Shown: positions 1 through 64,000 of the stretch, piece after piece
Layout: the number at the start of each line of letters is the position of its first letter
How positions within the stretch are numbered: the stretch's first letter is position 1
Source of the DNA: a virus
Virus record (IMG/VR): IMGVR_UViG_3300021959_000011
Span: 64,001 to 128,000 of that record
Direction: 5' to 3' (one strand)
Length of the DNA: 64,000 bases
Position numbers and translations under genes: made by a program
Notes under the pieces: model-generated
The model's database searches: none
What the model was told of the DNA's origin: nothing
Seen by the model: only the letters and a program-made list of their open reading frames with translations

Positions 1-1539
1 GAAATCCAAACTGATTTATTAGAGAAAATTCATAAAGAACAAAATGATGACTTAAAAGAAAATATCATTGCAAACATGGCAGGCAGTATTGGTGGCAAAT
101 TAAGTGGTTTTGCCTCTATGATTGGTGGTAGTGTTGCAGGCGCATTAGGACTTGGTGGTCTTGGCGGTGCGTTAGGACTTGGCGGAAAGAGTGCGAAGGC
201 AGGCAAAACAGCAGGCAGGGCTGCAAAGGCAGGAAAACTTGGTAGACTTGCAAAGATAGGTAAGATTGCAAAAACTGGTGGTATTGCGGCACTAGGTGCA
301 ACTGCAGCAAGTGCATTAGTTGGTGGTGCTACAAAACTAGGAAAAACTGTAGTTGGTGCTGGTAGTGCATTAATGGGGGGTGTTAAAAGAGTTGCTGGTT
401 CTGTTGGAGAGATGGCAGGAAGGGCGACAACCAATCTTGGTGAATCTATAGGTAAGGTTGCATCATCTGCAACTGGTATTGCAAAAGCAACTCCAGAACC
501 AAAAGCACTCACGAATGTAGCAGATGCAATTACTAAAACTGGGCCTGATATGATTGATGGTAAAATTGCATCCCCCAAAGTTACACCAACCCCCAAAGTT
601 TCTACTCCACCAAAACTACCAAAGGCCGCCGGTGCGTTAGATACTGCGAAAGGTGCATTAAAAAATGTAACTGCACCAGTTGTTAAACTAAAGGATGGTG
701 CGGCCAAATCAGTTGCTGGTGCATTAGATAAAACCATTGCAAAAAAGATTCTTGCATCAAAAGGTGCAAAGTTACTTGCAAAGGCAATCCCAGGCATAGG
801 TATGGCCGCAGGAGGATTATTTGCACTCAACTCATTATTTAAAGGTGACTTTGTTGGTGCAGCTGCGGAAGCGGGAGGAATATTCCTTCCATCTGTTGCA
901 GGGGCCCCATTAGATGCAGGGATTATGGCAAGAGAAACATATAATCAAATGTTTGGTACAGAAGATAATCCATTTCCACTCGAAGGAGATATGATTAAAC
1001 AACCTGATGTTGCAAAAAGTCGTATGGGTCAACTAAAGGATATGGCATTAGAGGTTATTGGAGTTGGACAGGAAGAACTAGATAAACAAGGAAAAATACA
1101 GGCATTGCAAAAAGAAATAACTGATGCCGAAGATAGAATTACAAGGTCTACTGGCGGAGAGAATGTATATTATGGTAGAGATTCCAAAGGAATTGAAAAA
1201 GACCAAGCTTCTATTGCTGCAAAACAGGCAGAAATTAATTCTTTATCAGTCTCATCTGGTGAAACATCAACATCCCCAGACTTGAGTGGTGGTTCTGCAA
1301 CTGAACAAATGAGTATGAATTCTGAAAGAGCCAATTTAAACCAAGAAATGAACAACATGATGCGACAAGAGGCGATAACTAGAAATACACCATCCAATAC
1401 TGGTGGAACCGCAAATGTTGTTAATGCGCCTCAACAAAATATCAATGCATCAAAGACAACAATTGTACAACAACCGCACGTTAGAAATCCAGACCCATCA
1501 ATTGGGTTTGCTCAACGTGGATTACAAGGAGCAGTATAA
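1..1539 (+). CDS. 5'-truncated low-complexity Ala/Gly/Lys-rich virion protein, probably baseplate hub/tail-length (gp29-like)
   Basis: Frame is open from base 1. A/G/K-rich helical composition and an N/Q/T-rich C-terminus (NVVNAPQQNIN...) typical of T4-like hub/tape-measure proteins; convergent with gp32. Confidence 0.5.
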   Translation, partial: EIQTDLLEKIHKEQNDDLKENIIANMAGSIGGKLSGFASMIGGSVAGALGLGGLGGALGLGGKSAKAGKTAGRAAKAGKLGRLAKIGKIAKTGGIAALGATAASALVGGATKLGKTVVGAGSALMGGVKRVAGSVGEMAGRATTNLGESIGKVASSATGIAKATPEPKALTNVADAITKTGPDMIDGKIASPKVTPTPKVSTPPKLPKAAGALDTAKGALKNVTAPVVKLKDGAAKSVAGALDKTIAKKILASKGAKLLAKAIPGIGMAAGGLFALNSLFKGDFVGAAAEAGGIFLPSVAGAPLDAGIMARETYNQMFGTEDNPFPLEGDMIKQPDVAKSRMGQLKDMALEVIGVGQEELDKQGKIQALQKEITDAEDRITRSTGGENVYYGRDSKGIEKDQASIAAKQAEINSLSVSSGETSTSPDLSGGSATEQMSMNSERANLNQEMNNMMRQEAITRNTPSNTGGTANVVNAPQQNINASKTTIVQQPHVRNPDPSIGFAQRGLQGAV

Positions 1540-1683
1540 ATGAAAAAAATAATTAGTAGATTAACAAAAGAAAAAGAAGCAATTTGTATCATTGCTGGTA
1601 TTGCAGTATTACTAACACCAACTAGTTTAATTGGTTGGGGGTTAATTCTGTATGGCGCATACAATGTCTTTATGGATAGATGA
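1540..1683 (+). CDS. small membrane protein (47 aa, not in ORF track)
   Basis: ATG directly after the upstream stop; MKKIISRLTKEKEAICIIAGIAVLLTPTSLIGWGLILYGAYNVFMDR. Confidence 0.55.
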   Translation: MKKIISRLTKEKEAICIIAGIAVLLTPTSLIGWGLILYGAYNVFMDR

Positions 1684-1763
1684 ATAAAGAAGATACAATT
1701 AAATTTGTAAAGGTGCATGTATTAAGACATGTAATGAAAACTTTACGTCAGAGAGAAGAAAAA

Positions 1764-1790
1764 GAAAAGGAGGGATAAACCCTCCTTTTC
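1764..1790. terminator. intrinsic terminator between convergent genes
   Basis: Perfect 11-bp stem GAAAAGGAGGG-ataaa-CCCTCCTTTTC with a U-run on the minus strand. Confidence 0.8.
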
Positions 1791-1873
1791 CACTCTTGCT
1801 ATGTGTTAGTTTTTTTAGGTGGTGTTACGACCATTCGGACTTATCTGCACCAAGGATATACTAACTTACCTTT

Positions 1874-2794
1874 TTAGTCCTCTGCAGCAAGTTTTTCAAA
1901 GTACGAGAAATCCTCGTCATCATCATCTACTGTGCTACTTACACTTTTTGGTTCCTTCCATGATTTATCTTCAAAAGTAGGAGCCGAAACTTCTGGCATT
2001 ACTGGTGCAGGAGTCTCTTCGACATAAACATCTCTTTCTGCAGATGTTGTAGTCTGTACAGAACCAAGGACTTTTCCTAAACGATCCTTTAGTGCATCAT
2101 AAGATTTAAACTTATCTTCGGCAACAAACTCTGCGAGAGAATGTTGTGAGTTGTATATTGTTTCCAATACACTTTCATCTTCCGATAGTCCACTTGTTGA
2201 ATCGAATTCAGATTTATCGTAGTTCTGATAACCATCTACTCGTCTGATTTTTAGTTTAAAGTTTGCACCATCCCAAAAATCAAATGGGTTTACTGGTTTT
2301 TCATCTTCAAACTCAGGACGCATCATGTCTTGAAGTTTATCGAAGATTTTTTTACCAAACTGATAAAGGAAAACTTTTCCTTCATTGTGTGGGTTTGCAG
2401 GGTCTTTTACTACGTAAATATTAGAAATGTACTTCAATTTACGTTTACGTTCCCTAACAATATTCTGGTTTGCAGTAGAACCTGTCTGCCACAACTCAGA
2501 ATTCGCTTCACAGATTGGACATTTCTTGTTGATGGTTGTAAGACAGTTATCTATCAACCACCCGCCAGGGCCCTTAAAACCGTGATTAAATACTCTTACC
2601 CATGGCAAATCTTCACCTTGTGGTTGAGGGAGGAAACGAATAACGGCATAACCATTACCAGATTTATCAACTTCTGGTTTCCAAAATCTCTCATCCTTAT
2701 TAGACGAAGTTTGTTGTGGGTTTGATGTTTTTTCTAATTCTTCTGCAAGTTTAGAAAAGTTAGTACGGTTAGATTTTAATGCTGCGAATGACAT
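1874..2794 (-). CDS. 32: single-stranded DNA-binding protein gp32
   Basis: MSFAALK start, DERFWKP..DKSGNGYAVIRFLP, KKIFDK, NPFDFWDGANFKLK, acidic C-terminal tail. Confidence 0.97.
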   Translation of the reverse strand: MSFAALKSNRTNFSKLAEELEKTSNPQQTSSNKDERFWKPEVDKSGNGYAVIRFLPQPQGEDLPWVRVFNHGFKGPGGWLIDNCLTTINKKCPICEANSELWQTGSTANQNIVRERKRKLKYISNIYVVKDPANPHNEGKVFLYQFGKKIFDKLQDMMRPEFEDEKPVNPFDFWDGANFKLKIRRVDGYQNYDKSEFDSTSGLSEDESVLETIYNSQHSLAEFVAEDKFKSYDALKDRLGKVLGSVQTTTSAERDVYVEETPAPVMPEVSAPTFEDKSWKEPKSVSSTVDDDDEDFSYFEKLAAED

Positions 2795-2874
2795 ATATTT
2801 TCTCCTATGTTTGTATACGTTGTATTCGATTGTTTATAGTAAGTCACATTTACATAATGTATGAGTGTACTATA

Positions 2875-4101
2875 TCACTCTTTTATTGATTCGTCAAGCT
2901 GTTTTTTTCTTTTTTCTTTGTTTTTTGAAACTTTTTGCCAACCAGTGTTGGTTTTAATGAGAACTTGTTCTGCGTCCTTGACACTATCCTCAATTTTTGT
3001 TCCTTTCTCTAACAGTTTTCTTTCTTTTCGCATCTTGAAAGATAACTGCGCGGCGATTAATAATAAGATTGCAAGAGGGTCGAAAACAAATACAATTGCA
3101 ATTATAACCCATCTCACTGCAGACTCAAGTATATCAGCATCTGCATCACCATACACAAACTCTGCAATGTATTTTACAGGTCCAACTTCGGCCTCTAGTT
3201 TTCTATATGATGTTTCTAAATTATACCTTTCTTCAGTCAATGTGTCAATAGATTTTTCCGCATCTATAATATTATTTTCTAGTCTTTGAATTCTTGTAAG
3301 TTGAGTTTCACTTAATTCATTAACACCCAATTTATCTCTTAGTCTATCTAAAAGTTCATTACTTTGTGTTAGTTCATTTCTTTCTGCATCTCTTAACTGA
3401 TTGATTCTTTCTCTTGAAGATGTGACAATTTCACTAACCTTTGACTCTTCTTTTTCTCTGAATTCTTCAACTTTCTTTGCAGTATTTTTACCATAGTTAC
3501 CATCTACTGCTGCACCGACTAGAGATTGCAAGGCCTCTATGTTTTGGTCTGCAATGTACTGTTTAAGTAAGTCTAAAGTACCAGATGCAGAATTAATAAT
3601 CTCTTGTTGTTCATCAACTAATGAATTGTAATTTTTACGTACTGTTTCAATTCTAGTTAATTCTTTTTCTATTTGTGCGTTAACTTGTTCGTTTGTGTTA
3701 GAACCAGAAGTTTCAATTTTTTCAATTTCTACGAGTGATTTAGTTACAATAGTTTCTTGTCTTACTATGTTGGTAGAAATCTGCTCAATCTTTGCAATAT
3801 TTTCTCTTGCGGTTGAAGTTTGTTCGATATGTGCGGAAGATAAAAATCCAAAAATACCCATACTGGTAAGCAACATTAGAACGAATACTGCAATTGTCAG
3901 ATATCCACGCAACCATCTAGGTATATCTTTCCAATGTCTATGTAACCATAGTGCAGTAACAATTTTACCGGCCTCTAAAACTCCACCCATGATGATAATA
4001 GGTAACATCGCAGCGGCGAAGATTTTAGATAAACCAATAATACTGTAATATGCTGCAACTCCACTAATAGATAGTGCAACAAATAAAGTTAAAAATTCCA
4101 T
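2875..4101 (-). CDS. multi-pass membrane protein with long coiled coil and a peptidoglycan-binding-like motif
   Basis: Three N-terminal TM segments, heptad region, ALQSLVGAAVDGNYGKNT, C-terminal TM (IVFVFDPLAILLLIAA). Confidence 0.6.
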   Translation of the reverse strand: MEFLTLFVALSISGVAAYYSIIGLSKIFAAAMLPIIIMGGVLEAGKIVTALWLHRHWKDIPRWLRGYLTIAVFVLMLLTSMGIFGFLSSAHIEQTSTARENIAKIEQISTNIVRQETIVTKSLVEIEKIETSGSNTNEQVNAQIEKELTRIETVRKNYNSLVDEQQEIINSASGTLDLLKQYIADQNIEALQSLVGAAVDGNYGKNTAKKVEEFREKEESKVSEIVTSSRERINQLRDAERNELTQSNELLDRLRDKLGVNELSETQLTRIQRLENNIIDAEKSIDTLTEERYNLETSYRKLEAEVGPVKYIAEFVYGDADADILESAVRWVIIAIVFVFDPLAILLLIAAQLSFKMRKERKLLEKGTKIEDSVKDAEQVLIKTNTGWQKVSKNKEKRKKQLDESIKE

Positions 4102-4113
4102 AGTTATCTACCC

Positions 4114-4794
4114 TTATAGTAGATGACCATACTCCTCGTTGAAATCATCTACCATTACTTTCTTTAAAATATCTTTATAGTAATCTATATTTATATCCAA
4201 AAAGGCAGAGTATTTTTGACATTTAAATTTGTATAGGGGCCAATAGGTTGTTTCGTTTATATTCACCTTATCCACAAAACCAAACATCTTATCAAATACT
4301 ATTAGGGTTTCTAGGGAAATTTCTCCCCTAGATTCCATTTTCATAATAAGTGGATATTCGCCATGTACAGATTTAAATATTTTTGCAAAATTTAAATCTA
4401 AATCTACGGCCTTGGTAAGTAGTTCCTTTACATCATTTTCAAATATATAAGATAAACTTTGGATTCTTTTTTTCCATTCCTTGTGTGTATCAAAGGTTTC
4501 GTCATCCAATAATTTTCCAGACCACATGAATTCATTTCTGGCGAGTGCGAGACTACCACCAGAAGTTACATCTAGAAACGCTGCAAGTAAAAATTCTTCT
4601 AACTCTTTTTTGTTAAATCTTCTAGAAAGTTCTTCAAAAGTTTTTTTATCATCTCTACGTTGAAATGCATCATTACTTACTTTTTGTTTACCTTTATATT
4701 TTACATAGTCATACTCACCTTGAAAATGAGATTTCATTGCAATATAAATTTTAAATGCGTCAAATTCATCCATTTTTCTTTGCGATACTATCAT
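4114..4794 (-). CDS. 59: helicase loader gp59
   Basis: YIAMKSHF...YDYVKYKGK, WKKRIQSLSYIFEND, ISLETL; synteny gp33-gp59-gp32. Confidence 0.9.
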   Translation of the reverse strand: MIVSQRKMDEFDAFKIYIAMKSHFQGEYDYVKYKGKQKVSNDAFQRRDDKKTFEELSRRFNKKELEEFLLAAFLDVTSGGSLALARNEFMWSGKLLDDETFDTHKEWKKRIQSLSYIFENDVKELLTKAVDLDLNFAKIFKSVHGEYPLIMKMESRGEISLETLIVFDKMFGFVDKVNINETTYWPLYKFKCQKYSAFLDINIDYYKDILKKVMVDDFNEEYGHLL

Positions 4795-5015
4795 AGAGGT
4801 AATTTAGTTGCGGTCTTGGGAATCATGTGAAGATTCTCAGCCTCATATTGTATCTTCTCCTTTAATAGTGGTCCAACCAAATTTGAAACTGATTCTATAT
4901 CCAAATCTTTTTCCTCGCAATATTGCACAATACACTCTATATAACTCATGCCAGATTCTTTTGCAATATTTTCAATATCACCTGTAAACTCTTTACTACT
5001 TTTAACTTTCAACAC
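4791..5015 (-). CDS. 33: late-promoter transcription coactivator gp33
   Basis: SYIECIVQYCEE..LDIE...LKEKIQYEAENL; immediately upstream of gp59. Confidence 0.9.
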   Translation of the reverse strand: MLKVKSSKEFTGDIENIAKESGMSYIECIVQYCEEKDLDIESVSNLVGPLLKEKIQYEAENLHMIPKTATKLPL

Positions 5016-5573
5016 TTATTTGTTCTCCCTATAAAAAATATGTTTACCAATTTTATTTGTTCGATGGAACTTTTTAGACCAAGATGGTTGTACATAATCT
5101 GCATGATAGAATGTTGCACCAAAACTTGGGTCGTAAGTTCGATTAGATAGATATTCATTAACTACGTGCCACGAAACTCGCATTGCAAGATCCCAAGCTC
5201 GTGCATCATAAATTTTATCAGACTTACCATCACACCACCAACTAAACTGACAACGATGACGGATAGGATAAAATTTACCATTTTGTTTCCAAGATTCTTT
5301 TACTGGACCTTGTTTAACGACCCCACAAATATCATTGGGAAAATTGTCTGAAAATACACGATTAAGAGTTACGTATGCAACTGCAACCTGTCCTGTAATA
5401 GATTCACTTCTAGATTCATGATATACATTTTCTGCCAAACATCGCAATTCCGAGTTTAACATATTTTCAACATCTTTATATTTTGGAATTTCTGCGTATG
5501 ATGCTGCGGTACTAACTGTAGTAGTAGCAAATACAGCAAGGGCCAAACCCAATTTAGTAACTACCTGTTTCAC
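5016..5573 (-). CDS. cell-wall hydrolase, SleB/Hydrolase_2 family
   Basis: Signal peptide; CLAENVYHESRSE..GQVAVAYVTLNRV, CQFSW, GATFYHADYVQPSW, IGKHIFY. Confidence 0.92.
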   Translation of the reverse strand: MKQVVTKLGLALAVFATTTVSTAASYAEIPKYKDVENMLNSELRCLAENVYHESRSESITGQVAVAYVTLNRVFSDNFPNDICGVVKQGPVKESWKQNGKFYPIRHRCQFSWWCDGKSDKIYDARAWDLAMRVSWHVVNEYLSNRTYDPSFGATFYHADYVQPSWSKKFHRTNKIGKHIFYRENK

Positions 5574-5642
5574 TTTATGCCTCTTTAGTGATTCTTTATA
5601 GTTACATTATATTAGATTTGACCCATACTGTCAAGTGTTTTA

Positions 5643-5864
5643 TTAATCTTTATTTGAAACAAAAGAATACATTTCTTTTGCTTTATTCATTAACTCGTCC
5701 ATAGAATATGGTTGGCAAGCCTCTTGAAATTCTTCAGTGGTTGCTTTATTAGCTTCAAACTGCTGGCGCCAGAAATCCATGTTGATATGGTATTGTTGAT
5801 CCATATAATCTTTTGCCAGTTTAAGCATATCTGCTCTTATTTCAAATGGGTTCTTATTAGACAT
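5643..5864 (-). CDS. hypothetical phage protein
   Basis: 73-aa ORF coupled to the upstream gene (TAATG). Confidence 0.7.
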   Translation of the reverse strand: MSNKNPFEIRADMLKLAKDYMDQQYHINMDFWRQQFEANKATTEEFQEACQPYSMDELMNKAKEMYSFVSNKD

Positions 5865-6073
5865 TATTTCATCCCTTTCACAAAGGCATCACCAGTTGCA
5901 TTTGCAAAATCACTCATAGATTTTACTGCAACTTTTGTGAATGTTGTTTGGGCTTCAATAAAGGCCTTTAGTGGTGCAGACAAAGTTTCGTCTTTCACTA
6001 AAGTGTCAACCATTGTTTTCTTTGTAGTCTGGATATGGTCAATCCAGTAGTTTGTTGTCCAATCATTAATCAT
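5864..6073 (-). CDS. small amphipathic helical protein (weakly phasin-like)
   Basis: Strong SD AGGAGA after a CA-rich leader; amphipathic FIEAQTTFTKVAVKSMSDF. Confidence 0.5.
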   Translation of the reverse strand: MINDWTTNYWIDHIQTTKKTMVDTLVKDETLSAPLKAFIEAQTTFTKVAVKSMSDFANATGDAFVKGMK

Positions 6074-6104
6074 GATTCTCTCCTGTGTGTTTGTGTTGTG
6101 TAGT

Positions 6105-6224
6105 TTACATGCATAGATCTTCGTATTTGGTGGTATGAGCTCTATGCTTACTCATATCAAGATTATTTTCAATTCTAAATACAAATGAAAATAATTTATT
6201 TAATTTTTCTTTCAAGTTGAACAA
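6105..6224 (-). CDS. small ORF, 39 aa (not in ORF track)
   Basis: GGAG SD and TTG start; MFNLKEKLNKLFSFVFRIENNLDMSKHRAHTTKYEDLCM fills the intergenic gap. Confidence 0.45.
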   Translation of the reverse strand: MFNLKEKLNKLFSFVFRIENNLDMSKHRAHTTKYEDLCM

Positions 6225-6453
6225 TTCTTTTCTCCATCAAATCCATTTGATATGCTATGTTAGGATATTTATCTTTCCATTTACTTTCTGTTTGTAAAAT
6301 CTTGAAATCATATCTTTCAGCGGCCCAGTTATAAACATCTTCAGTTTTCTGAAAAAACCATTTACCTAATCTAGTATCTTCAAACCACTTACTTGTTGCA
6401 CTACCGATAATACTACCAGCGATGGCCTGTACCAACCAAAACCATATCATCAT
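6196..6453 (-). CDS. hypothetical protein with N-terminal hydrophobic segment
   Basis: ORF overlapping neighbours in an operon. Confidence 0.6.
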   Translation of the reverse strand: MMIWFWLVQAIAGSIIGSATSKWFEDTRLGKWFFQKTEDVYNWAAERYDFKILQTESKWKDKYPNIAYQMDLMEKRIVQLERKIK

Positions 6454-6561
6454 TTTCTAATCTCCTTATATATTCCTACTGGACATGTTTGCCAATCCCA
6501 TATCCAATGTCTTTCTGGATACATATTGTAAAATTTACTATCTTCTTTGGTTGATCTATAG

Positions 6562-7308
6562 TCACATATTCGCACGAACTGTTGTTGTCCGTCCACGTAA
6601 ATATGAGTCAGGGTTGTGAAGCTCAAGTAGAGTACGATGGTTTTCATTGTATTCTTCTATCATACCTCTCAGTCCATCTATGTGACTGTCTCTTTTGGAT
6701 GTGAATACTTCTGGTTCAGATTTACCATCAACCGCAGCAATAATAACTAAATTATTAATTGGAATTCCAGTTCTTTCTTCAAACATAACAGAATAACCAG
6801 ATGCCTGTCTAAAATACTTTTCTAATTTTCCATACTTATCACCAACCATAGTTTGTCTCGAAGTTTTAAAATCAATAATAGATAATTTTCCCATATATTC
6901 TGCAACGCAATCAACTGTACCAGCAAGTCGTAAGTGGTCAGAATAAAGACTACATTCTTGACTATACACATTATCTATCGCATTGTCAAGCACTGGTTGC
7001 ATAATTTTAAATAATTCTAAGTCAGTCGGAATCATTTTAGAAAAATTTAATTCAACATTATTAATATAATCTTCGCACATCTTGTGTACTGATGTACCAC
7101 GTCGAGCAGCTTGAGAACTTATTTTGTTTGCCTCTTTTTCACCTACACGCTTTCTCCATGCCATAATTCCCTTTGCAGAGAACCACCCAAGTACTGTAGT
7201 GATCGATGGATATTTCAATCCATCAGGTGTTTCGTAAAGTCTTTTGCCTTCGATATTTACTGTTTTTAATTTTTCAATTTCAAAGTCAAGTTCTACATGA
7301 TTAAACAT
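6562..7308 (-). CDS. PD-(D/E)XK exonuclease of T4-like phages
   Basis: RLYETPDG.KYPSITTVL, RGTSVH..CE, LAGTVDC, IIDFKTS, Q...Y..MFEE. Confidence 0.9.
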   Translation of the reverse strand: MFNHVELDFEIEKLKTVNIEGKRLYETPDGLKYPSITTVLGWFSAKGIMAWRKRVGEKEANKISSQAARRGTSVHKMCEDYINNVELNFSKMIPTDLELFKIMQPVLDNAIDNVYSQECSLYSDHLRLAGTVDCVAEYMGKLSIIDFKTSRQTMVGDKYGKLEKYFRQASGYSVMFEERTGIPINNLVIIAAVDGKSEPEVFTSKRDSHIDGLRGMIEEYNENHRTLLELHNPDSYLRGRTTTVRANM

Positions 7309-7321
7309 TGTGTTTCCTATA

Positions 7322-8215
7322 TTATTTTACATTTCCCATAATTTGAGATAAGGTTTTACCTCTTGGAATTTTTTTCATGATTGTTTTATATATTTTCTGT
7401 TTTAATGCATCACCTTGAATGGCGCCGCCGGGCCCAGATTTTACATCTCGTAAAACTGGTTTTCCTTCTTTCTTAATTGTAATGTATTCAAAATCTTTTA
7501 CCGTTAGATTACCAGATGAATTCTTAATAGGATTTCCTTTATCATCTGTGTAGAATACTGTGTGATTTTTTCCACCTAGAATCATATGTACTGCACCATC
7601 TACTCCACTAGGTAGTCCTCTATCTATGTAATCTAACATAGTTTTAGCGGCGCCTTCATGGGTAGATAATAAAATATCGTCTGGTACAACCCTACTTCTA
7701 GATTTATTTTGTTTCACCGCAACTGAATAATCAGTCAATACCCATACAACATGAATATCTTTTGGTTGATATCCGGCATTTAACAGAGATGGAATAACAT
7801 CAGAAATATGTTTTGTATGTTTCATCGTAACATCGAAAATAATATTGGGTAATCTACCTTGAGACATACCTTTAAGTAACAATTCTAAAGTTTTATCTTT
7901 TAAGTTTAGACCTTCCACATGTTTATGTAAAATAAATACATCTTTTGGGTCTCTGAGATTTAATCCTAATAATTCTTGATTTGTTCTTTTGATATCATTG
8001 ATTTTAAGAATAAGTCTTTTCCACTCATCGACATCTCTAACTTTAAATTTTTCACCTTGCATAAAGTTTGAGATAGCAAAACCTTTACCACTACCGGCAC
8101 CACCAGCCAAAAAAACTATTTGGTTATACTTTGAACCTTTACCAACAATTACTTGTTTTTCTTCTAGGTATTCTTTTTCTAAAAAATCATGTCTTATATC
8201 TTCAAACTGTTTCAT
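7322..8215 (-). CDS. P-loop NTPase/kinase (AAA_33/zeta-like)
   Basis: Walker A FLAGGAGSGKG, IIFD, R.R.VP..IL..TH. Confidence 0.75.
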   Translation of the reverse strand: MKQFEDIRHDFLEKEYLEEKQVIVGKGSKYNQIVFLAGGAGSGKGFAISNFMQGEKFKVRDVDEWKRLILKINDIKRTNQELLGLNLRDPKDVFILHKHVEGLNLKDKTLELLLKGMSQGRLPNIIFDVTMKHTKHISDVIPSLLNAGYQPKDIHVVWVLTDYSVAVKQNKSRSRVVPDDILLSTHEGAAKTMLDYIDRGLPSGVDGAVHMILGGKNHTVFYTDDKGNPIKNSSGNLTVKDFEYITIKKEGKPVLRDVKSGPGGAIQGDALKQKIYKTIMKKIPRGKTLSQIMGNVK

Positions 8216-8594
8216 TTTTCGTATCCAGTATCTGTTGTATCTTTTGAGCCTTTTCTTGCTCTGTATCTAAATGCAAATCCTTATTAATTACTTTCTCTAA
8301 TTTGAGAAAGGGAATTCTTTCGTTTGGTACGTATCTCCAAGTAAACCCTTTATCAGAGTATACACCAAAAATACTCTCACGTAAACCTATTTTTACGATT
8401 AATGCATCATTACCATCTAAAATAACCTTATCTCCCTCATTAAACGCAGCATTCATTTTGAAAGTTGCACCCTTAACAAATGCATCTACAAAGTTTTTAA
8501 TCCATGCGGCGATAATTAAAGATAAAAGTATTGCTGCCCAAGGAGCCAAATATGAAGTCATATCACTTGAAAAGTTTGTAATTACTGGATCCAT
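8202..8594 (-). CDS. MscS-like TM plus beta-domain protein
   Basis: TM helix followed by FNEGDKVILDG...IVKIGLRES...YVPN. Confidence 0.65.
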   Translation of the reverse strand: MDPVITNFSSDMTSYLAPWAAILLSLIIAAWIKNFVDAFVKGATFKMNAAFNEGDKVILDGNDALIVKIGLRESIFGVYSDKGFTWRYVPNERIPFLKLEKVINKDLHLDTEQEKAQKIQQILDTKNETV

Positions 8595-8614
8595 ATTCGA
8601 CTCCTTGGTTAAAG

Positions 8615-8944
8615 TTAAATTACCCCTTCGACTTCTTCACTTTCTTTTTTCCATTCCTCAATAACTTCGTCCATCTCTGTCAAAACAGGATTTTCCAGAC
8701 CAAGTTGTCTATCGATTGCGGCGTTTACAAATATATTTATAAAAGAAAAATCATCAACTAATTTATCCATATCTGTGTCTATATTATTATACTCCAAGTA
8801 ATCTACACATAAATTAATTACATCCATCGATAATTCTTCTGAGTATTTCAGTGTATCTTCATACGCTCCGTAGTTTTTAAATCCTTCTACTGGCGATTTC
8901 TGCTTCAGTTGAAAAATATGAGTGGCATCTACTACATTGGTCAT
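8615..8944 (-). CDS. hypothetical acidic protein
   Basis: ORF with SD AGGAGG. Confidence 0.65.
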   Translation of the reverse strand: MTNVVDATHIFQLKQKSPVEGFKNYGAYEDTLKYSEELSMDVINLCVDYLEYNNIDTDMDKLVDDFSFINIFVNAAIDRQLGLENPVLTEMDEVIEEWKKESEEVEGVI

Positions 8945-8965
8945 GTTAACCTCCTATTATTATAA

Positions 8966-9676
8966 TTATAGACCTTTTTTATCTTTTAAAATAATATAAT
9001 TTTTAACTAACTCGCTTCTCACAATATCAGATTGATGAAATTCAATAAATGAAAATTCTGGCATGTCTTTAATAATTTCGATAAAATCACTTATACCATT
9101 TCTTTCAGAAGACTTACTAAAGTCGGATTGTCTAAAATCTCCACAGAAAATAATTTTACAATTATCTCCAATACGTGTAATGATACTGTCTAGTTCATGA
9201 AAATTTAAATTTTGACATTCATCAACTATAATGATTGTATCTTCTAATGTTATACCTCTGATATAGGATGTTGTTAGAAAATTTACGGCATTCTTTTTTC
9301 GTAAAATTTCATACGCATCTCCTCTCTGGAATATATTAGTAAAGATTGATTTATATGGTGCTTCGTATACCTCCGTTTTTTGTTCTTCTGTGCCAGGCAA
9401 GAAACCAATATCTCTAGTTGGTACTACACTACGCACAATAGTTAAATTCTTATACTGATTTTGTGGGTCTAAAACTTCACTCATTCCAAGGTAACAGGAT
9501 ATAAAAGTTTTTCCTGTACCAGCTAATCCATGCAAAAATAAATTTTTGTCGTTCTCATACGCCGTCCAAACTTTGTCTTGCGTAAATGTTATAGGTGTTA
9601 TTTCCTGTAAATTAAAATATGGTTCATTAAGTACTGATTTTCTTTTTGCATTTTGTTTAGTTTTATGTCTACCCAT
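8966..9676 (-). CDS. phoH: PhoH-family ATPase
   Basis: GLAGTGKT, RSVVPTRDIGFLPG, SYIRGITL, IIVDECQN, TRIG, GDFRQSD, IVRS. Confidence 0.96.
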   Translation of the reverse strand: MGRHKTKQNAKRKSVLNEPYFNLQEITPITFTQDKVWTAYENDKNLFLHGLAGTGKTFISCYLGMSEVLDPQNQYKNLTIVRSVVPTRDIGFLPGTEEQKTEVYEAPYKSIFTNIFQRGDAYEILRKKNAVNFLTTSYIRGITLEDTIIIVDECQNLNFHELDSIITRIGDNCKIIFCGDFRQSDFSKSSERNGISDFIEIIKDMPEFSFIEFHQSDIVRSELVKNYIILKDKKGL

Positions 9677-9724
9677 GTTTACTCCTTAGTTGGACCACCC
9701 ATAGTATAAAATATTCAAATGTGG

Positions 9725-9988
9725 TTATTGAAATTTAGATTCCCTTTTTGCAGCCCCCGGCATCTTTTTAACTTGGTCTAAAACTCCACTTCTAAAGTCA
9801 GTTGGCAGTTTCTGTACACCATATGCAACTGGGTCGCCAAGTGTTACTTTTGTAATCGTTTGTTGGATGTGTCCGTTACTACCACAGTCAGGACAATCTT
9901 CACTTAATGGTAAATGTCTATTTGACATTGAATTCATTTTTTCAAAAGAATGGTCACATTCTTTACATTGATATGAATATGTTGGCAT
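9725..9988 (-). CDS. FmdB-family zinc-ribbon protein
   Basis: MPTYSYQCKECDHSFE...CPDCGS; start moved to the internal ATG at 9988. Confidence 0.85.
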   Translation of the reverse strand: MPTYSYQCKECDHSFEKMNSMSNRHLPLSEDCPDCGSNGHIQQTITKVTLGDPVAYGVQKLPTDFRSGVLDQVKKMPGAAKRESKFQ

Positions 9989-9998
9989 TATATAACTC

Positions 9999-10787
9999 CT
10001 AAATGTTTTTATAATATAAAATAATATCGTGGTCTGCAATAAGTTTCAGTAGAGGCCTTCTACTGAAAAAACTGTTCCATCTACTTTTCCATCTTGTTTT
10101 AAAAATCTTCCATGCTGATGTTAGATGTGTTGTATTATCCATTTCTACATGGATGTATTCTCCCATGTGCGTATAAAGTAAACCAAAAGGTACTGATGGT
10201 ACAATATCTGCACCATGCACATGTCTGTAAAATTTTGATTTGACTGATTGACAATATTTTTTTGTACCCACTCTTGGTTGTCCAAATGTATATACCTGTC
10301 CAATGTACTTTGAGCGTGCGGCAGCAACCGTGGCAAGGGCGCCACCAAGACTATGACCAGTAAAGTATACAATATCACCTTTAGTATAAGTTTCGTCTAG
10401 CACTCGTTCTACATCATTCCAGATGTTATCTAATGCACCAGCAAAACCACGATGCACCATTCCTTGTTTTTCTCCCTTAGTGGGGAAAAGATTTAAATCT
10501 GCAACAACATCTTTTAATTCAGTTGGTTCTGTACCCCTAAATGCAATAACAATAGATTTACCAGACTTGAATAACATGGCCTCTGTACCATCTACATCAA
10601 AGTATGCGAGTTTAGTAACTTTATATGATTTTAAGTGTTGTTTAACTGTTTGCTTATTATCTGACAAATAAGCAAGTGCGGAAAACAAAGACATTTGTTT
10701 TGCAATATTTCTGTCATAATTAACAGATTGTGATATACTATTCCATTTTCCGAGCTCGTCAATAAGCTCAATCTTTTTTTCTTTCAT
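9999..10787 (-). CDS. class 3 lipase (alpha/beta hydrolase)
   Basis: IAFRGTE, VHRGF, TGHSLGGALA nucleophile elbow, YTFGQPRVG, DIVP.VP, terminal His. Confidence 0.92.
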   Translation of the reverse strand: MKEKKIELIDELGKWNSISQSVNYDRNIAKQMSLFSALAYLSDNKQTVKQHLKSYKVTKLAYFDVDGTEAMLFKSGKSIVIAFRGTEPTELKDVVADLNLFPTKGEKQGMVHRGFAGALDNIWNDVERVLDETYTKGDIVYFTGHSLGGALATVAAARSKYIGQVYTFGQPRVGTKKYCQSVKSKFYRHVHGADIVPSVPFGLLYTHMGEYIHVEMDNTTHLTSAWKIFKTRWKSRWNSFFSRRPLLKLIADHDIILYYKNI

Positions 10788-10791
10788 TCGT

Positions 10792-11346
10792 CTACTCCAA
10801 GTCCGTATCCCAATAAACATAATCAATCCAAGTTAGGTGCAGTTTTTGGTATTTTTCCTTACTGATACCTCTCATCAAATGGGTGTTTGATGGCACTACT
10901 GGTTTATTTATAGGATACATTCCAATCTCTTTGGTGAGTCGATTTCCTTTCTTTGTATTGCACCGCCGACATGCAGTTACAATATTATGCCAAGATGTGT
11001 TACCACCACGACTTAATGGTAATACATGATCGAATGTCAAATCTTTTGTTGGAAATTTTGTATTGCAATACTGACATTTAAATCTATCTCTTGCAAAAAC
11101 ATTAAGCCTAGTAAATCTAGGTGTCCTATGAGTTTTTACGTATGATTTAAGTGATATTACTGATGGTACATACATCTTGAAAGACGCACTATGTACAACA
11201 TGTTCATCATATTCGTGTACAACATTAACTCTTTCAAGCAAGGTAGAAGTAACTGCTTCTTGCCATGTGCAAGTAGATAAGGGCATTGTTGCCAGTGGTC
11301 TATAATCCGCATTCAGAACTAAAGTCTGAACATTGTTTGGTATCAT
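10792..11346 (-). CDS. HNH endonuclease
   Basis: LVLNADYRPL, RD.F.CQYC, TFDHVLPLSRGG.T.W.NIVTACRRCN.KKG. Confidence 0.93.
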   Translation of the reverse strand: MIPNNVQTLVLNADYRPLATMPLSTCTWQEAVTSTLLERVNVVHEYDEHVVHSASFKMYVPSVISLKSYVKTHRTPRFTRLNVFARDRFKCQYCNTKFPTKDLTFDHVLPLSRGGNTSWHNIVTACRRCNTKKGNRLTKEIGMYPINKPVVPSNTHLMRGISKEKYQKLHLTWIDYVYWDTDLE

Positions 11347-11407
11347 GAAAGTTTCCTACACAACCAACTCTATCTAATTTTATTTAGTGGAGTAAAGTTT
11401 TCCGAAG

Positions 11408-11665
11408 TTACGTTTTTGGAAACTCTATAATATTTTCTGCATTGGAAGTGCCATCATTTTTGGTCAAAAGATCAGTCATTAACCTGTCCAGTGAATCTTT
11501 AGACATTGTGATATCATTATCACCAAATAAATACTCACTATCAATGGCATTATCAACGTACCCAAGTTCTGCATCTTTTAAAAATTTTATATCTGATTCA
11601 ATCTGGTCTAAACGTTTACAGATTGCATTTAAAATTGTTAATGCAGTATCTTCGAATGGTGTCAT
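11408..11665 (-). CDS. hypothetical protein
   Basis: ORF with SD AAGGA and an upstream sigma70-type promoter (TTGACA near 11720). Confidence 0.6.
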   Translation of the reverse strand: MTPFEDTALTILNAICKRLDQIESDIKFLKDAELGYVDNAIDSEYLFGDNDITMSKDSLDRLMTDLLTKNDGTSNAENIIEFPKT

Positions 11666-11726
11666 TTTAGAATCCTTTTTGTATTTTGATTAATAAAGTA
11701 ACATTTTATTCATCATTTGTCAAGCA

Positions 11727-13769
11727 CTATTTTGTTGTTGCTATAAAAACACCATTCCAATCTTCTGGTAAATCCTGAGTTTCCATGTATTCGCACCTTT
11801 CTTTCCACATCCTGTAATAACCTTCCATACGTCCATCAAAATGGTCAACCAAACCTTCACACAAATACCCAGCGCGTACAAATTCCTTATTACGATAGTG
11901 CTTTAACATTTCATCATGTATTCTACCACTAACTCTATAGTGATTTTTAATATTATCTAATGCGGTGTAAATACTTATACCTATAGTCTTTCCTTTGACT
12001 GCAAGATCATCTAACTTCAGATAAAAGAAATCATCTTTTGTTCTATTATAGGTTTCTTCTCCAATTAACAAAACCATACCATATTCTTTACACTTTGATT
12101 CTATTCTCGCAGCAGTTGATACAGAATCCCCCAATACGTCATACGAGTGTCTTGCAGTACTTCCCATTTCACCCAAATAACCAAGACCAGTATTAATACC
12201 AGCCCCCATACCAACTGGAGGCCTACCTTCACTAGTAATTTTTTCATTGAACTTTTCCACAGCATTTAACATATCAAATGCAGTTTGTACTGCAGTCTTG
12301 GCATGGTTTGGATCATCTATAGGGGCATTATGAACATGCATACTTGCATCACCAATATATTTGATAACCATACCTTCACTATCAAGAATTGGTTGTGTGA
12401 TTGCATCCATATAACCATTCATAATCTTAGTCAAACCTTTTACGTCATCACCAAAAGATTCTCCTAATGGTGTGAAACCACGCAAATCGGAAAAACAAAT
12501 ACTAATCTCTTTTTTCATACCATCTTTGATAAGTGAAGGATTTTCTTGTAACATGCGTACAACTGTGGGAGATGCATAACCGGCAAATTGTTTTTTGATT
12601 TCTTGTTTCTCTAAAAATTCACTGATAAACTTTACTGAGTATCTAAAAGTACCTAATAAAAGTAACAAGAATGATATCGTAAGTCCATCAATCAAAAATC
12701 CATATTGATTAAAAATGTATACTGTACTGTACATTATACCCACTAATGTAAACGTAAAGAAACATAATCCAATATAAGTCCAGTTTGATAACACAATTAA
12801 TAACAGTCCAATAACTATCAATGCAGTAATTTCGCCCCAGGCCTTTGCATCTGGGTGTCTTGAAATATTTGAGTCGTTGAATACTGTGCCCAACATGACT
12901 GCCTGCATTTCGTGCGGCCATATACCACCTTTTGCAGTAGAGATAGGTTGTGCAATCCCACCAGCACTAACACCAACAAAAACAACACCACCATTAAAAT
13001 TATCTGGTAAGTTTTCACTACTCACAGAAGTATATCCCTGAGACCAATCAATCCAGATTTCACCAAGGGCGTTTGTCTGAATAGAACCAAATTGTGGAAT
13101 TCTCAGTTTATCTACGCCGAGGGGGGATAGTTTAATTTGAAATGAAGGATCTCCAGCAATAACTCTTAAAGTCTCCATTGTTACATTTGGATATAAAACT
13201 CCACCACTTTCAAACACAAGGGGAGCTCTTCTTGTTACACCATCCAATTCTGGATAAGTGTCAGTTATCCCTGTACCAAGTGCAGTACCTTCAAGTAATT
13301 CAATATTAGTTGTGATGCCAGATATACTTGGAATGAGATGCATATACTGACTATTAATAATTCCAGCGCCAGGGTTATATGGTTCATTTTTGTTCTCCTC
13401 TGTACCTATCATTGTTAAAATGACAGGATACTCATTTAAAATATAAGATAATTCTTCATCTTCTCCAAATCTATCTTTTTCGCTCATAAGTACATTAAAT
13501 ACAACTAGTCCAGCACCTCTATCGTAAATATCTTGGATAATCTCCCCATAAATACTTCGAGGAAATGGCCATTGTCCATATTCATCAATAGTTGTTTCAT
13601 CTATATTGACTGTAAAAATATTATTTTGTTGTATTGGTTGACTTGTAATAAGAGTGTCAAAATATCTTAACCTAACACTCTCAACAAAATTTGGATTGAC
13701 ATGATAGATCCATGTCAGACATGCGAGTAGTAAAATACTCCATACAGGTGAAAGTAAAACTTTTTTCAT
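11727..13769 (-). CDS. CHASE2-domain class III adenylate/guanylate cyclase
   Basis: N-terminal TM; CHASE2 motifs (VNIDETTIDEYGQWPFPRS, DGVTRR, HEMQA); 3 TM; cyclase motifs FSDLRGFT, KYIGDA, GAGINTG, YDVLGDSVSTAARIES, VKGK; C-terminal TPR-like W.GVF..TTK. Confidence 0.95.
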   Translation of the reverse strand: MKKVLLSPVWSILLLACLTWIYHVNPNFVESVRLRYFDTLITSQPIQQNNIFTVNIDETTIDEYGQWPFPRSIYGEIIQDIYDRGAGLVVFNVLMSEKDRFGEDEELSYILNEYPVILTMIGTEENKNEPYNPGAGIINSQYMHLIPSISGITTNIELLEGTALGTGITDTYPELDGVTRRAPLVFESGGVLYPNVTMETLRVIAGDPSFQIKLSPLGVDKLRIPQFGSIQTNALGEIWIDWSQGYTSVSSENLPDNFNGGVVFVGVSAGGIAQPISTAKGGIWPHEMQAVMLGTVFNDSNISRHPDAKAWGEITALIVIGLLLIVLSNWTYIGLCFFTFTLVGIMYSTVYIFNQYGFLIDGLTISFLLLLLGTFRYSVKFISEFLEKQEIKKQFAGYASPTVVRMLQENPSLIKDGMKKEISICFSDLRGFTPLGESFGDDVKGLTKIMNGYMDAITQPILDSEGMVIKYIGDASMHVHNAPIDDPNHAKTAVQTAFDMLNAVEKFNEKITSEGRPPVGMGAGINTGLGYLGEMGSTARHSYDVLGDSVSTAARIESKCKEYGMVLLIGEETYNRTKDDFFYLKLDDLAVKGKTIGISIYTALDNIKNHYRVSGRIHDEMLKHYRNKEFVRAGYLCEGLVDHFDGRMEGYYRMWKERCEYMETQDLPEDWNGVFIATTK

Positions 13770-14041
13770 GACAACTTTTTCTTTATATACAATACTACCG
13801 CATAAACTGTTAAAAGATACACTGTTGCGATACTAACATCTACAATATGTTCTCTCATATTATATATAAATTCTATTCCTGCCTGAACATCTCCCTGACC
13901 ACCTACACCAACATTTTCTGTAATATTGATTGTTTTGCCTTCGAACCCGTCAAAGGCGCCATCCTCAATAATAATTTCACAATCGTCACATTCGCCGTCT
14001 TGCCAAGGTTCTACTGTTTGATTAATTTCAATGTCATTCAT
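13766..14041 (-). CDS. small acidic protein with C-terminal TM helix
   Basis: Acidic N-terminus with CDDC, TM VSIATVYLLTVYAVVLYI; ATGA overlap with the cyclase gene. Confidence 0.65.
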   Translation of the reverse strand: MNDIEINQTVEPWQDGECDDCEIIIEDGAFDGFEGKTINITENVGVGGQGDVQAGIEFIYNMREHIVDVSIATVYLLTVYAVVLYIKKKLS

Positions 14042-14048
14042 TTTTTCC

Positions 14049-14747
14049 TCAATTCTGTGTCACATTTACTGTACACCCAGATGAATTAGTGCAATAATTT
14101 GTAATAGAGATTGATTTTGATGCTGGGTCTTGGTAACTTGATCCAAGTTGTTGTATATTTGCTGTCACGGGCCCGCCAGCATTTGTTACATTGATAGTTG
14201 CTGAGTTATTAAGTGAACGTTGGTAAAGAGTAACATCGTTGTCATCACCTGTCACATAGATACCACCATAGGCTACACCATAACTGTCGCTGTTATGTTT
14301 TACTGTATTACCATCACCAGTTATATAAGTCTCACTTTCTTTGTGTCCACCCCAACTACCACCACTACTATTATTGATTAACCGACTCATTACAGTATTT
14401 TCATCACCTGTTATTTCTACAATAGTTTCTCTGGTGTTGCCATTGTTTTGTCCGGCCGCATGACTAGTTCGAACTATGTTTTCATTTCCAATCATTGTCA
14501 CATCTACAACACTGTTATCACTTTTATAACCTCTACTCCACCCTACTGCATTACCATTTAAGTCAATACAATTACTGTCAGCATTAGGTGTGGCACAATA
14601 ACGAAATTCGTTATCCCGTCCATCTTGAACCACAGTAAGTTCAAGATTGTCGCCAACTTGATTGATATAAATTTCGTTACTATTGGACTTGGATGATATT
14701 AATAGTGTTATTACCAACACCAAGCCGATAGTTATATATTGCTTCAT
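14049..14747 (-). CDS. secreted curlin-like beta-solenoid protein 2 (CsgA/CsgB-like)
   Basis: Signal peptide; NEIYINQVGDNLELTVVQDGRDN and repeated x-I-T-G-D-x-N-x-V units. Confidence 0.75.
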   Translation of the reverse strand: MKQYITIGLVLVITLLISSKSNSNEIYINQVGDNLELTVVQDGRDNEFRYCATPNADSNCIDLNGNAVGWSRGYKSDNSVVDVTMIGNENIVRTSHAAGQNNGNTRETIVEITGDENTVMSRLINNSSGGSWGGHKESETYITGDGNTVKHNSDSYGVAYGGIYVTGDDNDVTLYQRSLNNSATINVTNAGGPVTANIQQLGSSYQDPASKSISITNYCTNSSGCTVNVTQN

Positions 14748-15795
14748 CTTGTTGCTCCACGTTTATCGTATACCCATATTCTTGGTTTAATTCTAAATCA
14801 ATATAATGAGTAATGGATGCATCTTCTCTACTAAACTTCCAATTTGGTTCTTCAACTTCTAATGTTATTCTTGTGGCTGGATCGTATCCAAATACTTTAT
14901 CTGCAAAAAATTCTTCGTTCTGTTTTTGTAACTCATCTTTAAATAATTCCGCCAATGCTAGGTTCATCGTGTCTAACATATCATGCAACAATTCTTGTAA
15001 ATATAAGTCAGTATTATTTAGTTCAGTTACCCAGATGTTTTTGATATCGTCTAAAAGTACATCTTCATCCAACCCATCATATTCTAAAAAGTCAATATCT
15101 AAAAAATCATAAATTTTTCGCGCCTTGCGTACAATTTCTTCTTCCTCTTCTATATATGGAGATTTCTTTCTAAGAATTAAGAGATTTGTAATATCGGATT
15201 CTTCTAAAGGTAATATTAATGGTTTTAACGGTGGGGTCCAAGATTGTTTTACAATAGTTGTTTGATAAGATTGATTCATTATAACAATACCATTATCATT
15301 TTCTACAGTAATTTCACCAGTAACACAATATCCACTTATATCACAACTAGGCAGTAATGTAACCATTGTGCCACCAATTTCATCTACAACCATTACAAAA
15401 TCCGTGCCACGCACATTAATCTTTGCACTAGGAGTTCTTATGTTTACACGCTGTCTACTATTCTTTGCAATTTGACCACTTGCGTATCTAACTGTACCCA
15501 GAGTTGCCCTTAAACCCAATCTACCAGTACGAGTATTTGGATCATAAACAAAATCATCGATCAACAATCTTGCATGTTCTGTAATATCTACTCTAGTTTC
15601 ATCAACAAAATCGATTCTCATTCTACCCTTGGCAGTAACAGCAGTATCCATAGGCATAACACCTACGCCCCTGCCACCATCAATAACTTGATTATCTCTT
15701 TCTAACACTCCACTACCACTAAACTTACCTATTTCACCGGCACTACCAAACGCATAAGTTGGTATCAACAATAATAGACTTATTATCCTAAACAC
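14680..15795 (-). CDS. FecR-domain exported protein
   Basis: Signal peptide; D...T..G...I.F.D.T.V.I.E...L.ID.F.YDP, G.VRY.SG, IRTPSA.I.VRGTDF. Confidence 0.88.
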   Translation of the reverse strand: MFRIISLLLLIPTYAFGSAGEIGKFSGSGVLERDNQVIDGGRGVGVMPMDTAVTAKGRMRIDFVDETRVDITEHARLLIDDFVYDPNTRTGRLGLRATLGTVRYASGQIAKNSRQRVNIRTPSAKINVRGTDFVMVVDEIGGTMVTLLPSCDISGYCVTGEITVENDNGIVIMNQSYQTTIVKQSWTPPLKPLILPLEESDITNLLILRKKSPYIEEEEEIVRKARKIYDFLDIDFLEYDGLDEDVLLDDIKNIWVTELNNTDLYLQELLHDMLDTMNLALAELFKDELQKQNEEFFADKVFGYDPATRITLEVEEPNWKFSREDASITHYIDLELNQEYGYTINVEQQDEAIYNYRLGVGNNTINIIQVQ

Positions 15796-15796
15796 A

Positions 15797-16525
15797 TTAG
15801 TCTCTCTGGATAATATCTACTTCGGCATTATCACCCACAAATGTTGCATCAACTTTTGTATCATAAATTCCACTTTGGTTTATACTAAACCAACCGCCAC
15901 CACCAGTAATACTTAATGTAACACTATGTCCGGCACTATCACCGGCACCAGATTGGTCAATCTTTACATAATTGCCAGGAGCTTCAGTAGCTAATCCAGA
16001 ATGACCGTCAGAAACTGTACCACTTGCAAGTGAATTTTCATTGTTTATTGTCACAGTAATATCTGCGGCCTTACCATCCTGATCAACATCAATGACGTTT
16101 CCATCACCAGTAATGGTAAATACGGCAACTAGGTCTTCCGCATCGCCGGTTTCACCAATTCTGAACAGAAATTTGTTATCATCTCCAGTTGTCGCAATAT
16201 TCAATGTGACATCTTCACAATTTGTACCAGAAGTATCATCACACGTCAGATCCACAGTATTGTCATCACCAGTAAATACCCACGTACCAGTGTAACTATT
16301 ACCTTTTATCAGTGCATCAATTTCATTAAAATTACCTGTTTGAGTAATTGAGAATGTCATATCATCACCATCTAAAAGAACATCTGTTGTAGAGTCACCA
16401 AACTCATTGTCCTGACCATCTTGCGTAATAGCTAAATCTAAATTATCACCAGATTGTGTAATATAGATATCATTAGCAAATACTGGAAACGAAAAGAATA
16501 TCAATGGAATTATATATTTCCACAT
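15797..16525 (-). CDS. secreted curlin-like beta-solenoid protein 1 (CsgA/CsgB-like)
   Basis: Signal peptide; NDIYITQSGDNLDLAITQDGQDN, ITQTGNFN, TGDDN, IDQSG, INQSG repeats. Confidence 0.8.
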   Translation of the reverse strand: MWKYIIPLIFFSFPVFANDIYITQSGDNLDLAITQDGQDNEFGDSTTDVLLDGDDMTFSITQTGNFNEIDALIKGNSYTGTWVFTGDDNTVDLTCDDTSGTNCEDVTLNIATTGDDNKFLFRIGETGDAEDLVAVFTITGDGNVIDVDQDGKAADITVTINNENSLASGTVSDGHSGLATEAPGNYVKIDQSGAGDSAGHSVTLSITGGGGWFSINQSGIYDTKVDATFVGDNAEVDIIQRD

Positions 16526-16546
16526 ATCTTATTTCTCCTTAATAAA

Positions 16547-17347
16547 TTATTTGAATTTCCATAATTTTTTATCAACACCTTCATAAACCAATTCTATAAT
16601 TCCCTGCTCTATCGCAGCTCTTACTGCATAATTTACAGGTTCGTTTACTGAAAAACCAGATTCTGTTTCTACGAGTTTTGTACCTAAATCCAAAAACTTA
16701 AAAACATCTGCGCCGGTTCTATAACTTGCAATAGATTTTTCTGTTGCAATACTCATTAAGACCTTACCAGTGTTAACGCTAACTAATCTCATTACGACAG
16801 TAACTGTATCTATTCTATATTCTGTTTGTGCGCCGATGCCAAGATATCTTCCACCAACACCACCTACAGCCGTATTACTGTCATAACCAACTACACCACC
16901 TTCTAAAATCAAACCCGCAAAAATCATAGGTTTTAATTTTATGGGTCCGTTTGGTAAATCCTTTTCGTATACCTCTCTTGTATTTCTAATAAGTTGTCTT
17001 TCTTTAATAAGGTTGTCCATACCAACTCTTTCAACAACCTCAAACCATTCACCCTGTCCAACATCCTGTAGGGCCTTTATAACCCAAACCTCCGAACCTT
17101 GTGTTACGGCCGAACTTAGATTTGCAATACCATCTGATGGTTTTCTCTGTCCAGTTTTATCCAAAAACTGATAGACTGCAATAGTAATTTTATCACCATC
17201 TATTGGTGGTACTGCTGCCAATCGTTCTTTGATAGGACTCTCCTGTGATACTGGAGAATCGTCCAAACTATTCAGAACATCAAGAGATTGCATTACTGCA
17301 CATCCGCCTAAAAAATTCATAAAAAATATTATAAAAAATATTCTCAT
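16547..17347 (-). CDS. csgG: curli secretion channel lipoprotein CsgG
   Basis: Lipobox LGGC; IAVYQFLDKTGQRKP...SSAVTQG, WFEVVERVG.DNL.KERQLIR, EGGVVGYD.N...GG.GGRYLGIG...YR.D.VTV..RLVSV.TG, NEPV..AVR.AIE. Confidence 0.95.
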   Translation of the reverse strand: MRIFFIIFFMNFLGGCAVMQSLDVLNSLDDSPVSQESPIKERLAAVPPIDGDKITIAVYQFLDKTGQRKPSDGIANLSSAVTQGSEVWVIKALQDVGQGEWFEVVERVGMDNLIKERQLIRNTREVYEKDLPNGPIKLKPMIFAGLILEGGVVGYDSNTAVGGVGGRYLGIGAQTEYRIDTVTVVMRLVSVNTGKVLMSIATEKSIASYRTGADVFKFLDLGTKLVETESGFSVNEPVNYAVRAAIEQGIIELVYEGVDKKLWKFK

Positions 17348-17809
17348 TTAAAATCCAAATTCTCCACTGCCTGGCACAGTAATTTCTGTAACAGTACCAT
17401 CATCACCAACAATAGTTAGTGTGATTTCACCAGTAGTTTCATCTCTAATCCAACTAATAGTTGAACCTTCAATCGATGCTGTACCTGTATTTGAACAAGT
17501 ATCAGTACAATCTGCAAACATCGAATCTACCATCTGTTTAGAAAGTTGTGCGTAAATTCTAGATTCAATGTTACGAATAAATTTATTTAGAGTTGTATTA
17601 TTCAATTCTCTTTCTATTCGTGCGGCCTCAGATTCTGCATCTTTTCGAAGTTCTTCTTTTCTATTATGTTGCAACTGTTCAACACTCAGTACATGAGTAG
17701 AATATCCATTACCATAATGAAATGCAGGGTTCTTAAATCCCCATGTCATTTCAGAACCATATACTGGAAATGTTAATAATAATATCACTAATATAAAAAA
17801 GATTTTCAT
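17348..17809 (-). CDS. csgF: curli assembly protein CsgF
   Basis: Signal peptide; SEMTWGFKNPAF..GNG (CsgF N-terminus), F..N.ESRIYAQLS, G..TEITVP; directly upstream of csgG. Confidence 0.88.
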   Translation of the reverse strand: MKIFFILVILLLTFPVYGSEMTWGFKNPAFHYGNGYSTHVLSVEQLQHNRKEELRKDAESEAARIERELNNTTLNKFIRNIESRIYAQLSKQMVDSMFADCTDTCSNTGTASIEGSTISWIRDETTGEITLTIVGDDGTVTEITVPGSGEFGF

Positions 17810-17817
17810 AATTATTC

Positions 17818-18108
17818 CTACTTATCTTTATTCTTTAAAAACTCATCTATTTCTTCTTCAGTTGGTATTTTTTGTTCTTTAGATTGTAAAATCATATTTA
17901 ATTTTGTATTTAGTCTAATTAAATCATTATCCATCATTCTTATGCGATCAATTAATGCAATCAAAGTCATATGAGATTCTTCGATTACAGGGTCGACTTC
18001 CTTAGTAACCCAATTCCAAATATAAAATATGAAATATCCTAGTCCTACCGCAGCGATTATTGGAAATCCATACTGCGATACTAAATCACCTAAATTTTGA
18101 TCTGGCAT
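17818..18108 (-). CDS. small single-TM coiled-coil protein (paralogue of 18480..18767)
   Basis: LVSQYGFPIIAAVGLGYFIF...DRIRMMDNDLIRL. Confidence 0.75.
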   Translation of the reverse strand: MPDQNLGDLVSQYGFPIIAAVGLGYFIFYIWNWVTKEVDPVIEESHMTLIALIDRIRMMDNDLIRLNTKLNMILQSKEQKIPTEEEIDEFLKNKDK

Positions 18109-18311
18109 TATTCTGACTCAGACAAATCTTCTGGATTACATCTCATCAACCAACCATGTTCATTTACAACAAACTTATCGCCGGGCTTATAAAGGTGATA
18201 CTCCTTTACAGAATTTCCATCCTTATCCATTCCCATCACTTCGCCTGGCCAATCACCTTTGACTGTAAAATTATTGCCGGCCTGCTCAATACTATATTCA
18301 ACCCATAACAT
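18108..18311 (-). CDS. small hypothetical protein (start reassigned to MLWVEY)
   Basis: Overlaps the upstream small ORF; C-terminal PGDKFVVNEHGWL. Confidence 0.6.
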   Translation of the reverse strand: MLWVEYSIEQAGNNFTVKGDWPGEVMGMDKDGNSVKEYHLYKPGDKFVVNEHGWLMRCNPEDLSESE

Positions 18312-18477
18312 TTTCAGCACCAATTTTTTCAAAGTACCCATTTGGGCCAACTCTATAAACATCACCGATTTGTAATTCAACATCATCAATGATAAAAAAT
18401 TTATCATCTGGATTTTTATTTGTCAAAATGCGAAAACCATTTTGAAATTTCATTAGTAGTAAATCTTTCCACAACAT
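18298..18477 (-). CDS. small hypothetical protein, 59 aa (not in ORF track)
   Basis: MLWKDLLLMKFQNGFRILTNKNPDDKFFIIDDVELQIGDVYRVGPNGYFEKIGAENVMG; starts 2 nt after the upstream stop. Confidence 0.6.
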   Translation of the reverse strand: MLWKDLLLMKFQNGFRILTNKNPDDKFFIIDDVELQIGDVYRVGPNGYFEKIGAENVMG

Positions 18478-18479
18478 AT

Positions 18480-18767
18480 TTAGTCCTTTCTAGCATCTTT
18501 TTGTCCATCTGCCCTTGCAATTCTATTTAAATCTGCAGGGAGCATTGGAATATTAAATGAACGGCACATTAATATATCTATTCTCAAAAGTTCATTATTC
18601 ATCGTTTTCACTCTATTATCAAGAGACTTTACGAATCCTCTTTGGGTACGGATATCATCTAAGACTCCGGCCAATATGAATTTCAATGTTAGGAACACAA
18701 AAAATCCACCCGCCAAAGCGGATGCAATTGGAAACCCCACATCACTGACCAAATCTAAAATATCCAT
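18480..18767 (-). CDS. small single-TM coiled-coil protein (paralogue of 17818..18108)
   Basis: LVSDVGFPIASALAGGFFVF...DNRVKTMNNELLRI; SD GAGGA. Confidence 0.75.
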   Translation of the reverse strand: MDILDLVSDVGFPIASALAGGFFVFLTLKFILAGVLDDIRTQRGFVKSLDNRVKTMNNELLRIDILMCRSFNIPMLPADLNRIARADGQKDARKD

Positions 18768-18786
18768 AATAGTTTATCCTCAAAAC

Positions 18787-18794
18787 TATTTATA
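18787..18794 (-). promoter_or_regulatory. T4-type late promoter heading the curli/FecR/cyclase operon
   Basis: Exact TATAAATA about 20 nt upstream of the 18767 ATG. Confidence 0.8.
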
Positions 18795-18815
18795 AAAATC
18801 AAAGAATTTACTTTA

Positions 18816-19292
18816 TTATCCTTGGGCCGACATGATAAGAAACACAATTAATGCCAATATTCCTGATAGACAAAGTATTAAAAATATAATTAATAGAAAT
18901 TCAAAAAACTTTTTACGTCTTTCCATTTGTTTATAAATGGTTTCTTCTCTTTCTTTTCGAATATTTCTACGCAACTCTACCATTTCTTTCCACGTACCAT
19001 AACCAAAACGGTTATTCAGTAGTGCCTGTAGGTCTGCCTCTTGTTCTGCGAGTTTCTTTTTATGAATAATTATCTGGAGGGCCTCTTCTTCGACAGAACC
19101 AGAAGAAAAAAGTTTAGTAAATAGTGGGGGATTTTTTCTTTGACTCTCTGCTCGAGTCAAATCTGCTGCAGCACCATACCAACGACCAAGATGACCGGCG
19201 ACTTCTTCCAAGTCTCTTCCGGCCGATACTAATTTACGTATACCATTGTATGCTGTAGTTGCAGCAGTTATTGCTGTTATGGGGTCAATCAT
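18816..19292 (-). CDS. hypothetical protein with C-terminal TM anchor
   Basis: MIDPITAI..., coiled coil, hydrophobic C-terminus; late promoter TATAAATA at 19381-19388. Confidence 0.75.
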   Translation of the reverse strand: MIDPITAITAATTAYNGIRKLVSAGRDLEEVAGHLGRWYGAAADLTRAESQRKNPPLFTKLFSSGSVEEEALQIIIHKKKLAEQEADLQALLNNRFGYGTWKEMVELRRNIRKEREETIYKQMERRKKFFEFLLIIFLILCLSGILALIVFLIMSAQG

Positions 19293-19393
19293 TATTATAC
19301 CTTTTACTTTACACCGTAAATATAAGAAATTTACGTTACATAGTAAATAATGATCTAAGGTTTCAATTCACATTACAAAGTATTTATAATATT

Positions 19394-19678
19394 TTAAAAA
19401 ACTCTACCACTTTCAGTCTCATTAATTAATCTACTCCATATCTTTAATTTGTTTCGTTTATGTTCTTCACGAATTTCCACTTCGTTCCAACTAAACATAT
19501 CCCATTCGTGGGCAAGATTAATCATCGTCATAACATCTCCAAGTTCATCTTGGAATTTTTTTCTGTCGTATTCACCTTTACGAATACATTTGGAACATTC
19601 TTGAATTAATTCGGCACATTCTTCCATAAGAATTACCAAAAGTTCATCTCTAGGGTCTTTGAACTGTTTAATACTCAT
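19394..19678 (-). CDS. MazG-like nucleotide pyrophosphohydrolase
   Basis: LMEECAELIQ..SK...DELGDV (EExxE...ExxD). Confidence 0.8.
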   Translation of the reverse strand: MSIKQFKDPRDELLVILMEECAELIQECSKCIRKGEYDRKKFQDELGDVMTMINLAHEWDMFSWNEVEIREEHKRNKLKIWSRLINETESGRVF

Positions 19679-19868
19679 TTTAGCGACAAATCCATCTTTA
19701 CTAAAACCATAGTACCATCTACCTCTACGGCCACATATGTATCAGATTGTTGTACACCTAATTGTTTAAAAGTTTGGTTTCCAGAAACTGTTAATCTGAT
19801 GTTTGCATCGTCATCAGTTATCCAAGATGTTGTTGTGTTTACTCTATGCATAATATAATCCTATTAAT

Positions 19869-19945
19869 TGGTCGGAGTTAGAGGATTCGAACCTCTGACC
19901 CTCTGCTCCCAAAGCAGATGCGCTACCAGACTGCGCCAAACTCCG
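19869..19945 (-). tRNA. tRNA-Pro(TGG)
   Basis: Full cloverleaf; anticodon arm TCTGC-TTTGGGA-GCAGA, GGTTCGAATCC, encoded CCA. Confidence 0.96.
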
Positions 19946-19952
19946 TTTTATT

Positions 19953-20162
19953 TTAGTTTTCAGAAACTACTTTAATCATTTCATCAAAAAATTTAAAGTA
20001 AAGATTGTCTCCAAGAATATCCATCCAACCATCAATGCACAAATCTGCATCGATAAAGTTCCAATTGAAAGAACCGTTGTTGTTGATATTTTCTGGATTG
20101 TTTGCAGCAACTTCGAACGCATTTTCAAAACCTACCGCAACTTCTGATGATACATAATTCAT
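19953..20162 (-). CDS. hypothetical early protein
   Basis: SD AAAGGA and upstream TTGACA promoter; FNWNFIDADL. Confidence 0.65.
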   Translation of the reverse strand: MNYVSSEVAVGFENAFEVAANNPENINNNGSFNWNFIDADLCIDGWMDILGDNLYFKFFDEMIKVVSEN

Positions 20163-20231
20163 AAGTGATTCCTTTTTTTCTAACTACCCTTATAACATAT
20201 CTGATTCGATACTGATTGTCAAGCGAATAAT

Positions 20232-20458
20232 TAATGTGTAGGTGGGATTTAGGAATACCCACAATTCCAGAATGATACATCCTCTATCAAACTATCTGAA
20301 AAGCCTCATATCAAACTAGTTAGGTCTGAAATCTAGCACTCCCTGTCTCCAGAGTCTACAAGTGTCACTACAACTATGAGCCAAGTTAGGGGCTGTATTA
20401 CCCCCATTTCCTTGCACTACAATCCCTACTCCGTCGAGTTTGGATTTTTTAAACTTAC
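20232..20458 (-). ncRNA. candidate structured non-coding RNA (~225 nt) with its own sigma70 promoter
   Basis: TTGACA(20493)-17-TATACT(20470) upstream; no long ORF; GC-richer than flanks; stems GGGG/CCCT, GTGGG/CCCAC and 5'-GTAGGGATT with 3'-AATCCCACCTAC. Confidence 0.5.
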
Positions 20459-20629
20459 TTGTGAAGTATATCACATTTTATATATTGTGTCAAGTCTTTT
20501 TTAAATTTTAATTAAACCATCCATATGTTAAACACCATAATTCCAAATAAATTTTATGGACACCAAAAACGACTATTGGCATTAAAGGTATCGATAAGAG
20601 CCAAAATAATGGATCTGTTAATATATCTT

Positions 20630-20842
20630 TCATTTCTTTCCTTGGTTAACTTGAACACAAATTCCCTGTGTATCTATGGGAAAGTGTCCATTTGGATTTC
20701 TCCCAATTTCTTCTGCAAGACTTTCTCTTGCCATAAAACAATCATACATGTTTGAAAATTCCCAATAACCTTCTACTCTAGGTTGCTTAACATTGTCTTC
20801 TGGGGTCAGACTAAACACTATGAAAACTAAAACCCATTTCAT
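20630..20842 (-). CDS. small exported cysteine-containing protein
   Basis: MKWVLVFIVF..., F..M.DCF.ARE, GICV. Confidence 0.6.
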   Translation of the reverse strand: MKWVLVFIVFSLTPEDNVKQPRVEGYWEFSNMYDCFMARESLAEEIGRNPNGHFPIDTQGICVQVNQGKK

Positions 20843-21048
20843 TTATCTTTCCTTAGTGACCAACTAGCTGGTGATAATTCTTCCCAAATAAGTGTATCGC
20901 CATCATCCCAACCCATTTGATTCAAGAGGTCAACTGGCAATGGAAGAATTAAATCTTCTCCATCTTGTTCTATCTTAACAGTAAAACTATCTTTACGATT
21001 TACGGCATCATAGTTGGGATAACCTTTTTCAAATACTGGATTGTTCAT
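20839..21048 (-). CDS. AbrB/MazE-like DNA-binding protein
   Basis: VKIEQDGEDLILPLPVDLLNQMGWDDGDTLIW. Confidence 0.75.
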   Translation of the reverse strand: MNNPVFEKGYPNYDAVNRKDSFTVKIEQDGEDLILPLPVDLLNQMGWDDGDTLIWEELSPASWSLRKDK

Positions 21049-21205
21049 TTTCTATTCTTTTCATAATTTCATCTCTACGTTTATCTGTCATTTTTGTCCA
21101 TAACATAATTTCTTCCTGACTTCTACCACAACCAACACATTCCATATGTGTGTGTTTATTCACTAGGTGACATAATTTTATGCATGGACTTTTTAGTTTT
21201 TTCAT
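21029..21205 (-). CDS. DUF1289-family Fe-S protein (58 aa, not in ORF track)
   Basis: SPCIKLC...CVGCGRSQEEIMLW..M....R.EI. Confidence 0.8.
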   Translation of the reverse strand: MKKLKSPCIKLCHLVNKHTHMECVGCGRSQEEIMLWTKMTDKRRDEIMKRIENEQSSI

Positions 21206-21209
21206 TTTA

Positions 21210-21296
21210 TGGTGCCCGCAGCTGGACTTGAACCAGCACAGCGATATCGCCGACAGATTTTAAGTCTGTTGTGTCTACCTATTCCACCATGCGGGC
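21210..21296 (-). tRNA. tRNA-Leu(TAA)
   Basis: Class II cloverleaf; ACAGA-CTTAAAA-TCTGT, long variable arm, GGTTCAAGTCC, CCA. Confidence 0.96.
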
Positions 21297-21304
21297 ATAT
21301 TATT

Positions 21305-21811
21305 TTAATCTGTAATGTACGTAGTATTTACGTATACTCTAATTGTATTACCCATTGGTAGAGTTGTTGGATGTATTGTAATCATTGTACCATTGACATC
21401 AGCAGTCACGATATAGTGACTAATTTTTTCAATAGTGTTATATGTATATTGGGTATAACATGATTGAATTGGACGATATCCTGAGATAACTCTTTGATTA
21501 CCTCTATCCCCTGCAATAACTCCACCAATGATCGCACCGGCGGCTGCACCTTGGTCATTACCTGTGGCACCTTTACCTAGTAATCCGCCAATAATCATAC
21601 CCTGAAGTACATTCGCACCACCATTACCACCTACATTTCCATAAATTGGAGCTTGAGTAGTATTACACACTCTCTCTGGCACTTTCTCCATAAAAGATGT
21701 ATAAACTGGTGACGAACTAAGAATACGTGCATCAACGTATTCCCCTGCATTTACAGGAGTAGTTGCAAATAGGGCGAGACCAACAAAGGTTGACTTCAAA
21801 AACGATTTCAT
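21305..21811 (-). CDS. exported glycine-zipper protein
   Basis: Signal peptide; GMIIGGLLGKG...GAAAGAIIGGVIAG. Confidence 0.8.
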   Translation of the reverse strand: MKSFLKSTFVGLALFATTPVNAGEYVDARILSSSPVYTSFMEKVPERVCNTTQAPIYGNVGGNGGANVLQGMIIGGLLGKGATGNDQGAAAGAIIGGVIAGDRGNQRVISGYRPIQSCYTQYTYNTIEKISHYIVTADVNGTMITIHPTTLPMGNTIRVYVNTTYITD

Positions 21812-21873
21812 TTTTTTCTCCACGTTCATTATGTATATACTATAACAGAAGTATATGTATTTGTCAATACATT

Positions 21874-23166
21874 TTAAATTTTCATAATATAAAAAATTGC
21901 ATAATATGGTGGTCGGTTTTCATGGCCATTTCCACCACCAGCGGAACCAGTAGTACCACTAAAGTTGTGTTGATGGTCTCCAATATGTCCTGTCTGTCCA
22001 GTAATTGTATGAGTATGTGCCCCTGCAGGTCTAATAGTATCTTGCCAATCTTCTAGTAATCTTTCTGCATCATCACTAAATGCACCAACACCATCTTTCT
22101 GACTACCATAATTTCCACGATCATTTGCATAAATTTGGTGTATGTGTTGACCTGCTTGATCTGTTTTTAATGTACCAGCTGTATGAGAATGTCCACCGCC
22201 GGGCCCGGCACTTAATCCACTACCATCGTGAGTATGATTTGGCATCTGGGCATCTGTTAAAGTGACTGATGCAGATCCACCAGTAGTATTTACTGCATAA
22301 CTATCCCCTGCCCCTACAACAAATCTATTTCTCAAATCTGGAGTACCGTTTGCACCATTACATAAGGCCCAACCAGTAGGAATATTAATTTCGGAACCAT
22401 GCCACATAATGATAGAACCGGCCGGCATTAAATTATTTGCAAAGTTAGTAATAGATTCTGTATCTAGATTAGTAACATGTCCTTCACCATCTAATGTAAC
22501 ACCTTGTACAACCACACTAGAAACACTACTTGCATTAGATGTATTTGCATGAGAAATTGTAAGAGTACCAGCAGTATCATTATATGCAGTATTAATACCA
22601 TTACCACCAGAGATTAATGCATTAACTCTATCATCAACTCTTTCATTTGTATGATATAAATTACTACCCTCTGTTAAGTCAGAAGTACTCTTTGATGCAA
22701 GGTCACTATTGAAATCAGAAGAACTATAACTGGTAACACTAATTACACCAGTACTTGAATCATACGTAACATCACCACCAGCTGAAATTGCAGCACGTAC
22801 TCTTGCCGCTGTGTGATACTGATTGGTACTACCTTCTGTTAGATTGTCAGTAGTTGCATTATTAGAATCGTAAACTTCGGAAATAATAGTTGATAACAAA
22901 TCTGCACCAACATTTTTAGTGAGTAAAGTAATTTCTGGTGGCGTTACACCTTGATTAAAATATGCAACATCAAACCAATCGTCATCAGTTGCATTACGCA
23001 TCTTTAAAATATGATTTGTTGTATCATACCACCACATATGTGCAAATGTATTTGGTGGTGTTGATGGATTTGCATTATTAGAAACAATTGCCTGCAAGGC
23101 ATCATTTATTTCTAATCTAAGATCGCTTGCAGTTTGATCCGATAGGACATAATCACTTACTGCCAT
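21874..23166 (-). CDS. tail fibre protein with collar domain
   Basis: T.DLTEG..NLY.T..R repeats; MPAGSIIMWHG..IPTGWALCNG.NGTPDLRNRFVVGAG; HxH repeats; HENRPPYYA; late promoter at 23198-23205. Confidence 0.88.
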   Translation of the reverse strand: MAVSDYVLSDQTASDLRLEINDALQAIVSNNANPSTPPNTFAHMWWYDTTNHILKMRNATDDDWFDVAYFNQGVTPPEITLLTKNVGADLLSTIISEVYDSNNATTDNLTEGSTNQYHTAARVRAAISAGGDVTYDSSTGVISVTSYSSSDFNSDLASKSTSDLTEGSNLYHTNERVDDRVNALISGGNGINTAYNDTAGTLTISHANTSNASSVSSVVVQGVTLDGEGHVTNLDTESITNFANNLMPAGSIIMWHGSEINIPTGWALCNGANGTPDLRNRFVVGAGDSYAVNTTGGSASVTLTDAQMPNHTHDGSGLSAGPGGGHSHTAGTLKTDQAGQHIHQIYANDRGNYGSQKDGVGAFSDDAERLLEDWQDTIRPAGAHTHTITGQTGHIGDHQHNFSGTTGSAGGGNGHENRPPYYAIFYIMKI

Positions 23167-23206
23167 GTTCGTTTCCTCTGTATGATAAGTTTAATACTAT
23201 TTATAC

Positions 23207-23234
23207 AAAAAAGAGGGGCTAACCATGGCCCCTC
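23207..23234 (-). terminator. intrinsic terminator after the porin-like gene
   Basis: GAGGGGC-catggtta-GCCCCTC followed by TTTTTT. Confidence 0.8.
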
Positions 23235-23275
23235 GCGTGTTTATTTAGTAACAACCCTATTAATGTATTAATGTA

Positions 23276-23629
23276 TTAGAATGAGAACGATGCACCAATA
23301 CTAATATCACCAACACCCCAATCTTTATCTGTGGTAGTTTTTCCATATACTTCCATGCCGGATACACTGGCAATTGGTGCAGTAATTTCATATTGCATAG
23401 ATGTAAATTCAATATCTTCTAAATCGATAACATTTGGTCCGACTTCGAATGATGCAACACCTAAATCCCATGTGAAATCTGCTTCATATGTGATGGCATT
23501 GGTTTCTGTTTCTAAGTTTCTTTCTGCGGTAAATTCATTATTAAATGACATTCCATTTCCAAGATCAATCGCAGATGCTGTGCCTGCTGTGGCCAAGATT
23601 AAAGCTGCAGCTGTTAATACGTTTTTCAT
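23276..23629 (-). CDS. small outer-membrane beta-barrel-like protein
   Basis: Signal peptide ending ASA, alternating amphipathic strands, C-terminal aromatic beta-signal (IGASFSF). Confidence 0.7.
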   Translation of the reverse strand: MKNVLTAAALILATAGTASAIDLGNGMSFNNEFTAERNLETETNAITYEADFTWDLGVASFEVGPNVIDLEDIEFTSMQYEITAPIASVSGMEVYGKTTTDKDWGVGDISIGASFSF

Positions 23630-23649
23630 TATAGTTCTTTCTAATTAGA

Positions 23650-23979
23650 GTTAAAGTACGACTACTTCTGTTGCCAAGTGAGCCGCCAACTCCGTTAGAA
23701 TCAAGCTGCGATAGCCATCTCTACAGGTGCAAAATTATCGTTTGCATTTATTATTGTTGACCGAATAACGTAGGTCATCACGGCAATCTACTCTCATCTC
23801 TACACACCTGTCGATCCTAGTTCGCCCCCATCATAAATGCACTAACTTCGACCGCCACTTACGGGCCATCTATGTTCTGCAAAACTTCCTGTTGCAGCAG
23901 GACATAGTGCATTTATGGTGGAGGCGTTGGGTACTGCCCCCAAGTCCAGTATGTATGTTGAATCGTATCAACGACTACA
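23650..23979 (-). ncRNA. ssrA: circularly permuted two-piece (alphaproteobacterial-type) tmRNA
   Basis: Acceptor piece TTGGG-GGCAGTA-CCCAA-CGCCTCC-ACCA (ends 23916), intervening segment, then coding piece GGGGGCGAACTAGGATCGAC (starts 23829) with G3.U70; tag ORF 23745-23701 ANDNFAPVEMAIAA*. Confidence 0.95.
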
Positions 23980-23983
23980 AATA

Positions 23984-24014
23984 TATTTATACACTATACT
24001 CTGTAAAATGTCAA
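23984..24014 (-). promoter_or_regulatory. overlapping sigma70-type and T4 late promoter for ssrA
   Basis: TTGACA-17-TATAAA whose -10 element is part of TATAAATA. Confidence 0.75.
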
Positions 24015-24047
24015 TACATTTCTATATGAAATATAGTGTGTTGTATT

Positions 24048-24260
24048 TTAGTCACTCCAACCATTTCTACTAAGTGCGAATGCACCATAACCAAACATAA
24101 ACAAACCACCAATGGAGCCAATTGCAGTTTGCCATAATGGAATCGGTTCAATATCTACTCCCGACATAATAAGTTCCATTGTGTAATCATCATTACCAAC
24201 AAAACCCAACATAATAAACAATCCACTAAAGCAGATAATTCCATTGATTATATTTTTCAT
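24048..24260 (-). CDS. small two-TM membrane protein
   Basis: Two hydrophobic helices flanking VGNDDY. Confidence 0.65.
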   Translation of the reverse strand: MKNIINGIICFSGLFIMLGFVGNDDYTMELIMSGVDIEPIPLWQTAIGSIGGLFMFGYGAFALSRNGWSD

Positions 24261-24673
24261 AATACGTTATCCTTCCAAAGTTCTACGGTGTATTTGTCTT
24301 GTAACCTGTATGCCTCTTTTTCCCAAGGTTGATCCATGTAAGTAACATCTTGACAATTTCTACCTTTCCAATATTGGACGGCATTTACATCAACTAATTC
24401 CTTACGTGCATATTGTTTGACATGTATCATTTCATGAATAACAGTACAAACTAAATCATAAAGAGTTAAATTTCTCTCTATCTCCAATTCGAACTCATTA
24501 CCATCAAGGTGCAAACAACAACCTTCGATACCTTGTTTTTTACAATCTTTTAATTGAATTTGGATATCTAACGTTCTAAACCGTTTCATATGGTTTCTAA
24601 TAAACCACCCAACAGTCTTTCCGACAACATCTCTCTGAGACTTCAAACCACCAGTGACTTCTACGTAGTTCAT
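24257..24673 (-). CDS. zincin-type metallopeptidase
   Basis: TVIHEMIHVKQY (HExxH) and PWEKEAY. Confidence 0.85.
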   Translation of the reverse strand: MNYVEVTGGLKSQRDVVGKTVGWFIRNHMKRFRTLDIQIQLKDCKKQGIEGCCLHLDGNEFELEIERNLTLYDLVCTVIHEMIHVKQYARKELVDVNAVQYWKGRNCQDVTYMDQPWEKEAYRLQDKYTVELWKDNVL

Positions 24674-24783
24674 AACAAACTCCTATCAATCAAAATATAC
24701 ACATATTATACGATATTGATTGATAGGAGTCAAGCATTCTTTGAAAAAAGAACTCTTTGTAAATCAATGACTTACAAATTATT

Positions 24784-24993
24784 TTACTTTTTATTTACTG
24801 GAGTGTACTGATTTTCTACGTCAAAGGGCTCAGTTTCTAGTATTTTCTTTGCCCTCTTTAATTCATATTGATGATAAGGGTCAGGACTATCTTCCTTGAA
24901 CCTTTTCATTACACCTTTAGCGCGATTTCTTTCATAATATGAATACATTCCAAACGAATCTGCCTCTACAGGATTGTCCGGCCAATCTGACAC
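24784..24993 (-). CDS. hypothetical protein
   Basis: ORF abutting the endolysin stop. Confidence 0.5.
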   Translation of the reverse strand: MSDWPDNPVEADSFGMYSYYERNRAKGVMKRFKEDSPDPYHQYELKRAKKILETEPFDVENQYTPVNKK

Positions 24994-25464
24994 TTAGACA
25001 ATCAGTTCGAAATGTGGGCCATCAATAAATGGTCTACGTCCTTGTGAACGGCGTAAATCAACATATGCATTCATTGCATCTTCTGCAGTACCACTATAAG
25101 AACGAATATCACCTTCTGACCATGCAGCACCCCATTTGACTGCAACACCATGTTCTTCGGCGGCCTGTTTGAATGCATCACAGATATCATCATATACATT
25201 GATTTCCCAGATAACTTCTGATCCATCATAGGCGACAACATCTACTGCGTGAGAATACCCACTATCTTGAATTAAATGTTTAGATTTCATAGTCTGAGAA
25301 CGTCCAGATGCAACCAATCTTTTCTGTTCTTCTAGTTCACGTACTCCATAGGTCACACCAAAATCAACTTTGGTCAATTCAATAGCACGTTCAACGACTG
25401 CGACCATATCTGGATGGACGCCTTCTAATTTACCTTTTGATCTATTTGAAAGTTTAAAAGCCAT
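24994..25464 (-). CDS. M15-family L-Ala-D-Glu peptidase endolysin
   Basis: LEGVHPD, R..EEQ..LV..G.SQTM.SKHL, HAVD, WG..W, DGPHFEL. Confidence 0.92.
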   Translation of the reverse strand: MAFKLSNRSKGKLEGVHPDMVAVVERAIELTKVDFGVTYGVRELEEQKRLVASGRSQTMKSKHLIQDSGYSHAVDVVAYDGSEVIWEINVYDDICDAFKQAAEEHGVAVKWGAAWSEGDIRSYSGTAEDAMNAYVDLRRSQGRRPFIDGPHFELIV

Positions 25465-25524
25465 TATAATATCCTCATTAAGCTCTGTGGCATGTTACCA
25501 CAACATTATTTAGTAATCAATATT

Positions 25525-25707
25525 TTACCCACTTACATAAGTGTCTTTGGGTCTAAACCACACTTTCTGGTGGTGTATTTTTGCCAACAACTCAGTAACT
25601 TTTCGTTTATTATTGTTGTCTAATTCATTCTGGTAATGACGTAGAGCCTTTTCAATATACTCTACGTCACTTACTGTTAGTTTGAATTTTTCATTTGGTT
25701 TATTCAT
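25525..25707 (-). CDS. hypothetical protein
   Basis: 60-aa ORF; TATAAATA at 25713-25720 upstream. Confidence 0.6.
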   Translation of the reverse strand: MNKPNEKFKLTVSDVEYIEKALRHYQNELDNNNKRKVTELLAKIHHQKVWFRPKDTYVSG

Positions 25708-25715
25708 ACTATTAT

Positions 25716-25904
25716 TTATATTGTTGGATCATATTGTTCGCCATTGTAGCCAGGGTAACTCTGACCATCATGCACACCAGAGTTACATCCTACAACAACA
25801 ACAAGTAAAAATAATATAGACCACAACGTTACTCTTTTACTCCAAACCATAAATGCATCAAAAGTTTTTTCTGCCTCTTGTTGTGCCTGTTCTCTAGGAG
25901 TCAT
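25716..25904 (-). CDS. aa3-type cytochrome c oxidase subunit IV-like protein
   Basis: QQEAEKTFDAFMVWSKRVTLWSILFLLVVVVGCNS matches the Q-x-x-TF-x-x-F + TM + NS pattern of Rhodobacter/Paracoccus subunit IV; start moved to ATG 25904. Confidence 0.65.
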   Translation of the reverse strand: MTPREQAQQEAEKTFDAFMVWSKRVTLWSILFLLVVVVGCNSGVHDGQSYPGYNGEQYDPTI

Positions 25905-26073
25905 AAGATATTCCGAAACATGGTATCCAACTCTTATTACAATACTGGGCGTAATCTTCCAACCCAACCATTGCCATAAGTGCCAAGATTGGTACACCAA
26001 CAATCATGAATGCGATAACTGCAAAGGCCTTACCCAAATCTTTAGTTGTACAATAATTAGTTTGTTCACTCAT
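25894..26073 (-). CDS. small single-TM protein, 59 aa (not in ORF track)
   Basis: MSEQTNYCTTKDLGKAFAVIAFMIVGVPILALMAMVGLEDYAQYCNKSWIPCFGISYDS; overlaps both neighbours. Confidence 0.7.
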   Translation of the reverse strand: MSEQTNYCTTKDLGKAFAVIAFMIVGVPILALMAMVGLEDYAQYCNKSWIPCFGISYDS

Positions 26074-26473
26074 TATCAGTTACCCCCATAGTTTGTAAGT
26101 ATGCAATAATATCGGCACGCTTCTGTTCTTTCTTTTCTTTAAAGTTCATTTTAGTACCCTTAACTAATTTCTTCGAATTAGTCAACCAAGCATCCATCAA
26201 TTCTGGTGTCCACTCTGGATTTTCTTCTGCCCACGCAAGAAACTTTTTACTATATCTAAAGTCTGCCTGTGCAGTACCTCTTTGCATGATATTCCAGAGA
26301 TTAGGTCCAGTTTTATTCTTTCCGCCTTCGTCAATACTGTGACATGAGGCACATTTCTTAAAACCCTTTTTACCTTTGTCTGGATTACCTTCCGCCGATG
26401 CGGTTGCGACATATAACATACTTACTAAAAAACCTACAATAAAAGTCCAAATTAAAGCTTTATTCATTTTCAT
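26066..26473 (-). CDS. class I cytochrome c (cytochrome c2-like)
   Basis: Signal/TM; G...KGKK.FKKCASCH, KTGPNL, F.YS, W....D.WL.N.KK.VKGTKM.F, R.DIIAYL. Confidence 0.95.
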   Translation of the reverse strand: MKMNKALIWTFIVGFLVSMLYVATASAEGNPDKGKKGFKKCASCHSIDEGGKNKTGPNLWNIMQRGTAQADFRYSKKFLAWAEENPEWTPELMDAWLTNSKKLVKGTKMNFKEKKEQKRADIIAYLQTMGVTDNE

Positions 26474-26479
26474 TCCTTC

Positions 26480-26665
26480 TCAATTATTTTGGATTTTCCC
26501 TATTTCCAACATACATTTCTTGGCTTCCTCGTGCATACCCATTCTTGCGAGCTCCGCTGCCGCTCTCGCATAACCAACTGTCTGCGTATAACGATCTAGT
26601 GAAGACCACAATCCAGATAACGGTGAAAAGACATAGTTTGCTACTAAAGTTGTCATTAGACCCAC
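26480..26665 (-). CDS. small helical protein next to DUF1127
   Basis: GYARAAAELARMG..EEAK. Confidence 0.65.
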   Translation of the reverse strand: MGLMTTLVANYVFSPLSGLWSSLDRYTQTVGYARAAAELARMGMHEEAKKCMLEIGKIQNN

Positions 26666-26898
26666 CCCTTCAAGTTACCATTTGAATATGTGTACACTCT
26701 TTCTTTTGCTTTATTTTCTTCGACAATATCTCTATAATGAGATTGTGCGACATATTTAATTTCTCCGCGACTAAGACCAATATCATTTAATTCATAATCG
26801 GTTAGTCTAGAGAGTTCTCTGATAGTTTGTTTTCTTGCTACTGATGCTTCATGACGAGATTGCCATGAACCATATAAGTTGATTAATACCCCTAACAT
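26656..26898 (-). CDS. DUF1127-family small protein
   Basis: RKQTIRELSRLTDYELNDIGLSRGEI; start moved to ATG 26898 (SD AAGGA). Confidence 0.9.
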   Translation of the reverse strand: MLGVLINLYGSWQSRHEASVARKQTIRELSRLTDYELNDIGLSRGEIKYVAQSHYRDIVEENKAKERVYTYSNGNLKGWV

Positions 26899-27031
26899 TT
26901 GCGTTTCCTTTCGTGTGATAAATGTGTGTATCATTACGTGAATATATAGTGCAAAAGTATATTTAAGTCAAGGGTTCTGACGGGTTTTTCATATAGAATT
27001 TTTGCATTCCCGCCATGCAAAAAATGCATTA

Positions 27032-28156
27032 TTATTTTGTTTCAAATACTCCATTATATTGATTATTAACTAACACAAAAGTTGTACATTTCGAAAGTTG
27101 TTTAAGACTCCCTGCACCCACGTAAGTACAAGTACTTCTAATGCCCCCTAGAATATCTTGGATTGTCTTTGCCACCTCTCCACGATATGGTACTAAGACT
27201 TCTCTACCTTCAGACGAACGATATTCTTTAAGTCCACCAAAGTGTTTATCATTTGCAGCCTTACTGCTCATACCATAGAACTGCACAAACTGTTTTTCTT
27301 CTATTGCCGAAACGTGATCTCCATTATCATGTATATCAACTTCATCTGATTTGTAATATTTCTTTATTACTTCACCACCACCTTCATCGTGTCCGGCAAG
27401 CATACCACCCAACATTACAAAGTCAGCACCACCAGCGAATGCCTTCGCTACATCACCAGAGCATGTACACCCACCATCAGCAATGATATGCCCACCAAGA
27501 CCATGGGCAGCATCAGCGCATTCAATAACTGCCGAGAGTTGGGGATAACCGACTCCAGTTTTGATACGAGTAGTACAAACACTGCCAGGCCCAATACCCA
27601 CTTTAACAATATCGGCTCCATTTAAAATTAACTCCTGTGTTTGATCTGCAGTAACAACATTCCCTGCAATGATTACAATATTAGGATACAACATTCTAAA
27701 CTGTTTTATAAAGTCTACAAACCGTTCTGTATATCCATTTGCAACATCAATACAAACATATTTTAGATTATATCCAACTTGTTCGTAGACCATGCGAAAC
27801 TTATCATGATCCGCATCAGAAATACCAATAGACATTGCAACATATTCTCTGCGCTCAAGATATTCTTCTGTATCGAAATAATCCACTAGTTGATTTACTG
27901 TGTAGGTTTTGACTAAACAGGTCATAATCTGACCTGTTGCAAGCATATCAGCCATTTCAAATGTACCGACACCATCCATATTTGCAGCAATGATAGGTAC
28001 ACCAGAAAAATCTGAATCACATATATCATCGAAATTATAGTTTACAAATTGGTATTCTCTATTCAGAGATACGCACTTGCGACTTGACAGTGTAGAACGT
28101 TTCGGACGAATTAATACGTCACTATAATCTAATTTGGTTTCCTGTTCGATTCTCAT
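27032..28156 (-). CDS. guaC: GMP reductase
   Basis: [74 protein letters not shown]. Confidence 0.97.
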
Positions 28157-28455
28157 TAGATACGTTCCGACTCATTGCCTTCAAAGTTAAATGAAATTTG
28201 AGATTCATCTATTGAAACTGATTCAGATGGATGATAATGCCAATCATCTGGATTATATGCATATGAATGTGAAATTGATGTTGGATCTTCAATTGTCGGT
28301 TCTTCATAGATAATGGAACCTTCTTCAACCCAAGTAAATCCACTTGCATAAAGAAATGCCTGAAATCTTTCTAGTATTTCATTCATATCTGCATGTTCGT
28401 TTGAAACACTGACTGAAACATCACCGTCATCATCATATTTTGTAAAAGTATACAT
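28156..28455 (-). CDS. hypothetical protein
   Basis: [15 protein letters not shown]; SD AAGGAG; upstream TTGACA promoter. Confidence 0.65.
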
Positions 28456-28524
28456 AAGTTCTCCTTTGAGTAATTACACATTTAAGAACTAATATACTAC
28501 ATATGATTGTTTATGTCAATAGAT

Positions 28525-28950
28525 TTATTTCCAACGACCAATATTTTTCCAACATTCATCTACCAACATTGAATAGTGTGGATTTAATTGATAGAGTAAA
28601 CTACAAACGCCATATAAACACCAACATCCACCAAGATTATTCAGAAAGTGACCAATCTTTATAAGCCTTGGTTTGTAATGTTGATATGCAATTGTTGCGT
28701 CTTGCATATTGGAGAAACTTTTTTGTTCTATTTGGTGTAAGATATTTACAATAGTAAGATATGAATCAGTGATTTCATATTCATCAGTAAATTCGGTAGG
28801 TTTATCTTTAAAGAAAGTAACAGTTACAATCCAATGTGTAGTAACACCACCTGTTTCTTTTTCTTTTATTTTACGTAATACTTCTACGTCTGGAGTTTCT
28901 TGCAATTCCAATTGCGAATCATTCATAATCTTTTCTAGGTCAAATTGCAT
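28525..28950 (-). CDS. hypothetical protein
   Basis: TAATG-coupled to the upstream structural gene. Confidence 0.6.
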   Translation of the reverse strand: MQFDLEKIMNDSQLELQETPDVEVLRKIKEKETGGVTTHWIVTVTFFKDKPTEFTDEYEITDSYLTIVNILHQIEQKSFSNMQDATIAYQHYKPRLIKIGHFLNNLGGCWCLYGVCSLLYQLNPHYSMLVDECWKNIGRWK

Positions 28951-30254
28951 TAATCGCCAACTCTGAGTAATTTAATAGATTGTGTTGTGGTTGTAGAACC
29001 CCCCAACGTAAACTCAATATTCCAATTCCCACCACGGACGGAAAAGATTTGAGAATTTGGATTTGTAAATTCTGTATAATCAAATGTATGAGAAGTTGTA
29101 AAAGTTTCATTTACAGTAGTTGCCCCAGAACGAAAACCAAAATCAACACTGTTTACTTGCAGCTGAGTGTTTGCAACGTTAGGACTAATCTTAAACGTCA
29201 TACTCGCAATCAGGTCATCCGATGTACCAGTTTCGTTCATATTATCTGGCATCATAGTCCACTGGCCCGGCGCCAATCCACCAGTATATGAATATGTTGA
29301 CCCATGAGAAATTCGAAAGACAACCCACTGTTTAATAAATGTGTGTGGAGCGGGTGCAATCCATGCATAGTCTGTACCAGACCAACTTAAAATATTTCCT
29401 GCCGTCACACTACTATTATTTAAATGTGTATCTACAGCACTATCCGAATAAACATTATTATCTACATAGGTTGTTGTTGCATATGCAGATAAATCAATAT
29501 TACCAACTGCAGTACTCACGTAAGACTTTGATGCATAATCTTCAGCCTCCAATGCAGTCTGAGTCACATATCCAGAAAAATCAATATTTGAAATTGCATT
29601 TGTTACATATGTCTCAGACGCAAGGCCTGTGATATCTGGAATTGTTGGTTTGTTGGTCAGATCATCATAGTCTCCACTAAACACGTCTGGAAGATTATCA
29701 ATCTGTGTTTGTAATCCAGCAAGAGATGTGGTCATCGTTCCTGCAAAATCTGCATCATCTCCAAGTGAAGCTGCAATCTCATTCAGTGTGTTTAGTGTAT
29801 CTGGTGCAGAGTCCATCAAATCCGCAATTGCAACATCCAAATCAGTAACTGTCACAAAACCACCACCAGTTGTTGGTTGTTCAACAAATGAGTTACCGGC
29901 TGCATTATATCGCAAATAAGACCCATCCGAAAAGTAACCACTTGCAGGCTCTGCAACATCAATAAGTTGTTTAATAGAAAGTGACACGTCACCGGCTCCT
30001 AAGTCAATTGTGATTGGTACGTAAATTGTATCGATACCATATTCAGTTTTTAATTCTGTTCGTTGAATTCCAACATCTACTAGATTTGCCGCAAAACGAA
30101 TAAAAGAATTATGTTTTAAAAAGTTTCCATACGTTTGTTGAGTCACTCTATGAACAATTACAGTAGGTAGGATCAAATAACCACCAATCCCAAGATCAGT
30201 AACATTTCCATTCTCATCCGTTTCTACGTAACTATATTGACTGTCTCTGGCCAT
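28950..30254 (-). CDS. virion fibre-like structural protein
   Basis: DSAPDTLNTLNEIAASLGDDADFA, FSGDYDDLTNKPTIP, A.E.YV repeats; late promoter at 30272-30279. Confidence 0.8.
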   Translation of the reverse strand: MARDSQYSYVETDENGNVTDLGIGGYLILPTVIVHRVTQQTYGNFLKHNSFIRFAANLVDVGIQRTELKTEYGIDTIYVPITIDLGAGDVSLSIKQLIDVAEPASGYFSDGSYLRYNAAGNSFVEQPTTGGGFVTVTDLDVAIADLMDSAPDTLNTLNEIAASLGDDADFAGTMTTSLAGLQTQIDNLPDVFSGDYDDLTNKPTIPDITGLASETYVTNAISNIDFSGYVTQTALEAEDYASKSYVSTAVGNIDLSAYATTTYVDNNVYSDSAVDTHLNNSSVTAGNILSWSGTDYAWIAPAPHTFIKQWVVFRISHGSTYSYTGGLAPGQWTMMPDNMNETGTSDDLIASMTFKISPNVANTQLQVNSVDFGFRSGATTVNETFTTSHTFDYTEFTNPNSQIFSVRGGNWNIEFTLGGSTTTTQSIKLLRVGD

Positions 30255-30726
30255 AGATAACCCCTTTCTTTTATTTATAAATCTATCCCGAAGGGATTCC
30301 GCGCTGAACGCATATGTCGGAAAAAGAAGGAATCATCGACACAACTGACTGACATGTAGATATGATGTACATACCATATCAAAAGAATGCTTGACAATAC
30401 GCCTCAAATCAGATAGATTATAAGAGTAATAAGAAAGGTGATTCGAAATGATTCAATATCTACCAAAAAAACTTCAATATGCAGCCGGTTATTCAGTCTC
30501 AGTGATATCCAGAGTGACAGCGATGTTAACATCTTCAGCATCGATAACAACTGTTTCGTTTATTCTGAACGTTGCATTTCTTGTTTCAATTCTTCTTCTA
30601 CTGAAAGGTTAAATCATGTACATTGTAAAATATACACTCTATCGCAAATACCACCACGAAAAAACTTTTGATGACTACGAGTCTGCAAGAGGTTTCTTCT
30701 ATGGCATCTCTCGCAAATGCCGTGGT

Positions 30727-30951
30727 TCAAAATGCACGAAGGCAGAACTCATCTGCCTTTAATTTTTTCTTCCATGCAATTTCAAAACCTTCTTCATAAT
30801 CAGACAGGGGAGCTCCATTGCTTCCATCAATCCATAATCTTTTAAAATATCCATTATAACAATCTAATGCAGTCTGATCACTTTCTGCGATATGTCCTTT
30901 GACAATCCAGAATATTCTATATGCTTCCTTTAAATCAGTTATGCAAATCAC
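30727..30951 (-). CDS. hypothetical protein
   Basis: ORF in a small-gene run. Confidence 0.55.
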   Translation of the reverse strand: MICITDLKEAYRIFWIVKGHIAESDQTALDCYNGYFKRLWIDGSNGAPLSDYEEGFEIAWKKKLKADEFCLRAF

Positions 30952-31119
30952 TATCTCTACCTAACCCCTTGACTCTCACAATTGTTCGCGGAAGAATTTC
31001 ACAATTCTCTCCGCGATTTTCTATAGCGATAGTTTCATAACAATCTTCGTAGGAAGGCAACCCTTCATGGATACACTCTCCATGAAGGTAAATATCAAAA
31101 ACTACAGAATTTTTTTGAA

Positions 31120-31365
31120 TTATTTTTTGCAATCACACCCACCAGATGAACACTCACACTTTCTCATAAAAAAATGTATGACTGCCATGGAGAACCACAT
31201 CCAAGTCATTTCTCCAATACCAAAAATATCTGCGCTATGTGGATGATGTATATTCTCCATATGGCCATGTGACATATCACAATAAAGGAAATATGATCCT
31301 AGAGCGCCCAAGATGAGAGCCGCTTGTGCATTTGTAATTCGGAAATTTTTCATTCGTTTTAACAT
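31120..31365 (-). CDS. small His/Cys-rich membrane protein
   Basis: Two hydrophobic segments, HGH...HHPH, GEMTWMWF.MA..H, CECSSGGCDC. Confidence 0.55.
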   Translation of the reverse strand: MLKRMKNFRITNAQAALILGALGSYFLYCDMSHGHMENIHHPHSADIFGIGEMTWMWFSMAVIHFFMRKCECSSGGCDCKK

Positions 31366-31559
31366 TCGATATCCTTTCTAGATATTTCGATATTATTTAG
31401 GTTTCGGATATATTTTCTGGCAAAAAAAAAATTTTTCGAAAGTGTTTCTGAGGCGATTGAAGAACTTCTAGGGCCACTCTATAGACCGACCTAACCGAAA
31501 ATATGGAACCAACTTAATAAAGTCTTCACCAGTTTTGGGGGAGGGGGTCTTGAAGGATC

Positions 31560-31771
31560 AAAAAAAGGTCACAGTGGAATGAATGAGCAAACCAGAGCGA
31601 CCTTTTAGATACGAAGGTAAAGGAGAAAATCCTTCGTTGTTATATGGGAGGCCCTATACCTGTCGCTGGTTAATGCAGGCATTTACTCCTCGACTATGAT
31701 CGACCTCCAACCATAATCCAGCCAATTTTTATTATAAGGTGATAGAGATAAATTGGCGAAACTCTCTATCA
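31560..31771 (-). ncRNA. candidate structured RNA trailer 3' of tRNA-Arg
   Basis: Pseudoknot, three-way junction, anti-SD-loop hairpin and U-tailed hairpin in series; no ORF. Confidence 0.5.
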
Positions 31772-31776
31772 TATCT

Positions 31777-31853
31777 TGGCGACCTCTATAGGACTCGAAC
31801 CTATAACCTACGGCTTAGAAGGCCGTTGCTCTATCCAGTTGAGCTAAGAGGCC
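31777..31853 (-). tRNA. tRNA-Arg(TCT)
   Basis: ACGGC-CTTCTAA-GCCGT, GGTTCGAGTCC, CCA. Confidence 0.96.
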
Positions 31854-31858
31854 TTATC

Positions 31859-32239
31859 TTATACTTGTTGATAAGGTTTGTTCCAATCCCCAACTGAGAT
31901 ATCCATGTAATATGCAGTGTCGAAATAATCAATCATGGCATCAGAGTTATCATACCAACCACGACCCACACCTTTTACCAAAGGCGCAGTTTTCACAATC
32001 TCAACAACTTTATCGAAGAAACTTGCATGGTCTCCATAATTGTGAGTATGATATTGGTTGATTTGACAATAACCTTCATCACCACGAAAATGTTCAGAGA
32101 AATCTGTAGGACCAGACTTGATGGTAACACCTACAGAGTGACCACCAGATGACTTTCGAACACTCCATTTAAATTTTGGAAATGTTTCTTTGAGCATCTC
32201 ACGAATCGATTTCACTTCATTTGCACTAATATAAGCCAT
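31859..32239 (-). CDS. LPD29-like early protein
   Basis: IR..LK..FPKFKWSVR...HSV.V.I.SGP, D.SD.M.DYF...YY. Confidence 0.7.
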   Translation of the reverse strand: MAYISANEVKSIREMLKETFPKFKWSVRKSSGGHSVGVTIKSGPTDFSEHFRGDEGYCQINQYHTHNYGDHASFFDKVVEIVKTAPLVKGVGRGWYDNSDAMIDYFDTAYYMDISVGDWNKPYQQV

Positions 32240-32250
32240 TACTGATTCCT

Positions 32251-32301
32251 TTTCTCTCTTGATTACATATACATTATAGGATATTCACAGAGGAATGTCA
32301 A
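32251..32301 (-). promoter_or_regulatory. consensus early promoter with conserved leader
   Basis: TTGACA-17-TATAAT then GTATATGTAATCAAGAGAGAAA; 29 bp identical to 34397-34425. Confidence 0.85.
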
Positions 32302-32500
32302 GCGGATTCTGAAAATAAATTCGGAAATTCCTCGAATAATTCTGTACCATCACGTAACACCATCTTACCTCCAGATGTTTGTATGGTGGCTTGTAGATCG
32401 GTTCCGTACTTACAACGAACGTCAATGATCTCTCCAAGTCCTGGCACCATTACACCAGTACATCCAGAACCCCATAGATTGTTCATAAATTCATTCAACA

Positions 32501-32815
32501 TTATTCAAACTCCCGAAGTAAACGCATCATATCTTCATCTTTAAATGTACCATGTGTACACCACTGACGAAAGGCAACACAGGCATGTCCAGTTTCAATA
32601 CAAGGCTGTGTGATAATCTCTATCTGTTCACCTTTTTTGTTCTCAATAAACTTTGATACACAAGTCTGAGCAAGAGGACAATTCAAACATGGTTCCTCTC
32701 GTTCGTTCGTAGGACCAAGATTGACTTCAAGCTCTTCTGAATTCCAACCTTTATATCCTCGTCCATTTAAAGACTCAGCATCTGTCCAAATCATTTCACT
32801 CATATTTCGAATCAC
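32501..32815 (-). CDS. Cys-rich hypothetical protein
   Basis: PC..CP..C...C...C..F..W. Confidence 0.55.
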   Translation of the reverse strand: MIRNMSEMIWTDAESLNGRGYKGWNSEELEVNLGPTNEREEPCLNCPLAQTCVSKFIENKKGEQIEIITQPCIETGHACVAFRQWCTHGTFKDEDMMRLLREFE

Positions 32816-33068
32816 CTCTATCAGTTCATGTATATCTTAACAAGCCTCTAAGGAATTGTCAAGCATTATCTAAGAATATCTAAGAATCTTCCAAATCATT
32901 ATCAACCCTCAACACCGACCATAATACCCCATGTCAAGGTATTTGTCAAGCGTTATTTGCGTTTTTTTAAAGTTTTTTTCTGCGAATCATGGCGGCTCCT
33001 CCGAATCACTTCGGCGAATCACCCTGCGGCATTAATTTAACACTCAAAATTTGTTTTCTGCAGCGGAT

Positions 33069-33115
33069 TCCCAAACTTTCCCACATTATCCCATATAATT
33101 CCACTACCATTTCCA
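33069..33115. repeat. 10-bp-phased TCCCA/TTCCA repeats in a non-coding region
   Basis: TCCCA at 33069, 33079, 33089; TTCCA at 33099 and 33111. Confidence 0.6.
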
Positions 33116-33131
33116 TTGGAAATTAGAGTAT

Positions 33132-33437
33132 TTATAAACGTTTTTTAGGTGGTTTTGGACTTTGATACCCTGGCAGATACTTTCTACCCTCTACACCAAG
33201 TGGATCATAATTATGAAAGTGTTGACCCCTATTGCGTAGAGTATTCCAACTTGTCTCTATATCGGCCTTCTTCTCCATAAACTCTTTCACCGTCATATCA
33301 TATTGTTTAAAATATTTCTTATAATATTTGTATTCTTCCCATAGGCTACGACCTAATATCTTCTTCATATCTTTCTGATATGTTCGACGTTCAAGTTTAC
33401 CGTCTGCATTAATCTGCATGTTACCAATGATTCGCAT
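33132..33437 (-). CDS. hypothetical basic protein
   Basis: ORF overlapping the upstream gene. Confidence 0.55.
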   Translation of the reverse strand: MRIIGNMQINADGKLERRTYQKDMKKILGRSLWEEYKYYKKYFKQYDMTVKEFMEKKADIETSWNTLRNRGQHFHNYDPLGVEGRKYLPGYQSPKPPKKRL

Positions 33438-33738
33438 TTGAATAATACTTTCTATATAACTCCGATATCTTATCTAACTCTGGATGTTTGTGTATCCATT
33501 GTCCTGTAGATGCATCAAAATGTTTTCTAAAAAAATTATCTATTTTCTTATTACCTGTACTCTTTAATACATCTACTAACTTACATTGTTCATCGAAATC
33601 CGCATCGGACATAATACTATCATTCTTTACCTCATATGCATATGCGGCTACTGATAGTTTAATTCTTCTACGGATTTCTTCGTTTATCACACTAGGAGAC
33701 CTTTTAAGAAGGCTTTTCCTTCTGATGTGATTGACCAA
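33421..33738 (-). CDS. stand-alone NAD-ligase domain-Ia-like protein
   Basis: AAYAYEVKNDSIMSDADFD resembles the LigA Ia motif YY..D.P.ISD.EYD. Confidence 0.6.
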   Translation of the reverse strand: MVNHIRRKSLLKRSPSVINEEIRRRIKLSVAAYAYEVKNDSIMSDADFDEQCKLVDVLKSTGNKKIDNFFRKHFDASTGQWIHKHPELDKISELYRKYYSNANHW

Positions 33739-34396
33739 TATGCTTGATCGGGATGATTTTGTCTTGCATATGCCTCGTTTGAATCCATATTCAAATCCAT
33801 GACTGTATGTTCAAGATAACCTTGCTTTTTCAGCCATCCTTGATCACTTCGAAGGACAGGCAGTCGTACCATTTCTTCTTTTGTGAATGTATGTTCATCA
33901 ACGAAAACATGGTACAGATTAGATGTTCGAATTGGACTATGTTTGTTATATGTTTTCATTAATTTGGTGACTTGTGATTTCTTTATTGGATTGATTGCCA
34001 TTAGTGTAGTACCTCCTCTGTAACTATGATACGGCGTCCAAGGTTGTGCATCATGCATTCTTCGGTGTATGTTTTCATCGCACCGTCATCATACATGACA
34101 GTAATCAAAACGGTTTCATCGGCGTCTTCGTGGATTGAAGTGATTTCACCTTGTGCAACATAGTCACGATAGCGGCGTATCACACCCATTCCTGTTTCAA
34201 ACAATTCTGACATATTAAAGATCTCCTTCATTGGCTTCTACGAAATTGGTGGCGATTGCGACTTCCATCATGAAAGTCTCTTGCGACATCTCAGACAAAT
34301 CTAAGTGACAAATGGCAGCATAGATACGTGATGCATAGTCTTGTGAACACAACAACAGGTCTTTGATTTGATTTTCGTAGTACATTTTCGAATCAC

Positions 34397-34447
34397 TTTC
34401 TCTCTTGATTACATATACATTATAGTATAACCGTATATGACTGTCAA
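34397..34447 (-). promoter_or_regulatory. consensus early promoter with conserved leader
   Basis: TTGACA-17-TATAAT, leader identical to the 32251 copy, followed by GTGATTCG. Confidence 0.85.
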
Positions 34448-34630
34448 GCCTTTTCGGAAAGTTTTTTCCACACAGATCCCCACATCACTACGGGCGATTT
34501 GTATTTCTTTCGATTTGAACGGCGAAACATCTTACGATAAGGCACAAACATCAACTGTGGTTTCTTTGTTTCCTCATAGAGAGGCCCACTAGTGATTGGT
34601 TTGTATCTTGTCGTGATTGCCATTTTCTTC

Positions 34631-35233
34631 CTATCGTGGAGCTGCTTTGATTGAGTCTACCACATCAATGATGTAGCAACTATACTCATCACTGAGAGTT
34701 TCCCATACATTGTCATTGAAGAATTCTTCGGATTCCTCATCTAACCACGCCTCTTCATCAAAACTATACCTGTCTTTGAGGTCATCATGAACTTGTTGAC
34801 ACCTCTCAATGATTTCTTCATATTCATCTTGACAGCCATCTACAACTTCTTCTCCCTCGTAGATAGAATATCCAGCAAAGTTGAGTCCTTCATCTTCATA
34901 TGTGATCGATGTGATATCTTTTGCACCAGCAATCTCAGTCAGCAACTTTTCTAGCCCGCGCTCAGGGGCATCCCATGCGGAGTAACCATAGAACCCATCA
35001 TCGTCATACTCTTGTATGTAGCACCACTTAGGCCCTATCTCTGATGTTGTCCAACTGTATTGCCTTACATCATCAAGACTGAGATCTTCATTTGTAAACA
35101 GATCACCAAACCAATATTCACCATCAGATGATTCATCGTTGTGTAGTTTTTGAGTAATCTGTCGCCATTTCTCTTTCATCAATGTAGAATTGTCTTCATC
35201 GAATTGTACAGAAAAACTTACATGATTAGCCAT
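34631..35233 (-). CDS. acidic hypothetical protein (DUF1281-like)
   Basis: W....IGPKWC, SAWDAP, YEDEG.NFAG. Confidence 0.55.
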   Translation of the reverse strand: MANHVSFSVQFDEDNSTLMKEKWRQITQKLHNDESSDGEYWFGDLFTNEDLSLDDVRQYSWTTSEIGPKWCYIQEYDDDGFYGYSAWDAPERGLEKLLTEIAGAKDITSITYEDEGLNFAGYSIYEGEEVVDGCQDEYEEIIERCQQVHDDLKDRYSFDEEAWLDEESEEFFNDNVWETLSDEYSCYIIDVVDSIKAAPR

Positions 35234-35467
35234 TTTCTTCCTCCCAAGTTTCACTTTCCCACCAGTTTATCAAATTGGAATATCCAATAGATAGTAATCC
35301 GTCATATCCATCACGGAAATTTTCAAGTTCTTTGATTTCTTCTTCTGTAAAATCAGTAATCTCATCGTGTCCAAAGAATTCAAAAACCTGTTCGTGTACG
35401 AGATCGGATATTTGTTGTTCAATCCAATCCTCAGATTTGTGCATTCTTGGAAAATCATATTCTTCAC

Positions 35468-35905
35468 TCATTTTTTTGTGACCTTTCTATCTTCACTTTT
35501 TAAAACTACATTCGATATGTCTACATCAATGCCTTTGATCTCTTTAATTAAATATGCCGTAAACCCTAAATCGATATGCGGCTGTTTATCTCCATAATTT
35601 GCAGACTCAAAACAGTTATACTCTGCACACACTTTTGGTCTGTTTTGCCAAATAGTACACTGTCTATCTTCAAGATTACCACATGCAACGTGATATCCAT
35701 CCCAATCTTCTACTAACTTGATTGGAATTTCTTCGTCATATTTTAGTTTAATCTTATCAGGAGTATTCTCATCAAAATGTTGTAGCCAGTCCTCTTTCAC
35801 TCTATAGAAAAAACAACAACGGCCACAATGTGTGCAAATTTCACTATCAACTAACTCTGATGGCAAATTGTTGATCTTTTCTCCATAATATAATTCACTC
35901 ATCAA
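35468..35905 (-). CDS. YkgJ-family cysteine-cluster protein
   Basis: CTHCGRCC...C..L....C.I...RP.VC..Y.C. Confidence 0.85.
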   Translation of the reverse strand: MMSELYYGEKINNLPSELVDSEICTHCGRCCFFYRVKEDWLQHFDENTPDKIKLKYDEEIPIKLVEDWDGYHVACGNLEDRQCTIWQNRPKVCAEYNCFESANYGDKQPHIDLGFTAYLIKEIKGIDVDISNVVLKSEDRKVTKK

Positions 35906-36378
35906 TCACTTTGCCTTTCTTTCTAAATCGTTTGTTGTATCTGCGTTTGATCTTTTTTATCTGACCTTTACTCCAATGCACATATTTTCGAGCCTTTGTC
36001 AGAGCATCATATTCATCGCCACCCTTAAATGGTATTCGTTTCATCGACGTTTTCCCGTCATTGGGTCTTGTACTTCTTGTTTCGACAAGACTTGATATGC
36101 ACCTTTGTTATATGCAGGACCTATCACATAATCTGATGTTACCTCGTGCCGAGCCTTTCTTGGAGCAACAGTAGGTATTACATCAGATGTAGGTAATGAT
36201 GGTCTATCTGATTTCAGATTTGGTAATGCATGTTTATAATTTGACTTACCAGTGACACCCATTTTCTTGAGAAACTTTTCATGACGTATCTGGGCCTCTC
36301 TATCCTTTGCAGTGAGACCTTTCTGTTTACGTTTCTTTGTGTTCGTAGTGGTGTAATACACTGGCGTCAAATGCATAC

Positions 36379-36882
36379 TCATGAATAGATGACTCCCTCC
36401 GACAATGGAATTTCTTTCACTTGATCCCAAACCTTTTTCATTTTAAAAAACTTATCGATTGTAGGAATGTGTTCGAATACTGATTTCTCCAGACACATAC
36501 ACTTATTCTGTGATTTGTTCAGATATACCATAAAGAATGGTCGATCGGCAAAGAATTTTTCTTTCCTACCAAGAAAATGAATGTGTTTGTAGTATGATGG
36601 CCATGTTTCATCCCATTGCGACCATCTTTCCAACTCTACATCTGCAACAACTTTACCATTTTCATTCAATATAGACATGTCCACTTTGTATGGACCAAAG
36701 TGTTTATCCACAAATCGATAGTTTGCAGTACCATCTGGTAAAAATTTACGAAGGTAATCTTTTAAGTCTTCGTTTGACCTTACAATGCGTTTAAATGCCG
36801 CTGCATCTAACTCGTCATCATATGAATCTTTTCGGTTGGAATAACTACCCCATCGAGCCTTGTCTGCATTAGTTACTTGCAT
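36379..36882 (-). CDS. possible restriction-endonuclease-fold protein
   Basis: Y.VD......VELE pattern only; weak. Confidence 0.4.
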   Translation of the reverse strand: MQVTNADKARWGSYSNRKDSYDDELDAAAFKRIVRSNEDLKDYLRKFLPDGTANYRFVDKHFGPYKVDMSILNENGKVVADVELERWSQWDETWPSYYKHIHFLGRKEKFFADRPFFMVYLNKSQNKCMCLEKSVFEHIPTIDKFFKMKKVWDQVKEIPLSEGVIYS

Positions 36883-38135
36883 CTACTTTCCCTTCTGAAA
36901 TAAAATATAGTTTTTTCATAATACTTTCTACATCAGGTTCTGTCATGTATGGCATTACATCATCATCACCAGACATAATGCCAGGCAATCTCACAAATTT
37001 ATCTGTCTCTGCATCTATCACTGCAATTTCATACATTCCAGTTTTACCGAAATGTATTACTGACAAGATATATTGACCAAATGTCATTCTTGCTCTGGAC
37101 ATGACCTTTGCTGTATCTCCAAGCACATTGGCAAGTTCTTGTTGTTCTTGATCAACCATGAAAGTCAAATCATCAAAGTTCAACATCATCATCCCTCACT
37201 ATAAAGGTTACTTTTACTAAATTTTCTTTAGGTGCCTTCTTGATATAAAATTCAAGACCAGACTTTGCAAGAATTTGTCTCAATTGAGATAAGGTAGGAT
37301 CGTTTGACCTAACTATTGCTGAGTTCATCAGAAAGATCCCTCTGCATATTCTGTTCCATATAATTTGCAACAGTTTTATAGTTATCGGCCATAAGAGATA
37401 GTTCAGTTAAGATATCATTTCGGTCTTTACCGAAATTCTCACTACGCCTAATGAGACCTTCTAACTGTTTTGCGAATTCCCAATATTCTAGCATGAATCA
37501 CTCCTTACATTATGTACTACCATAGTACCAGAAAATTTAGGTTATGTCAATGAATTTTTTTATATTAATTGAACCAATGTGTACAATCGTCACATGGATC
37601 ATCCCACTTGTGCGGAATTTCGTCCAATTAGTCTCCCTTGTTATTCTTCTTCGCGCATTTTACGCAGCATGTAATCGTAGTATCCTTCACGGACACCACA
37701 CACATCTTCGCGAAATTTGTATGCATCATCAGAATTTTCAAATGAATAACTATTTATATCCCAATCAGTTTGTCTAGATAATTTCCATTGCCATGATTCA
37801 AGATTCTCTTTACACCATGCCTCGGCTTTGTTACGTAGACCATCTTCAACATTTACTTTTGTGCCGGGCAACCACTTTGCCCTGTATTGTGCAATATCTA
37901 ACGGTTTCATGTCGTATTAATCCCTATCTCCTCTAGTAGTTCCTTTGCTATGAATGTTTGGTTTTCCATCTTTTCAATCTCTACATCAATTACTGATAAC
38001 TTTAACATTTCACAAAGAGTCTCTACTTTTTGTTTCTGTTTTGTTGGTAAACAATGTTTCCATAACTCCAATTCTTCTTGACTATCCATCACCCACATTA
38101 TATCTAATAATGCACATGACTCAGGGTCGAGCCCA

Positions 38136-38390
38136 TCAATTGAGAGTTTTATTGGATCTTGCATTCACTGTCTCCTCGAATTCTTGATATCCACCTACAT
38201 GACTGCCATCCACTAAGATTTGTGGTACAGTCCTAACATCGGGAAAGATTTTAATAAACTCATCCCTAATATTCACATCTTCTAATTTTTTGTATGTTAC
38301 ATCATAATGCATGTTTGATGCGAGAGTCAATGCTTTTTCACACCAAATACAATTTTCTTTTCCGTAAATGATTACTTTGTTAATCGCCAT
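38136..38390 (-). CDS. glutaredoxin
   Basis: IYGKENCIWC, RTVPQI.VDG.HVGGY. Confidence 0.92.
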   Translation of the reverse strand: MAINKVIIYGKENCIWCEKALTLASNMHYDVTYKKLEDVNIRDEFIKIFPDVRTVPQILVDGSHVGGYQEFEETVNARSNKTLN

Positions 38391-38574
38391 CTTCTTTCTC
38401 CGGCATATGATATTGTACAACACTAGGATTGTTCCATGTGAGTGAGGCCTCTACTGCCTCCTCCTTTGTGTCATATAGTTTTGGACTACTACCTGTCTGC
38501 CATGACACACCATCACATACATAAATCCAATCGCCTGGATCTGGTTCGATCATTACTGCCCATTTCGGCATGTT

Positions 38575-39135
38575 TTATCCTTCTCTTTTCTTTCTAGACT
38601 CCTTGAGTACCTTTGCATATTCCATTTGTTTTTTAGTGCGTCTTGTGCCCTTAACAGGAGTACATTTTTCTTCGAGTAACCTATGATATATTTGCACAAA
38701 AGATTTCCAGTGTTTTTGAGTATCATTATATTGTGCATTATATAATATACCCCAATCTTTGTTTATATCGCAGTGTGATATGACATGTTTACCATGTTTA
38801 GTTTCTATTGTAATTCCATATTTCGCACCACCAGGCATTGTGATTTCATCTTCTATAAGAGAGATATCAAACTTAGGACTTGGGGGTTGTTTTGGATATG
38901 TCTTTACCTTTCTTGTTTTTTTGGGTTTTGCAGTTATCTTTTCTCTTGGATATCCTATTTCCCATGGTTGTAATTTTTCTGGTGGTGGAGTTGCATCCTT
39001 TGACTTGGATGCCTCCATCTCGGCCTTTGTCCTACGTTTCCTTTTAGTTTTTGTAGGTTGTTTCTCTGCAATCCTTGCAGCTTCCATTTCCGCCTTTGTG
39101 CGTCTTTTACGTTTTGGTTTTTCTAAAACCGCCAT
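38575..39135 (-). CDS. basic repeat protein with three RRTK(A/K)(E/Q)ME units
   Basis: KRKRRTKAEMEA twice plus TRRTKKQMEY. Confidence 0.7.
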   Translation of the reverse strand: MAVLEKPKRKRRTKAEMEAARIAEKQPTKTKRKRRTKAEMEASKSKDATPPPEKLQPWEIGYPREKITAKPKKTRKVKTYPKQPPSPKFDISLIEDEITMPGGAKYGITIETKHGKHVISHCDINKDWGILYNAQYNDTQKHWKSFVQIYHRLLEEKCTPVKGTRRTKKQMEYAKVLKESRKKREG

Positions 39136-39329
39136 GTATCAATCCTTATGCCAGACTTTTCCCATTGGTATAACTGTGGTGGTATCAATATAATCACCTT
39201 CACTAAAAGTTCTTGTAACAACAGTTTTTACAACGGTTTCACCATCACGTACTGAATACGTTACAAATTCTTGACGCAAAACATTTTCAGTTTCTGCGTC
39301 AACTGCACCTTTCATTGGGCCATCTTCCA

Positions 39330-39581
39330 TTACCATTCTTTTCTATCCTCTTCCTCGCCATATCCGGCAGAATATTCACTGATTTGTTTTTCTGTCATTT
39401 GATCTTCCCCGATACGAGGCGATTGATATGTATTGCCAACGTAGTAGTGTGGTTCAAATGGTCTATCATAATATGCATCTGCACTACCTCTATCATACGG
39501 GCCACCATGTCTCTCACGATCCATTGTCAGATCTTCATGTAAGATGTATGGTTCTGATTTTGAATTATGTGGTATGCTCAT
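39330..39581 (-). CDS. hypothetical phage protein
   Basis: RHGGPYDRGSADAYY.R...PHYY. Confidence 0.7.
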   Translation of the reverse strand: MSIPHNSKSEPYILHEDLTMDRERHGGPYDRGSADAYYDRPFEPHYYVGNTYQSPRIGEDQMTEKQISEYSAGYGEEEDRKEW

Positions 39582-39589
39582 TGGAATAT

Positions 39590-40138
39590 TTATGCAACCT
39601 CTGAATAAGGTTGCATCGTTTGCATCACCATATCAAACTCTTGGTGATACTTATTAGTTGGCAAATTCATAGTGTGACACGCAAAGGAACCGCCGTATGC
39701 AAGGTCGTATTCATCAAACTGTTGTGCCTCTAGTAACCAGCGAATTGCAGTTTCACGAGTCTTTGCACCCCACGAAATCATTTCTGCAATTGATTTTTCA
39801 AAGTTAGTGACTATCAACAAATCTTCGGCCTCTTGTTCCTGTATTTGTTGCTCAATCATTGCACCATATTCATTACACATGACATTTAACTGTTCGTCAG
39901 ACATGGTAGTGAAGTCAAAACTCCGAGCGTATGATTTAGATGTTGCCTCGGCAATAGTATAATATGCGTCCTCCTCTAGAGTTTCACGCATGTATTGTTC
40001 AAGAGTAGTACACCCCCGATCAATCCAATACTGCTCATCAGTTGGAATCATACCCACCCAACGACCTTCTTCTGCATCCATCCATGCTTGAGATTTTGCA
40101 TTTGCGGAATTGATGTAGTCGATAAGAGCCTGTTCCAT
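39590..40138 (-). CDS. hypothetical early protein
   Basis: SD GGAGG; GAKTRETAIRWL. Confidence 0.65.
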   Translation of the reverse strand: MEQALIDYINSANAKSQAWMDAEEGRWVGMIPTDEQYWIDRGCTTLEQYMRETLEEDAYYTIAEATSKSYARSFDFTTMSDEQLNVMCNEYGAMIEQQIQEQEAEDLLIVTNFEKSIAEMISWGAKTRETAIRWLLEAQQFDEYDLAYGGSFACHTMNLPTNKYHQEFDMVMQTMQPYSEVA

Positions 40139-40158
40139 ATTAAAGTCCTCCAAGTAAA

Positions 40159-40509
40159 TTAAGATCCTGTTACCAAATTCCAAACGCCGTTACCTTGCGT
40201 TTCCAAATCTTCAATAAAGATATGATGATCTTTGTTTCCATCACTATCAACCGAATTTCGTATGACAGCATCACAAGCTTGCCAGATATCCCCCCAAGTC
40301 TCACCAGTACAAACTGCAGAGGCATCATAACCCCACACTTCACATTTGTTCTGAATAGTCATAGGAGTTTTGAAGGGATGTTTGTTACCCATTTTGATGT
40401 TCTCATCATAAATAGACCACCGTGTTTCAAATCCACAACCGGCACCATATGTGTCGAAATAGTCCATTTCTTTCATGAATTCTGCATCAGTCTGTGTCAT
40501 TCGAATCAC
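40159..40509 (-). CDS. hypothetical early protein
   Basis: TW.DIW.ACD..I..S...DHHIFIE; own promoter and leader at 40510-40557. Confidence 0.65.
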   Translation of the reverse strand: MIRMTQTDAEFMKEMDYFDTYGAGCGFETRWSIYDENIKMGNKHPFKTPMTIQNKCEVWGYDASAVCTGETWGDIWQACDAVIRNSVDSDGNKDHHIFIEDLETQGNGVWNLVTGS

Positions 40510-40553
40510 CTCTCTTGATTACCTATACATTATCACATATTAAGAGAACAATG

Positions 40554-40886
40554 TCAAGCACTAATTTTTTCAAACCCACACATTGCAACTTCATACTTGG
40601 TGTTACCAATTAACATTTGATCTCCCATGGATGTAGAACGCAGGCCCCATGACTGTCCACGGTCATCAACTGGTAGGGGTGCCATAACAGTTACGTTCTC
40701 ATTATAGTCACCGTTTTTACCACTAGACAAAAACTCTGATTGGATACTCCAAGAACCCATCACGTTATTTGTCCAACGATATGCATACTCCAGTTGTTCT
40801 TCAACTGACATGGCATCATCAACTTCAACTAATGCAACTGTATTTGGAGCTTGTTCAAAGGCGGTATGTATCACTGCAACTTGCAT
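40554..40886 (-). CDS. hypothetical early protein
   Basis: LEYAY..TNN..GSWS, GLRSTSMGD; own promoter near 40916-40944. Confidence 0.7.
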   Translation of the reverse strand: MQVAVIHTAFEQAPNTVALVEVDDAMSVEEQLEYAYRWTNNVMGSWSIQSEFLSSGKNGDYNENVTVMAPLPVDDRGQSWGLRSTSMGDQMLIGNTKYEVAMCGFEKISA

Positions 40887-40953
40887 ATTTCTCTCTCTTT
40901 CTCAATTTATACTTTACTATAACATATGATTCGTTTAATGTCAAGCATTCATT

Positions 40954-41027
40954 TGGCATCGGTGCAGGGAGTCGAACCCCAGCTTTCAGTTTTGGAGACT
41001 GACGTGCTACCGTAACACTTCACCGAT
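40954..41027 (-). tRNA. tRNA-Trp(CCA)
   Basis: ATCGGTG/CACCGAT acceptor stem, TCAGT-CTCCAAA-ACTGA, GGTTCGACTCC, CCA. Confidence 0.93.
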
Positions 41028-41304
41028 CTATTGCATATTCAACATTCTTTTTGAGATACCATTTCTCTATGACAGGTAAACCAAACTCATCCTCATCAAC
41101 GCATATGTAAGCCACTGTCTTCTTCACATTCGCATATCGATATCCAGAATCATTTATCTGTCCACCACCTACCCAAACCTTATGTGGGAAATCTTCATTG
41201 ATATTGTTAATTGGATCATCATTCAGAGAATACTCAAAATAATTACCAACTTCTTTTTCAGTGAAGCAACCTATCGGGGATTTGGTATATGTGTAGTATC
41301 CCAT
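41020..41304 (-). CDS. hypothetical protein
   Basis: VKKTVAYI.VDEDE.G.PV.EKW; stop codon lies inside the tRNA-Trp 5' end. Confidence 0.65.
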   Translation of the reverse strand: MGYYTYTKSPIGCFTEKEVGNYFEYSLNDDPINNINEDFPHKVWVGGGQINDSGYRYANVKKTVAYICVDEDEFGLPVIEKWYLKKNVEYAIDR

Positions 41305-41645
41305 TTTATTGAATTATCTCCATTCCAGTAAAACCTTCTTGCGACCAACCACGATCTTCTGCGTGGGCATTAATGATAAAATTATAATCCGAACTTGGCC
41401 ACAATCCTGTTTTTAAAGCATATGATTTCATGTCAGACTGCACCATAATAGATTGGGAGCCCTGTGCGGATTCTGCATTAATCCGATTATTTTCGTCTTC
41501 ACAAAATAACACATCATTCATGTTCATTTGTACTGATTCCTTTCTTATTACACCACTATTATATGGGGTTTCGTAGAGATTGTCAAGCATTAATTTAAGT
41601 TTTATAAATAGTTGTTCGATCTAATTGTTTTTGAAAGGAAATACC

Positions 41646-42005
41646 ATGTATAAAATTCTTATACTTGTTACGATTATATTGTTTCCAACTTTAAGTTTTG
41701 CACAACAAAAAAATAAACCAGATTTTAATTTACCAACCCTTATTCAGTGTGGACAAAGTTCTGCAGTGTGGGATATGTTACAAAATAAGTATCAAGAAGA
41801 ACCTTTTGCGCTTGGTGTTGGTACTTTAATTCGAAATGATGGCCTCCCAGTATCTGGAGATCTGGTAATGTGGACAAACAAAGACAAAAAATCTTTTACT
41901 GTATCAGTTACCTTCCCAGAGGTGGGTGTTACATGCATGATCGTTAATGGTAGAGAATTTCAATTACTAGATGGTTTCGAAACAAAATCTGGACTAAGAC
42001 TGTAA
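41646..42005 (+). CDS. exported hypothetical protein
   Basis: Signal peptide; late promoter TATAAATA at 41603-41610; SD AAAGGA. Confidence 0.7.
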   Translation: MYKILILVTIILFPTLSFAQQKNKPDFNLPTLIQCGQSSAVWDMLQNKYQEEPFALGVGTLIRNDGLPVSGDLVMWTNKDKKSFTVSVTFPEVGVTCMIVNGREFQLLDGFETKSGLRL

Positions 42006-42182
42006 AGTTCTCTCAAGTAGAGATATCTCATCTTTAATTTTCAGTTTTTGTTGTTTCAATCCCTTTACCAATGATTGATGCCTCTCGCCGCGATTTAGAT
42101 TATCATCTATATTTAAGATTGTATCATCTATTTCGCGGTGTCTCTTGGTCAACCATTCAATTCTTTTTTGCGTATCATTCAT
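41994..42182 (-). CDS. DUF465/YdcH-like coiled-coil protein
   Basis: RIEWL..RH.EIDD.I...LK..KL.IKDEI. Confidence 0.75.
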   Translation of the reverse strand: MNDTQKRIEWLTKRHREIDDTILNIDDNLNRGERHQSLVKGLKQQKLKIKDEISLLERTLQS

Positions 42183-42458
42183 TATAATATTCCATATCTG
42201 TTATAATCTCATCACCTTCTCTATCATATGCAATTTCAAGGGCCATTGATTGTACTTGATCTAGCATATGTTGACATGCACCTTTATCATAACTATCTTC
42301 TGCGAGATTGCTATATTTGTTCCTTTCGCGGTGTAGTAAAACTGCGATATCTTTCATTGTATTCAATTTTTTTATCAGTTGTTCTACTGAATGTTGCATA
42401 TAAACCTCCATTGCTACTAATATATATTGTTTTTGGTGAAATGTCAATAGAAAATAAA

Positions 42459-42466
42459 TATAAATA
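42459..42466 (+). promoter_or_regulatory. T4-type late promoter for the plus-strand structural island
   Basis: Exact TATAAATA 31 nt before the 42498 ATG; a second copy lies at 48927-48934. Confidence 0.8.
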
Positions 42467-42497
42467 AAAGAGAAAATGGTTTGGAGATAGATAAAAA

Positions 42498-44819
42498 ATG
42501 GCCGATTCACTACTCACTTCTTCAATAACCGCATTACGTACTAAGATTATCAATGACATTGCTTCGGCAAGTGTAAAAGAATTGGTTCATCTTGCACGTT
42601 CTGCGAAGGCACTAGGACTTACAGAAGATACATCTGTGGAGTCTGCGATTAATACGAGGGCAAACGCTCTCACATCTGGTGCCACAGTTGAAGAAATTAA
42701 AGATCTAGCACAGGCAGTAAAACAAGTAAAAAATGACGTTGCTGGTAGTACTATTTCTAGTGCGGATGATATTATTGATGGCGTTAATAATAAATTTTTA
42801 TCAACCGCAAATTTAAATACAGAATTACAATCACTAACTACGAATATTAAACCAGATGCAGATGTAACAAGAAATCTTGGAGAAGCACTATATAAGTTTA
42901 ATACAGTATATGCAGGGAAGGTAACAGGATTACTTGCACCTCTAGATGCAAATGATGCCGCAACTAAATCTTATGTAGATTCTAACGTATCAAGTTTCAA
43001 TCCCGCTTCGGTATCACAAAGTATTATTCCAGACACAAATGAAACTTATGATTTGGGTACATCCTCACTAAGATTTAGAGATGCATATTTAAGTGGAAAC
43101 ACTATTCATCTTGGTAATGCACAAATTACATCAGATACAAATGGTTTAGTTTCTTTACCAGCTGGATCTAAAGTTGGTACTGACCCTGTACCTACACAGA
43201 TTAATGATTTAACCAATGTTGATACTGATGTTGCACCAGAAACATTGGAAATACAAGTCGATGCACCAGAAGCTGGTCACGAATCACCGTGGATATGGAC
43301 ATGGTTGCAATCATCACTACCGTATGCACGTACTCCGATCACAAATTCACCACAAAATGTTGTGCCATTGTATATGCAAGGTTCTTATCAAATTAACAAC
43401 TTTGCACATACACTTCATGATAATATGACACAAACACACGCATTCAAACTGAAGTGGATTGAAGGTGCTGGTGATGATAATCTTGTAAGTTGGTCAACAA
43501 GTCAGATAGTAAGTGATTCACATCCAGATATCAATAGTGGCACAACACAAGATGTACAAAGATTGACAGTAAACGTACCATCTACTATCACTCCACCAAC
43601 TTTAACTGCACCATCAGTTACATATACAGTCGGACATACAACAGGAGCCTACGTTTTCACTGGAACTCAAATGGGTCAAAATCCTGAAATCGGACCATTC
43701 TTTCGTGGCGGCACTTATACAGTAAATATCAATGCAACCGGCCATCCATTTTACTTTACAACTGACAATGGAACTAATTATTCATCTGGCACATATTTTG
43801 GAGAATGGACTTCAGGTGTAACTGGTTCTCGCACAGAAAGTGGTACTATTACATTTACTGTACCATCAAATGCACCAGATACATTGTTTTATCAATGTGG
43901 TATTCATAGTGCAATGCGTGGTACTATCAGGGTACGTGATCTTGCGGTAGAAACTAATGAAAACGGTAATTACATCATTTATGGACAACACTCACAAGAA
44001 GGACATGAACAAAAGATTGAATTGCGTCCTATTCCTACACTCACATCTCAAATGTGTCTTGTTTATGATGCAAATACATCAAAGTTTGTACCACAAGATT
44101 TAGCGACTTACGTAGAGAACACACCAGCATTCAAAAACAAAATTAAAGAGGTTGCTGGTACTGCAACATTGGTTGCACCAGATGGTACATCTCTAGTTGC
44201 AAGTGTTGAGATTTATAGTGATGCAACATATCTACCAGCCGTTGGCAACACTATAGGAGATATTGCATTTGTAGAAGATACTCAGAAACTATACATTTAT
44301 AAAAATGCAACAGATTCATGGGTAGAAACAATTTCCCAATCAGACCTTACGGGCCTTGCAACGGAAAGTTATGTAAATTCTCAGGTTTCATCAAATACAT
44401 TCTCTGGAAACTATAATGATTTGTCAAATCAACCATCAATTCCATCTATATCAGGACTTGCAACAGAAAGTTATGTAAATTCTCAGGTTAGTAATGCGTC
44501 AATAACACAAACTGTTAATATGGCACAAAATGGTACACTCGCACTAACTACAGGTGTGACAAGATGGTATGCCCCAGATGATTTAACAATATCTAAGATT
44601 AAAGCTAGAATAACTACTGCTGGAAATGATGTGTTAAGAGTCGATATCAAGAAGAATGACGTAAGTTCAAAAATTATAAATATAAGCGCAGGAAGTTTAG
44701 AACAAACAGAAACATCTGGATTTTCAATGAATGAGGGTGATTATCTTACAATTGACATCACAAATGTGGGTTCAACGCCGGGCGAAAATTTAAATGTTCA
44801 AATATTTTATACAACATAA
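42498..44819 (+). CDS. virion fibre protein A1 with cupredoxin-like domain
   Basis: IIPD..ETYDLG.S.LRFRD.YLS repeats, GHPFYF...TVP..APDTLFYQCGIHSAM, GLATESYV repeats, C-terminal RWYAP...GDYLTIDI domain. Confidence 0.8.
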   Translation: MADSLLTSSITALRTKIINDIASASVKELVHLARSAKALGLTEDTSVESAINTRANALTSGATVEEIKDLAQAVKQVKNDVAGSTISSADDIIDGVNNKFLSTANLNTELQSLTTNIKPDADVTRNLGEALYKFNTVYAGKVTGLLAPLDANDAATKSYVDSNVSSFNPASVSQSIIPDTNETYDLGTSSLRFRDAYLSGNTIHLGNAQITSDTNGLVSLPAGSKVGTDPVPTQINDLTNVDTDVAPETLEIQVDAPEAGHESPWIWTWLQSSLPYARTPITNSPQNVVPLYMQGSYQINNFAHTLHDNMTQTHAFKLKWIEGAGDDNLVSWSTSQIVSDSHPDINSGTTQDVQRLTVNVPSTITPPTLTAPSVTYTVGHTTGAYVFTGTQMGQNPEIGPFFRGGTYTVNINATGHPFYFTTDNGTNYSSGTYFGEWTSGVTGSRTESGTITFTVPSNAPDTLFYQCGIHSAMRGTIRVRDLAVETNENGNYIIYGQHSQEGHEQKIELRPIPTLTSQMCLVYDANTSKFVPQDLATYVENTPAFKNKIKEVAGTATLVAPDGTSLVASVEIYSDATYLPAVGNTIGDIAFVEDTQKLYIYKNATDSWVETISQSDLTGLATESYVNSQVSSNTFSGNYNDLSNQPSIPSISGLATESYVNSQVSNASITQTVNMAQNGTLALTTGVTRWYAPDDLTISKIKARITTAGNDVLRVDIKKNDVSSKIINISAGSLEQTETSGFSMNEGDYLTIDITNVGSTPGENLNVQIFYTT

Positions 44820-44831
44820 TAGGAGTTAAAA

Positions 44832-45122
44832 ATGCCAATAACAGATACAGCGACTATCGAAGAATATATGGGAAAGTATGCGATTCAGTCACTAAATAAT
44901 ACAATAGACGATGATGGACAACTTGTTGTCGAAACACCACTTGCAACACCAGATTCGATTTCAGTGTTTACAACTGATAGTGCAACAGAAGATCAAAAAC
45001 AATTGTCATACTTAGTTGAAGATCAATCATCGATTGCATATGGTTCTGGGAATGAAATCTTATTCTTAGGAACTGTTGCATTAAAAGACGAAGATAACGT
45101 ATGGACAGAGGTAACGGAGTAA
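44832..45122 (+). CDS. small acidic protein B1 (fibre chaperone/adaptor?)
   Basis: SD AGGAG; acidic; follows A1. Confidence 0.65.
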   Translation: MPITDTATIEEYMGKYAIQSLNNTIDDDGQLVVETPLATPDSISVFTTDSATEDQKQLSYLVEDQSSIAYGSGNEILFLGTVALKDEDNVWTEVTE

Positions 45123-45126
45123 AAAA

Positions 45127-46254
45127 ATGTATATACACTTAGAATTTAAACCAACAGGATCGACAAGTACATCCCAAGCTGAACAAATTTGGTCAGCGGT
45201 ATGGAATACAATCAAAGACACTCCAACAATTACTACGATTGCACAGTTTGGTGCCGCAGTAAGTAGTGGAAATCTTATCGATACTGCATCATCATATATT
45301 GTTGGTACAAAACCATCAAATGGAATTTATACTTCTGCTCAGAATTATACTTCGGGTAGGTGGGAGTTTACCAAAAAACACTACGATCATGCAAATAAAA
45401 CCAGTACAAACACCCAAACAATGAAAATTACTCTGGGGTGGAGTTCATCAATTGGGTTTGCGATGGGAGTTAACGACAAGTACAGAGCAAACCCATCTTC
45501 AGAAAGCGATTACATGACGATGGCCTCAAGTAGTATTGAGATAGGTGATAGTAACATGTACAATTGTCGTTCAATAGATCTTAACATCACTGATTGTAGT
45601 TTCACATTTGCAGCACATGGCGATCCAAACAATCAACAATTCCAACAACCTATTGCGTTTAAACATTGGGGGGATTATCCAACTGTATCAGATTATGATG
45701 ATTATCATGTTGACGTAAATGATAGATATTATGCTGGTTGTATGCTCTCTGCCGGTTCATATGGTATTGTATCAAATGGTAACACTTCGATTACTGCGGC
45801 ATATAGTTTATATAGATTCCAGATGTTTGATGAGACACAACAATATAGAAATACTACCCAGACCAATGGTGGTTATCATGTGGGATGGTCTTCTAGTAAC
45901 TACACTAGTCAATATCAAAATTATTTATTCATGACTCCAATGGGCAGAAAATCGGTAAGAGAAACCCCAACTAATGCTGGTTTTGCATCTCTATTACATC
46001 CATGTTATGTTACACCAACATTTCAAGATTGGAACTACCAATCGCCACAACAAAATGACACTCGATATGGTCAGATGTTAGGGATTTATAGAATTGCCGA
46101 CAACATGGGTACTGCGAACCAAGGCAACAGATTGCAAGTTGGTAGTGATTATTATAGAATTATCAAAGGCGGCATGTCAGGAAGTCAACCGGCGGATCAT
46201 GGATATCGCGTATGTTGTTACGCAGTACCAGAATCTAATATCACTGGTCCATAA
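45127..46254 (+). CDS. S/T/N/G/Y-rich structural protein C1
   Basis: Beta-rich composition; member of the late operon. Confidence 0.65.
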   Translation: MYIHLEFKPTGSTSTSQAEQIWSAVWNTIKDTPTITTIAQFGAAVSSGNLIDTASSYIVGTKPSNGIYTSAQNYTSGRWEFTKKHYDHANKTSTNTQTMKITLGWSSSIGFAMGVNDKYRANPSSESDYMTMASSSIEIGDSNMYNCRSIDLNITDCSFTFAAHGDPNNQQFQQPIAFKHWGDYPTVSDYDDYHVDVNDRYYAGCMLSAGSYGIVSNGNTSITAAYSLYRFQMFDETQQYRNTTQTNGGYHVGWSSSNYTSQYQNYLFMTPMGRKSVRETPTNAGFASLLHPCYVTPTFQDWNYQSPQQNDTRYGQMLGIYRIADNMGTANQGNRLQVGSDYYRIIKGGMSGSQPADHGYRVCCYAVPESNITGP

Positions 46255-46257
46255 TAA

Positions 46258-46968
46258 ATGACCGTAGGGCACAGTAACACAAATAATCTCAGCTCACCCA
46301 GTAATATGGGTCAAGCTGAGATTCTTTTGGCGTCAGGTGGAGTTTCTTCTATATTGAGTCCATCTGATGTGACACAATATGATATTAATTTAGCGCCGGG
46401 TGGCGTTTCTTCTATATCTAGTGTTGCTGGTGCAGCTACAATTGTAGGAGAAGATGGAAACAAAGTTGAATATTTGGGAACCCCCCCTTCAGTAACACTC
46501 GAACATGCTGGAATGAGTGAACCATATGTATTTTTGTTTTATGGTACAGCACCAGCAAACCTTGTACCTACTGGAATAACTGAAGATATTCCAAGACTTT
46601 TTGTTGATGGTTCAAACTTACTCAAATCTGGTGGTAAATGGGATTTAAGTAGAACTTACTCTGGTGGTGCAACAGATGATATTGCTGGTTCTGAGACAGG
46701 ACTCGAACCAGATCTCGACAGTCCTATTACTGCAATGGGCAATGTACAAAATCTGCAAACGCCACTTATAGCAGAACAATTTTCTATAACTATTCCCGCC
46801 ACCAATTTGGGATTGAACATTATTAGTCCTAATGTTGGAAAGTGGGTAGGACAAGATGGACTACCACTATTATTTACTGGTGTTAGTGATGATAGAGCAA
46901 TCGCAGAACACATCAGAGAAGATGATGATGAAGAAGAAGTAGTCTCTACAACGCAAATTTGGTTCTAA
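46258..46968 (+). CDS. structural protein D1
   Basis: Ends in an acidic linker plus TTQIWF. Confidence 0.6.
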   Translation: MTVGHSNTNNLSSPSNMGQAEILLASGGVSSILSPSDVTQYDINLAPGGVSSISSVAGAATIVGEDGNKVEYLGTPPSVTLEHAGMSEPYVFLFYGTAPANLVPTGITEDIPRLFVDGSNLLKSGGKWDLSRTYSGGATDDIAGSETGLEPDLDSPITAMGNVQNLQTPLIAEQFSITIPATNLGLNIISPNVGKWVGQDGLPLLFTGVSDDRAIAEHIREDDDEEEVVSTTQIWF

Positions 46969-46980
46969 AAGGATAAAATA

Positions 46981-48924
46981 ATGGCAGATGCAAATCTAAA
47001 CACATCTATATCAGCTCTTACGGCAGAAATTCTTAGTAATATACCTAGTGCTGGTGTCGAAGAGTTGCTCGCACTTTCGCGTTCTGCCGCTGCATTAGGA
47101 CAAAAAGAAAATTCTAGTATTGAGACTGCACTAAATTCAAGGGTTAATCAACTATACTCATCTGCAACTCCAGAACAAATTAAAAAACTAGCTGATGCAG
47201 TAAACAAACTTAGAAATCCAACTAGTGTTGAACAACAAGTTGGTAATTCTGACAATTTACCAGAAGGAACGACAAATCTTTACTACACAGACACAAAGGT
47301 ACAGACTAAACTTGGTAGTGTATCAGGACACATCTTACCCGATTCTAATGAGACATATGATTTAGGTAGTGCAACCAATAAGTTTAGAGATTTATATTTA
47401 AGTTCAAATACAATTCATTTGGGCGATACTACAATTTCTTCTGATGCATCTGGGATTGTAGTTGATGCATTAAAAGTTGGTACAAATCAAATTGATCTTG
47501 ATAGTGAAGGAAATTTGAGATTGCCGTCTGGTACAGTACCAAATGATGTTCACGACTTAGATAATGTCACATTAGACATACCACCAGAAACTTTAACTAT
47601 TGCAGTAGATGCAAATATGGCCGGCGGCGGCGCCGGAATGGATTGGTTGTGGAGTTGGGATGCAGGGTCTTTACCATATGCCAGAACAACTATTCGAAAT
47701 CAAACACAATCAAATGTGCCAATTTATAACCAAGGTACGTATACCGTGTTTAATTTCGCGGCACATGATTTAACCGATACTTCATTAACTCAAACTCACA
47801 AGATTTATCTAAAGTGGGTTGATGGGCCTGGTACTGACAACCTAGTTTCGTGGGCAACATCTACATTGAATGTACAAGATATTACATTTGATAGTGTTAG
47901 GGGTGGTTCCGAAACAGAAGTGCAGAGAATAAATATTTCTGTACCATCAACCATAACACCACCAACTTTAACGAATCCATCAGTTTCATACGATGTTTCT
48001 TTTGTTAATACTGGTAATTATACTTTTGGTGGTAATGCATTTGGTGATAATCCAACACTGACTCCATTATATCGTGGAGGCACCTATACATTTAATGTTG
48101 ATGCATCAGGGCATCCATTCTATTTGACAACTGATAATGGTGCAAACTTTATTAGTGGTTCATATGTAGACGAATATACTAGTGGAGTCACTGGTTCTCG
48201 TACAGATGTTGGTACTGTTACATTTACTGTGCCCATGGATGCACCAGATACACTATTTTATCAGTGTGGAATTCATGGTGCAATGCAAGGCGAGATTGCA
48301 ATCAAAGATCTTGCTGTGGAAACTAATGTTGATGGTAATTATATTTTATATTTTCAACATGATCAACAGGGCCATAAAACACCAGTAGAAATAAAACCAG
48401 TACCTACTATTGTAGGACAGGTATGTTTAGTATATAACTCGACTACACAAAAATTTGAACCGCAAGATTTGGGCGTGTATTTAGAACAAACAAATGTTTT
48501 TAAAGAAAAAGTTAAAGATGTCGCAGAAGAAAGAATTGTTGAAAAGGTAACAGATGATACTATTACTAATCTAACCAAAGTAAAAGATCAAACTACATTT
48601 GTGACAAATTTATATCAACAAGGCGAATTGCAAGTACATACTGGTACTGCAAGATGGTATGCACCATATGATTTAACTATATCAGACACTATACCAAAGT
48701 TGAATGTCTCGGCAGATGCAACTGTATCAATTCAAATAAATAAGAATGATGTTTCACAATCTTCAATAGATATCTTGGGTGGACAAACAACTGCATCACC
48801 TACGGGCACAAACAAAACATGGAATATGAATGCTGGGGATTACTTGACAGTAGACATCCTAACTATAGGTACTACAAATAAAGGCGAAGATTTAGTTATC
48901 CAGTTCAAATATAAACAAACATAA
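46981..48924 (+). CDS. virion fibre protein A2, paralogue of A1
   Basis: Same N-terminus, LPYART, YRGGTYTF.V.ASGHPFYL, APDTLFYQCGIHGAM, RWYAP...GDYLTVDI. Confidence 0.8.
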   Translation: MADANLNTSISALTAEILSNIPSAGVEELLALSRSAAALGQKENSSIETALNSRVNQLYSSATPEQIKKLADAVNKLRNPTSVEQQVGNSDNLPEGTTNLYYTDTKVQTKLGSVSGHILPDSNETYDLGSATNKFRDLYLSSNTIHLGDTTISSDASGIVVDALKVGTNQIDLDSEGNLRLPSGTVPNDVHDLDNVTLDIPPETLTIAVDANMAGGGAGMDWLWSWDAGSLPYARTTIRNQTQSNVPIYNQGTYTVFNFAAHDLTDTSLTQTHKIYLKWVDGPGTDNLVSWATSTLNVQDITFDSVRGGSETEVQRINISVPSTITPPTLTNPSVSYDVSFVNTGNYTFGGNAFGDNPTLTPLYRGGTYTFNVDASGHPFYLTTDNGANFISGSYVDEYTSGVTGSRTDVGTVTFTVPMDAPDTLFYQCGIHGAMQGEIAIKDLAVETNVDGNYILYFQHDQQGHKTPVEIKPVPTIVGQVCLVYNSTTQKFEPQDLGVYLEQTNVFKEKVKDVAEERIVEKVTDDTITNLTKVKDQTTFVTNLYQQGELQVHTGTARWYAPYDLTISDTIPKLNVSADATVSIQINKNDVSQSSIDILGGQTTASPTGTNKTWNMNAGDYLTVDILTIGTTNKGEDLVIQFKYKQT

Positions 48925-48962
48925 ATTATAAATATAAGTATAAAATTTAAGGAGCATTTAAA

Positions 48963-49208
48963 ATGTCTGTTTTTACTATAAAAGAAAACCAAATCTCGTT
49001 AGACGATGATGGAAACGAGGTACACGAAGTAGTAGATGTGTCACTTACTGGCGATCTAACTGATGGAATTTTTACAGCAACTGACGAAGATGGTGTAATT
49101 AGAATTAATCAACCATTCAATTTTGATGCAGACGGAAGCCGTACTGCATGGAATGACCTTGACGAAGCAATTGCTTGGGTTAAGACTAACAACGCAGCAG
49201 GAGAATAG
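48963..49208 (+). CDS. small acidic protein B2
   Basis: SD AAGGAG; shares LDDDG with B1 (IDDDG); QPFN...G.R.AW. Confidence 0.65.
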   Translation: MSVFTIKENQISLDDDGNEVHEVVDVSLTGDLTDGIFTATDEDGVIRINQPFNFDADGSRTAWNDLDEAIAWVKTNNAAGE

Positions 49209-49210
49209 AA

Positions 49211-51073
49211 ATGGCTAAGGTATGGGATTACGAAGGAGATTATAATCGTCCTGTTGTACTTGAAGACCCAAGAGCAGGAAATGATGGATTCTACATTAAC
49301 GGTGATAAACACGATAAAAATAGTTTAACGCCGCAATATAATAAAAGTATTAATTTTAACGACAATCCATCAGATGGTTCATGGGAACGAAATTATCTAG
49401 ACAATAGAATTAATCATAACGGCCCTTACACTGGAAGTTCCATGGGTCTCGCTAAAATGCAAAATGGTGCGAATAGACCAGATGATAATAGCGCAGATTA
49501 TGCAAACACACCAGACTCTGGCGCATGGATTGATATGTCATTAACCTGTACCTCCAACGGTGTAGGTGAAGGTGGATACAAAGGCGGTTCTATGCAAATG
49601 ATTTCTGATGGTGTTGATGAGGCCCCTGTGTGGGCATATAATCAAAGTGCCACTTGTTATCAATTTGCATGGCCAAAGATGGAAAACACAACTAATTTGG
49701 ATGACGTAAGACCAACTGCAAGACATGCCAACTGGAGCGACAATTATTCACATAGATACCATTTCTGGGGAAAAGCCTATGGTTCGGATAAATTTGTACC
49801 AGCATTGAGTCGTGGTGACGATGGGGGTTCGACCTATAATTATCCATCATTTAAACTAAAAGTTGGTTATCATAGCACATCTGGTTCTCAGTGGCCGAAT
49901 AACTGGCCATCTCAGTATACTAGAGATGTTTATCAAATGGGTAATGATTGGACAGTACAATTTTTGGGTGAATCAAATGATGGTGGACTTTTGTTTGCTG
50001 GACAGCAAGCTTCTAGTGGTACAACTGGGAACTACATAAAAGTTGCAAAAGAGATGTGGACAAGTAACTATAATCCAACATCAACCAACATGTTTAATTA
50101 TACCAATTCCATTGGACCGTCCGGCACCCATTCTGGTGGCAGCAACATGAACAGTAAAGAGATTGCATCCAACTTCTCTGAAGTAATGGACGATCCAAGA
50201 GGTGTTTCTGGTACTAATATGCTGTTTTATAAATCTTACTACGATCAGTATTACAACTGGCACCCACTTGTAGTTACTTGGGATAGATCTTCAGATACCT
50301 TTGCGGTAGAAACTGATATCTCTACGGATGTTCTGAGTAGTACTAAAGCAGATTTGAGTGGATTTACGGCATATACCGGCGCGCATCATCCTATGCAATG
50401 GAGTACTACTTCTTGGGTGAGTGGTGGAACTAGATATGTTTCTGAATTTAGAATTGACGGAAGATATACATTTCAAGATACAGATGAAGGGTGGAGAACT
50501 TGGGTTACATATTCAGTAGATGCTGCAAACCCAAAAGATCTTACATATCATAGCGATATTACAATGCCCTCAACACCAAGACAATGGGTTTGGTTGAATG
50601 ATTCTCATACAATGATTGGGGTCTGGTTCACAAGTGCATTTAGGGTTTATGCATGGAATGATAGTACTGGTTGGACTGAAACATCAGTTGTCGATGGGTA
50701 TATTCACGAATGTGGTAGAGATAGTTTAGATAGAATTTGGTATACAAAACCAAGCTCTGTATATGGTGGAGACTACCCAGAGTTACATCTATTAACACCA
50801 ACATTACCTGTTTCTATTACTGTAACTCCAGAGAATACAAGTTACACATATTCTGGTAGTGATATTACTACATATATTGATGTAAGTGCAGTAAATGCAT
50901 CAGGTACAAGAATTGCAACAAGTGTTAAACTCGTTATTGAAGGTTCTTCTATGACGTTTACTGATGGTACTACGACAAAAACTGTGACTACGTTAACAAC
51001 TGGAGAGTTGCAAGTAGGTACAAAAGTTACTGGTGCTGGATTTACTAACGTTGCTGCATCTATCGAAATCTAA
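49211..51073 (+). CDS. beta-propeller-like structural/receptor-binding protein C2 with Ig-like C-terminus
   Basis: W/Y/N/S-rich repeated strands, GRDSLDRIW, C-terminal beta-sandwich. Confidence 0.65.
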   Translation: MAKVWDYEGDYNRPVVLEDPRAGNDGFYINGDKHDKNSLTPQYNKSINFNDNPSDGSWERNYLDNRINHNGPYTGSSMGLAKMQNGANRPDDNSADYANTPDSGAWIDMSLTCTSNGVGEGGYKGGSMQMISDGVDEAPVWAYNQSATCYQFAWPKMENTTNLDDVRPTARHANWSDNYSHRYHFWGKAYGSDKFVPALSRGDDGGSTYNYPSFKLKVGYHSTSGSQWPNNWPSQYTRDVYQMGNDWTVQFLGESNDGGLLFAGQQASSGTTGNYIKVAKEMWTSNYNPTSTNMFNYTNSIGPSGTHSGGSNMNSKEIASNFSEVMDDPRGVSGTNMLFYKSYYDQYYNWHPLVVTWDRSSDTFAVETDISTDVLSSTKADLSGFTAYTGAHHPMQWSTTSWVSGGTRYVSEFRIDGRYTFQDTDEGWRTWVTYSVDAANPKDLTYHSDITMPSTPRQWVWLNDSHTMIGVWFTSAFRVYAWNDSTGWTETSVVDGYIHECGRDSLDRIWYTKPSSVYGGDYPELHLLTPTLPVSITVTPENTSYTYSGSDITTYIDVSAVNASGTRIATSVKLVIEGSSMTFTDGTTTKTVTTLTTGELQVGTKVTGAGFTNVAASIEI

Positions 51074-51086
51074 AGTAGGATAAGAA

Positions 51087-53009
51087 ATGACAATTCAGGC
51101 CCTAACAGTTTCTGTAGAAACTAGTTTTAATACAGTTAACGCAGAAGCGGGGCCTGAATCACTTCCTAGTAATATTCAGGCATTTCCGCCCCTTTCAATT
51201 GAAATTAAAGATACTTCATCAAGACTTAATAATCCACTTGATGCAATAATTAATAATAAAGAAATACAAATCAATCAAGGTGTGTGGAATAATTTAAATC
51301 AAAATGTTCCACAATTTAATAATAAAATTGATATTATTGATGGTACAGATACTACTATTCTTGCAAAATATCCACCAAAAGCAATACCAATAGAAAATGG
51401 TACTTGGAATACTGGATTCGCCATAAAAAATGCAGATATTAATATCAATGTTGGAAACACAACAAATACATTAGAAACAAAAATAACAAATTCTAAAATT
51501 CCAATTCATGATGCATCTACCTTTAATTTTTTAGGTTCTTCTGTTAATGTGAATTATGCGTTTATTAGGGCTGACTTTAGTATCGCAGATGCAAGTAATC
51601 CAATGTTTAATCAGAGTTTTACAACCCCAGGCACATATTCTTGGACTGCACCAGCTGGAGTTACTTCAGTTAGTGTTGTTGCGGTCGGTTCTGGTGGTAC
51701 TGGTGGACATCAATGGTCATCTGGTGGTGGCGGCGGAGGCGGTCTTGGATATAAAAATAATATATCAGTAACGCCTGGCCAATCATATACTGTAGAAGTC
51801 GGTGCGGCGGGCCCTACATTAGTATCGAATGCAACAAGTTCAACTGCGATGGGAAACAATTCATACTTTATTAGTGACACTACCGTTTGTGGATTTGGCG
51901 CAGGTCGCGGTGGCACCGATTCAACTGGTTCTGGAAATGGTGGTTATGGTGGTGGATATACTGGTGATGGCGGCGGCCGAGGTGGTAATGGTGGATATCA
52001 GGGAACTTGGACTCGAAGTGGTGGTGGTGCAGGAGGATACTCTGGACAGGGAGCCGATGGTGGTGATGGTGATGCCGGACAAGGTGGCGGTGGGGGTGCT
52101 GGACAGCATTATTCATCAACTTGGGGATCGCCCGGCGGCGGTGGTGTCGGACTTTTTGGTGAGGGAACTAGTGGCGCGGCGTCAACAACAACTGGCGAAG
52201 GTGGTAAAGGTGGATCTGGTGGTGGTGATGGTGATGATGGCGAACCTCTATCAAACAATAAAATCAGTAAGGGTGATATCGCAGGGGGAGAATTCGGTGG
52301 TGGCGGCGGAGGATCTGGTACTTCTGCAGGCGGTGGGCCCGGCGGTGGTGGAGCTGTTAGACTTGTTTGGACAACAGGTTCAAATACCATTGAGTTTCCA
52401 TCAACTAATGTTGGATCAGTTTTATCAGCGTCATTCTCTCAAACTAATCTAGATCCTACACCAACTTTCTCAGGTACACTGAACACTCGCAATTCTTTTG
52501 ATAGAGTAATAAAAAATCAAAACGTATCAACGATAAAGTCACCAACTTTATTTAATAGTTCATATGGTGGGATAAATAATACAGAATTAAAAATTGTTGA
52601 TAATACTGATACTACAATTGAAAAAACTTTGACCAATAAAAAAATATCAATTGAAAATCCACCAAGTGATAGTAATGGTAGTTTTATAACTTCTAAAAAT
52701 AATACTGGTATTAATATCAATCCAACAACTAAAGCACCTGTAGAAATTCCTATCTCATCTACATACATAGGTATAGAAGCCGATAAAGCCTCACTATCAC
52801 CAAGTTTCTGTAATGCCGTTCAACTAGTAATATTTACGTCCAATCAAACACCATTGGGGTATTTTGAAAGAGATGGACATGGTTACTTTGAAACTATTAC
52901 ACCACAGAATGACCCAAGAATTGGTTCTGGAAATAGTGGTGGTGATGATGGAGATGCCGGCGGCGGTGGAGGCGGAGTAGGTAGTGGTCCTATTCAGTCT
53001 TGGAGTTAA
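51087..53009 (+). CDS. glycine-rich-domain structural protein D2
   Basis: FTTPGTYSWTAPAGVTSVSVVAVG.GG...GGGGGG..Y.NNISVTPGQSYTV.VG; ends with a Gly linker plus PIQSWS. Confidence 0.75.
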   Translation: MTIQALTVSVETSFNTVNAEAGPESLPSNIQAFPPLSIEIKDTSSRLNNPLDAIINNKEIQINQGVWNNLNQNVPQFNNKIDIIDGTDTTILAKYPPKAIPIENGTWNTGFAIKNADININVGNTTNTLETKITNSKIPIHDASTFNFLGSSVNVNYAFIRADFSIADASNPMFNQSFTTPGTYSWTAPAGVTSVSVVAVGSGGTGGHQWSSGGGGGGGLGYKNNISVTPGQSYTVEVGAAGPTLVSNATSSTAMGNNSYFISDTTVCGFGAGRGGTDSTGSGNGGYGGGYTGDGGGRGGNGGYQGTWTRSGGGAGGYSGQGADGGDGDAGQGGGGGAGQHYSSTWGSPGGGGVGLFGEGTSGAASTTTGEGGKGGSGGGDGDDGEPLSNNKISKGDIAGGEFGGGGGGSGTSAGGGPGGGGAVRLVWTTGSNTIEFPSTNVGSVLSASFSQTNLDPTPTFSGTLNTRNSFDRVIKNQNVSTIKSPTLFNSSYGGINNTELKIVDNTDTTIEKTLTNKKISIENPPSDSNGSFITSKNNTGININPTTKAPVEIPISSTYIGIEADKASLSPSFCNAVQLVIFTSNQTPLGYFERDGHGYFETITPQNDPRIGSGNSGGDDGDAGGGGGGVGSGPIQSWS

Positions 53010-53590
53010 TCAGTAATAATATTATAGATTTCTTTCCAGTTCCGAACCCGATGAGCACTACCATCATAATCAGTGTTGTGGTCATGGGCAACCAGTAAAC
53101 TGTGTAAACCGTTATCAAGTCCAACTTCGGCATTCTCAGGTTTATCTTCAACCCAATAACAACCAGTACCATGATACTCGGCAAGAGCCTCGTCTTTGTC
53201 GGCACCAGTGTCTAGATAAACATACCGTTCAAACGCACTATCACCAAACAGTTCCCGAAGGTTCTTAGTCCGAAGGTGTTGTGCATATTGATCGTTACTC
53301 AAACTAGTAATCGCATGGAAAATATAACCATGTTCTTCGTGGAGTTTTTTGACATACTTGATTGCATCCCGAAGGGGAGGTAATTTCCGTATCCAGGCAC
53401 TCTCGTTAAACATCCGAATCAACCGTTTACTTTCTTTCCGATCAAGTCCATATTTAACGTCCATTTTATAGTCACCATGACTCATGACTTGATACCCATG
53501 CCGGGCCATCCAACAGTCAAAGGCATACTCCCAATCAAGGAGCACACCATCACAGTCAACTAGTATTGTTTTTTCTTTATTTGCAATCAT
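53006..53590 (-). CDS. HAD-superfamily 5'(3')-deoxyribonucleotidase-like protein
   Basis: LVDCDGVLLDW, AITS, K, WVEDKPEN. Confidence 0.85.
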   Translation of the reverse strand: MIANKEKTILVDCDGVLLDWEYAFDCWMARHGYQVMSHGDYKMDVKYGLDRKESKRLIRMFNESAWIRKLPPLRDAIKYVKKLHEEHGYIFHAITSLSNDQYAQHLRTKNLRELFGDSAFERYVYLDTGADKDEALAEYHGTGCYWVEDKPENAEVGLDNGLHSLLVAHDHNTDYDGSAHRVRNWKEIYNIITD

Positions 53591-53654
53591 TATTTACTTT
53601 CTCTAACTTACATATACAATATAACTGATTCGCACATGAAAGTCAAGCATTATT

Positions 53655-53996
53655 TTACCGAAGGTAGTTAGGTCCTGTCCATTGAATATCATAATCTTCA
53701 AAGACATTTCCCCGAGCGGCATTCCGAGCAGGAGCATTCCACCCTGCAGCTTTCAGAATATCACCATACTTGAATTTCTTGTCATTATTAACAGCAACAA
53801 CAAAACCCCAAACAGAACCATTGGTAATAATTTTGATGTACTTATTACCTTCATTCCAAGAGATTTTTTCGTTGAATTGTGCAATCATAGTTTCATTGAT
53901 TTCAGACAACTCTTTAGTGTAATTTCTAGAAGTCCACCGCAAGTAGTCTTCTTTGATGTTTTCAACAAGAGTGGTTATTTGATTTTCAATGGTCAT
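53655..53996 (-). CDS. hypothetical early protein
   Basis: KYIKI...SVWGFV, GDILKAAGWNAPA.N.ARGNV; own promoter and leader at 54011-54059. Confidence 0.7.
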   Translation of the reverse strand: MTIENQITTLVENIKEDYLRWTSRNYTKELSEINETMIAQFNEKISWNEGNKYIKIITNGSVWGFVVAVNNDKKFKYGDILKAAGWNAPARNAARGNVFEDYDIQWTGPNYLR

Positions 53997-54119
53997 AGAT
54001 TTCTCTCTCTTTTCTCTAACTTACATATACAGTATATGATATAATGACCCAAGAGTCAAGCGTTTTGAGTAAAAAAAGTGAAATATAAGCCTTTATAAAA
54101 CAAAGACTTATATTTTTTT

Positions 54120-54599
54120 TTAAAATTTATTGAGATATTTTGCAATATGACCCACAAAGGGAAGTAACATTATTGCCATTAATAGGTTCATTCCTGTATG
54201 TGCCATTGCGATTCGCAGGGTATCTCCTTTTGGAATTCCATCAGATACGAACAACCCAGCCAACCAGATTGTGCCAGTTGTACCTATATTTGCACCAAGA
54301 ACACATGCAATTGCAGCGGGCAATGGTAAAGCTCCAGAGGCAACTAGTGCAATAATTGCAGTTGTTGATAAACTAGACGATTGCCATAAGAGTGTCATGA
54401 TAATACCACCAAAGAACATATAAAGTGGGTTGCCTAAAAAGAATGATAGATGTTCCATATTCCCCATAGACTTCATACCACCAGAGAATGTTTTAAGACC
54501 GATATAAAAAATAACAAGTCCGATTAAGGCAGTTATGACAGGGTTTCCTAAATCCATTTTACTAACTTTCTTCCAAAGTTTTTTATGTTGTTTTTTCAC
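54120..54599 (-). CDS. single-repeat Na/Pi-cotransporter-like membrane protein
   Basis: G...TLLWQSSSLST...LV.SG.L....AI..VLGANIGTT; GTG start after AAGGA. Confidence 0.85.
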   Translation of the reverse strand: MKKQHKKLWKKVSKMDLGNPVITALIGLVIFYIGLKTFSGGMKSMGNMEHLSFFLGNPLYMFFGGIIMTLLWQSSSLSTTAIIALVASGALPLPAAIACVLGANIGTTGTIWLAGLFVSDGIPKGDTLRIAMAHTGMNLLMAIMLLPFVGHIAKYLNKF

Positions 54600-54633
54600 A
54601 GAGAATTCCTTTCTTGAAAACTCACGCAAATAG

Positions 54634-55164
54634 TTATATCCAAATTTTAGGATAAAATTCAGTTTTTGTCGTATCCTTATCGAAAAGATACCAACAAGAA
54701 TTATCTTTACCAGTATGTTTTGAACCTTCAATCCATTTAACTCTACCAATAGATACTATCTTACTGCACATAGGCAAATATGGTGTTGCCTGTTTTGTGT
54801 GCATCCAATCCGCATCAAAGAGTAACCATGTAGGTGCCTGCTTGGTAAAATGTAGAATCATAGGATGTAATAACCACCTAGTCCAAGGTGGATTTGTAAT
54901 AATTAAATCCACATTTTCTGGAATTGTAGAATCGAGTGCATCTTTCTTTTCTACCCAATCAACTTGGGGGTCACAATCAGATGCACCTATTGATTTGCCG
55001 TTTGTAAGGCCTTCTGTAAACTTTACAAGTCTACCATCCCCTGCACATGGTTCCCAAAATGTGAAATCATGTTGTGGTAAGAATGGAATTAGAGGACGAA
55101 ATGCATCCTCTGGAGTAGGATACAAATCATTTTTTCTACGGCGAAATTCACTACGTTTACCCAT
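54634..55164 (-). CDS. DNA N6-adenine methyltransferase
   Basis: DLYPTP, WEPCAGDG (SAM motif I), IITNPPW (motif IV). Confidence 0.85.
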   Translation of the reverse strand: MGKRSEFRRRKNDLYPTPEDAFRPLIPFLPQHDFTFWEPCAGDGRLVKFTEGLTNGKSIGASDCDPQVDWVEKKDALDSTIPENVDLIITNPPWTRWLLHPMILHFTKQAPTWLLFDADWMHTKQATPYLPMCSKIVSIGRVKWIEGSKHTGKDNSCWYLFDKDTTKTEFYPKIWI

Positions 55165-55441
55165 CTTCGTTATTATCAAATTTAGGAGTGAATGTTTCCA
55201 TTAGAGCTTCAATATCTTCTATTTCTCCGGCAACTTCACTCATATTCTGTTTATGATAAATCCTAGACATTTTACGTAAAATCTTTTTAGGAATATCAAC
55301 TTCTTCTGACAAGTTTTCGATTGCTTCCTTGACAAAACTTCTTTCACCCTCAGTACGTGTATACGAATTACTAATTTCTTCCATACACTCACGTATTTTT
55401 TTCTGATCTTGAGGATTTGATGGGATTATTATACCAGACAT
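55157..55441 (-). CDS. dsbA: T4 DsbA-like double-stranded DNA-binding protein
   Basis: EISNS..R.E.ER.F.KE....L....IPKK.L.K...IYHKQN. Confidence 0.75.
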   Translation of the reverse strand: MSGIIIPSNPQDQKKIRECMEEISNSYTRTEGERSFVKEAIENLSEEVDIPKKILRKMSRIYHKQNMSEVAGEIEDIEALMETFTPKFDNNEDG

Positions 55442-55514
55442 ATTTCACCTTAGATAATTAATTAAAATGGGCCCGTTCTGTTACTAAGTGGAACCCATAC
55501 TCTAGTTTAACTAC

Positions 55515-55784
55515 TTATGCAGTGCGTAGTGCAGCATGTCCAGCGGCAACAACAGCGCGAGTAGGCGTACCAATCATATATTTCATATACGACTTGCCAT
55601 CAAATGATGATGTACGTTTATTGAGATAGATTGAATACCCCTCACTACGAAGTTTACTAATCACCGCACGTACATTTTTCACACCATATCGTGCAGAAAT
55701 TTGTTTTGCGGTTAATTGAGCACCACCCAATAGGGCGTTTGCTACTCTAGTAGTTTGAGTTTCTTTTCTAGTTGTATTAGTCAT
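55515..55784 (-). CDS. winged-helix DNA-binding protein
   Basis: AL..G..LTAKQI.ARYGVKN.RA.IS.LR.EGY.IYLN. Confidence 0.75.
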   Translation of the reverse strand: MTNTTRKETQTTRVANALLGGAQLTAKQISARYGVKNVRAVISKLRSEGYSIYLNKRTSSFDGKSYMKYMIGTPTRAVVAAGHAALRTA

Positions 55785-56062
55785 ATTATATTCTCCTGTA
55801 GATTACATGACAAAGTTTCAGTTTTAAGTCTTTTGGTTTCGGTAGAACTCACACCGATACATTAGAAATGTGTCAGAATCTACCTGTCATCATTTCCATA
55901 TGTTCTAATTTCATTAAGGCCATTTCTTCGTTTGCAGATTGAAGTTCGGATCCATATATTTCTTCCCAATATTCTTTACCCATTCTACCATACGAGTTGA
56001 CATATTGTTCCTTTGTCATCCACGTAATATCTTCTTCCATCGCAAAAACAAACTGACCCATT

Positions 56063-56422
56063 TTACTCATTTTCATCTCCAAATAGTCTATTCACTTTTT
56101 TAGATTCCCCCATATAAAGACACCATAAGGCGGCAGAAAATATAAGTATAGAGGAAAATCCAACAATACCACTTATTAGTTGATATCCATTTACATACAT
56201 TTGTATGGAGGCAGTAATACCTAATATACCAGTAATGGGGGCATAAGGACCAAACATTACTGCACCTTCTTCCGAATAATTCAAAGTGTGTACAATCTTA
56301 ATATTACCAGAAAATACTGTCAATGGAATTATAAGGGATATCCATGGCAATATTTGCATTGCCATGGGATTGTGAAAGGAGGCCAATAACAAGACTGGCA
56401 AAATTAGGACAATTGGTAGCAT
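56063..56422 (-). CDS. multi-TM membrane protein
   Basis: Four hydrophobic segments. Confidence 0.55.
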   Translation of the reverse strand: MLPIVLILPVLLLASFHNPMAMQILPWISLIIPLTVFSGNIKIVHTLNYSEEGAVMFGPYAPITGILGITASIQMYVNGYQLISGIVGFSSILIFSAALWCLYMGESKKVNRLFGDENE

Positions 56423-56673
56423 TATGATTCCACGGTTGCAGATACTACACTATCAACACGAAATGCACGCCATGCATCTTTATCTAAATCCCACACCGAA
56501 CGAGAATCTAAATTCACTTTCTTTGTAGAAATTTCCGCAGCTGCAGGCGGCAAGAAATCTTCTATGAGGGTACAACGCATATTTCTAGTTTCACCATTCA
56601 ATTTAGTGAATTGGACATTCACAATATTAGTTTGTAACATTTCTGTTAAAGTTTCAAAATTCATAAGAGTCAT
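56422..56673 (-). CDS. Sm-like/WYL_2 protein conserved in T4-like phages
   Basis: V.FTK.NGE.R.M.CTL, VWDLDK.AWR.FR.DSV. Confidence 0.8.
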   Translation of the reverse strand: MTLMNFETLTEMLQTNIVNVQFTKLNGETRNMRCTLIEDFLPPAAAEISTKKVNLDSRSVWDLDKDAWRAFRVDSVVSATVES

Positions 56674-56733
56674 CCTTTCTTGATTAAGTTATATATACGA
56701 TTATATCCGATTATATCCGATTTGTCAAGTAAT

Positions 56734-57615
56734 TTATACTGCCATTTCAGCTTTAATTGCATCATGGTGTCTGTAATTTTCCAACTTAAAATCATCGACA
56801 GTATAATTTCCCAGATGTTTGTCTGGATTAATCCAAAGTTTTGGGAACATGTATGGTGTGCGTTTGATTTGTTTCTCTACCGCATCGATGTGGTTATTGT
56901 AAATATGCACATCTCCACCAATCCATATTAACTCTTTGGCATAGTAACCAAGTTCCTTTGCAATGATATAAGTTAACAGAGAATAACTTGCAATATTAAA
57001 AGGTACACCTAAAAACAAATCGCAACTTCTTTGATACAATGCACAAGAAAGTCCACCATCTTCACTTAGATGAAATTGACACATTAAGTGACAAGGTGGT
57101 AATGCCATCTTATCAAGATCATCAACATTCCATGCAGATAAAATATGTCGGCGACTACGTGGATCTTTGACTAAGTTAATCAACAATTCCCTTATTTGGT
57201 CAGTACCATTCCAATCTCTCCACTGTACTCCATATATAGGTCCAAGAATACCATCATCATACCCTAACTCAACACCCTGTTTGTTTGCATTCGCCGTCCA
57301 GATAGTTTTCTTGTCTTTTAACTCATCTCTATCTTTGTTATAATGAATTTCTGCTAGGCGTCTTTCATCATCAGAACCTTCAAGAAACCATAAAAGTTCT
57401 GAAACAACACTTTTAAATGCAAGTTTCTTTGTTGTTAAAACTGGTATTTGTTCTCTCAAATTTATATTTAATGTTGCATGAAAAATTGACTTTGTACCAA
57501 CTCCAGTACGGTCTTTTCGATCTTCGCCGGTATCTAGTACATGATATAATAAATCTTGATACTCAACTTCCCATATGTTACCATATCTATGTAACATTTC
57601 CATTTCTAAACTCAT
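56734..57615 (-). CDS. td: thymidylate synthase ThyA
   Basis: DRTGVGT, ELLWFLEG, GPIYGVQWR, MALPPCH, YQRSCDLFLGVPFNIASY, GDVHIY.NH. Confidence 0.97.
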   Translation of the reverse strand: MSLEMEMLHRYGNIWEVEYQDLLYHVLDTGEDRKDRTGVGTKSIFHATLNINLREQIPVLTTKKLAFKSVVSELLWFLEGSDDERRLAEIHYNKDRDELKDKKTIWTANANKQGVELGYDDGILGPIYGVQWRDWNGTDQIRELLINLVKDPRSRRHILSAWNVDDLDKMALPPCHLMCQFHLSEDGGLSCALYQRSCDLFLGVPFNIASYSLLTYIIAKELGYYAKELIWIGGDVHIYNNHIDAVEKQIKRTPYMFPKLWINPDKHLGNYTVDDFKLENYRHHDAIKAEMAV

Positions 57616-58097
57616 CCATACACCTTAAACTGCAAATCATCAAAATCACTTTGGGCCAACCACATGCGTTTACTTTTCATACTATCCAAATTATCTTTAG
57701 GTATAAAAGTATCACAATCATATGAATCTGGAAATTCTGTTATATAAAATCTTTCGATTAAATCCCAATATTCGGTAAGTACTTTTGCACCACCTATGAT
57801 GAATAATTCCTTATTATTATTTTTTTCCAACCAAGATCTAGCATCTTGAATAGATACTGTGTCCAAATTTTCATAATATGGTAAACTGTTTACTTTACTA
57901 GTAATTACTACATTATGTCTTTTAGGCAATGGTTTGGGCATATTGGGGTCATCCCAAGTATTTTTGCCCATAACCACTATCTTATTTGTTGTGTGAGAAC
58001 GAAACCATCTAAAATCTCTATCGTTTTTTGGCCATGGCAAAGTACCATCTTTACCAATACCACCATTTGCATCCATTGCAAAAATGGCATTAATCAT
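57612..58097 (-). CDS. frd: dihydrofolate reductase
   Basis: IGKDGTLPW...D..WF, VVMGKNTW, PLP.R.NVVITS, FIIGGA, CDTF. Confidence 0.95.
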   Translation of the reverse strand: MINAIFAMDANGGIGKDGTLPWPKNDRDFRWFRSHTTNKIVVMGKNTWDDPNMPKPLPKRHNVVITSKVNSLPYYENLDTVSIQDARSWLEKNNNKELFIIGGAKVLTEYWDLIERFYITEFPDSYDCDTFIPKDNLDSMKSKRMWLAQSDFDDLQFKVYG

Positions 58098-58345
58098 TGC
58101 ATAACCATTGGTTTACGTTTTGGGTCTCCCCAATGATCTTTTGCATTTACTCTAATAAATTTTTTATTGGTTTCGTTTTTATTTGGATTTTCAATAGTCA
58201 AGACTACATTCTTTCCCAACATCCAAGACTTTTGTTGATTTAGAATTCGACGTGTCGCATAATCTGGATCATTTTTACTACGACTCTTTGTAGTACCATG
58301 AATACCTTTACTGGTTTCTCCAGACCGTAACTTTTTCTTACCCAT
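58094..58345 (-). CDS. basic hypothetical protein
   Basis: GKNVVLTIENPNKNETNKKFIRV. Confidence 0.65.
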   Translation of the reverse strand: MGKKKLRSGETSKGIHGTTKSRSKNDPDYATRRILNQQKSWMLGKNVVLTIENPNKNETNKKFIRVNAKDHWGDPKRKPMVMQ

Positions 58346-58768
58346 GTTGCAATTCCTTAAATGGTTTCAAGGTCTTTGCAAATGCGCGGGCGTTATCTTC
58401 ATTCAAGAAGAATTTAGTCGTGACTTCAGGACCACCTTCGCGTGACCAAGGTGAAGAAAAATCGATATGTTTTACCTCATATCCATAAATTTCTCTGCGA
58501 TCTCCCACATTTTTAACTTTTACAATATGTGGACTTCTTTTCTTTTCCATTTTATATTCACTCTCCATACTACAGTTGATTTATTCAATATAACAGATGT
58601 TTATTTATTTGTCAATGGTTTTTCGCAGTTAGTTAAACAATATTTATTTAACTGGTTAGTTGTTGTTTCACACAAATAGGTAAATGCACCGGCGCAGATT
58701 ACTACAAAAATCAAAAAGTATGTAAACTTTGACCTTATTTCCATAGTGAGTAAAGACATGACCTTTCC

Positions 58769-59206
58769 TTAGGCGTTGCTGGTTTCTTTTGACAATAAAT
58801 CAGGAAAGGTTTCGCGAACTAATTTTTCTGTGACTCCAGAAATTTTAAATTTTTTGCAGATAATCTTAACTAAAATTTCTGCATCATTTGCGTTTAAACT
58901 TTCTAGTTGTCTGACAAGTATACGTTCTTTTTGTTTCTCTGATTGATTTTTCATATTTTCAGTATAAAATAGATGTATTTTTCGCATTGCCAATGTCATG
59001 TTACTTATAGACAAACCAGCAGGATCATCAGCTGGGGTCCACATAGGTAGTGTCTTCTGGGTATAACCAAAGTCAATATTTTTTTCAAACATATGAATTA
59101 ATATAGTTTGTAAAGTTTTATTATTATTATTTATTAAAATATCTTTTTTAGCGTTCACAGATCTGGTACTTTCTAATTCTTGCACCAATTCATGAAAAAG
59201 TTTCAT
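58769..59206 (-). CDS. conserved hypothetical protein downstream of rnh
   Basis: K.E......LE.L...DAEIL...K....G.T..LV.E.FPDL. Confidence 0.65.
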   Translation of the reverse strand: MKLFHELVQELESTRSVNAKKDILINNNNKTLQTILIHMFEKNIDFGYTQKTLPMWTPADDPAGLSISNMTLAMRKIHLFYTENMKNQSEKQKERILVRQLESLNANDAEILVKIICKKFKISGVTEKLVRETFPDLLSKETSNA

Positions 59207-60074
59207 ATTCTTGTTCCTTAAAATTTGATATCTCATCCATCATGAGTACCATTTTGTTTTCTATAAAATAGTTAAATACTTTTTGCATATCACCTTCGGG
59301 AGTTTTACTAAACTGAGATAAAACTTCTTCTTGTATTGCAGCGGGCACGAATGTTAAATCCACTAACTGTTCGTTTCTACGATATCGTGCCAACATATTT
59401 GCATCACAAAAATCTTCAGGGTTTCTACCAGTATCCAACCAATCTTCTAGTTTTTTCTTAGATAAAGGTTTTTGTCTTTTTTCGTTTACAAAAACATCAT
59501 CATCAGAAAGAACATTAGGAACACCATCACCACGATCTCCGCGAATAATATGTTCACGAATATATTTATAAGGGTCTTCTGTCACTAAAAATTTCTTTAG
59601 AATAGGACTATATTGAGTCACATTAGGATATCGTTGCAACTGTTTAAAGTCTTTATCACTTGAAATTATAAGTATTTTCTCCTTAGTAGAAAACTGTTTA
59701 GTAAGAGTACCAATGATATCATCAGCCTCAGTCCTATCTACCTCGATAATTTTATAAGGAAATACCTTACGCAAATCTTGTTTTGTCTGCGTAATAGTAT
59801 TAAAGATAAGATTCCAATCATAACCAGAATCTTCTCTTGTTTTTTTACGCATACCTTTGTAGTAAGGAAATACATCCTTTCTCCAAAAGTTTTTATTGTC
59901 GCAACATATTACAATGTTACCATAATCATTCGCAAATCTTTTCTTGATACTAAGAATACTGTTTAGTATCATATGTTTTATTAGGTTTTGATCAAGCTCT
60001 TCTTCATCAGATAACTTGTTTATTTGTACCATTAGATTTGAAATGACCACTTGATTTAGGTCGATCAATATCAT
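59190..60074 (-). CDS. rnh: T4 RNase H (5'-3' exonuclease, FEN family)
   Basis: LIDLNQ, WRK..FPYYK..RK, EADDIIG, SSDKDF.QL, GDRGDGVPN. Confidence 0.95.
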   Translation of the reverse strand: MILIDLNQVVISNLMVQINKLSDEEELDQNLIKHMILNSILSIKKRFANDYGNIVICCDNKNFWRKDVFPYYKGMRKKTREDSGYDWNLIFNTITQTKQDLRKVFPYKIIEVDRTEADDIIGTLTKQFSTKEKILIISSDKDFKQLQRYPNVTQYSPILKKFLVTEDPYKYIREHIIRGDRGDGVPNVLSDDDVFVNEKRQKPLSKKKLEDWLDTGRNPEDFCDANMLARYRRNEQLVDLTFVPAAIQEEVLSQFSKTPEGDMQKVFNYFIENKMVLMMDEISNFKEQEYETFS

Positions 60075-60146
60075 AATATCACCATTATTTTGTTTACATT
60101 ATTATTTATACACCAATTATAACATTAAATGTTGCAACTGTCAAGA

Positions 60147-60460
60147 CTAAAATGGTACTTCTGGAGAATCTTCTTCAGATTTTCCAACAATTTTTACGAT
60201 TTCTACGCGATTGAATGTAGTTTCGTCTTGTTTGTCGTATTCATTAAACGAGTGTTTTTTCACCGTACCGTTAAATGTAAAACATACTCCAACATCCAAC
60301 TCTGGTTTTTCGTCGGAAAAGAATACACCAAATTTATTGGTTCTGGTAATAAATTTATATACATGGCGTAAACCATAGTCTGTGCGTACTTTTCGCACAC
60401 CAAGAATTTTACCATACCAAACATCACGTTCCATTAGTTTACCAATATATTTGTTTTCCA
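60147..60460 (-). CDS. OB-fold-like hypothetical protein
   Basis: G..F.F.GTVKKH..N.Y....ET..NRV. Confidence 0.5.
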
Positions 60461-61030
60461 TTATACAACCTCGAACCATTCTGGGATATCTCGACCTGTC
60501 CAAATCATTTGGAAACGGTCTTGTTTTGTCTGATAAAATGCCTGATATGATTTAACAGGACATTCAAACATACATTCTGGGTTAGACTTCATTGCAAGTT
60601 TAAATGGTGTATACAAGTTTGACCAGTTAGTATGCGATGGAGGACGTTTTAGTATATCGCGCAATAAAGTGTCAGTAGAATGCACTTTATTGTACCTATA
60701 AGTGTACTCGTTACACAACCCAACAAAATGTTTGTAGTGCCACTCATAGTTTGCATTACTCTCCATTGTCCACAATGTAGAAGGGTGGCCTGGATGTACT
60801 GCCTTGTATAGTACATTTTCCATATTACTATTTGGATGTACCCAATACTTAACCATACGTTTGCCAGATTTAGATGGACGTTTGGTTTCTCTACCGTCAA
60901 GCATACGATGAGCAGTTGACAACATTTGTGCAGATTCAACAATCATTTTCACAACATGTTTATCACATTGCAGTTGTGCAGCAATTACAGGATCGTTATC
61001 TAGTCTGAAAATATTCATGTACGTACTCAC
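60461..61030 (-). CDS. pyrimidine-dimer DNA glycosylase-like protein
   Basis: MNIF.LD.DP..AAQ..CDKHVVKMIVESAQMLSTAH, H..HP.T.W, EYTYRY.K.H. Confidence 0.8.
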   Translation of the reverse strand: MSTYMNIFRLDNDPVIAAQLQCDKHVVKMIVESAQMLSTAHRMLDGRETKRPSKSGKRMVKYWVHPNSNMENVLYKAVHPGHPSTLWTMESNANYEWHYKHFVGLCNEYTYRYNKVHSTDTLLRDILKRPPSHTNWSNLYTPFKLAMKSNPECMFECPVKSYQAFYQTKQDRFQMIWTGRDIPEWFEVV

Positions 61031-61058
61031 TGTTATTGACTATACGTACATATTACCA

Positions 61059-61628
61059 CTATGATTCCGTATTGTCAAGTAAAAATTTACAAATATAAAA
61101 AGAATCTACTATATCAGAAACAGGATTGCCTACTTTTTCACTTTTGATTTCAAATTCATCTTGCAGATTTCTACCACCATCAGAAATAAAACTCTCATAC
61201 ATCATTTCTTTTTTCGCATTTCCCTTACCACTGGCGAATTTTTTGATGACTGTAGGAGCTACCACTTGATATGATAATTCTGCCTGCCATAATTTCCATT
61301 TTAGAAGTCCAGCATTTTCTGCGATATGAAATACTTTTCCTGTAGAACCATAACTATAATCTTCTAATGCAATAGTGTCAATTTCGTCCGTAATAAGAAT
61401 GTCCATTGCCCAATCAGAAATGAAATCATATCGTTCTTCTGCGCTCTCAAAATCCGATAGATTTTGTTGTCCATCTATATTTTTATAATTATAGTTTGAA
61501 AGTTTTTTCTTGTTAGATAAAAAGTATATCTTGCATTTTTCAAAACTAAAGTCTTGTTCTTCACCAACATATGTACACACCGCTGGTGATGTTAAACTAT
61601 AGTCTATTCCTCCGATTCGCCGTACCAT
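61059..61628 (-). CDS. RuvC-like (RNase H fold) nuclease
   Basis: GIDYSLTSP, LEDY, P..IKKFA.GKGNA.KE.M, DIVDS. Confidence 0.8.
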   Translation of the reverse strand: MVRRIGGIDYSLTSPAVCTYVGEEQDFSFEKCKIYFLSNKKKLSNYNYKNIDGQQNLSDFESAEERYDFISDWAMDILITDEIDTIALEDYSYGSTGKVFHIAENAGLLKWKLWQAELSYQVVAPTVIKKFASGKGNAKKEMMYESFISDGGRNLQDEFEIKSEKVGNPVSDIVDSFYICKFLLDNTES

Positions 61629-61789
61629 TCTTCATCCTCATCCATATAAGAGTCACTGTCTAATATATAGTCATCCAGAGACTCCCCACAGGCGGGGCAG
61701 AATTTTACGGTTTCATCTTCGTCTACGTATTTAACAATAAATTCAACACCACAATAGTTACAATCTTGCAGCTGTTTATTCTTAGGCAT
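61604..61789 (-). CDS. small zinc-ribbon protein
   Basis: CNYC...FCPACG. Confidence 0.75.
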   Translation of the reverse strand: MPKNKQLQDCNYCGVEFIVKYVDEDETVKFCPACGESLDDYILDSDSYMDEDEEWYGESEE

Positions 61790-61860
61790 AGTTGTGTTCT
61801 CCCAAATACCAGAAATTATTTAGGAGAACACTAATTTTAAAATGGTGTCTGAAAACCTAC

Positions 61861-63999
61861 TTAAAAGGTAATTTCACACGCTCCACCCTGACAAGCTACC
61901 GCACCCATCGTGTCAATATCTGTAAAGGTTTTATCTGTTAATTGATTTACAAAATCAATAGGTTGAATATTTTGTTGAATTTTTGTCCACTTATGTAATA
62001 GGAAAACATCTTTCAAACAATATTCTGCGTCTTTCATATCACCACCAAAATAATTATCTGCAAATTTATTAAATCTACGAATCCATTCTGCACGTAAGTC
62101 TGATAACTCACCTTGGAATTCTGGTGGCATTTGTGCGATAGATGTTGCTTCCCACAGGTCGGTAAATCCCTTTCTGGTGTCAACAATCAACCCTGCAGCA
62201 AACATAGAAGCACGTCCATGTTTTGCGACAATCTGTTCTTCGGTTAACACTTCAGTCATTGGAGCTTGATTGAAATCTTTATCACCAGATCCAGACAAGA
62301 ATGATACCCCTGCAAAGTAGTTTTTATTTGCAAAGAGATAACCTTCAACTTGACCCCACATATGTTCTGGTACTGTTACAGTATTTGATACATTATGTCT
62401 CAATGTTGAGTCTGCACACAAATGTTCATTTGTGCCGGCCTCTACCCAATTTTGTTGTACTAGTTGTACTTTTTCAAGTAAATCCACACCAAATAAATCT
62501 TCTTTATATAAAGAACCTTTTGGTGAAATTACAGGAAATGCAATACAATAATCGGTACGATTGGTTGACCATACAGACTCTTCTACCATGTATGGGTTAG
62601 TTTCGGCAATCAAGTTTGCAACTTCTGCCTCTTTATTCATCTGTACGTGTCTAAGGTATCTTGGAGAATGTTCGGCATGAATACCAGAAGCAGTTTCTAA
62701 GAGTACGGAAGCATTACCAGATGGTTTTACACAAGTTGTACGAGCTGCAGCATTAATATTAAGTAACTCTGCAACTTCCTTATTTACTTGTTTTACAATA
62801 TTCGCACCTTCGATTTGAATTTCTGAATCTAATAGGATATCTGGATTGTTCATCCAACCAGTTACAGAAACACCCAATAAGGCTTCTCTCTGAAAAATTT
62901 TCGTTGAAGATTCAGACAAATATTTAAAGTTTGTATATCCTGCCTGTAATGTACCCATAATAGCACCGGCACGACATGCCTTAAAGAACTCTTCTTTAGT
63001 TGTGCATTTTGCACCATTAATTTCTGTTAGATTACATCCCTGCCAACCAGACTCGCCGTCAATCTGTGGATACATACCAATCTCAACACATGGGTTTGTA
63101 GTATGTTCTTTAGATTCCACAAAGTAAAATCCTGGCTCTCCAAACTCCTTAATAGATTTCATTGCGTTAGAAAATTCTTCTTTTGTAATTTCATCTCGTA
63201 CAATTACAGCAGAGTTATTTGATCTACCACGTTGCGGATTGTCTATAAACCAATTACCTGTTTTTGCAGTCAACATTTCCTCATCGTCTGGTGAGAATAA
63301 ACATATCGTAGCACTACGTCTAACACCCCCAGCAAGGACAGCATCAGCAGCGTGCATACAAATGTCATACACATGAATAGGACTTAGCCTAGTAACGCCA
63401 GAGAGTACTAGTCCTTGCAACATATGTTCAATTTTGTCCAAGGATTTGCGTAGTGGTTCTGGTCCAGGCGCCTTAAACCCTCCACTAATTTCTGCACCTT
63501 TTGGTCTTACTTGAGACAGATCGAAATATACTTTACGACCTTCAAAATCTGGATGCGTACCACCACCCACGAAATATGATGACATGAGAACACCAAGTGA
63601 ATCTGCCCATCCTTCGATTGAATCTTCTACGTTCCAACCTTTTGCCTGTTTTTTTCTTTCTGCAATATTCGGTAATCTATCTACATGATGTTTTTGTACT
63701 GAAAATCCAGCACCAGCACCACACAAAAGAACATAAAAAAGTTCATTAAAGAATGCAGGTCTATCTGCATACGAAGATGTACAATTATACATTCTCATCT
63801 GATGTTTCAGTAATTGATCTCCACCAAATTGTAAAGCTCGTTGGGCACCCAATGCATATTTCAATTTATAAAGATTTTCAGCTTCATCAATCAATAATCC
63901 TAATTCTGGATTCATGATTTCTTTATAATATCCTCTATGCATATCCATTACTCTCGCAACAGATTCTTCCCAAGTTTCGTATCTATCTTTATCATCATT
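61861..63999 (-). CDS. nrdJ: class II (B12-dependent) ribonucleotide reductase, 5' end outside the window
   Basis: RYETWEE, YNC, GVRRSA, TNPCVEI, GCNLTEIN, VKPSGNAS, C-terminal CQGGAC; frame open to the window edge. Confidence 0.92.
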   Translation of the reverse strand, partial: NDDKDRYETWEESVARVMDMHRGYYKEIMNPELGLLIDEAENLYKLKYALGAQRALQFGGDQLLKHQMRMYNCTSSYADRPAFFNELFYVLLCGAGAGFSVQKHHVDRLPNIAERKKQAKGWNVEDSIEGWADSLGVLMSSYFVGGGTHPDFEGRKVYFDLSQVRPKGAEISGGFKAPGPEPLRKSLDKIEHMLQGLVLSGVTRLSPIHVYDICMHAADAVLAGGVRRSATICLFSPDDEEMLTAKTGNWFIDNPQRGRSNNSAVIVRDEITKEEFSNAMKSIKEFGEPGFYFVESKEHTTNPCVEIGMYPQIDGESGWQGCNLTEINGAKCTTKEEFFKACRAGAIMGTLQAGYTNFKYLSESSTKIFQREALLGVSVTGWMNNPDILLDSEIQIEGANIVKQVNKEVAELLNINAAARTTCVKPSGNASVLLETASGIHAEHSPRYLRHVQMNKEAEVANLIAETNPYMVEESVWSTNRTDYCIAFPVISPKGSLYKEDLFGVDLLEKVQLVQQNWVEAGTNEHLCADSTLRHNVSNTVTVPEHMWGQVEGYLFANKNYFAGVSFLSGSGDKDFNQAPMTEVLTEEQIVAKHGRASMFAAGLIVDTRKGFTDLWEATSIAQMPPEFQGELSDLRAEWIRRFNKFADNYFGGDMKDAEYCLKDVFLLHKWTKIQQNIQPIDFVNQLTDKTFTDIDTMGAVACQGGACEITF

Positions 64000-64000
64000 C

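Follow-up and report, generated by a model that had tools for sequence, protein, structure and literature searches.

Curli-type genes in marine phages were first noted as csgGF in HTVC008M and later by others (Zaragoza-Solas, 2020, PMC7029224; Buchholz et al., 2022, PMC9004378). Wittmers et al. (2022; PMC9599517) then reported that CsgF-CsgG-CsgA/B-FecR-CsgA/B-AC is conserved as a unit in pelagiphages and absent from bacterial curli operons, with the cyclase often absent from the podovirus versions. These papers place a 'histidine kinase' upstream of csgF and are silent on a CHASE2 domain, membrane topology, a late promoter and any bacterial T1SS context. FecR and CHASE2 domains are found together in bacteria: in Burkholderia and Pseudomonas the gene for a LysM-FecR protein neighbours that for a CHASE2 kinase (PMC5192318), and in Sinorhizobium meliloti the FecR-domain gene smc02177 adjoins cyaD1, although it was dispensable for signal perception in that study (PMC5498481). 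The CHASE2 cyclases of S. meliloti need the outer-membrane protein NsrA for activation (PMC7529298, PMC13001267) and deletion of CHASE2 renders CyaD1 constitutive (PMC5498481).

The locus analysed here lies in a window of 64,000 nucleotides taken from an IMG/VR virus record of 140.9 kb, and the T4-like tail, baseplate and RNR genes of this genome mark it as marine T4-like and pelagiphage-type. Its nearest records are Melnitz, to which the module region shows about 70% nucleotide identity, and HTVC008M; the annotations of both give an identical gene order. From the Pfam and PDB matches, this shared order and the published description (PMC9599517), it is essentially certain that the locus is a further instance of the viral type VIII secretion (curli) region known from pelagiphages: gene set and order are the same, the host genome is again a T4-like marine myophage and nothing essential differs. 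The earlier note had allowed that the pore by itself might not be new; novelty of the larger unit does not hold either, as the whole module, FecR and cyclase included, was published in 2022 (PMC9599517). The module forms a single minus-strand run (11727-18794, from ORF calls) transcribed in the order p95, p59, p99, p96, csgF, csgG, curlin-like 1, FecR, curlin-like 2, tm91 and cyclase (Table 1), with genes 0-21 nt apart or overlapping; the FecR and curlin-2 genes overlap by 68 nt. ORF coordinates, spacing and Pfam matches agree with the gene content and tight packing that had been noted, and the late-promoter motif reported ahead of the run was found. Its 'small TM genes' stand in part: a hydrophobic segment is seen in p95, tm91 and, at borderline strength, p96, and none in p59 or p99. 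Absence of csgE and of a cNMP effector, which had been recorded as well, extends to the whole 140.9-kb record (completeness estimated at 70%), where neither CsgE (PF10627) nor a cNMP-binding domain or cAMP effector was detected; the record also encodes no transcription factor of the CsgD or Crp kind.

Table 1. Features of the module and its upstream flank, in order of transcription (window coordinates).
Feature	Coordinates	Strand	Evidence and remarks
p158, phrog_32327, C-terminal TM	18816..19292	-	just upstream of the promoter motif here
TATAAATA, T4-type late-promoter motif	18787..18794	-	20 nt upstream of p95 ATG
p95, small protein, N-terminal TM and helical tail, phrog_18771	18480..18767	-	phrog_18771 8.9e-24; TM ~10-37
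p59, small protein	18298..18477	-	no family found (profile searches)
p99	18108..18407	-	no family found (Pfam, PHROG)
p96, p95 paralogue, phrog_18771	17818..18108	-	phrog_18771 6e-31
CsgF homologue, signal peptide	17348..17809	-	PF10614, 1.1e-12
CsgG homologue, lipoprotein	16547..17347	-	PF03783 2.4e-47; lipobox LGGC
Curlin-like 1, secreted (signal peptide)	15797..16525	-	Curlin_rpt (PF07012) 6.2e-10
Secreted FecR-domain protein	14680..15795	-	GTG start; PF04773 6e-8; phrog_37870 4e-99
Curlin-like 2, secreted	14049..14747	-	borderline Curlin_rpt (PF07012)
tm91, orphan small protein, C-terminal TM	13766..14041	-	TM 65-87
TM-CHASE2-3TM class III adenylate cyclase	11727..13769	-	CHASE2 1.2e-29; Guanylate_cyc 3.4e-17

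The motif TATAAATA ahead of p95 is the sole copy within the run. Across the window it occurs 17 times where 8.4 would be expected, and every copy points the same way as the genes around it. Among 66 distinct related viral loci, 37 have an exact copy no more than 80 nt ahead of the first gene of the module, and in a few relatives the cyclase has a TATAAATA of its own. Relatives of p95 occur in nearly all related loci that reach that far and those of its paralogue p96 are also linked to the module, mostly upstream and at times inverted downstream, whereas p59 relatives are confined to part of these loci. Read from its first ATG, p99 overlaps p59 by 110 nt, and its true start is probably an internal ATG near 18308 (about 66 aa). 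The 'histidine kinase' of the published modules has no kinase-domain counterpart here: p95 and p96 belong to phrog_18771, p95 matches no Pfam family and no histidine-kinase domain, and neither HisKA, HATPase nor any other Pfam family was detected in the four small ORFs upstream of csgF. This discrepancy may reflect annotation rather than a difference in genes. The slot between curlin-2 and the cyclase carries differing small genes in different phages, with insertions of up to 5 kb. The tm91 gene, without a relative in any of 80 related loci, sits in this variable slot and does not belong to the conserved gene set; p158 occupies the same slot in other phages (e.g. L025, L027, L029, L032, L038, L046).

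As in the E. coli csgBAC/csgDEFG system, the phage encodes a CsgG lipoprotein channel, CsgF and secreted curlin-repeat proteins; it differs in having neither CsgE nor a CsgD-type regulator, in altered constriction residues and in the insertion of FecR and a cyclase. CsgG matched the E. coli CsgG structures at 6e-49 and the mature N-terminus of CsgF retains F-x-N-P-x-F...G-N-G. At what we take to be the constriction sites of E. coli CsgG, Tyr51 is replaced by Ser and Phe56 by Leu, and Asn55 is kept. Curlin-1 is very acidic (net charge -34) and its nearest Atlas clusters are viral curlin-repeat proteins. Curlin-2, whose relatives range from 113 to 844 aa, fell just under the cut-off for Curlin_rpt in the Pfam scan (7.4e-4) and just above it in a second search (20.8 bits against 20.7), and the mature forms of the two curlins have almost the same N-terminus. 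The secreted subunits consist of curlin repeats, borderline in curlin-2, and amyloid fibre formation is putative.

The FecR-domain protein consists of a signal peptide (residues 1-18), a FecR fold (about 20-195) with invariant Cys151 and Cys157, an acidic linker (196-300; charge -18) and a conserved C-terminal beta domain of 70 residues ending in a curlin-like motif with invariant Gln348 and Gln369. Its model superimposed on PupR (6ovk) with Z 15.0 and rmsd 2.8 over 137 residues. Residues 16-110 also gave a suggestive match to 5ix9, the plug by which the T1SS adhesin MpIBP is anchored in the periplasm (PMC5550230), with Z 7.2, rmsd 2.1 over 73 residues, 23% identity, Foldseek TM 0.74 and E 7.5e-3, a level reachable by common beta arrangements. 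The C-terminal motif aligned end-to-end with the last rung of curlin-1 at an hhalign E of 0.0034 and a probability of just 9.6%; the C-terminal domain as a whole matched no structure, CsgA included (best Z 4.1), and was not detected by Pfam Curlin_rpt. The FecA-FecR-FecI and PupB-PupR systems share the periplasmic FecR fold, which there binds the signalling domain of an outer-membrane transducer. Unlike those proteins, the phage FecR has no N-terminal anti-sigma domain or membrane anchor, and the output is a cyclase, not an ECF sigma factor. Hydropathy gave no hydrophobic segment past the signal peptide, and a FecR-type anti-sigma factor was rejected as an identity, the FecR domain following directly on the signal peptide with no cytoplasmic domain. 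By Pfam, no ECF sigma factor or TonB-dependent transducer is apparent among the module genes.

The cyclase, as judged from hydropathy, has a TM segment at 3-24, a periplasmic CHASE2 domain, three TM segments at about 308-376 and then the cyclase domain, which matched bacterial adenylate cyclase structures at 1e-21 to 1e-16. Class III catalysis uses two metal-binding Asp residues, an adenine-specifying Lys and a transition-state Arg and Asn. Asp428, Asp474, Lys470 and Arg555 do not vary across 48 phage and 80 bacterial sequences (catalytic residues were also read from an alignment to CyaB, 3r5g). Asp544 is paired with Ser551 here and in 37 of the 48 phage sequences, the other 11 having Asn551; the bacterial relatives, 80 of 80, combine Asn551 with a Ser or Thr at position 544. 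Asp544/Ser551 is a derived pair of the phage cyclase clade, and Ser551 in place of the transition-state Asn may lower activity.

The linkage of FecR and cyclase to csgFG, on which the earlier note had made its reading depend, was borne out: 80 IMG/VR viral loci, with FecR identities as low as 35%, share the order csgF-csgG-curlin-FecR-(curlin)-cyclase. The cyclase is present in 65 of these, with a tblastn match in one more, and each locus without it stops within about 4 kb of FecR; in two (L041, L042) the cyclase is inverted and upstream. None of the 80 closest bacterial CHASE2 cyclases lies beside csg genes, and the seven alphaproteobacterial csgFG-curlin loci inspected had no FecR or cyclase gene within 9 kb. 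A FecR-domain ORF occurs within 10 kb of 29 of the 80 cyclases, about half of these being giant adhesins, and in two of five genomes checked the cyclase neighbour is the genome's only FecR gene. T1SS ABC and MFP genes are present in 28 of the 80 loci, often directly upstream of and co-directional with the cyclase, and in 12 of those a TolC-like protein is also encoded. Domains on the FecR neighbours include Big_9 (9 of 28), Cadherin_4 (8), RTX (5) and FG-GAP (3). We know of no paper describing bacterial loci of this T1SS-adhesin/CHASE2 adenylate cyclase type. Like the phage module, these loci (e.g. L126, L155, L130, L119) combine an outer-membrane secretion pore with a FecR-bearing surface protein and a cyclase of the same TM-CHASE2-3TM family (27-31% full-length identity). 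They differ in that the pore is TolC-like with ABC and MFP components rather than CsgG/F, FecR sits at the N-terminal end of giant adhesins (cadherin, Big, FG-GAP or RTX) that have no Sec signal, and the cyclases retain Asn551 where the phage has Ser551. The phage FecR, with its Sec signal peptide, is as like the small periplasmic bacterial class as the adhesin class, and it may stay wholly periplasmic and never be exported. We infer that the module is a chimera of an alphaproteobacterial-type curli secretion set and a FecR/CHASE2-cyclase pair whose bacterial counterparts serve T1SS adhesins.

By analogy with these bacterial systems, we suggest that the module acts as a surface-to-cytoplasm sensor. 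The block would be transcribed late from its T4-type promoter, lipoprotein CsgG with CsgF would form an outer-membrane channel, and the two acidic curlin-like proteins would cross the inner membrane by Sec and presumably leave through this channel. The FecR-domain protein would be the periplasmic partner of the cyclase CHASE2 domain, as in the bacterial FecR/CHASE2 pairs, and its conserved C-terminal beta domain would tie it to the secreted curlins or the pore, so that the state of the surface structure would set cAMP synthesis in the cytoplasm, for a putative cAMP reader. The S. meliloti NsrA-CyaD1/CyaD2/CyaK-Clr system likewise combines CHASE2 cyclases, an outer-membrane protein through which they are switched on from outside the cell and a FecR-domain gene beside cyaD1; there, NsrA is a beta-barrel receptor and not a secretion pore, and a Crp-type reader, Clr, is known. 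The relay proposed in the earlier note is compatible with the conserved linkage and gains indirect support from bacterial FecR genes that pair with CHASE2 sensors and from cyclases in T1SS loci with FecR adhesins; physical coupling within it is putative. Several observations count against this mechanism: the insertions between curlin-2 and cyclase, the separate TATAAATA of the cyclase in a few relatives, its inversion in two loci and its frequent absence from podovirus versions (Wittmers et al., 2022), Ser551 in place of Asn, the lack of a cNMP-binding protein in the phage record, an adhesin-plug match at a Z within reach of common beta arrangements, a FecR protein that may stay periplasmic, and a FecR C-terminal domain with no CsgA structural match and a low hhalign probability. 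Taken whole, we rate the mechanism at somewhat short of an even chance.

Another explanation is the published one (PMC9599517, PMC7029224), in which infected cells simply grow curli-like fibres that serve aggregation ('sibling capture') or the exclusion of other phages, and FecR and cyclase are separate regulators of the host (e.g. of iron or cAMP regulons), uncoupled from the pore. Everything needed for secretion is encoded (CsgG, CsgF and curlin-repeat proteins, signal peptides included), some podovirus versions do without the cyclase and some myophages have insertions separating it from curlin-2. However, Melnitz infections proceeded without clumping (Buchholz et al., 2022, PMC9004378), and in related loci FecR is always placed between both curlins. 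The phage FecR also lacks the anti-sigma and membrane parts that iron-type signalling needs, in bacteria its relatives occur as the N-termini of adhesins or as partners of CHASE2 proteins and not as iron regulators, and no CsgD- or Crp-like transcription factor is encoded. We regard fibre production uncoupled from signalling as unlikely, if still credible.

A role in lysis timing, with CsgG/F as a gated secretin- or pinholin-like channel into which the cyclase and small membrane proteins feed, was suggested for Melnitz from structural modelling and synteny (PMC9004378). The late-promoter motif is consistent with a late function, p95 and p96 (about 95 aa, one TM) have the size and shape of a holin/antiholin, and there is a very weak PHROG holin match (E 0.0077); that match spans just 19 residues, CsgG as an outer-membrane lipoprotein is unable to depolarise the inner membrane, and two secreted curlins and FecR are left unexplained, with no demonstrated link to lysis genes, making this role very unlikely. 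Equally improbable is a cyclase that serves host takeover or counter-defence, producing (or depleting) a nucleotide signal with no part played by the envelope genes, next to which it would lie for historical reasons. It has a class III cyclase fold, weak matches to Pycsar PycC models (1e-15) and an Asp544/Ser551 pair, foreign to all 80 bacterial relatives, that could alter its chemistry, but an identity as PycC was rejected, the generic Pfam cyclase domain matching at least as well, Lys470 and Asp544 being the classical ATP-specifying pair and no effector gene being adjacent, and the extracytoplasmic CHASE2 sensor and conserved FecR linkage favour envelope-controlled activity.

Within the proposed surface-to-cytoplasm sensor, one arrangement would have FecR lodged in the pore as a tether. 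The acidic 100-residue linker would thread the CsgG/F channel, with the C-terminal domain outside on the curlin fibre and the disulfide-bonded FecR plug in the periplasm by CHASE2. We consider this arrangement doubtful. If it is true, the phage would install an outside-in sensor in its host through which contact, fibre load or a superinfecting virion is converted to cAMP, and the module would be the T8SS form of a bacterial scheme, so far undescribed, that pairs CHASE2 adenylate cyclases with T1SS adhesins carrying FecR at the N-terminus.

The gene run at 11727-18794 is essentially certain to be the viral curli region already published for pelagiphages, and as a gene set it is not a new discovery. 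The source record is a 140.9-kb IMG/VR virus with T4-type tail, baseplate and ribonucleotide reductase genes; its nearest deposited relatives are Methylophilales phage Melnitz (~70% nucleotide identity across the region) and Pelagibacter phage HTVC008M, and the annotations of both (gp99-104 in Melnitz) show the same gene order. A curli cluster was reported in pelagimyophages by Zaragoza-Solas et al. (2020; PMC7029224). Buchholz et al. (2022; PMC9004378) modelled the CsgG/F pore, predicted a positively charged lumen and suggested that the pore takes part in timing lysis. The region in its entirety, 'HK'-CsgF-CsgG-CsgA/B-FecR-CsgA/B-adenylate cyclase, was set out for podo- and myo-pelagiphages by Wittmers et al. 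(2022; PMC9599517), who stated that FecR, HK and AC do not belong to bacterial curli operons. Those authors detected the module genes in metatranscriptomes as well as at each of the 65 GOV2.0 stations, with viral curli proteins amounting to ~0.1% of assembled viral proteins and present at every ocean virome station sampled. The CHASE2 domain and membrane topology are absent from these three descriptions of the module. New in this analysis are the CHASE2 topology, a conserved late-promoter motif, a derived Asp544/Ser551 active site, a conserved C-terminal domain in the FecR protein and the bacterial context of the cyclase family among type I secretion (T1SS) adhesins.

Open reading frames, Pfam, PHROG and hydropathy bear out the gene content, order and tight packing in a single minus-strand run that had been read from the sequence (see table). 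A phmmer search of CsgF against PDB sequences gave one match, a spurious one to a designed protein. Aligned to E. coli CsgG, the phage protein reads Ser, Asn and Leu at positions 51, 55 and 56 (E. coli Tyr51, Asn55 and Phe56), which we take to be the channel constriction; this suggests a constriction less bulky than that of E. coli.

Genes of the curli-cyclase module, with assignments
Gene	Position	Strand	Assignment
p95	18480-18767	-	phrog_18771; TM segment at N-terminus (PHROG, hydropathy)
p59	18298-18477	-	no family (Pfam, PHROG)
p99	18108-18407	-	no family; start probably near 18308
p96	17818-18108	-	phrog_18771; p95 paralogue
CsgF	17348-17809	-	PF10614, 1.1e-12; signal peptide
CsgG	16547-17347	-	PF03783, 2.4e-47; lipobox LGGC; E. 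coli CsgG structures 6e-49
Curlin-like 1	15797-16525	-	Curlin_rpt, 6.2e-10; signal peptide
FecR-domain protein	14680-15795	-	PF04773, 6e-8; signal peptide
Curlin-like 2	14049-14747	-	Curlin_rpt, borderline; signal peptide
tm91	13766-14041	-	TM segment at C-terminus (hydropathy)
Cyclase, 680 aa	11727-13769	-	CHASE2 1.2e-29; Guanylate_cyc 3.4e-17

Scanning IMG/VR with the FecR protein gave 159 relatives, from which 80 loci were kept, with FecR identity ranging from 83% down to 35%. The order csgF-csgG-curlin-FecR was invariant in all 80. A cyclase ORF was recovered in 65 and a tblastn match in one more (L045), all loci without a cyclase end within ~4 kb of FecR, and L041 and L042 carry the cyclase upstream in inverted orientation. 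The interval from FecR to the cyclase always opens with a secreted curlin-2, highly variable in length, often followed by extra small genes that include relatives of p158, with insertions sometimes reaching 5 kb. FecR and cyclase are thus tied to csgFG in related genomes, the linkage by which the earlier note had proposed its reading be judged, and no loss of it was seen in the 80 loci; with the order conserved and the cyclase present in loci long enough, that reading is left standing. The promoter motif placed ahead of the run was also recovered, as TATAAATA lies 20 nt upstream of the first gene, p95, its sole copy within the run. The window holds 17 copies against 8.4 expected, all co-oriented with local genes, and among 66 distinct viral loci, 37 have an exact copy no more than 80 nt ahead of the gene that opens the module; a few loci have a second copy right before the cyclase.

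Several smaller genes accompany this core. The paralogues p95 and p96 (17818-18767), each with one TM segment and a helical tail, flank the smaller ORFs p59 and p99 and occur in nearly all related viral loci reaching that far, mostly upstream; at times they lie beyond the cyclase, downstream and in inverted orientation. Whereas the published region has an 'HK' upstream, the upstream genes here have no kinase domain in Pfam or PHROG; a histidine kinase reading of p95 and p96 was rejected, and neither a kinase nor a holin family is supported for them. tm91 is unique to this phage among the 80 loci. Its interpretation as the split C-terminus of a longer, Melnitz-like curlin-2 (338 aa) was rejected, because it has no similarity in any related locus and in the closest relatives a 226-aa curlin-2 is followed directly by the cyclase. 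p158 (phrog_32327, C-terminal TM segment) lies at 18816-19292, just upstream of the promoter motif of the module, and its relatives sit between curlin-2 and cyclase in other phages (L025, L027, L029, L032, L038 and L046); it is a mobile accessory of the module. Other viral loci have an ORF of ~595-667 aa together with small genes in the same position (L010:10375-12369, L019:8786-10762, L028:2033-4036 and L037:10287-12074). Outside the module, a small protein with a MazG-like nucleotide pyrophosphohydrolase domain (PF03819, 5.3e-5) is encoded upstream at 19394-19678, and an HNH endonuclease (PF14279, 7.6e-20), probably a homing endonuclease, two genes downstream of the cyclase at 10792-11346.

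Hydropathy places a TM segment at residues 3-24 of the cyclase, followed by a periplasmic CHASE2 domain, three TM segments at ~308-376 and the catalytic domain. Both metal-binding Asp residues, Lys470 and Arg555 are invariant among 48 non-redundant phage cyclases. Ser551 takes the place of the usual transition-state Asn in this phage and in 37 of the 48, invariably with Asp544; the remaining 11 and all 80 bacterial relatives combine Asn551 with Ser/Thr544. This coupled change maps to window positions 12090-12510 (residues 428-555). Lys and Asp are the classical ATP-selecting pair, and with Lys470 and Asp544 the expected product would be cAMP. In mammalian cyclases kcat drops when the Asn is changed to Ser; the phage enzyme may be slower, or the change may be offset by the coupled residue. 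Membership of the Pycsar systems was rejected on residue analysis and because matches to Pycsar cyclase models reflect the shared fold only. No cNMP-binding protein was found in the phage record, which extends the absence of an effector already noted for the window.

The AlphaFold model of the FecR protein (mean pLDDT 74.9) comprises a beta domain predicted with confidence (residues 20-182), a helical linker of low confidence (~206-300) and a C-terminal domain of seven strands (301-371). The beta domain aligns structurally with the cell-surface signalling domain of PupR (6ovk: Z 15.0, rmsd 2.8, 137 residues). Residues 16-110 show a suggestive similarity to the 'cell surface anchoring domain' of the giant T1SS adhesin MpIBP (5ix9: Z 7.2, rmsd 2.1, 73 residues, 23% identity), at a score within reach of ordinary beta folds; the MpIBP domain is described as a plug in the periplasm whose size keeps it from passing TolC (PMC5550230). 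Both Cys151 and Cys157 are invariant, and the linker is strongly acidic across the family (mean charge -13.6; -18 in this phage). The final 45 residues, two invariant Gln among them, align over their full length with curlin-1's last rung (hhalign E 0.0034, probability 9.6%). The isolated C-terminal domain (model pLDDT 87.8) gave no convincing structural match (Foldseek best E 0.41; best VIA-align Z 4.1, to a CBM56 beta sandwich); CsgA was not matched, so the idea of a 'curlin rung' draws on the sequence motif, and as Pfam Curlin_rpt does not match the FecR C-terminus either, a link to the curlins is a lead rather than a result. Complex prediction with alignment inputs for the CHASE2 periplasmic domain (25-310) and the FecR domain (19-215) favoured neither side (score 0.05, mark 0.32). 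At its 3' end, the FecR gene has 22 codons, which take in the conserved C-terminal motif, that overlap the curlin-2 signal-peptide codons in another frame (14680-14747, 68 nt); in Melnitz and HTVC008M the overlap is 29 nt.

Of the 8000 candidates scored in a protein homologue search with the cyclase, 7999 passed E <= 1e-10, all of them near-identical viral or metagenomic relatives, and bacterial context was taken from genome contigs, using the closest 80 bacterial relatives (27-31% full-length identity, mostly Alphaproteobacteria). No csgG, csgF, curlin, p95 or p96 was found within 10 kb of these, and no FecR or cyclase within 9 kb of seven true csgF-csgG-curlin loci from 401 sampled alphaproteobacterial genomes. 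From these neighbourhoods we infer that the phage module is a chimera of two bacterial units, in agreement with the statement of Wittmers et al. (PMC9599517). With a phage-derived profile, a FecR-domain ORF was found within 10 kb in 29 of the 80 bacterial cyclase loci; genomes carry one to nine FecR genes, and in two of five checked the sole copy is the cyclase neighbour. These neighbours are of two kinds: small ones of 275-480 aa that start with a signal peptide, resembling the phage protein, and proteins of ~900-2947 aa with no signal peptide, in which a FecR domain near the N-terminus precedes repeats. Repeats among the neighbours were Big_9 (9/28), Cadherin_4 (8/28), RTX (5/28) and FG-GAP (3/28), and the large ones are, by sequence, adhesin-like putative T1SS substrates. 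T1SS ABC and HlyD-type genes are present in 28 of the 80 loci, often just ahead of the cyclase in the same orientation, and 12 loci also have a TolC-like gene. Alphaproteobacterial operons with a TolC-like OEP, T1SS ABC, HlyD MFP and CHASE2 adenylate cyclase adjoin a giant FecR-headed adhesin with FG-GAP, cadherin, Big or RTX repeats (L126:5089-15459, L155:3353-14085, L130:6254-17147 and L119:5290-22131). Given these neighbours, a predicted design of outer-membrane secretion pore, FecR-bearing surface protein and CHASE2 adenylate cyclase recurs in bacteria, and the phage shares this design with CsgG/F as the pore. Among the 12 top-ranked papers in a literature search on CHASE2 and adhesins none contained both terms, and the pairing of FecR adhesin and CHASE2 cyclase was not found described.

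We tentatively favour, at a little under an even chance, a single envelope-spanning unit: the module would be expressed late, CsgG/F would export acidic curlins, the FecR protein would be the periplasmic partner of CHASE2, tied to secreted material, and cAMP would be the output. It is supported by the linkage conserved among viral loci, by the pairing of FecR with CHASE2 in bacteria and by the T1SS-adhesin setting, and also by a precedent in Sinorhizobium meliloti, where an outer-membrane protein, NsrA, is needed to activate CHASE2 cyclases (PMC7529298, PMC13001267) and deletion of CHASE2 makes CyaD1 constitutive (PMC5498481). The bacterial pairing and the T1SS-adhesin setting also lend partial, indirect support to the relay of the earlier note, in which surface state passes via pore, FecR and CHASE2 cyclase to cytoplasmic cAMP; the relay itself is unproven. 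Counting against a single unit, the cyclase is separable in some relatives and the record has no cNMP-binding protein. Another explanation, rather unlikely in our judgement, is plain fibre production with FecR and the cyclase as independent regulators. A pore for lysis timing is improbable, and a stand-alone host-takeover cyclase equally so.

Phages carrying the module infect SAR11 and OM43, which rank with the most abundant marine bacteria and, to our knowledge, have no curli genes of their own. If the cyclase of the favoured envelope-spanning unit senses the state of a surface structure via the FecR protein, the module would be a sensory pathway installed by a virus across the whole cell envelope and, if true, this would point to what the unexplained CHASE2 domain and the FecR-headed adhesins of bacteria do.

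Follow-up and report, generated by a model that had tools for sequence, protein, structure and literature searches.

Cytochrome c as probable swappable cargo in a mosaic island of small membrane-protein genes of marine T4-like phages

Background

Auxiliary genes that sustain host energy conversion are well documented for cyanophages and photosynthesis, and the plastocyanin (petE) and ferredoxin (petF) genes of these phages are presumed to act in this way. To our knowledge, respiration-side equivalents have barely been described in phages of abundant marine heterotrophs. Both petE and petF encode small soluble carriers and are auxiliary genes of marine T4-like phages (for context, see PMC5082946). 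A paper on phage nitrogen-cycle genes reports no cytochrome carriers among its phages (PMC8115048), and literature searches on phage or viral cytochrome c and on pelagimyophages with cytochrome gave no account of the gene presented here.

Three groups of cellular proteins are relevant to this locus. The soluble domain of Paracoccus denitrificans c552 (1ql4), Pseudorhizobium c552 (8ed4) and mitochondrial cytochrome c (1hrc) have one fold, a CxxCH haem site, the motifs G-P-N-L and G-T-K-M (with the axial Met) and a mature length of about 105 aa. Subunit IV of aa3 oxidases (PF07835) has an acidic juxtamembrane E-x-T-[FWY]-x-x-F motif and one transmembrane (TM) helix in N-in/C-out orientation. DUF1127 proteins (PF06568), such as CcaF1 of Rhodobacter sphaeroides and a trio in Agrobacterium, are small regulators, with published roles in RNA binding and sRNA maturation or in binding of the sensor kinase PhoR, and thus outside electron transport (PMC8034643, PMC12501420).

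In this work we focused on five genes in a 64,000-nucleotide stretch of viral DNA (positions 64,001 to 128,000 of the IMG/VR record IMGVR_UViG_3300021959_000011), hereafter called the window. An earlier note had read them as a respiratory mini-operon, by which a phage of Rhodobacterales would supply its host with an electron carrier and accessory oxidase subunits. We show that this reading fails, and propose instead that the stretch is a mosaic island of genes for small proteins of the inner membrane and periplasm, with cytochrome c as swappable cargo, in an abundant uncultured marine T4-like lineage. We hold this proposal with modest confidence, as somewhat likelier to be right than wrong.

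Methods

The phage sequence searched comprised 141 kb and was estimated by CheckV to be about 70% complete. Gene orders were tabulated for 104 loci and for 80 further loci. A lipobox was defined as [LVI]-[ASTVI]-[GAS]-C after an n-region with K/R and a hydrophobic run of 7-22 residues. For subunit IV we looked for a juxtamembrane E-x-x-[TS]-[WYF]-x-x-F followed by a single TM helix, a size of about 37-50 aa and an end within a few residues of the helix.

Results and discussion

Five coupled genes, probably transcribed early

All five open reading frames were verified on the minus strand, between positions 25716 and 26898 of the window. They are listed here in the order of transcription, with the flanking elements.

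26943..26971, minus strand: candidate sigma-70-like promoter, TTGACT-17 nt-TATATA, upstream of the gene string, called by eye only
26656-26898, minus strand: DUF1127 small protein, 80 aa, ATG start, PF06568, a backbone gene of the island
26480-26656, minus strand: h61, helical protein of 58 aa, translationally coupled to DUF1127
26066-26467, minus strand: cytochrome c, precursor of 133 aa (135 aa if the start is at 26473), PF00034
25894-26073, minus strand: tm59, one-helix membrane protein of 59 aa, encoded by a backbone gene that in most cases directly precedes orf62
25716-25904, minus strand: orf62, 62 aa, with a cytoplasmic motif, one long helix, V-V-G-C (Cys40) and a periplasmic tail
25713..25720, minus strand: T4-type late promoter motif TATAAATA, at the 3' end of orf62
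25525-25707, minus strand: p60, the next gene, headed by this late motif

The string of overlapping or abutting genes described in the earlier note is thus present in full, with the length of its 61-aa helical protein refined to 58 aa. DUF1127 is preceded by a Shine-Dalgarno sequence (AAGGAA) 6 nt ahead of its ATG, the h61 ATG and the DUF1127 stop share one base (TAATG), tm59 overlaps the cytochrome c stop by 8 nt and orf62 overlaps tm59 by 11 nt. The five genes are thus tightly coupled, and they are conserved in related viral contigs. Because each gene recurs across many viral contigs and orf62 is under purifying selection, the five open reading frames are real and not due to chance.

The candidate promoter has a second hexamer that does not end in T and was for this reason missed by a consensus scanner, and the motif listing of the window contained no late motif TATAAATA at this position. 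The late motif occurs 17 times in the window, against 8.4 copies expected, and its copy at 25713..25720 marks the end of an early string. With a sigma-70-like candidate upstream and a late motif only after orf62, the island is probably transcribed early. In the early regions of T4-like phages unrelated small genes are normally co-transcribed, and a theme of membrane energetics in this string therefore rests on association.

The Rhodobacterales host was an assumption; the phage has a GC content of 36% and the csgGF signature of SAR11/OM43 myophages. Its 141 kb of sequence (about 70% complete) contained neither COX1 nor any other oxidase core subunit, and no genes for haem synthesis, DoxX or an F-ATPase c subunit.

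An authentic cytochrome c

The third gene matches PF00034 at 48.3 bits (cut-off 21.3; E 2.7e-12). Its CASCH haem site and GTKM axial Met, which had been noticed earlier, fall on the corresponding CxxCH and GTKM in alignments with cytochromes of solved structure, and C39, C42, H43 and M107 are invariant across 36 aligned sequences. The best match in a PDB sequence search aligned over the full length (5e-22). An AF2 model, with a pLDDT of 85 overall and above 90 over the mature domain, showed the three-helix cytochrome c fold, and Foldseek placed it at TM 0.87-0.91 and rmsd 1.3-1.5 A from 8ed4, 1ql4 and 5c0z; identity with the c552 and mitochondrial proteins was 39-47%, and the phage protein shares their G-P-N-L motif and mature length of about 105 aa. 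As judged from sequence and model, this is an authentic class I monohaem cytochrome of the mitochondrial/c552 type, in agreement with the earlier proposal of a type that feeds aa3 oxidases.

The N-terminus carries a K-containing hydrophobic segment ending in A-S-A before E-G, and the protein is predicted to be exported with a cleavable signal peptide. Paracoccus c552, in contrast, has a membrane anchor, and some relatives (L021-L023) have a lipobox-like signal in place of the cleavable one. We propose that the phage protein would be exported by Sec, would receive its haem from the Ccm system of the host and, within the periplasm, would take up electrons from the bc1 complex and pass them on to a terminal oxidase. 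Such a shuttle could keep up the proton-motive force and the ATP supply while host gene expression is shut down, similar to the role presumed for the cyanophage plastocyanin and ferredoxin genes. It would differ from these in being respiratory and not photosynthetic, in being a haem protein that needs host Ccm, and in serving a heterotrophic host.

The cytochrome might have a periplasmic redox task other than feeding a terminal oxidase, such as DoxX-type, quinone-linked oxidation of sulfur compounds, electron donation to a peroxidase for peroxide removal, or donation to a photosynthetic reaction centre. The top structural match is a c552 that takes electrons from arsenite oxidase, the top sequence match comes from a peroxidase study (its complex, 4ged, stood at rank 25 of the fold search), and 14 of the 24 cytochrome c loci have DoxX as a neighbour of cytochrome c. 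The first two matches show a fold that serves many partners. The window contains no DoxX, DoxX is common in the island when cytochrome c is absent (34 of 80 orf62 loci, compared with 5 that have cytochrome c), and the length and lysine-rich character of the protein fit oxidase donors such as Paracoccus c552 (TM 0.91). We thus regard another redox task as unlikely.

A virus-only clade

At an identity of 55% and above stood about 110 clusters of cytochrome c, every one of them on contigs of at most 300 kb, and a gap separated these from longer cellular proteins. Against 401 alphaproteobacterial genomes identity did not exceed 52%. In a quick tree the viral proteins were one clade (SH-aLRT 97), with two cellular sequences (L165 and L172) as sister. 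By these comparisons the cytochrome c belongs to a virus-only clade, which together with its being phage-encoded sets it apart from the c552 and mitochondrial proteins.

In GenBank phages, cytochrome c, orf62 and the c subunit were without a tblastn match and DUF1127-h61 without a blastn match; the low-complexity filter of these searches may hide TM-rich matches. None of cytochrome c, orf62, tm59, h61, DoxX and the c subunit had a family in PHROGs.

A variable slot in a conserved frame

The backbone of the island consists of two gene pairs, DUF1127-h61 and tm59-orf62, found in hundreds of viral contigs, and cytochrome c occupies a variable slot between them. Relatives have other genes there, for an F-ATPase c subunit, DoxX, a 2-TM protein or a Bmp binding protein (clusters of DoxX, ATP-synt_C and Bmp were identified by Pfam). 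The gap between h61 and orf62 spans 14 to 2689 nt, so that some phages have nothing in the slot, and others cargo of up to 2.7 kb. Cytochrome c and the c subunit were never found together in the 104 and 80 loci, and each follows DUF1127-h61. In one relative (L009) a SegE-type homing endonuclease adjoins cytochrome c.

The DUF1127 call of the earlier note holds (PF06568 at 45.2 bits, cut-off 23.3; E 7.5e-12). The gene accompanies orf62 in 47 of 80 loci and cytochrome c in 20 of 24, and its phage homologues were found only in phages of alphaproteobacteria. The phage protein has the PF06568 domain and the small size of CcaF1 and the Agrobacterium trio, and unlike these it carries an extra conserved C-terminal N-L-K-G-W-V and has a fixed partner gene, h61. 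All 33 distinct homologues of h61 lie directly after DUF1127 and keep the motif S-R-A-A-A-E-L-A-R. The predicted 59-aa TM protein is likewise kept in relatives: 53 of the 80 orf62 loci contain tm59, and 26 distinct aligned sequences share an N-terminal Y-C-T-T-K-G-L-G and two Cys in the short C-terminal tail, about 20 residues of the protein remaining past its helix. Neither h61 nor tm59 had a family match in Pfam, PHROG or NCBIfam, and a respiratory signature was absent from both in these collections.

This architecture bears directly on the view that the five genes form one respiratory module, through which the phage would supply an electron carrier and accessory oxidase subunits. Tight gene coupling behind one candidate promoter, a genuine cytochrome c, the resemblance of orf62 to subunit IV (see below) and the other bioenergetic cargo in the island of relatives argue for it. 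Conserved linkage between orf62 and cytochrome c, on which the earlier note had let this view depend, was nevertheless not found: a cytochrome c gene accompanied orf62 in only 5 of its 80 loci, orf62 accompanied cytochrome c in 5 of 24, and most relatives have the other four genes together without cytochrome c. Since cytochrome c is variable cargo, DUF1127 proteins are published as regulators (PMC8034643, PMC12501420) and h61 and tm59 match nothing in the three collections, we consider a respiratory module very improbable. The presence of the F-ATPase c subunit or DoxX in the slot of relatives suggests the energy-transducing membrane as the target of the entire mosaic island.

orf62, a frame gene resembling oxidase subunit IV

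The orf62 family was found in 342 viral stretches, whatever their cargo, and all its members are viral. Some relatives lie on contigs of 300-400 kb. An orf62 profile found no subunit IV gene in the 401 alphaproteobacterial genomes and gave three marginal matches there, of which the one inspected was out of frame in a 703-aa gene. We conclude that orf62 is a virus-specific one-helix protein with N-in/C-out orientation, a frame gene and not the partner of the cytochrome.

The pattern E-K-T-F-x-x-F, TM helix and N-S reported earlier is present, so that orf62 has the juxtamembrane motif and single TM helix looked for in subunit IV. It matched PF07835 (COX4_pro_2) at 20.4 bits (E 6e-4; 19.7 bits in a genome search), just under the cut-off of 22. 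In the family, 22 of 31 members matched PF07835 and nothing else at E <=0.01 (best 2.9e-5), and PF07835 is carried by 11-18% of Atlas cluster members. By hhalign the family aligned with subunit IV at 88% probability (P 3e-6) over 28 columns including the TM helix, with E, T, F/Y, F and K of the two families paired; reversed, shuffled and other TM controls reached at most 12%, with P about 1000-fold worse. In the reverse direction, an HMM of 24 genuine subunit IV proteins returned 59 confirmed orf62 family members among its top 60 of 11,641 frames, the remaining one (L054) being a probable divergent member. The AF2 model was one 40-residue helix, and a fold search with it gave tied rows (Z <=5) to long helices of every kind.

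The likeness to subunit IV claimed earlier is thus specific at the profile level, and yet incomplete, since orf62 stays under the Pfam cut-off and runs on beyond the helix into parts foreign to subunit IV. A Cys box is absent from genuine subunit IV proteins (n = 24), which end 0-5 residues past the helix apart from L143 (a longer protein of 86 aa) and L149 (6 aa past the helix). In orf62 a V-x-[GAS]-C-N-x-G-V box is invariant, and a conserved tail extends for 21-32 aa counted from the Cys (22 aa here, C-N-S-G-V ... Y-N-G-E-Q-Y-x-P). The orf62 family also differs from subunit IV in having yielded no cellular members and in the lack of oxidase genes in the vicinity. For the first ~39 residues of orf62 we suggest a probable origin from subunit IV of aa3 oxidase, or mimicry of it.

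A different view takes orf62 and tm59 as a small phage envelope lipoprotein system without a respiratory link, acting for instance in superinfection exclusion, receptor masking or lysis control; the subunit IV likeness would then be convergence of a juxtamembrane amphipathic motif and a helix, and cytochrome c unrelated cargo. It draws on the lipobox-like motif, which as V-[VIFA]-[GAS]-C was found in all 120 family proteins (VVGC, VIGC, VVAC, VFAC, VFGC or VASC), with K/R and then a 15-residue hydrophobic run in 116 of them. Purifying selection acts on every segment (pN/pS 0.11-0.53) and most strongly on the Cys box (0.11) and the tail (0.20), which also speaks for a lipoprotein, as do the purely viral family without a cellular counterpart in the 401 genomes and the role of orf62 as a frame gene regardless of cargo. 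The Cys of lipoproteins usually lies within the first 15-35 residues. In orf62 it is residue 40 from the conserved start, beyond this range, and would come within it only if counted from an internal Met, which is not conserved; moreover, the N-terminal 23 residues are conserved under a constraint (pN/pS 0.33) unusual for a mere signal peptide, and the likeness to subunit IV exceeds all controls about 1000-fold in P.

The endolysin gene lies two genes downstream of orf62 in the window, which would fit lysis control, but this adjacency is kept in no related locus. A lysis cassette or two-component spanin of tm59 and orf62 was rejected on this ground and on size. Such a pair would combine a type II membrane protein with a long periplasmic coiled coil and an outer-membrane lipoprotein, and the periplasmic parts of tm59 and orf62 (about 20 and 22-31 residues) are too short for it; PHROGs gave no match either. 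On balance, an envelope lipoprotein without a respiratory link is a possibility that we take seriously while doubting it. orf62 may dock on the host oxidase, may be a lipoprotein, or may be both.

A more far-reaching idea is that the lineage carries a dedicated kit for tuning the energy-transducing membrane of the host, with swappable cargo (cytochrome c, the F-ATPase c subunit or DoxX) and orf62 as a fixed phage stand-in for subunit IV. In its boldest form, signal peptidase II would cut orf62 before Cys40, releasing a 39-residue helix of exactly the size of subunit IV that would enter the host aa3 oxidase, while the remaining part would be a separate lipopeptide with a periplasmic target of its own. 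We offer this idea as speculation that is unlikely to be correct.

Conclusions

The locus joins a virus-specific clade of mitochondrial-type cytochrome c in a fixed slot, an ATP synthase c subunit as alternative cargo of this slot and an adjacent phage-only relative of subunit IV. If these proteins work as their sequences suggest, the respiratory chain of infected cells would be partly built by the phage, and, if true, this would affect estimates of carbon and oxygen turnover for infected bacterioplankton. Even if they do otherwise, the island clearly exemplifies a hot spot for cargo, with conserved small genes as its frame.

Gene organisation and putative transcription signals

All five minus-strand open reading frames reported in the earlier note were found in the window sequence. 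In the order of transcription they encode a DUF1127 protein, a 58-residue helical protein (h61), a cytochrome c, a one-helix membrane protein (tm59) and a 62-residue protein (orf62). The starts listed here are the likely ones, judged from the sequence.

26971-26943 (-), promoter candidate TTGACT-17 nt-TATATA just upstream of DUF1127, found by eye and absent from the list of the consensus scanner
26898 (-), start of DUF1127, with AAGGAA 6 bases upstream
26656 (-), start of h61, its ATG overlapping the stop of DUF1127 as TAATG
26467 (-), likely start of cytochrome c
26073 (-), start of tm59, 8-nt overlap
25904 (-), start of orf62, 11-nt overlap
25713-25720 (-), T4-type late motif TATAAATA, its sole copy at the gene string, past orf62 and heading the next gene

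The motif TATAAATA occurs 17 times in the whole window, versus 8.4 expected, and nearly all copies lie on the coding strand just ahead of a gene, which is consistent with T4-type late promoters. Given the promoter candidate upstream and a late motif only past orf62, the string appears to be transcribed as a single early or middle unit. DUF1127 proteins have been reported as regulators that bind RNA or a kinase (PMC8034643, PMC12501420). Neither h61 nor tm59 matched a family in Pfam, PHROGs or NCBIfam, and conserved motifs are present in the alignments of both.

Phage lineage and candidate host

The window covers bases 64001-128000 of an IMG/VR virus record that comprises 140,926 bp, is about 70% complete according to CheckV and has a GC content of about 36%. 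The window encodes gp32 and a baseplate protein whose gene matches cyano-T4 phages. Since identity to the closest gp32 of a cultured phage reaches only 56%, we place the phage in an uncultured marine T4-like lineage.

A single run at 11727-17809 (minus strand) encodes CsgG, CsgF, two curlin-repeat proteins, a FecR-domain protein and a CHASE2-adenylate/guanylate cyclase. The csgGF pair has been described as a rare feature that marks SAR11 and OM43 myophages (PMC7029224, PMC9004378), and the curlin repeats deserve mention because reports on related myophages describe csgGF without curlin genes. Immediately upstream of the island lies a GMP reductase gene (27032-28156, minus strand; PF00478, 6e-67). 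GMP reductase and haem synthesis genes are listed in a pelagimyophage study as marks of a deep-water ecotype (PMC7029224). Coproporphyrinogen oxidase was not found in this virus record.

Two pointers hint at an alphaproteobacterial host. Among cultured phages, only those of Sinorhizobium and Roseobacter have DUF1127 homologues, and an M15-type endolysin gene (24994-25464, minus strand) has about 75% DNA identity to its counterparts in Roseobacter phages CRP-1 and CRP-345. This endolysin gene is found at the corresponding position in none of the related loci, which suggests that unrelated phages, perhaps infecting the same host, exchanged it recently.

The phage cytochrome c

The cytochrome c matches PF00034 and can be aligned over its full length to the mitochondrial cytochromes c of Leishmania, Crithidia and vertebrates as well as to bacterial c552 (E 5e-22 to 1e-16), the CxxCH and GTKM motifs being in register; C39, C42, H43 and M107 are invariant in the alignment. 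The AF2 model, based on an alignment of 36 sequences, had a pLDDT above 90 across the mature domain and superposed on Pseudorhizobium c552, Paracoccus c552 and mitochondrial cytochrome c with TM scores of 0.87-0.91. The N-terminus reads as a typical signal peptide ending in A-S-A. In three other viral loci (L021:4986-5375 (+), L022 and L023) the signal peptide ends in a lipobox-like F-T-A-G-C, so some phage cytochromes c may be lipid-anchored instead of soluble.

In a large protein collection about 110 clusters lie at 55% identity or more, all metagenomic and on contigs of at most 300 kb; below them comes a gap, followed by longer proteins at 51% or less. The best identity among 401 genomes sampled across Alphaproteobacteria was 52%. 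(The tallies over these genomes, for cytochrome c and orf62 alike, include the unpublished genomes G244 and G045, neither of which underlies a claim individually.) In a quick tree, 36 viral-type sequences and two fragments, the viral label on metagenomic proteins being inferred, grouped in a single clade (SH-aLRT 97), to which two cellular sequences were sister. On sequence grounds this is an established viral lineage, not a recent capture. No counterpart was found in GenBank phages or PHROGs, and a literature search found no paper describing this viral cytochrome c.

Resemblance of orf62 to oxidase subunit IV

The protein collection contains 142 clusters of the orf62 family, and no Pfam domain is recorded for any of them. 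The ESM Atlas clusters closest to the family are 100% viral, with PF07835, the family of aa3 cytochrome c oxidase subunit IV, present in 11-18% of the members. The window orf62 scores 20.4 bits against PF07835, under the cut-off of 22, and 22 of 31 relatives match this family and nothing else (best E 2.9e-5). Genuine subunit IV genes extracted from genomes of Alphaproteobacteria, 24 in all, served as a reference set. Hhalign matched the orf62 alignment to this set with 88% probability (P 2.9e-6) over 28 columns spanning the E-x-T-F-x-x-F motif and the helix, and controls (reversed alignments, twenty column shuffles, tm59 and h61) reached at most 12%. When an HMM of the genuine proteins was run against 11,641 six-frame ORFs from the window and 104 viral loci, the top 60 hits were all of the orf62 family, 59 with its conserved tail motif and the remaining one (locus L054) a probable divergent member. 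The likeness is thus specific.

Other findings speak against membership in the subunit IV family. Apart from L143 and L149, the 24 genuine subunit IV proteins end at most 5 residues past the helix. In orf62 the helix is followed by V-[VIFA]-[GAS]-C-N-x-G-V and then by a tail that closes with Y-N-G-E-Q-Y-x-P, in 120 of 120 relatives. Constraint is strongest there, with pN/pS of 0.11 in the Cys box and 0.20 in the tail versus 0.33 in the N-terminal part and 0.34 in the helix. Together with the preceding K-R and 15 hydrophobic residues, the Cys box reads as a textbook lipobox. However, counted from the conserved start this Cys is residue 40, and conservation extends to the long N-terminal part as well. 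AF2 predicted a single 40-residue helix with a disordered tail, a fold search with this model was uninformative, and an orf62 profile found no subunit IV gene in the 401 alphaproteobacterial genomes.

The earlier description of orf62 as subunit IV-like thus stands for the specific profile resemblance, and does not extend to the sub-threshold Pfam score or the additional Cys box and tail. We regard orf62 as a predicted phage-specific one-helix membrane protein, the first half of which is probably related to subunit IV and the second half of which points to a role that subunit IV does not have. It may be lipidated, docked to the oxidase, or both.

A conserved frame with a cargo slot

We compared 24 viral loci retrieved through cytochrome c with the best 80 of 342 matching stretches retrieved through orf62, 104 in all; counts are lower bounds, because contig ends cut many loci. 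DUF1127-h61 precedes cytochrome c in 20 of its 24 loci, and orf62 and tm59 lie near it in only 5. Near orf62, among the best 80 of 342, we found tm59 in 53, DUF1127 and h61 in 47 and cytochrome c in only 5. The distance from h61 to orf62 ranges from 14 nt to 2.7 kb, and the genes between them vary.

Cargo of the slot in the 104 loci (lower bounds)
2-TM protein, 58
DoxX protein (PF07681, 1.8e-7), 48
Soluble helical protein, 36
Cytochrome c, 29
F-type ATP synthase c subunit (PF00137, 1.9e-10), 12
Bmp/PnrA-type substrate-binding protein (PF02608, 1.7e-50; L065:1952-3034 (+)), 12

Cytochrome c and the c subunit never occur together, and each directly follows DUF1127-h61. The island therefore consists of a conserved frame (DUF1127-h61 and tm59-orf62) and a cargo slot, cytochrome c being one cargo among several.

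The c-subunit homologue (74 residues; L053:1919-2140 (+), loci L180-L259) also matches NCBIfam PRK07558 at 1.5e-17. It is present on at least 80 viral contigs, keeps the carboxylate motif F-A-E-A-L in 80 of 80 copies and lies downstream of DUF1127(-h61) wherever the upstream flank is present (all but 2 of the 80 loci); none was found in GenBank phages or PHROGs. Genes for the DoxX-family membrane protein (L007:4585-5001 (+), L011:5335-5745 (+)) stand on one side or the other of cytochrome c, or follow orf62, and none was found in the virus record of this phage. In another viral locus (L009:5561-6091 (+)) a SegE-type GIY-YIG homing endonuclease gene (E 5.5e-37) follows cytochrome c at a short distance, past a 50-residue ORF, and may drive the exchange of cargo there.

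The proposal that the five genes form a respiratory mini-operon is not borne out by these gene-order counts: as cytochrome c is only one cargo of several, linkage to it is no basis for assigning the frame genes to respiration. By association only, the theme of the island is the energy-transducing membrane, where three of the cargo types act.
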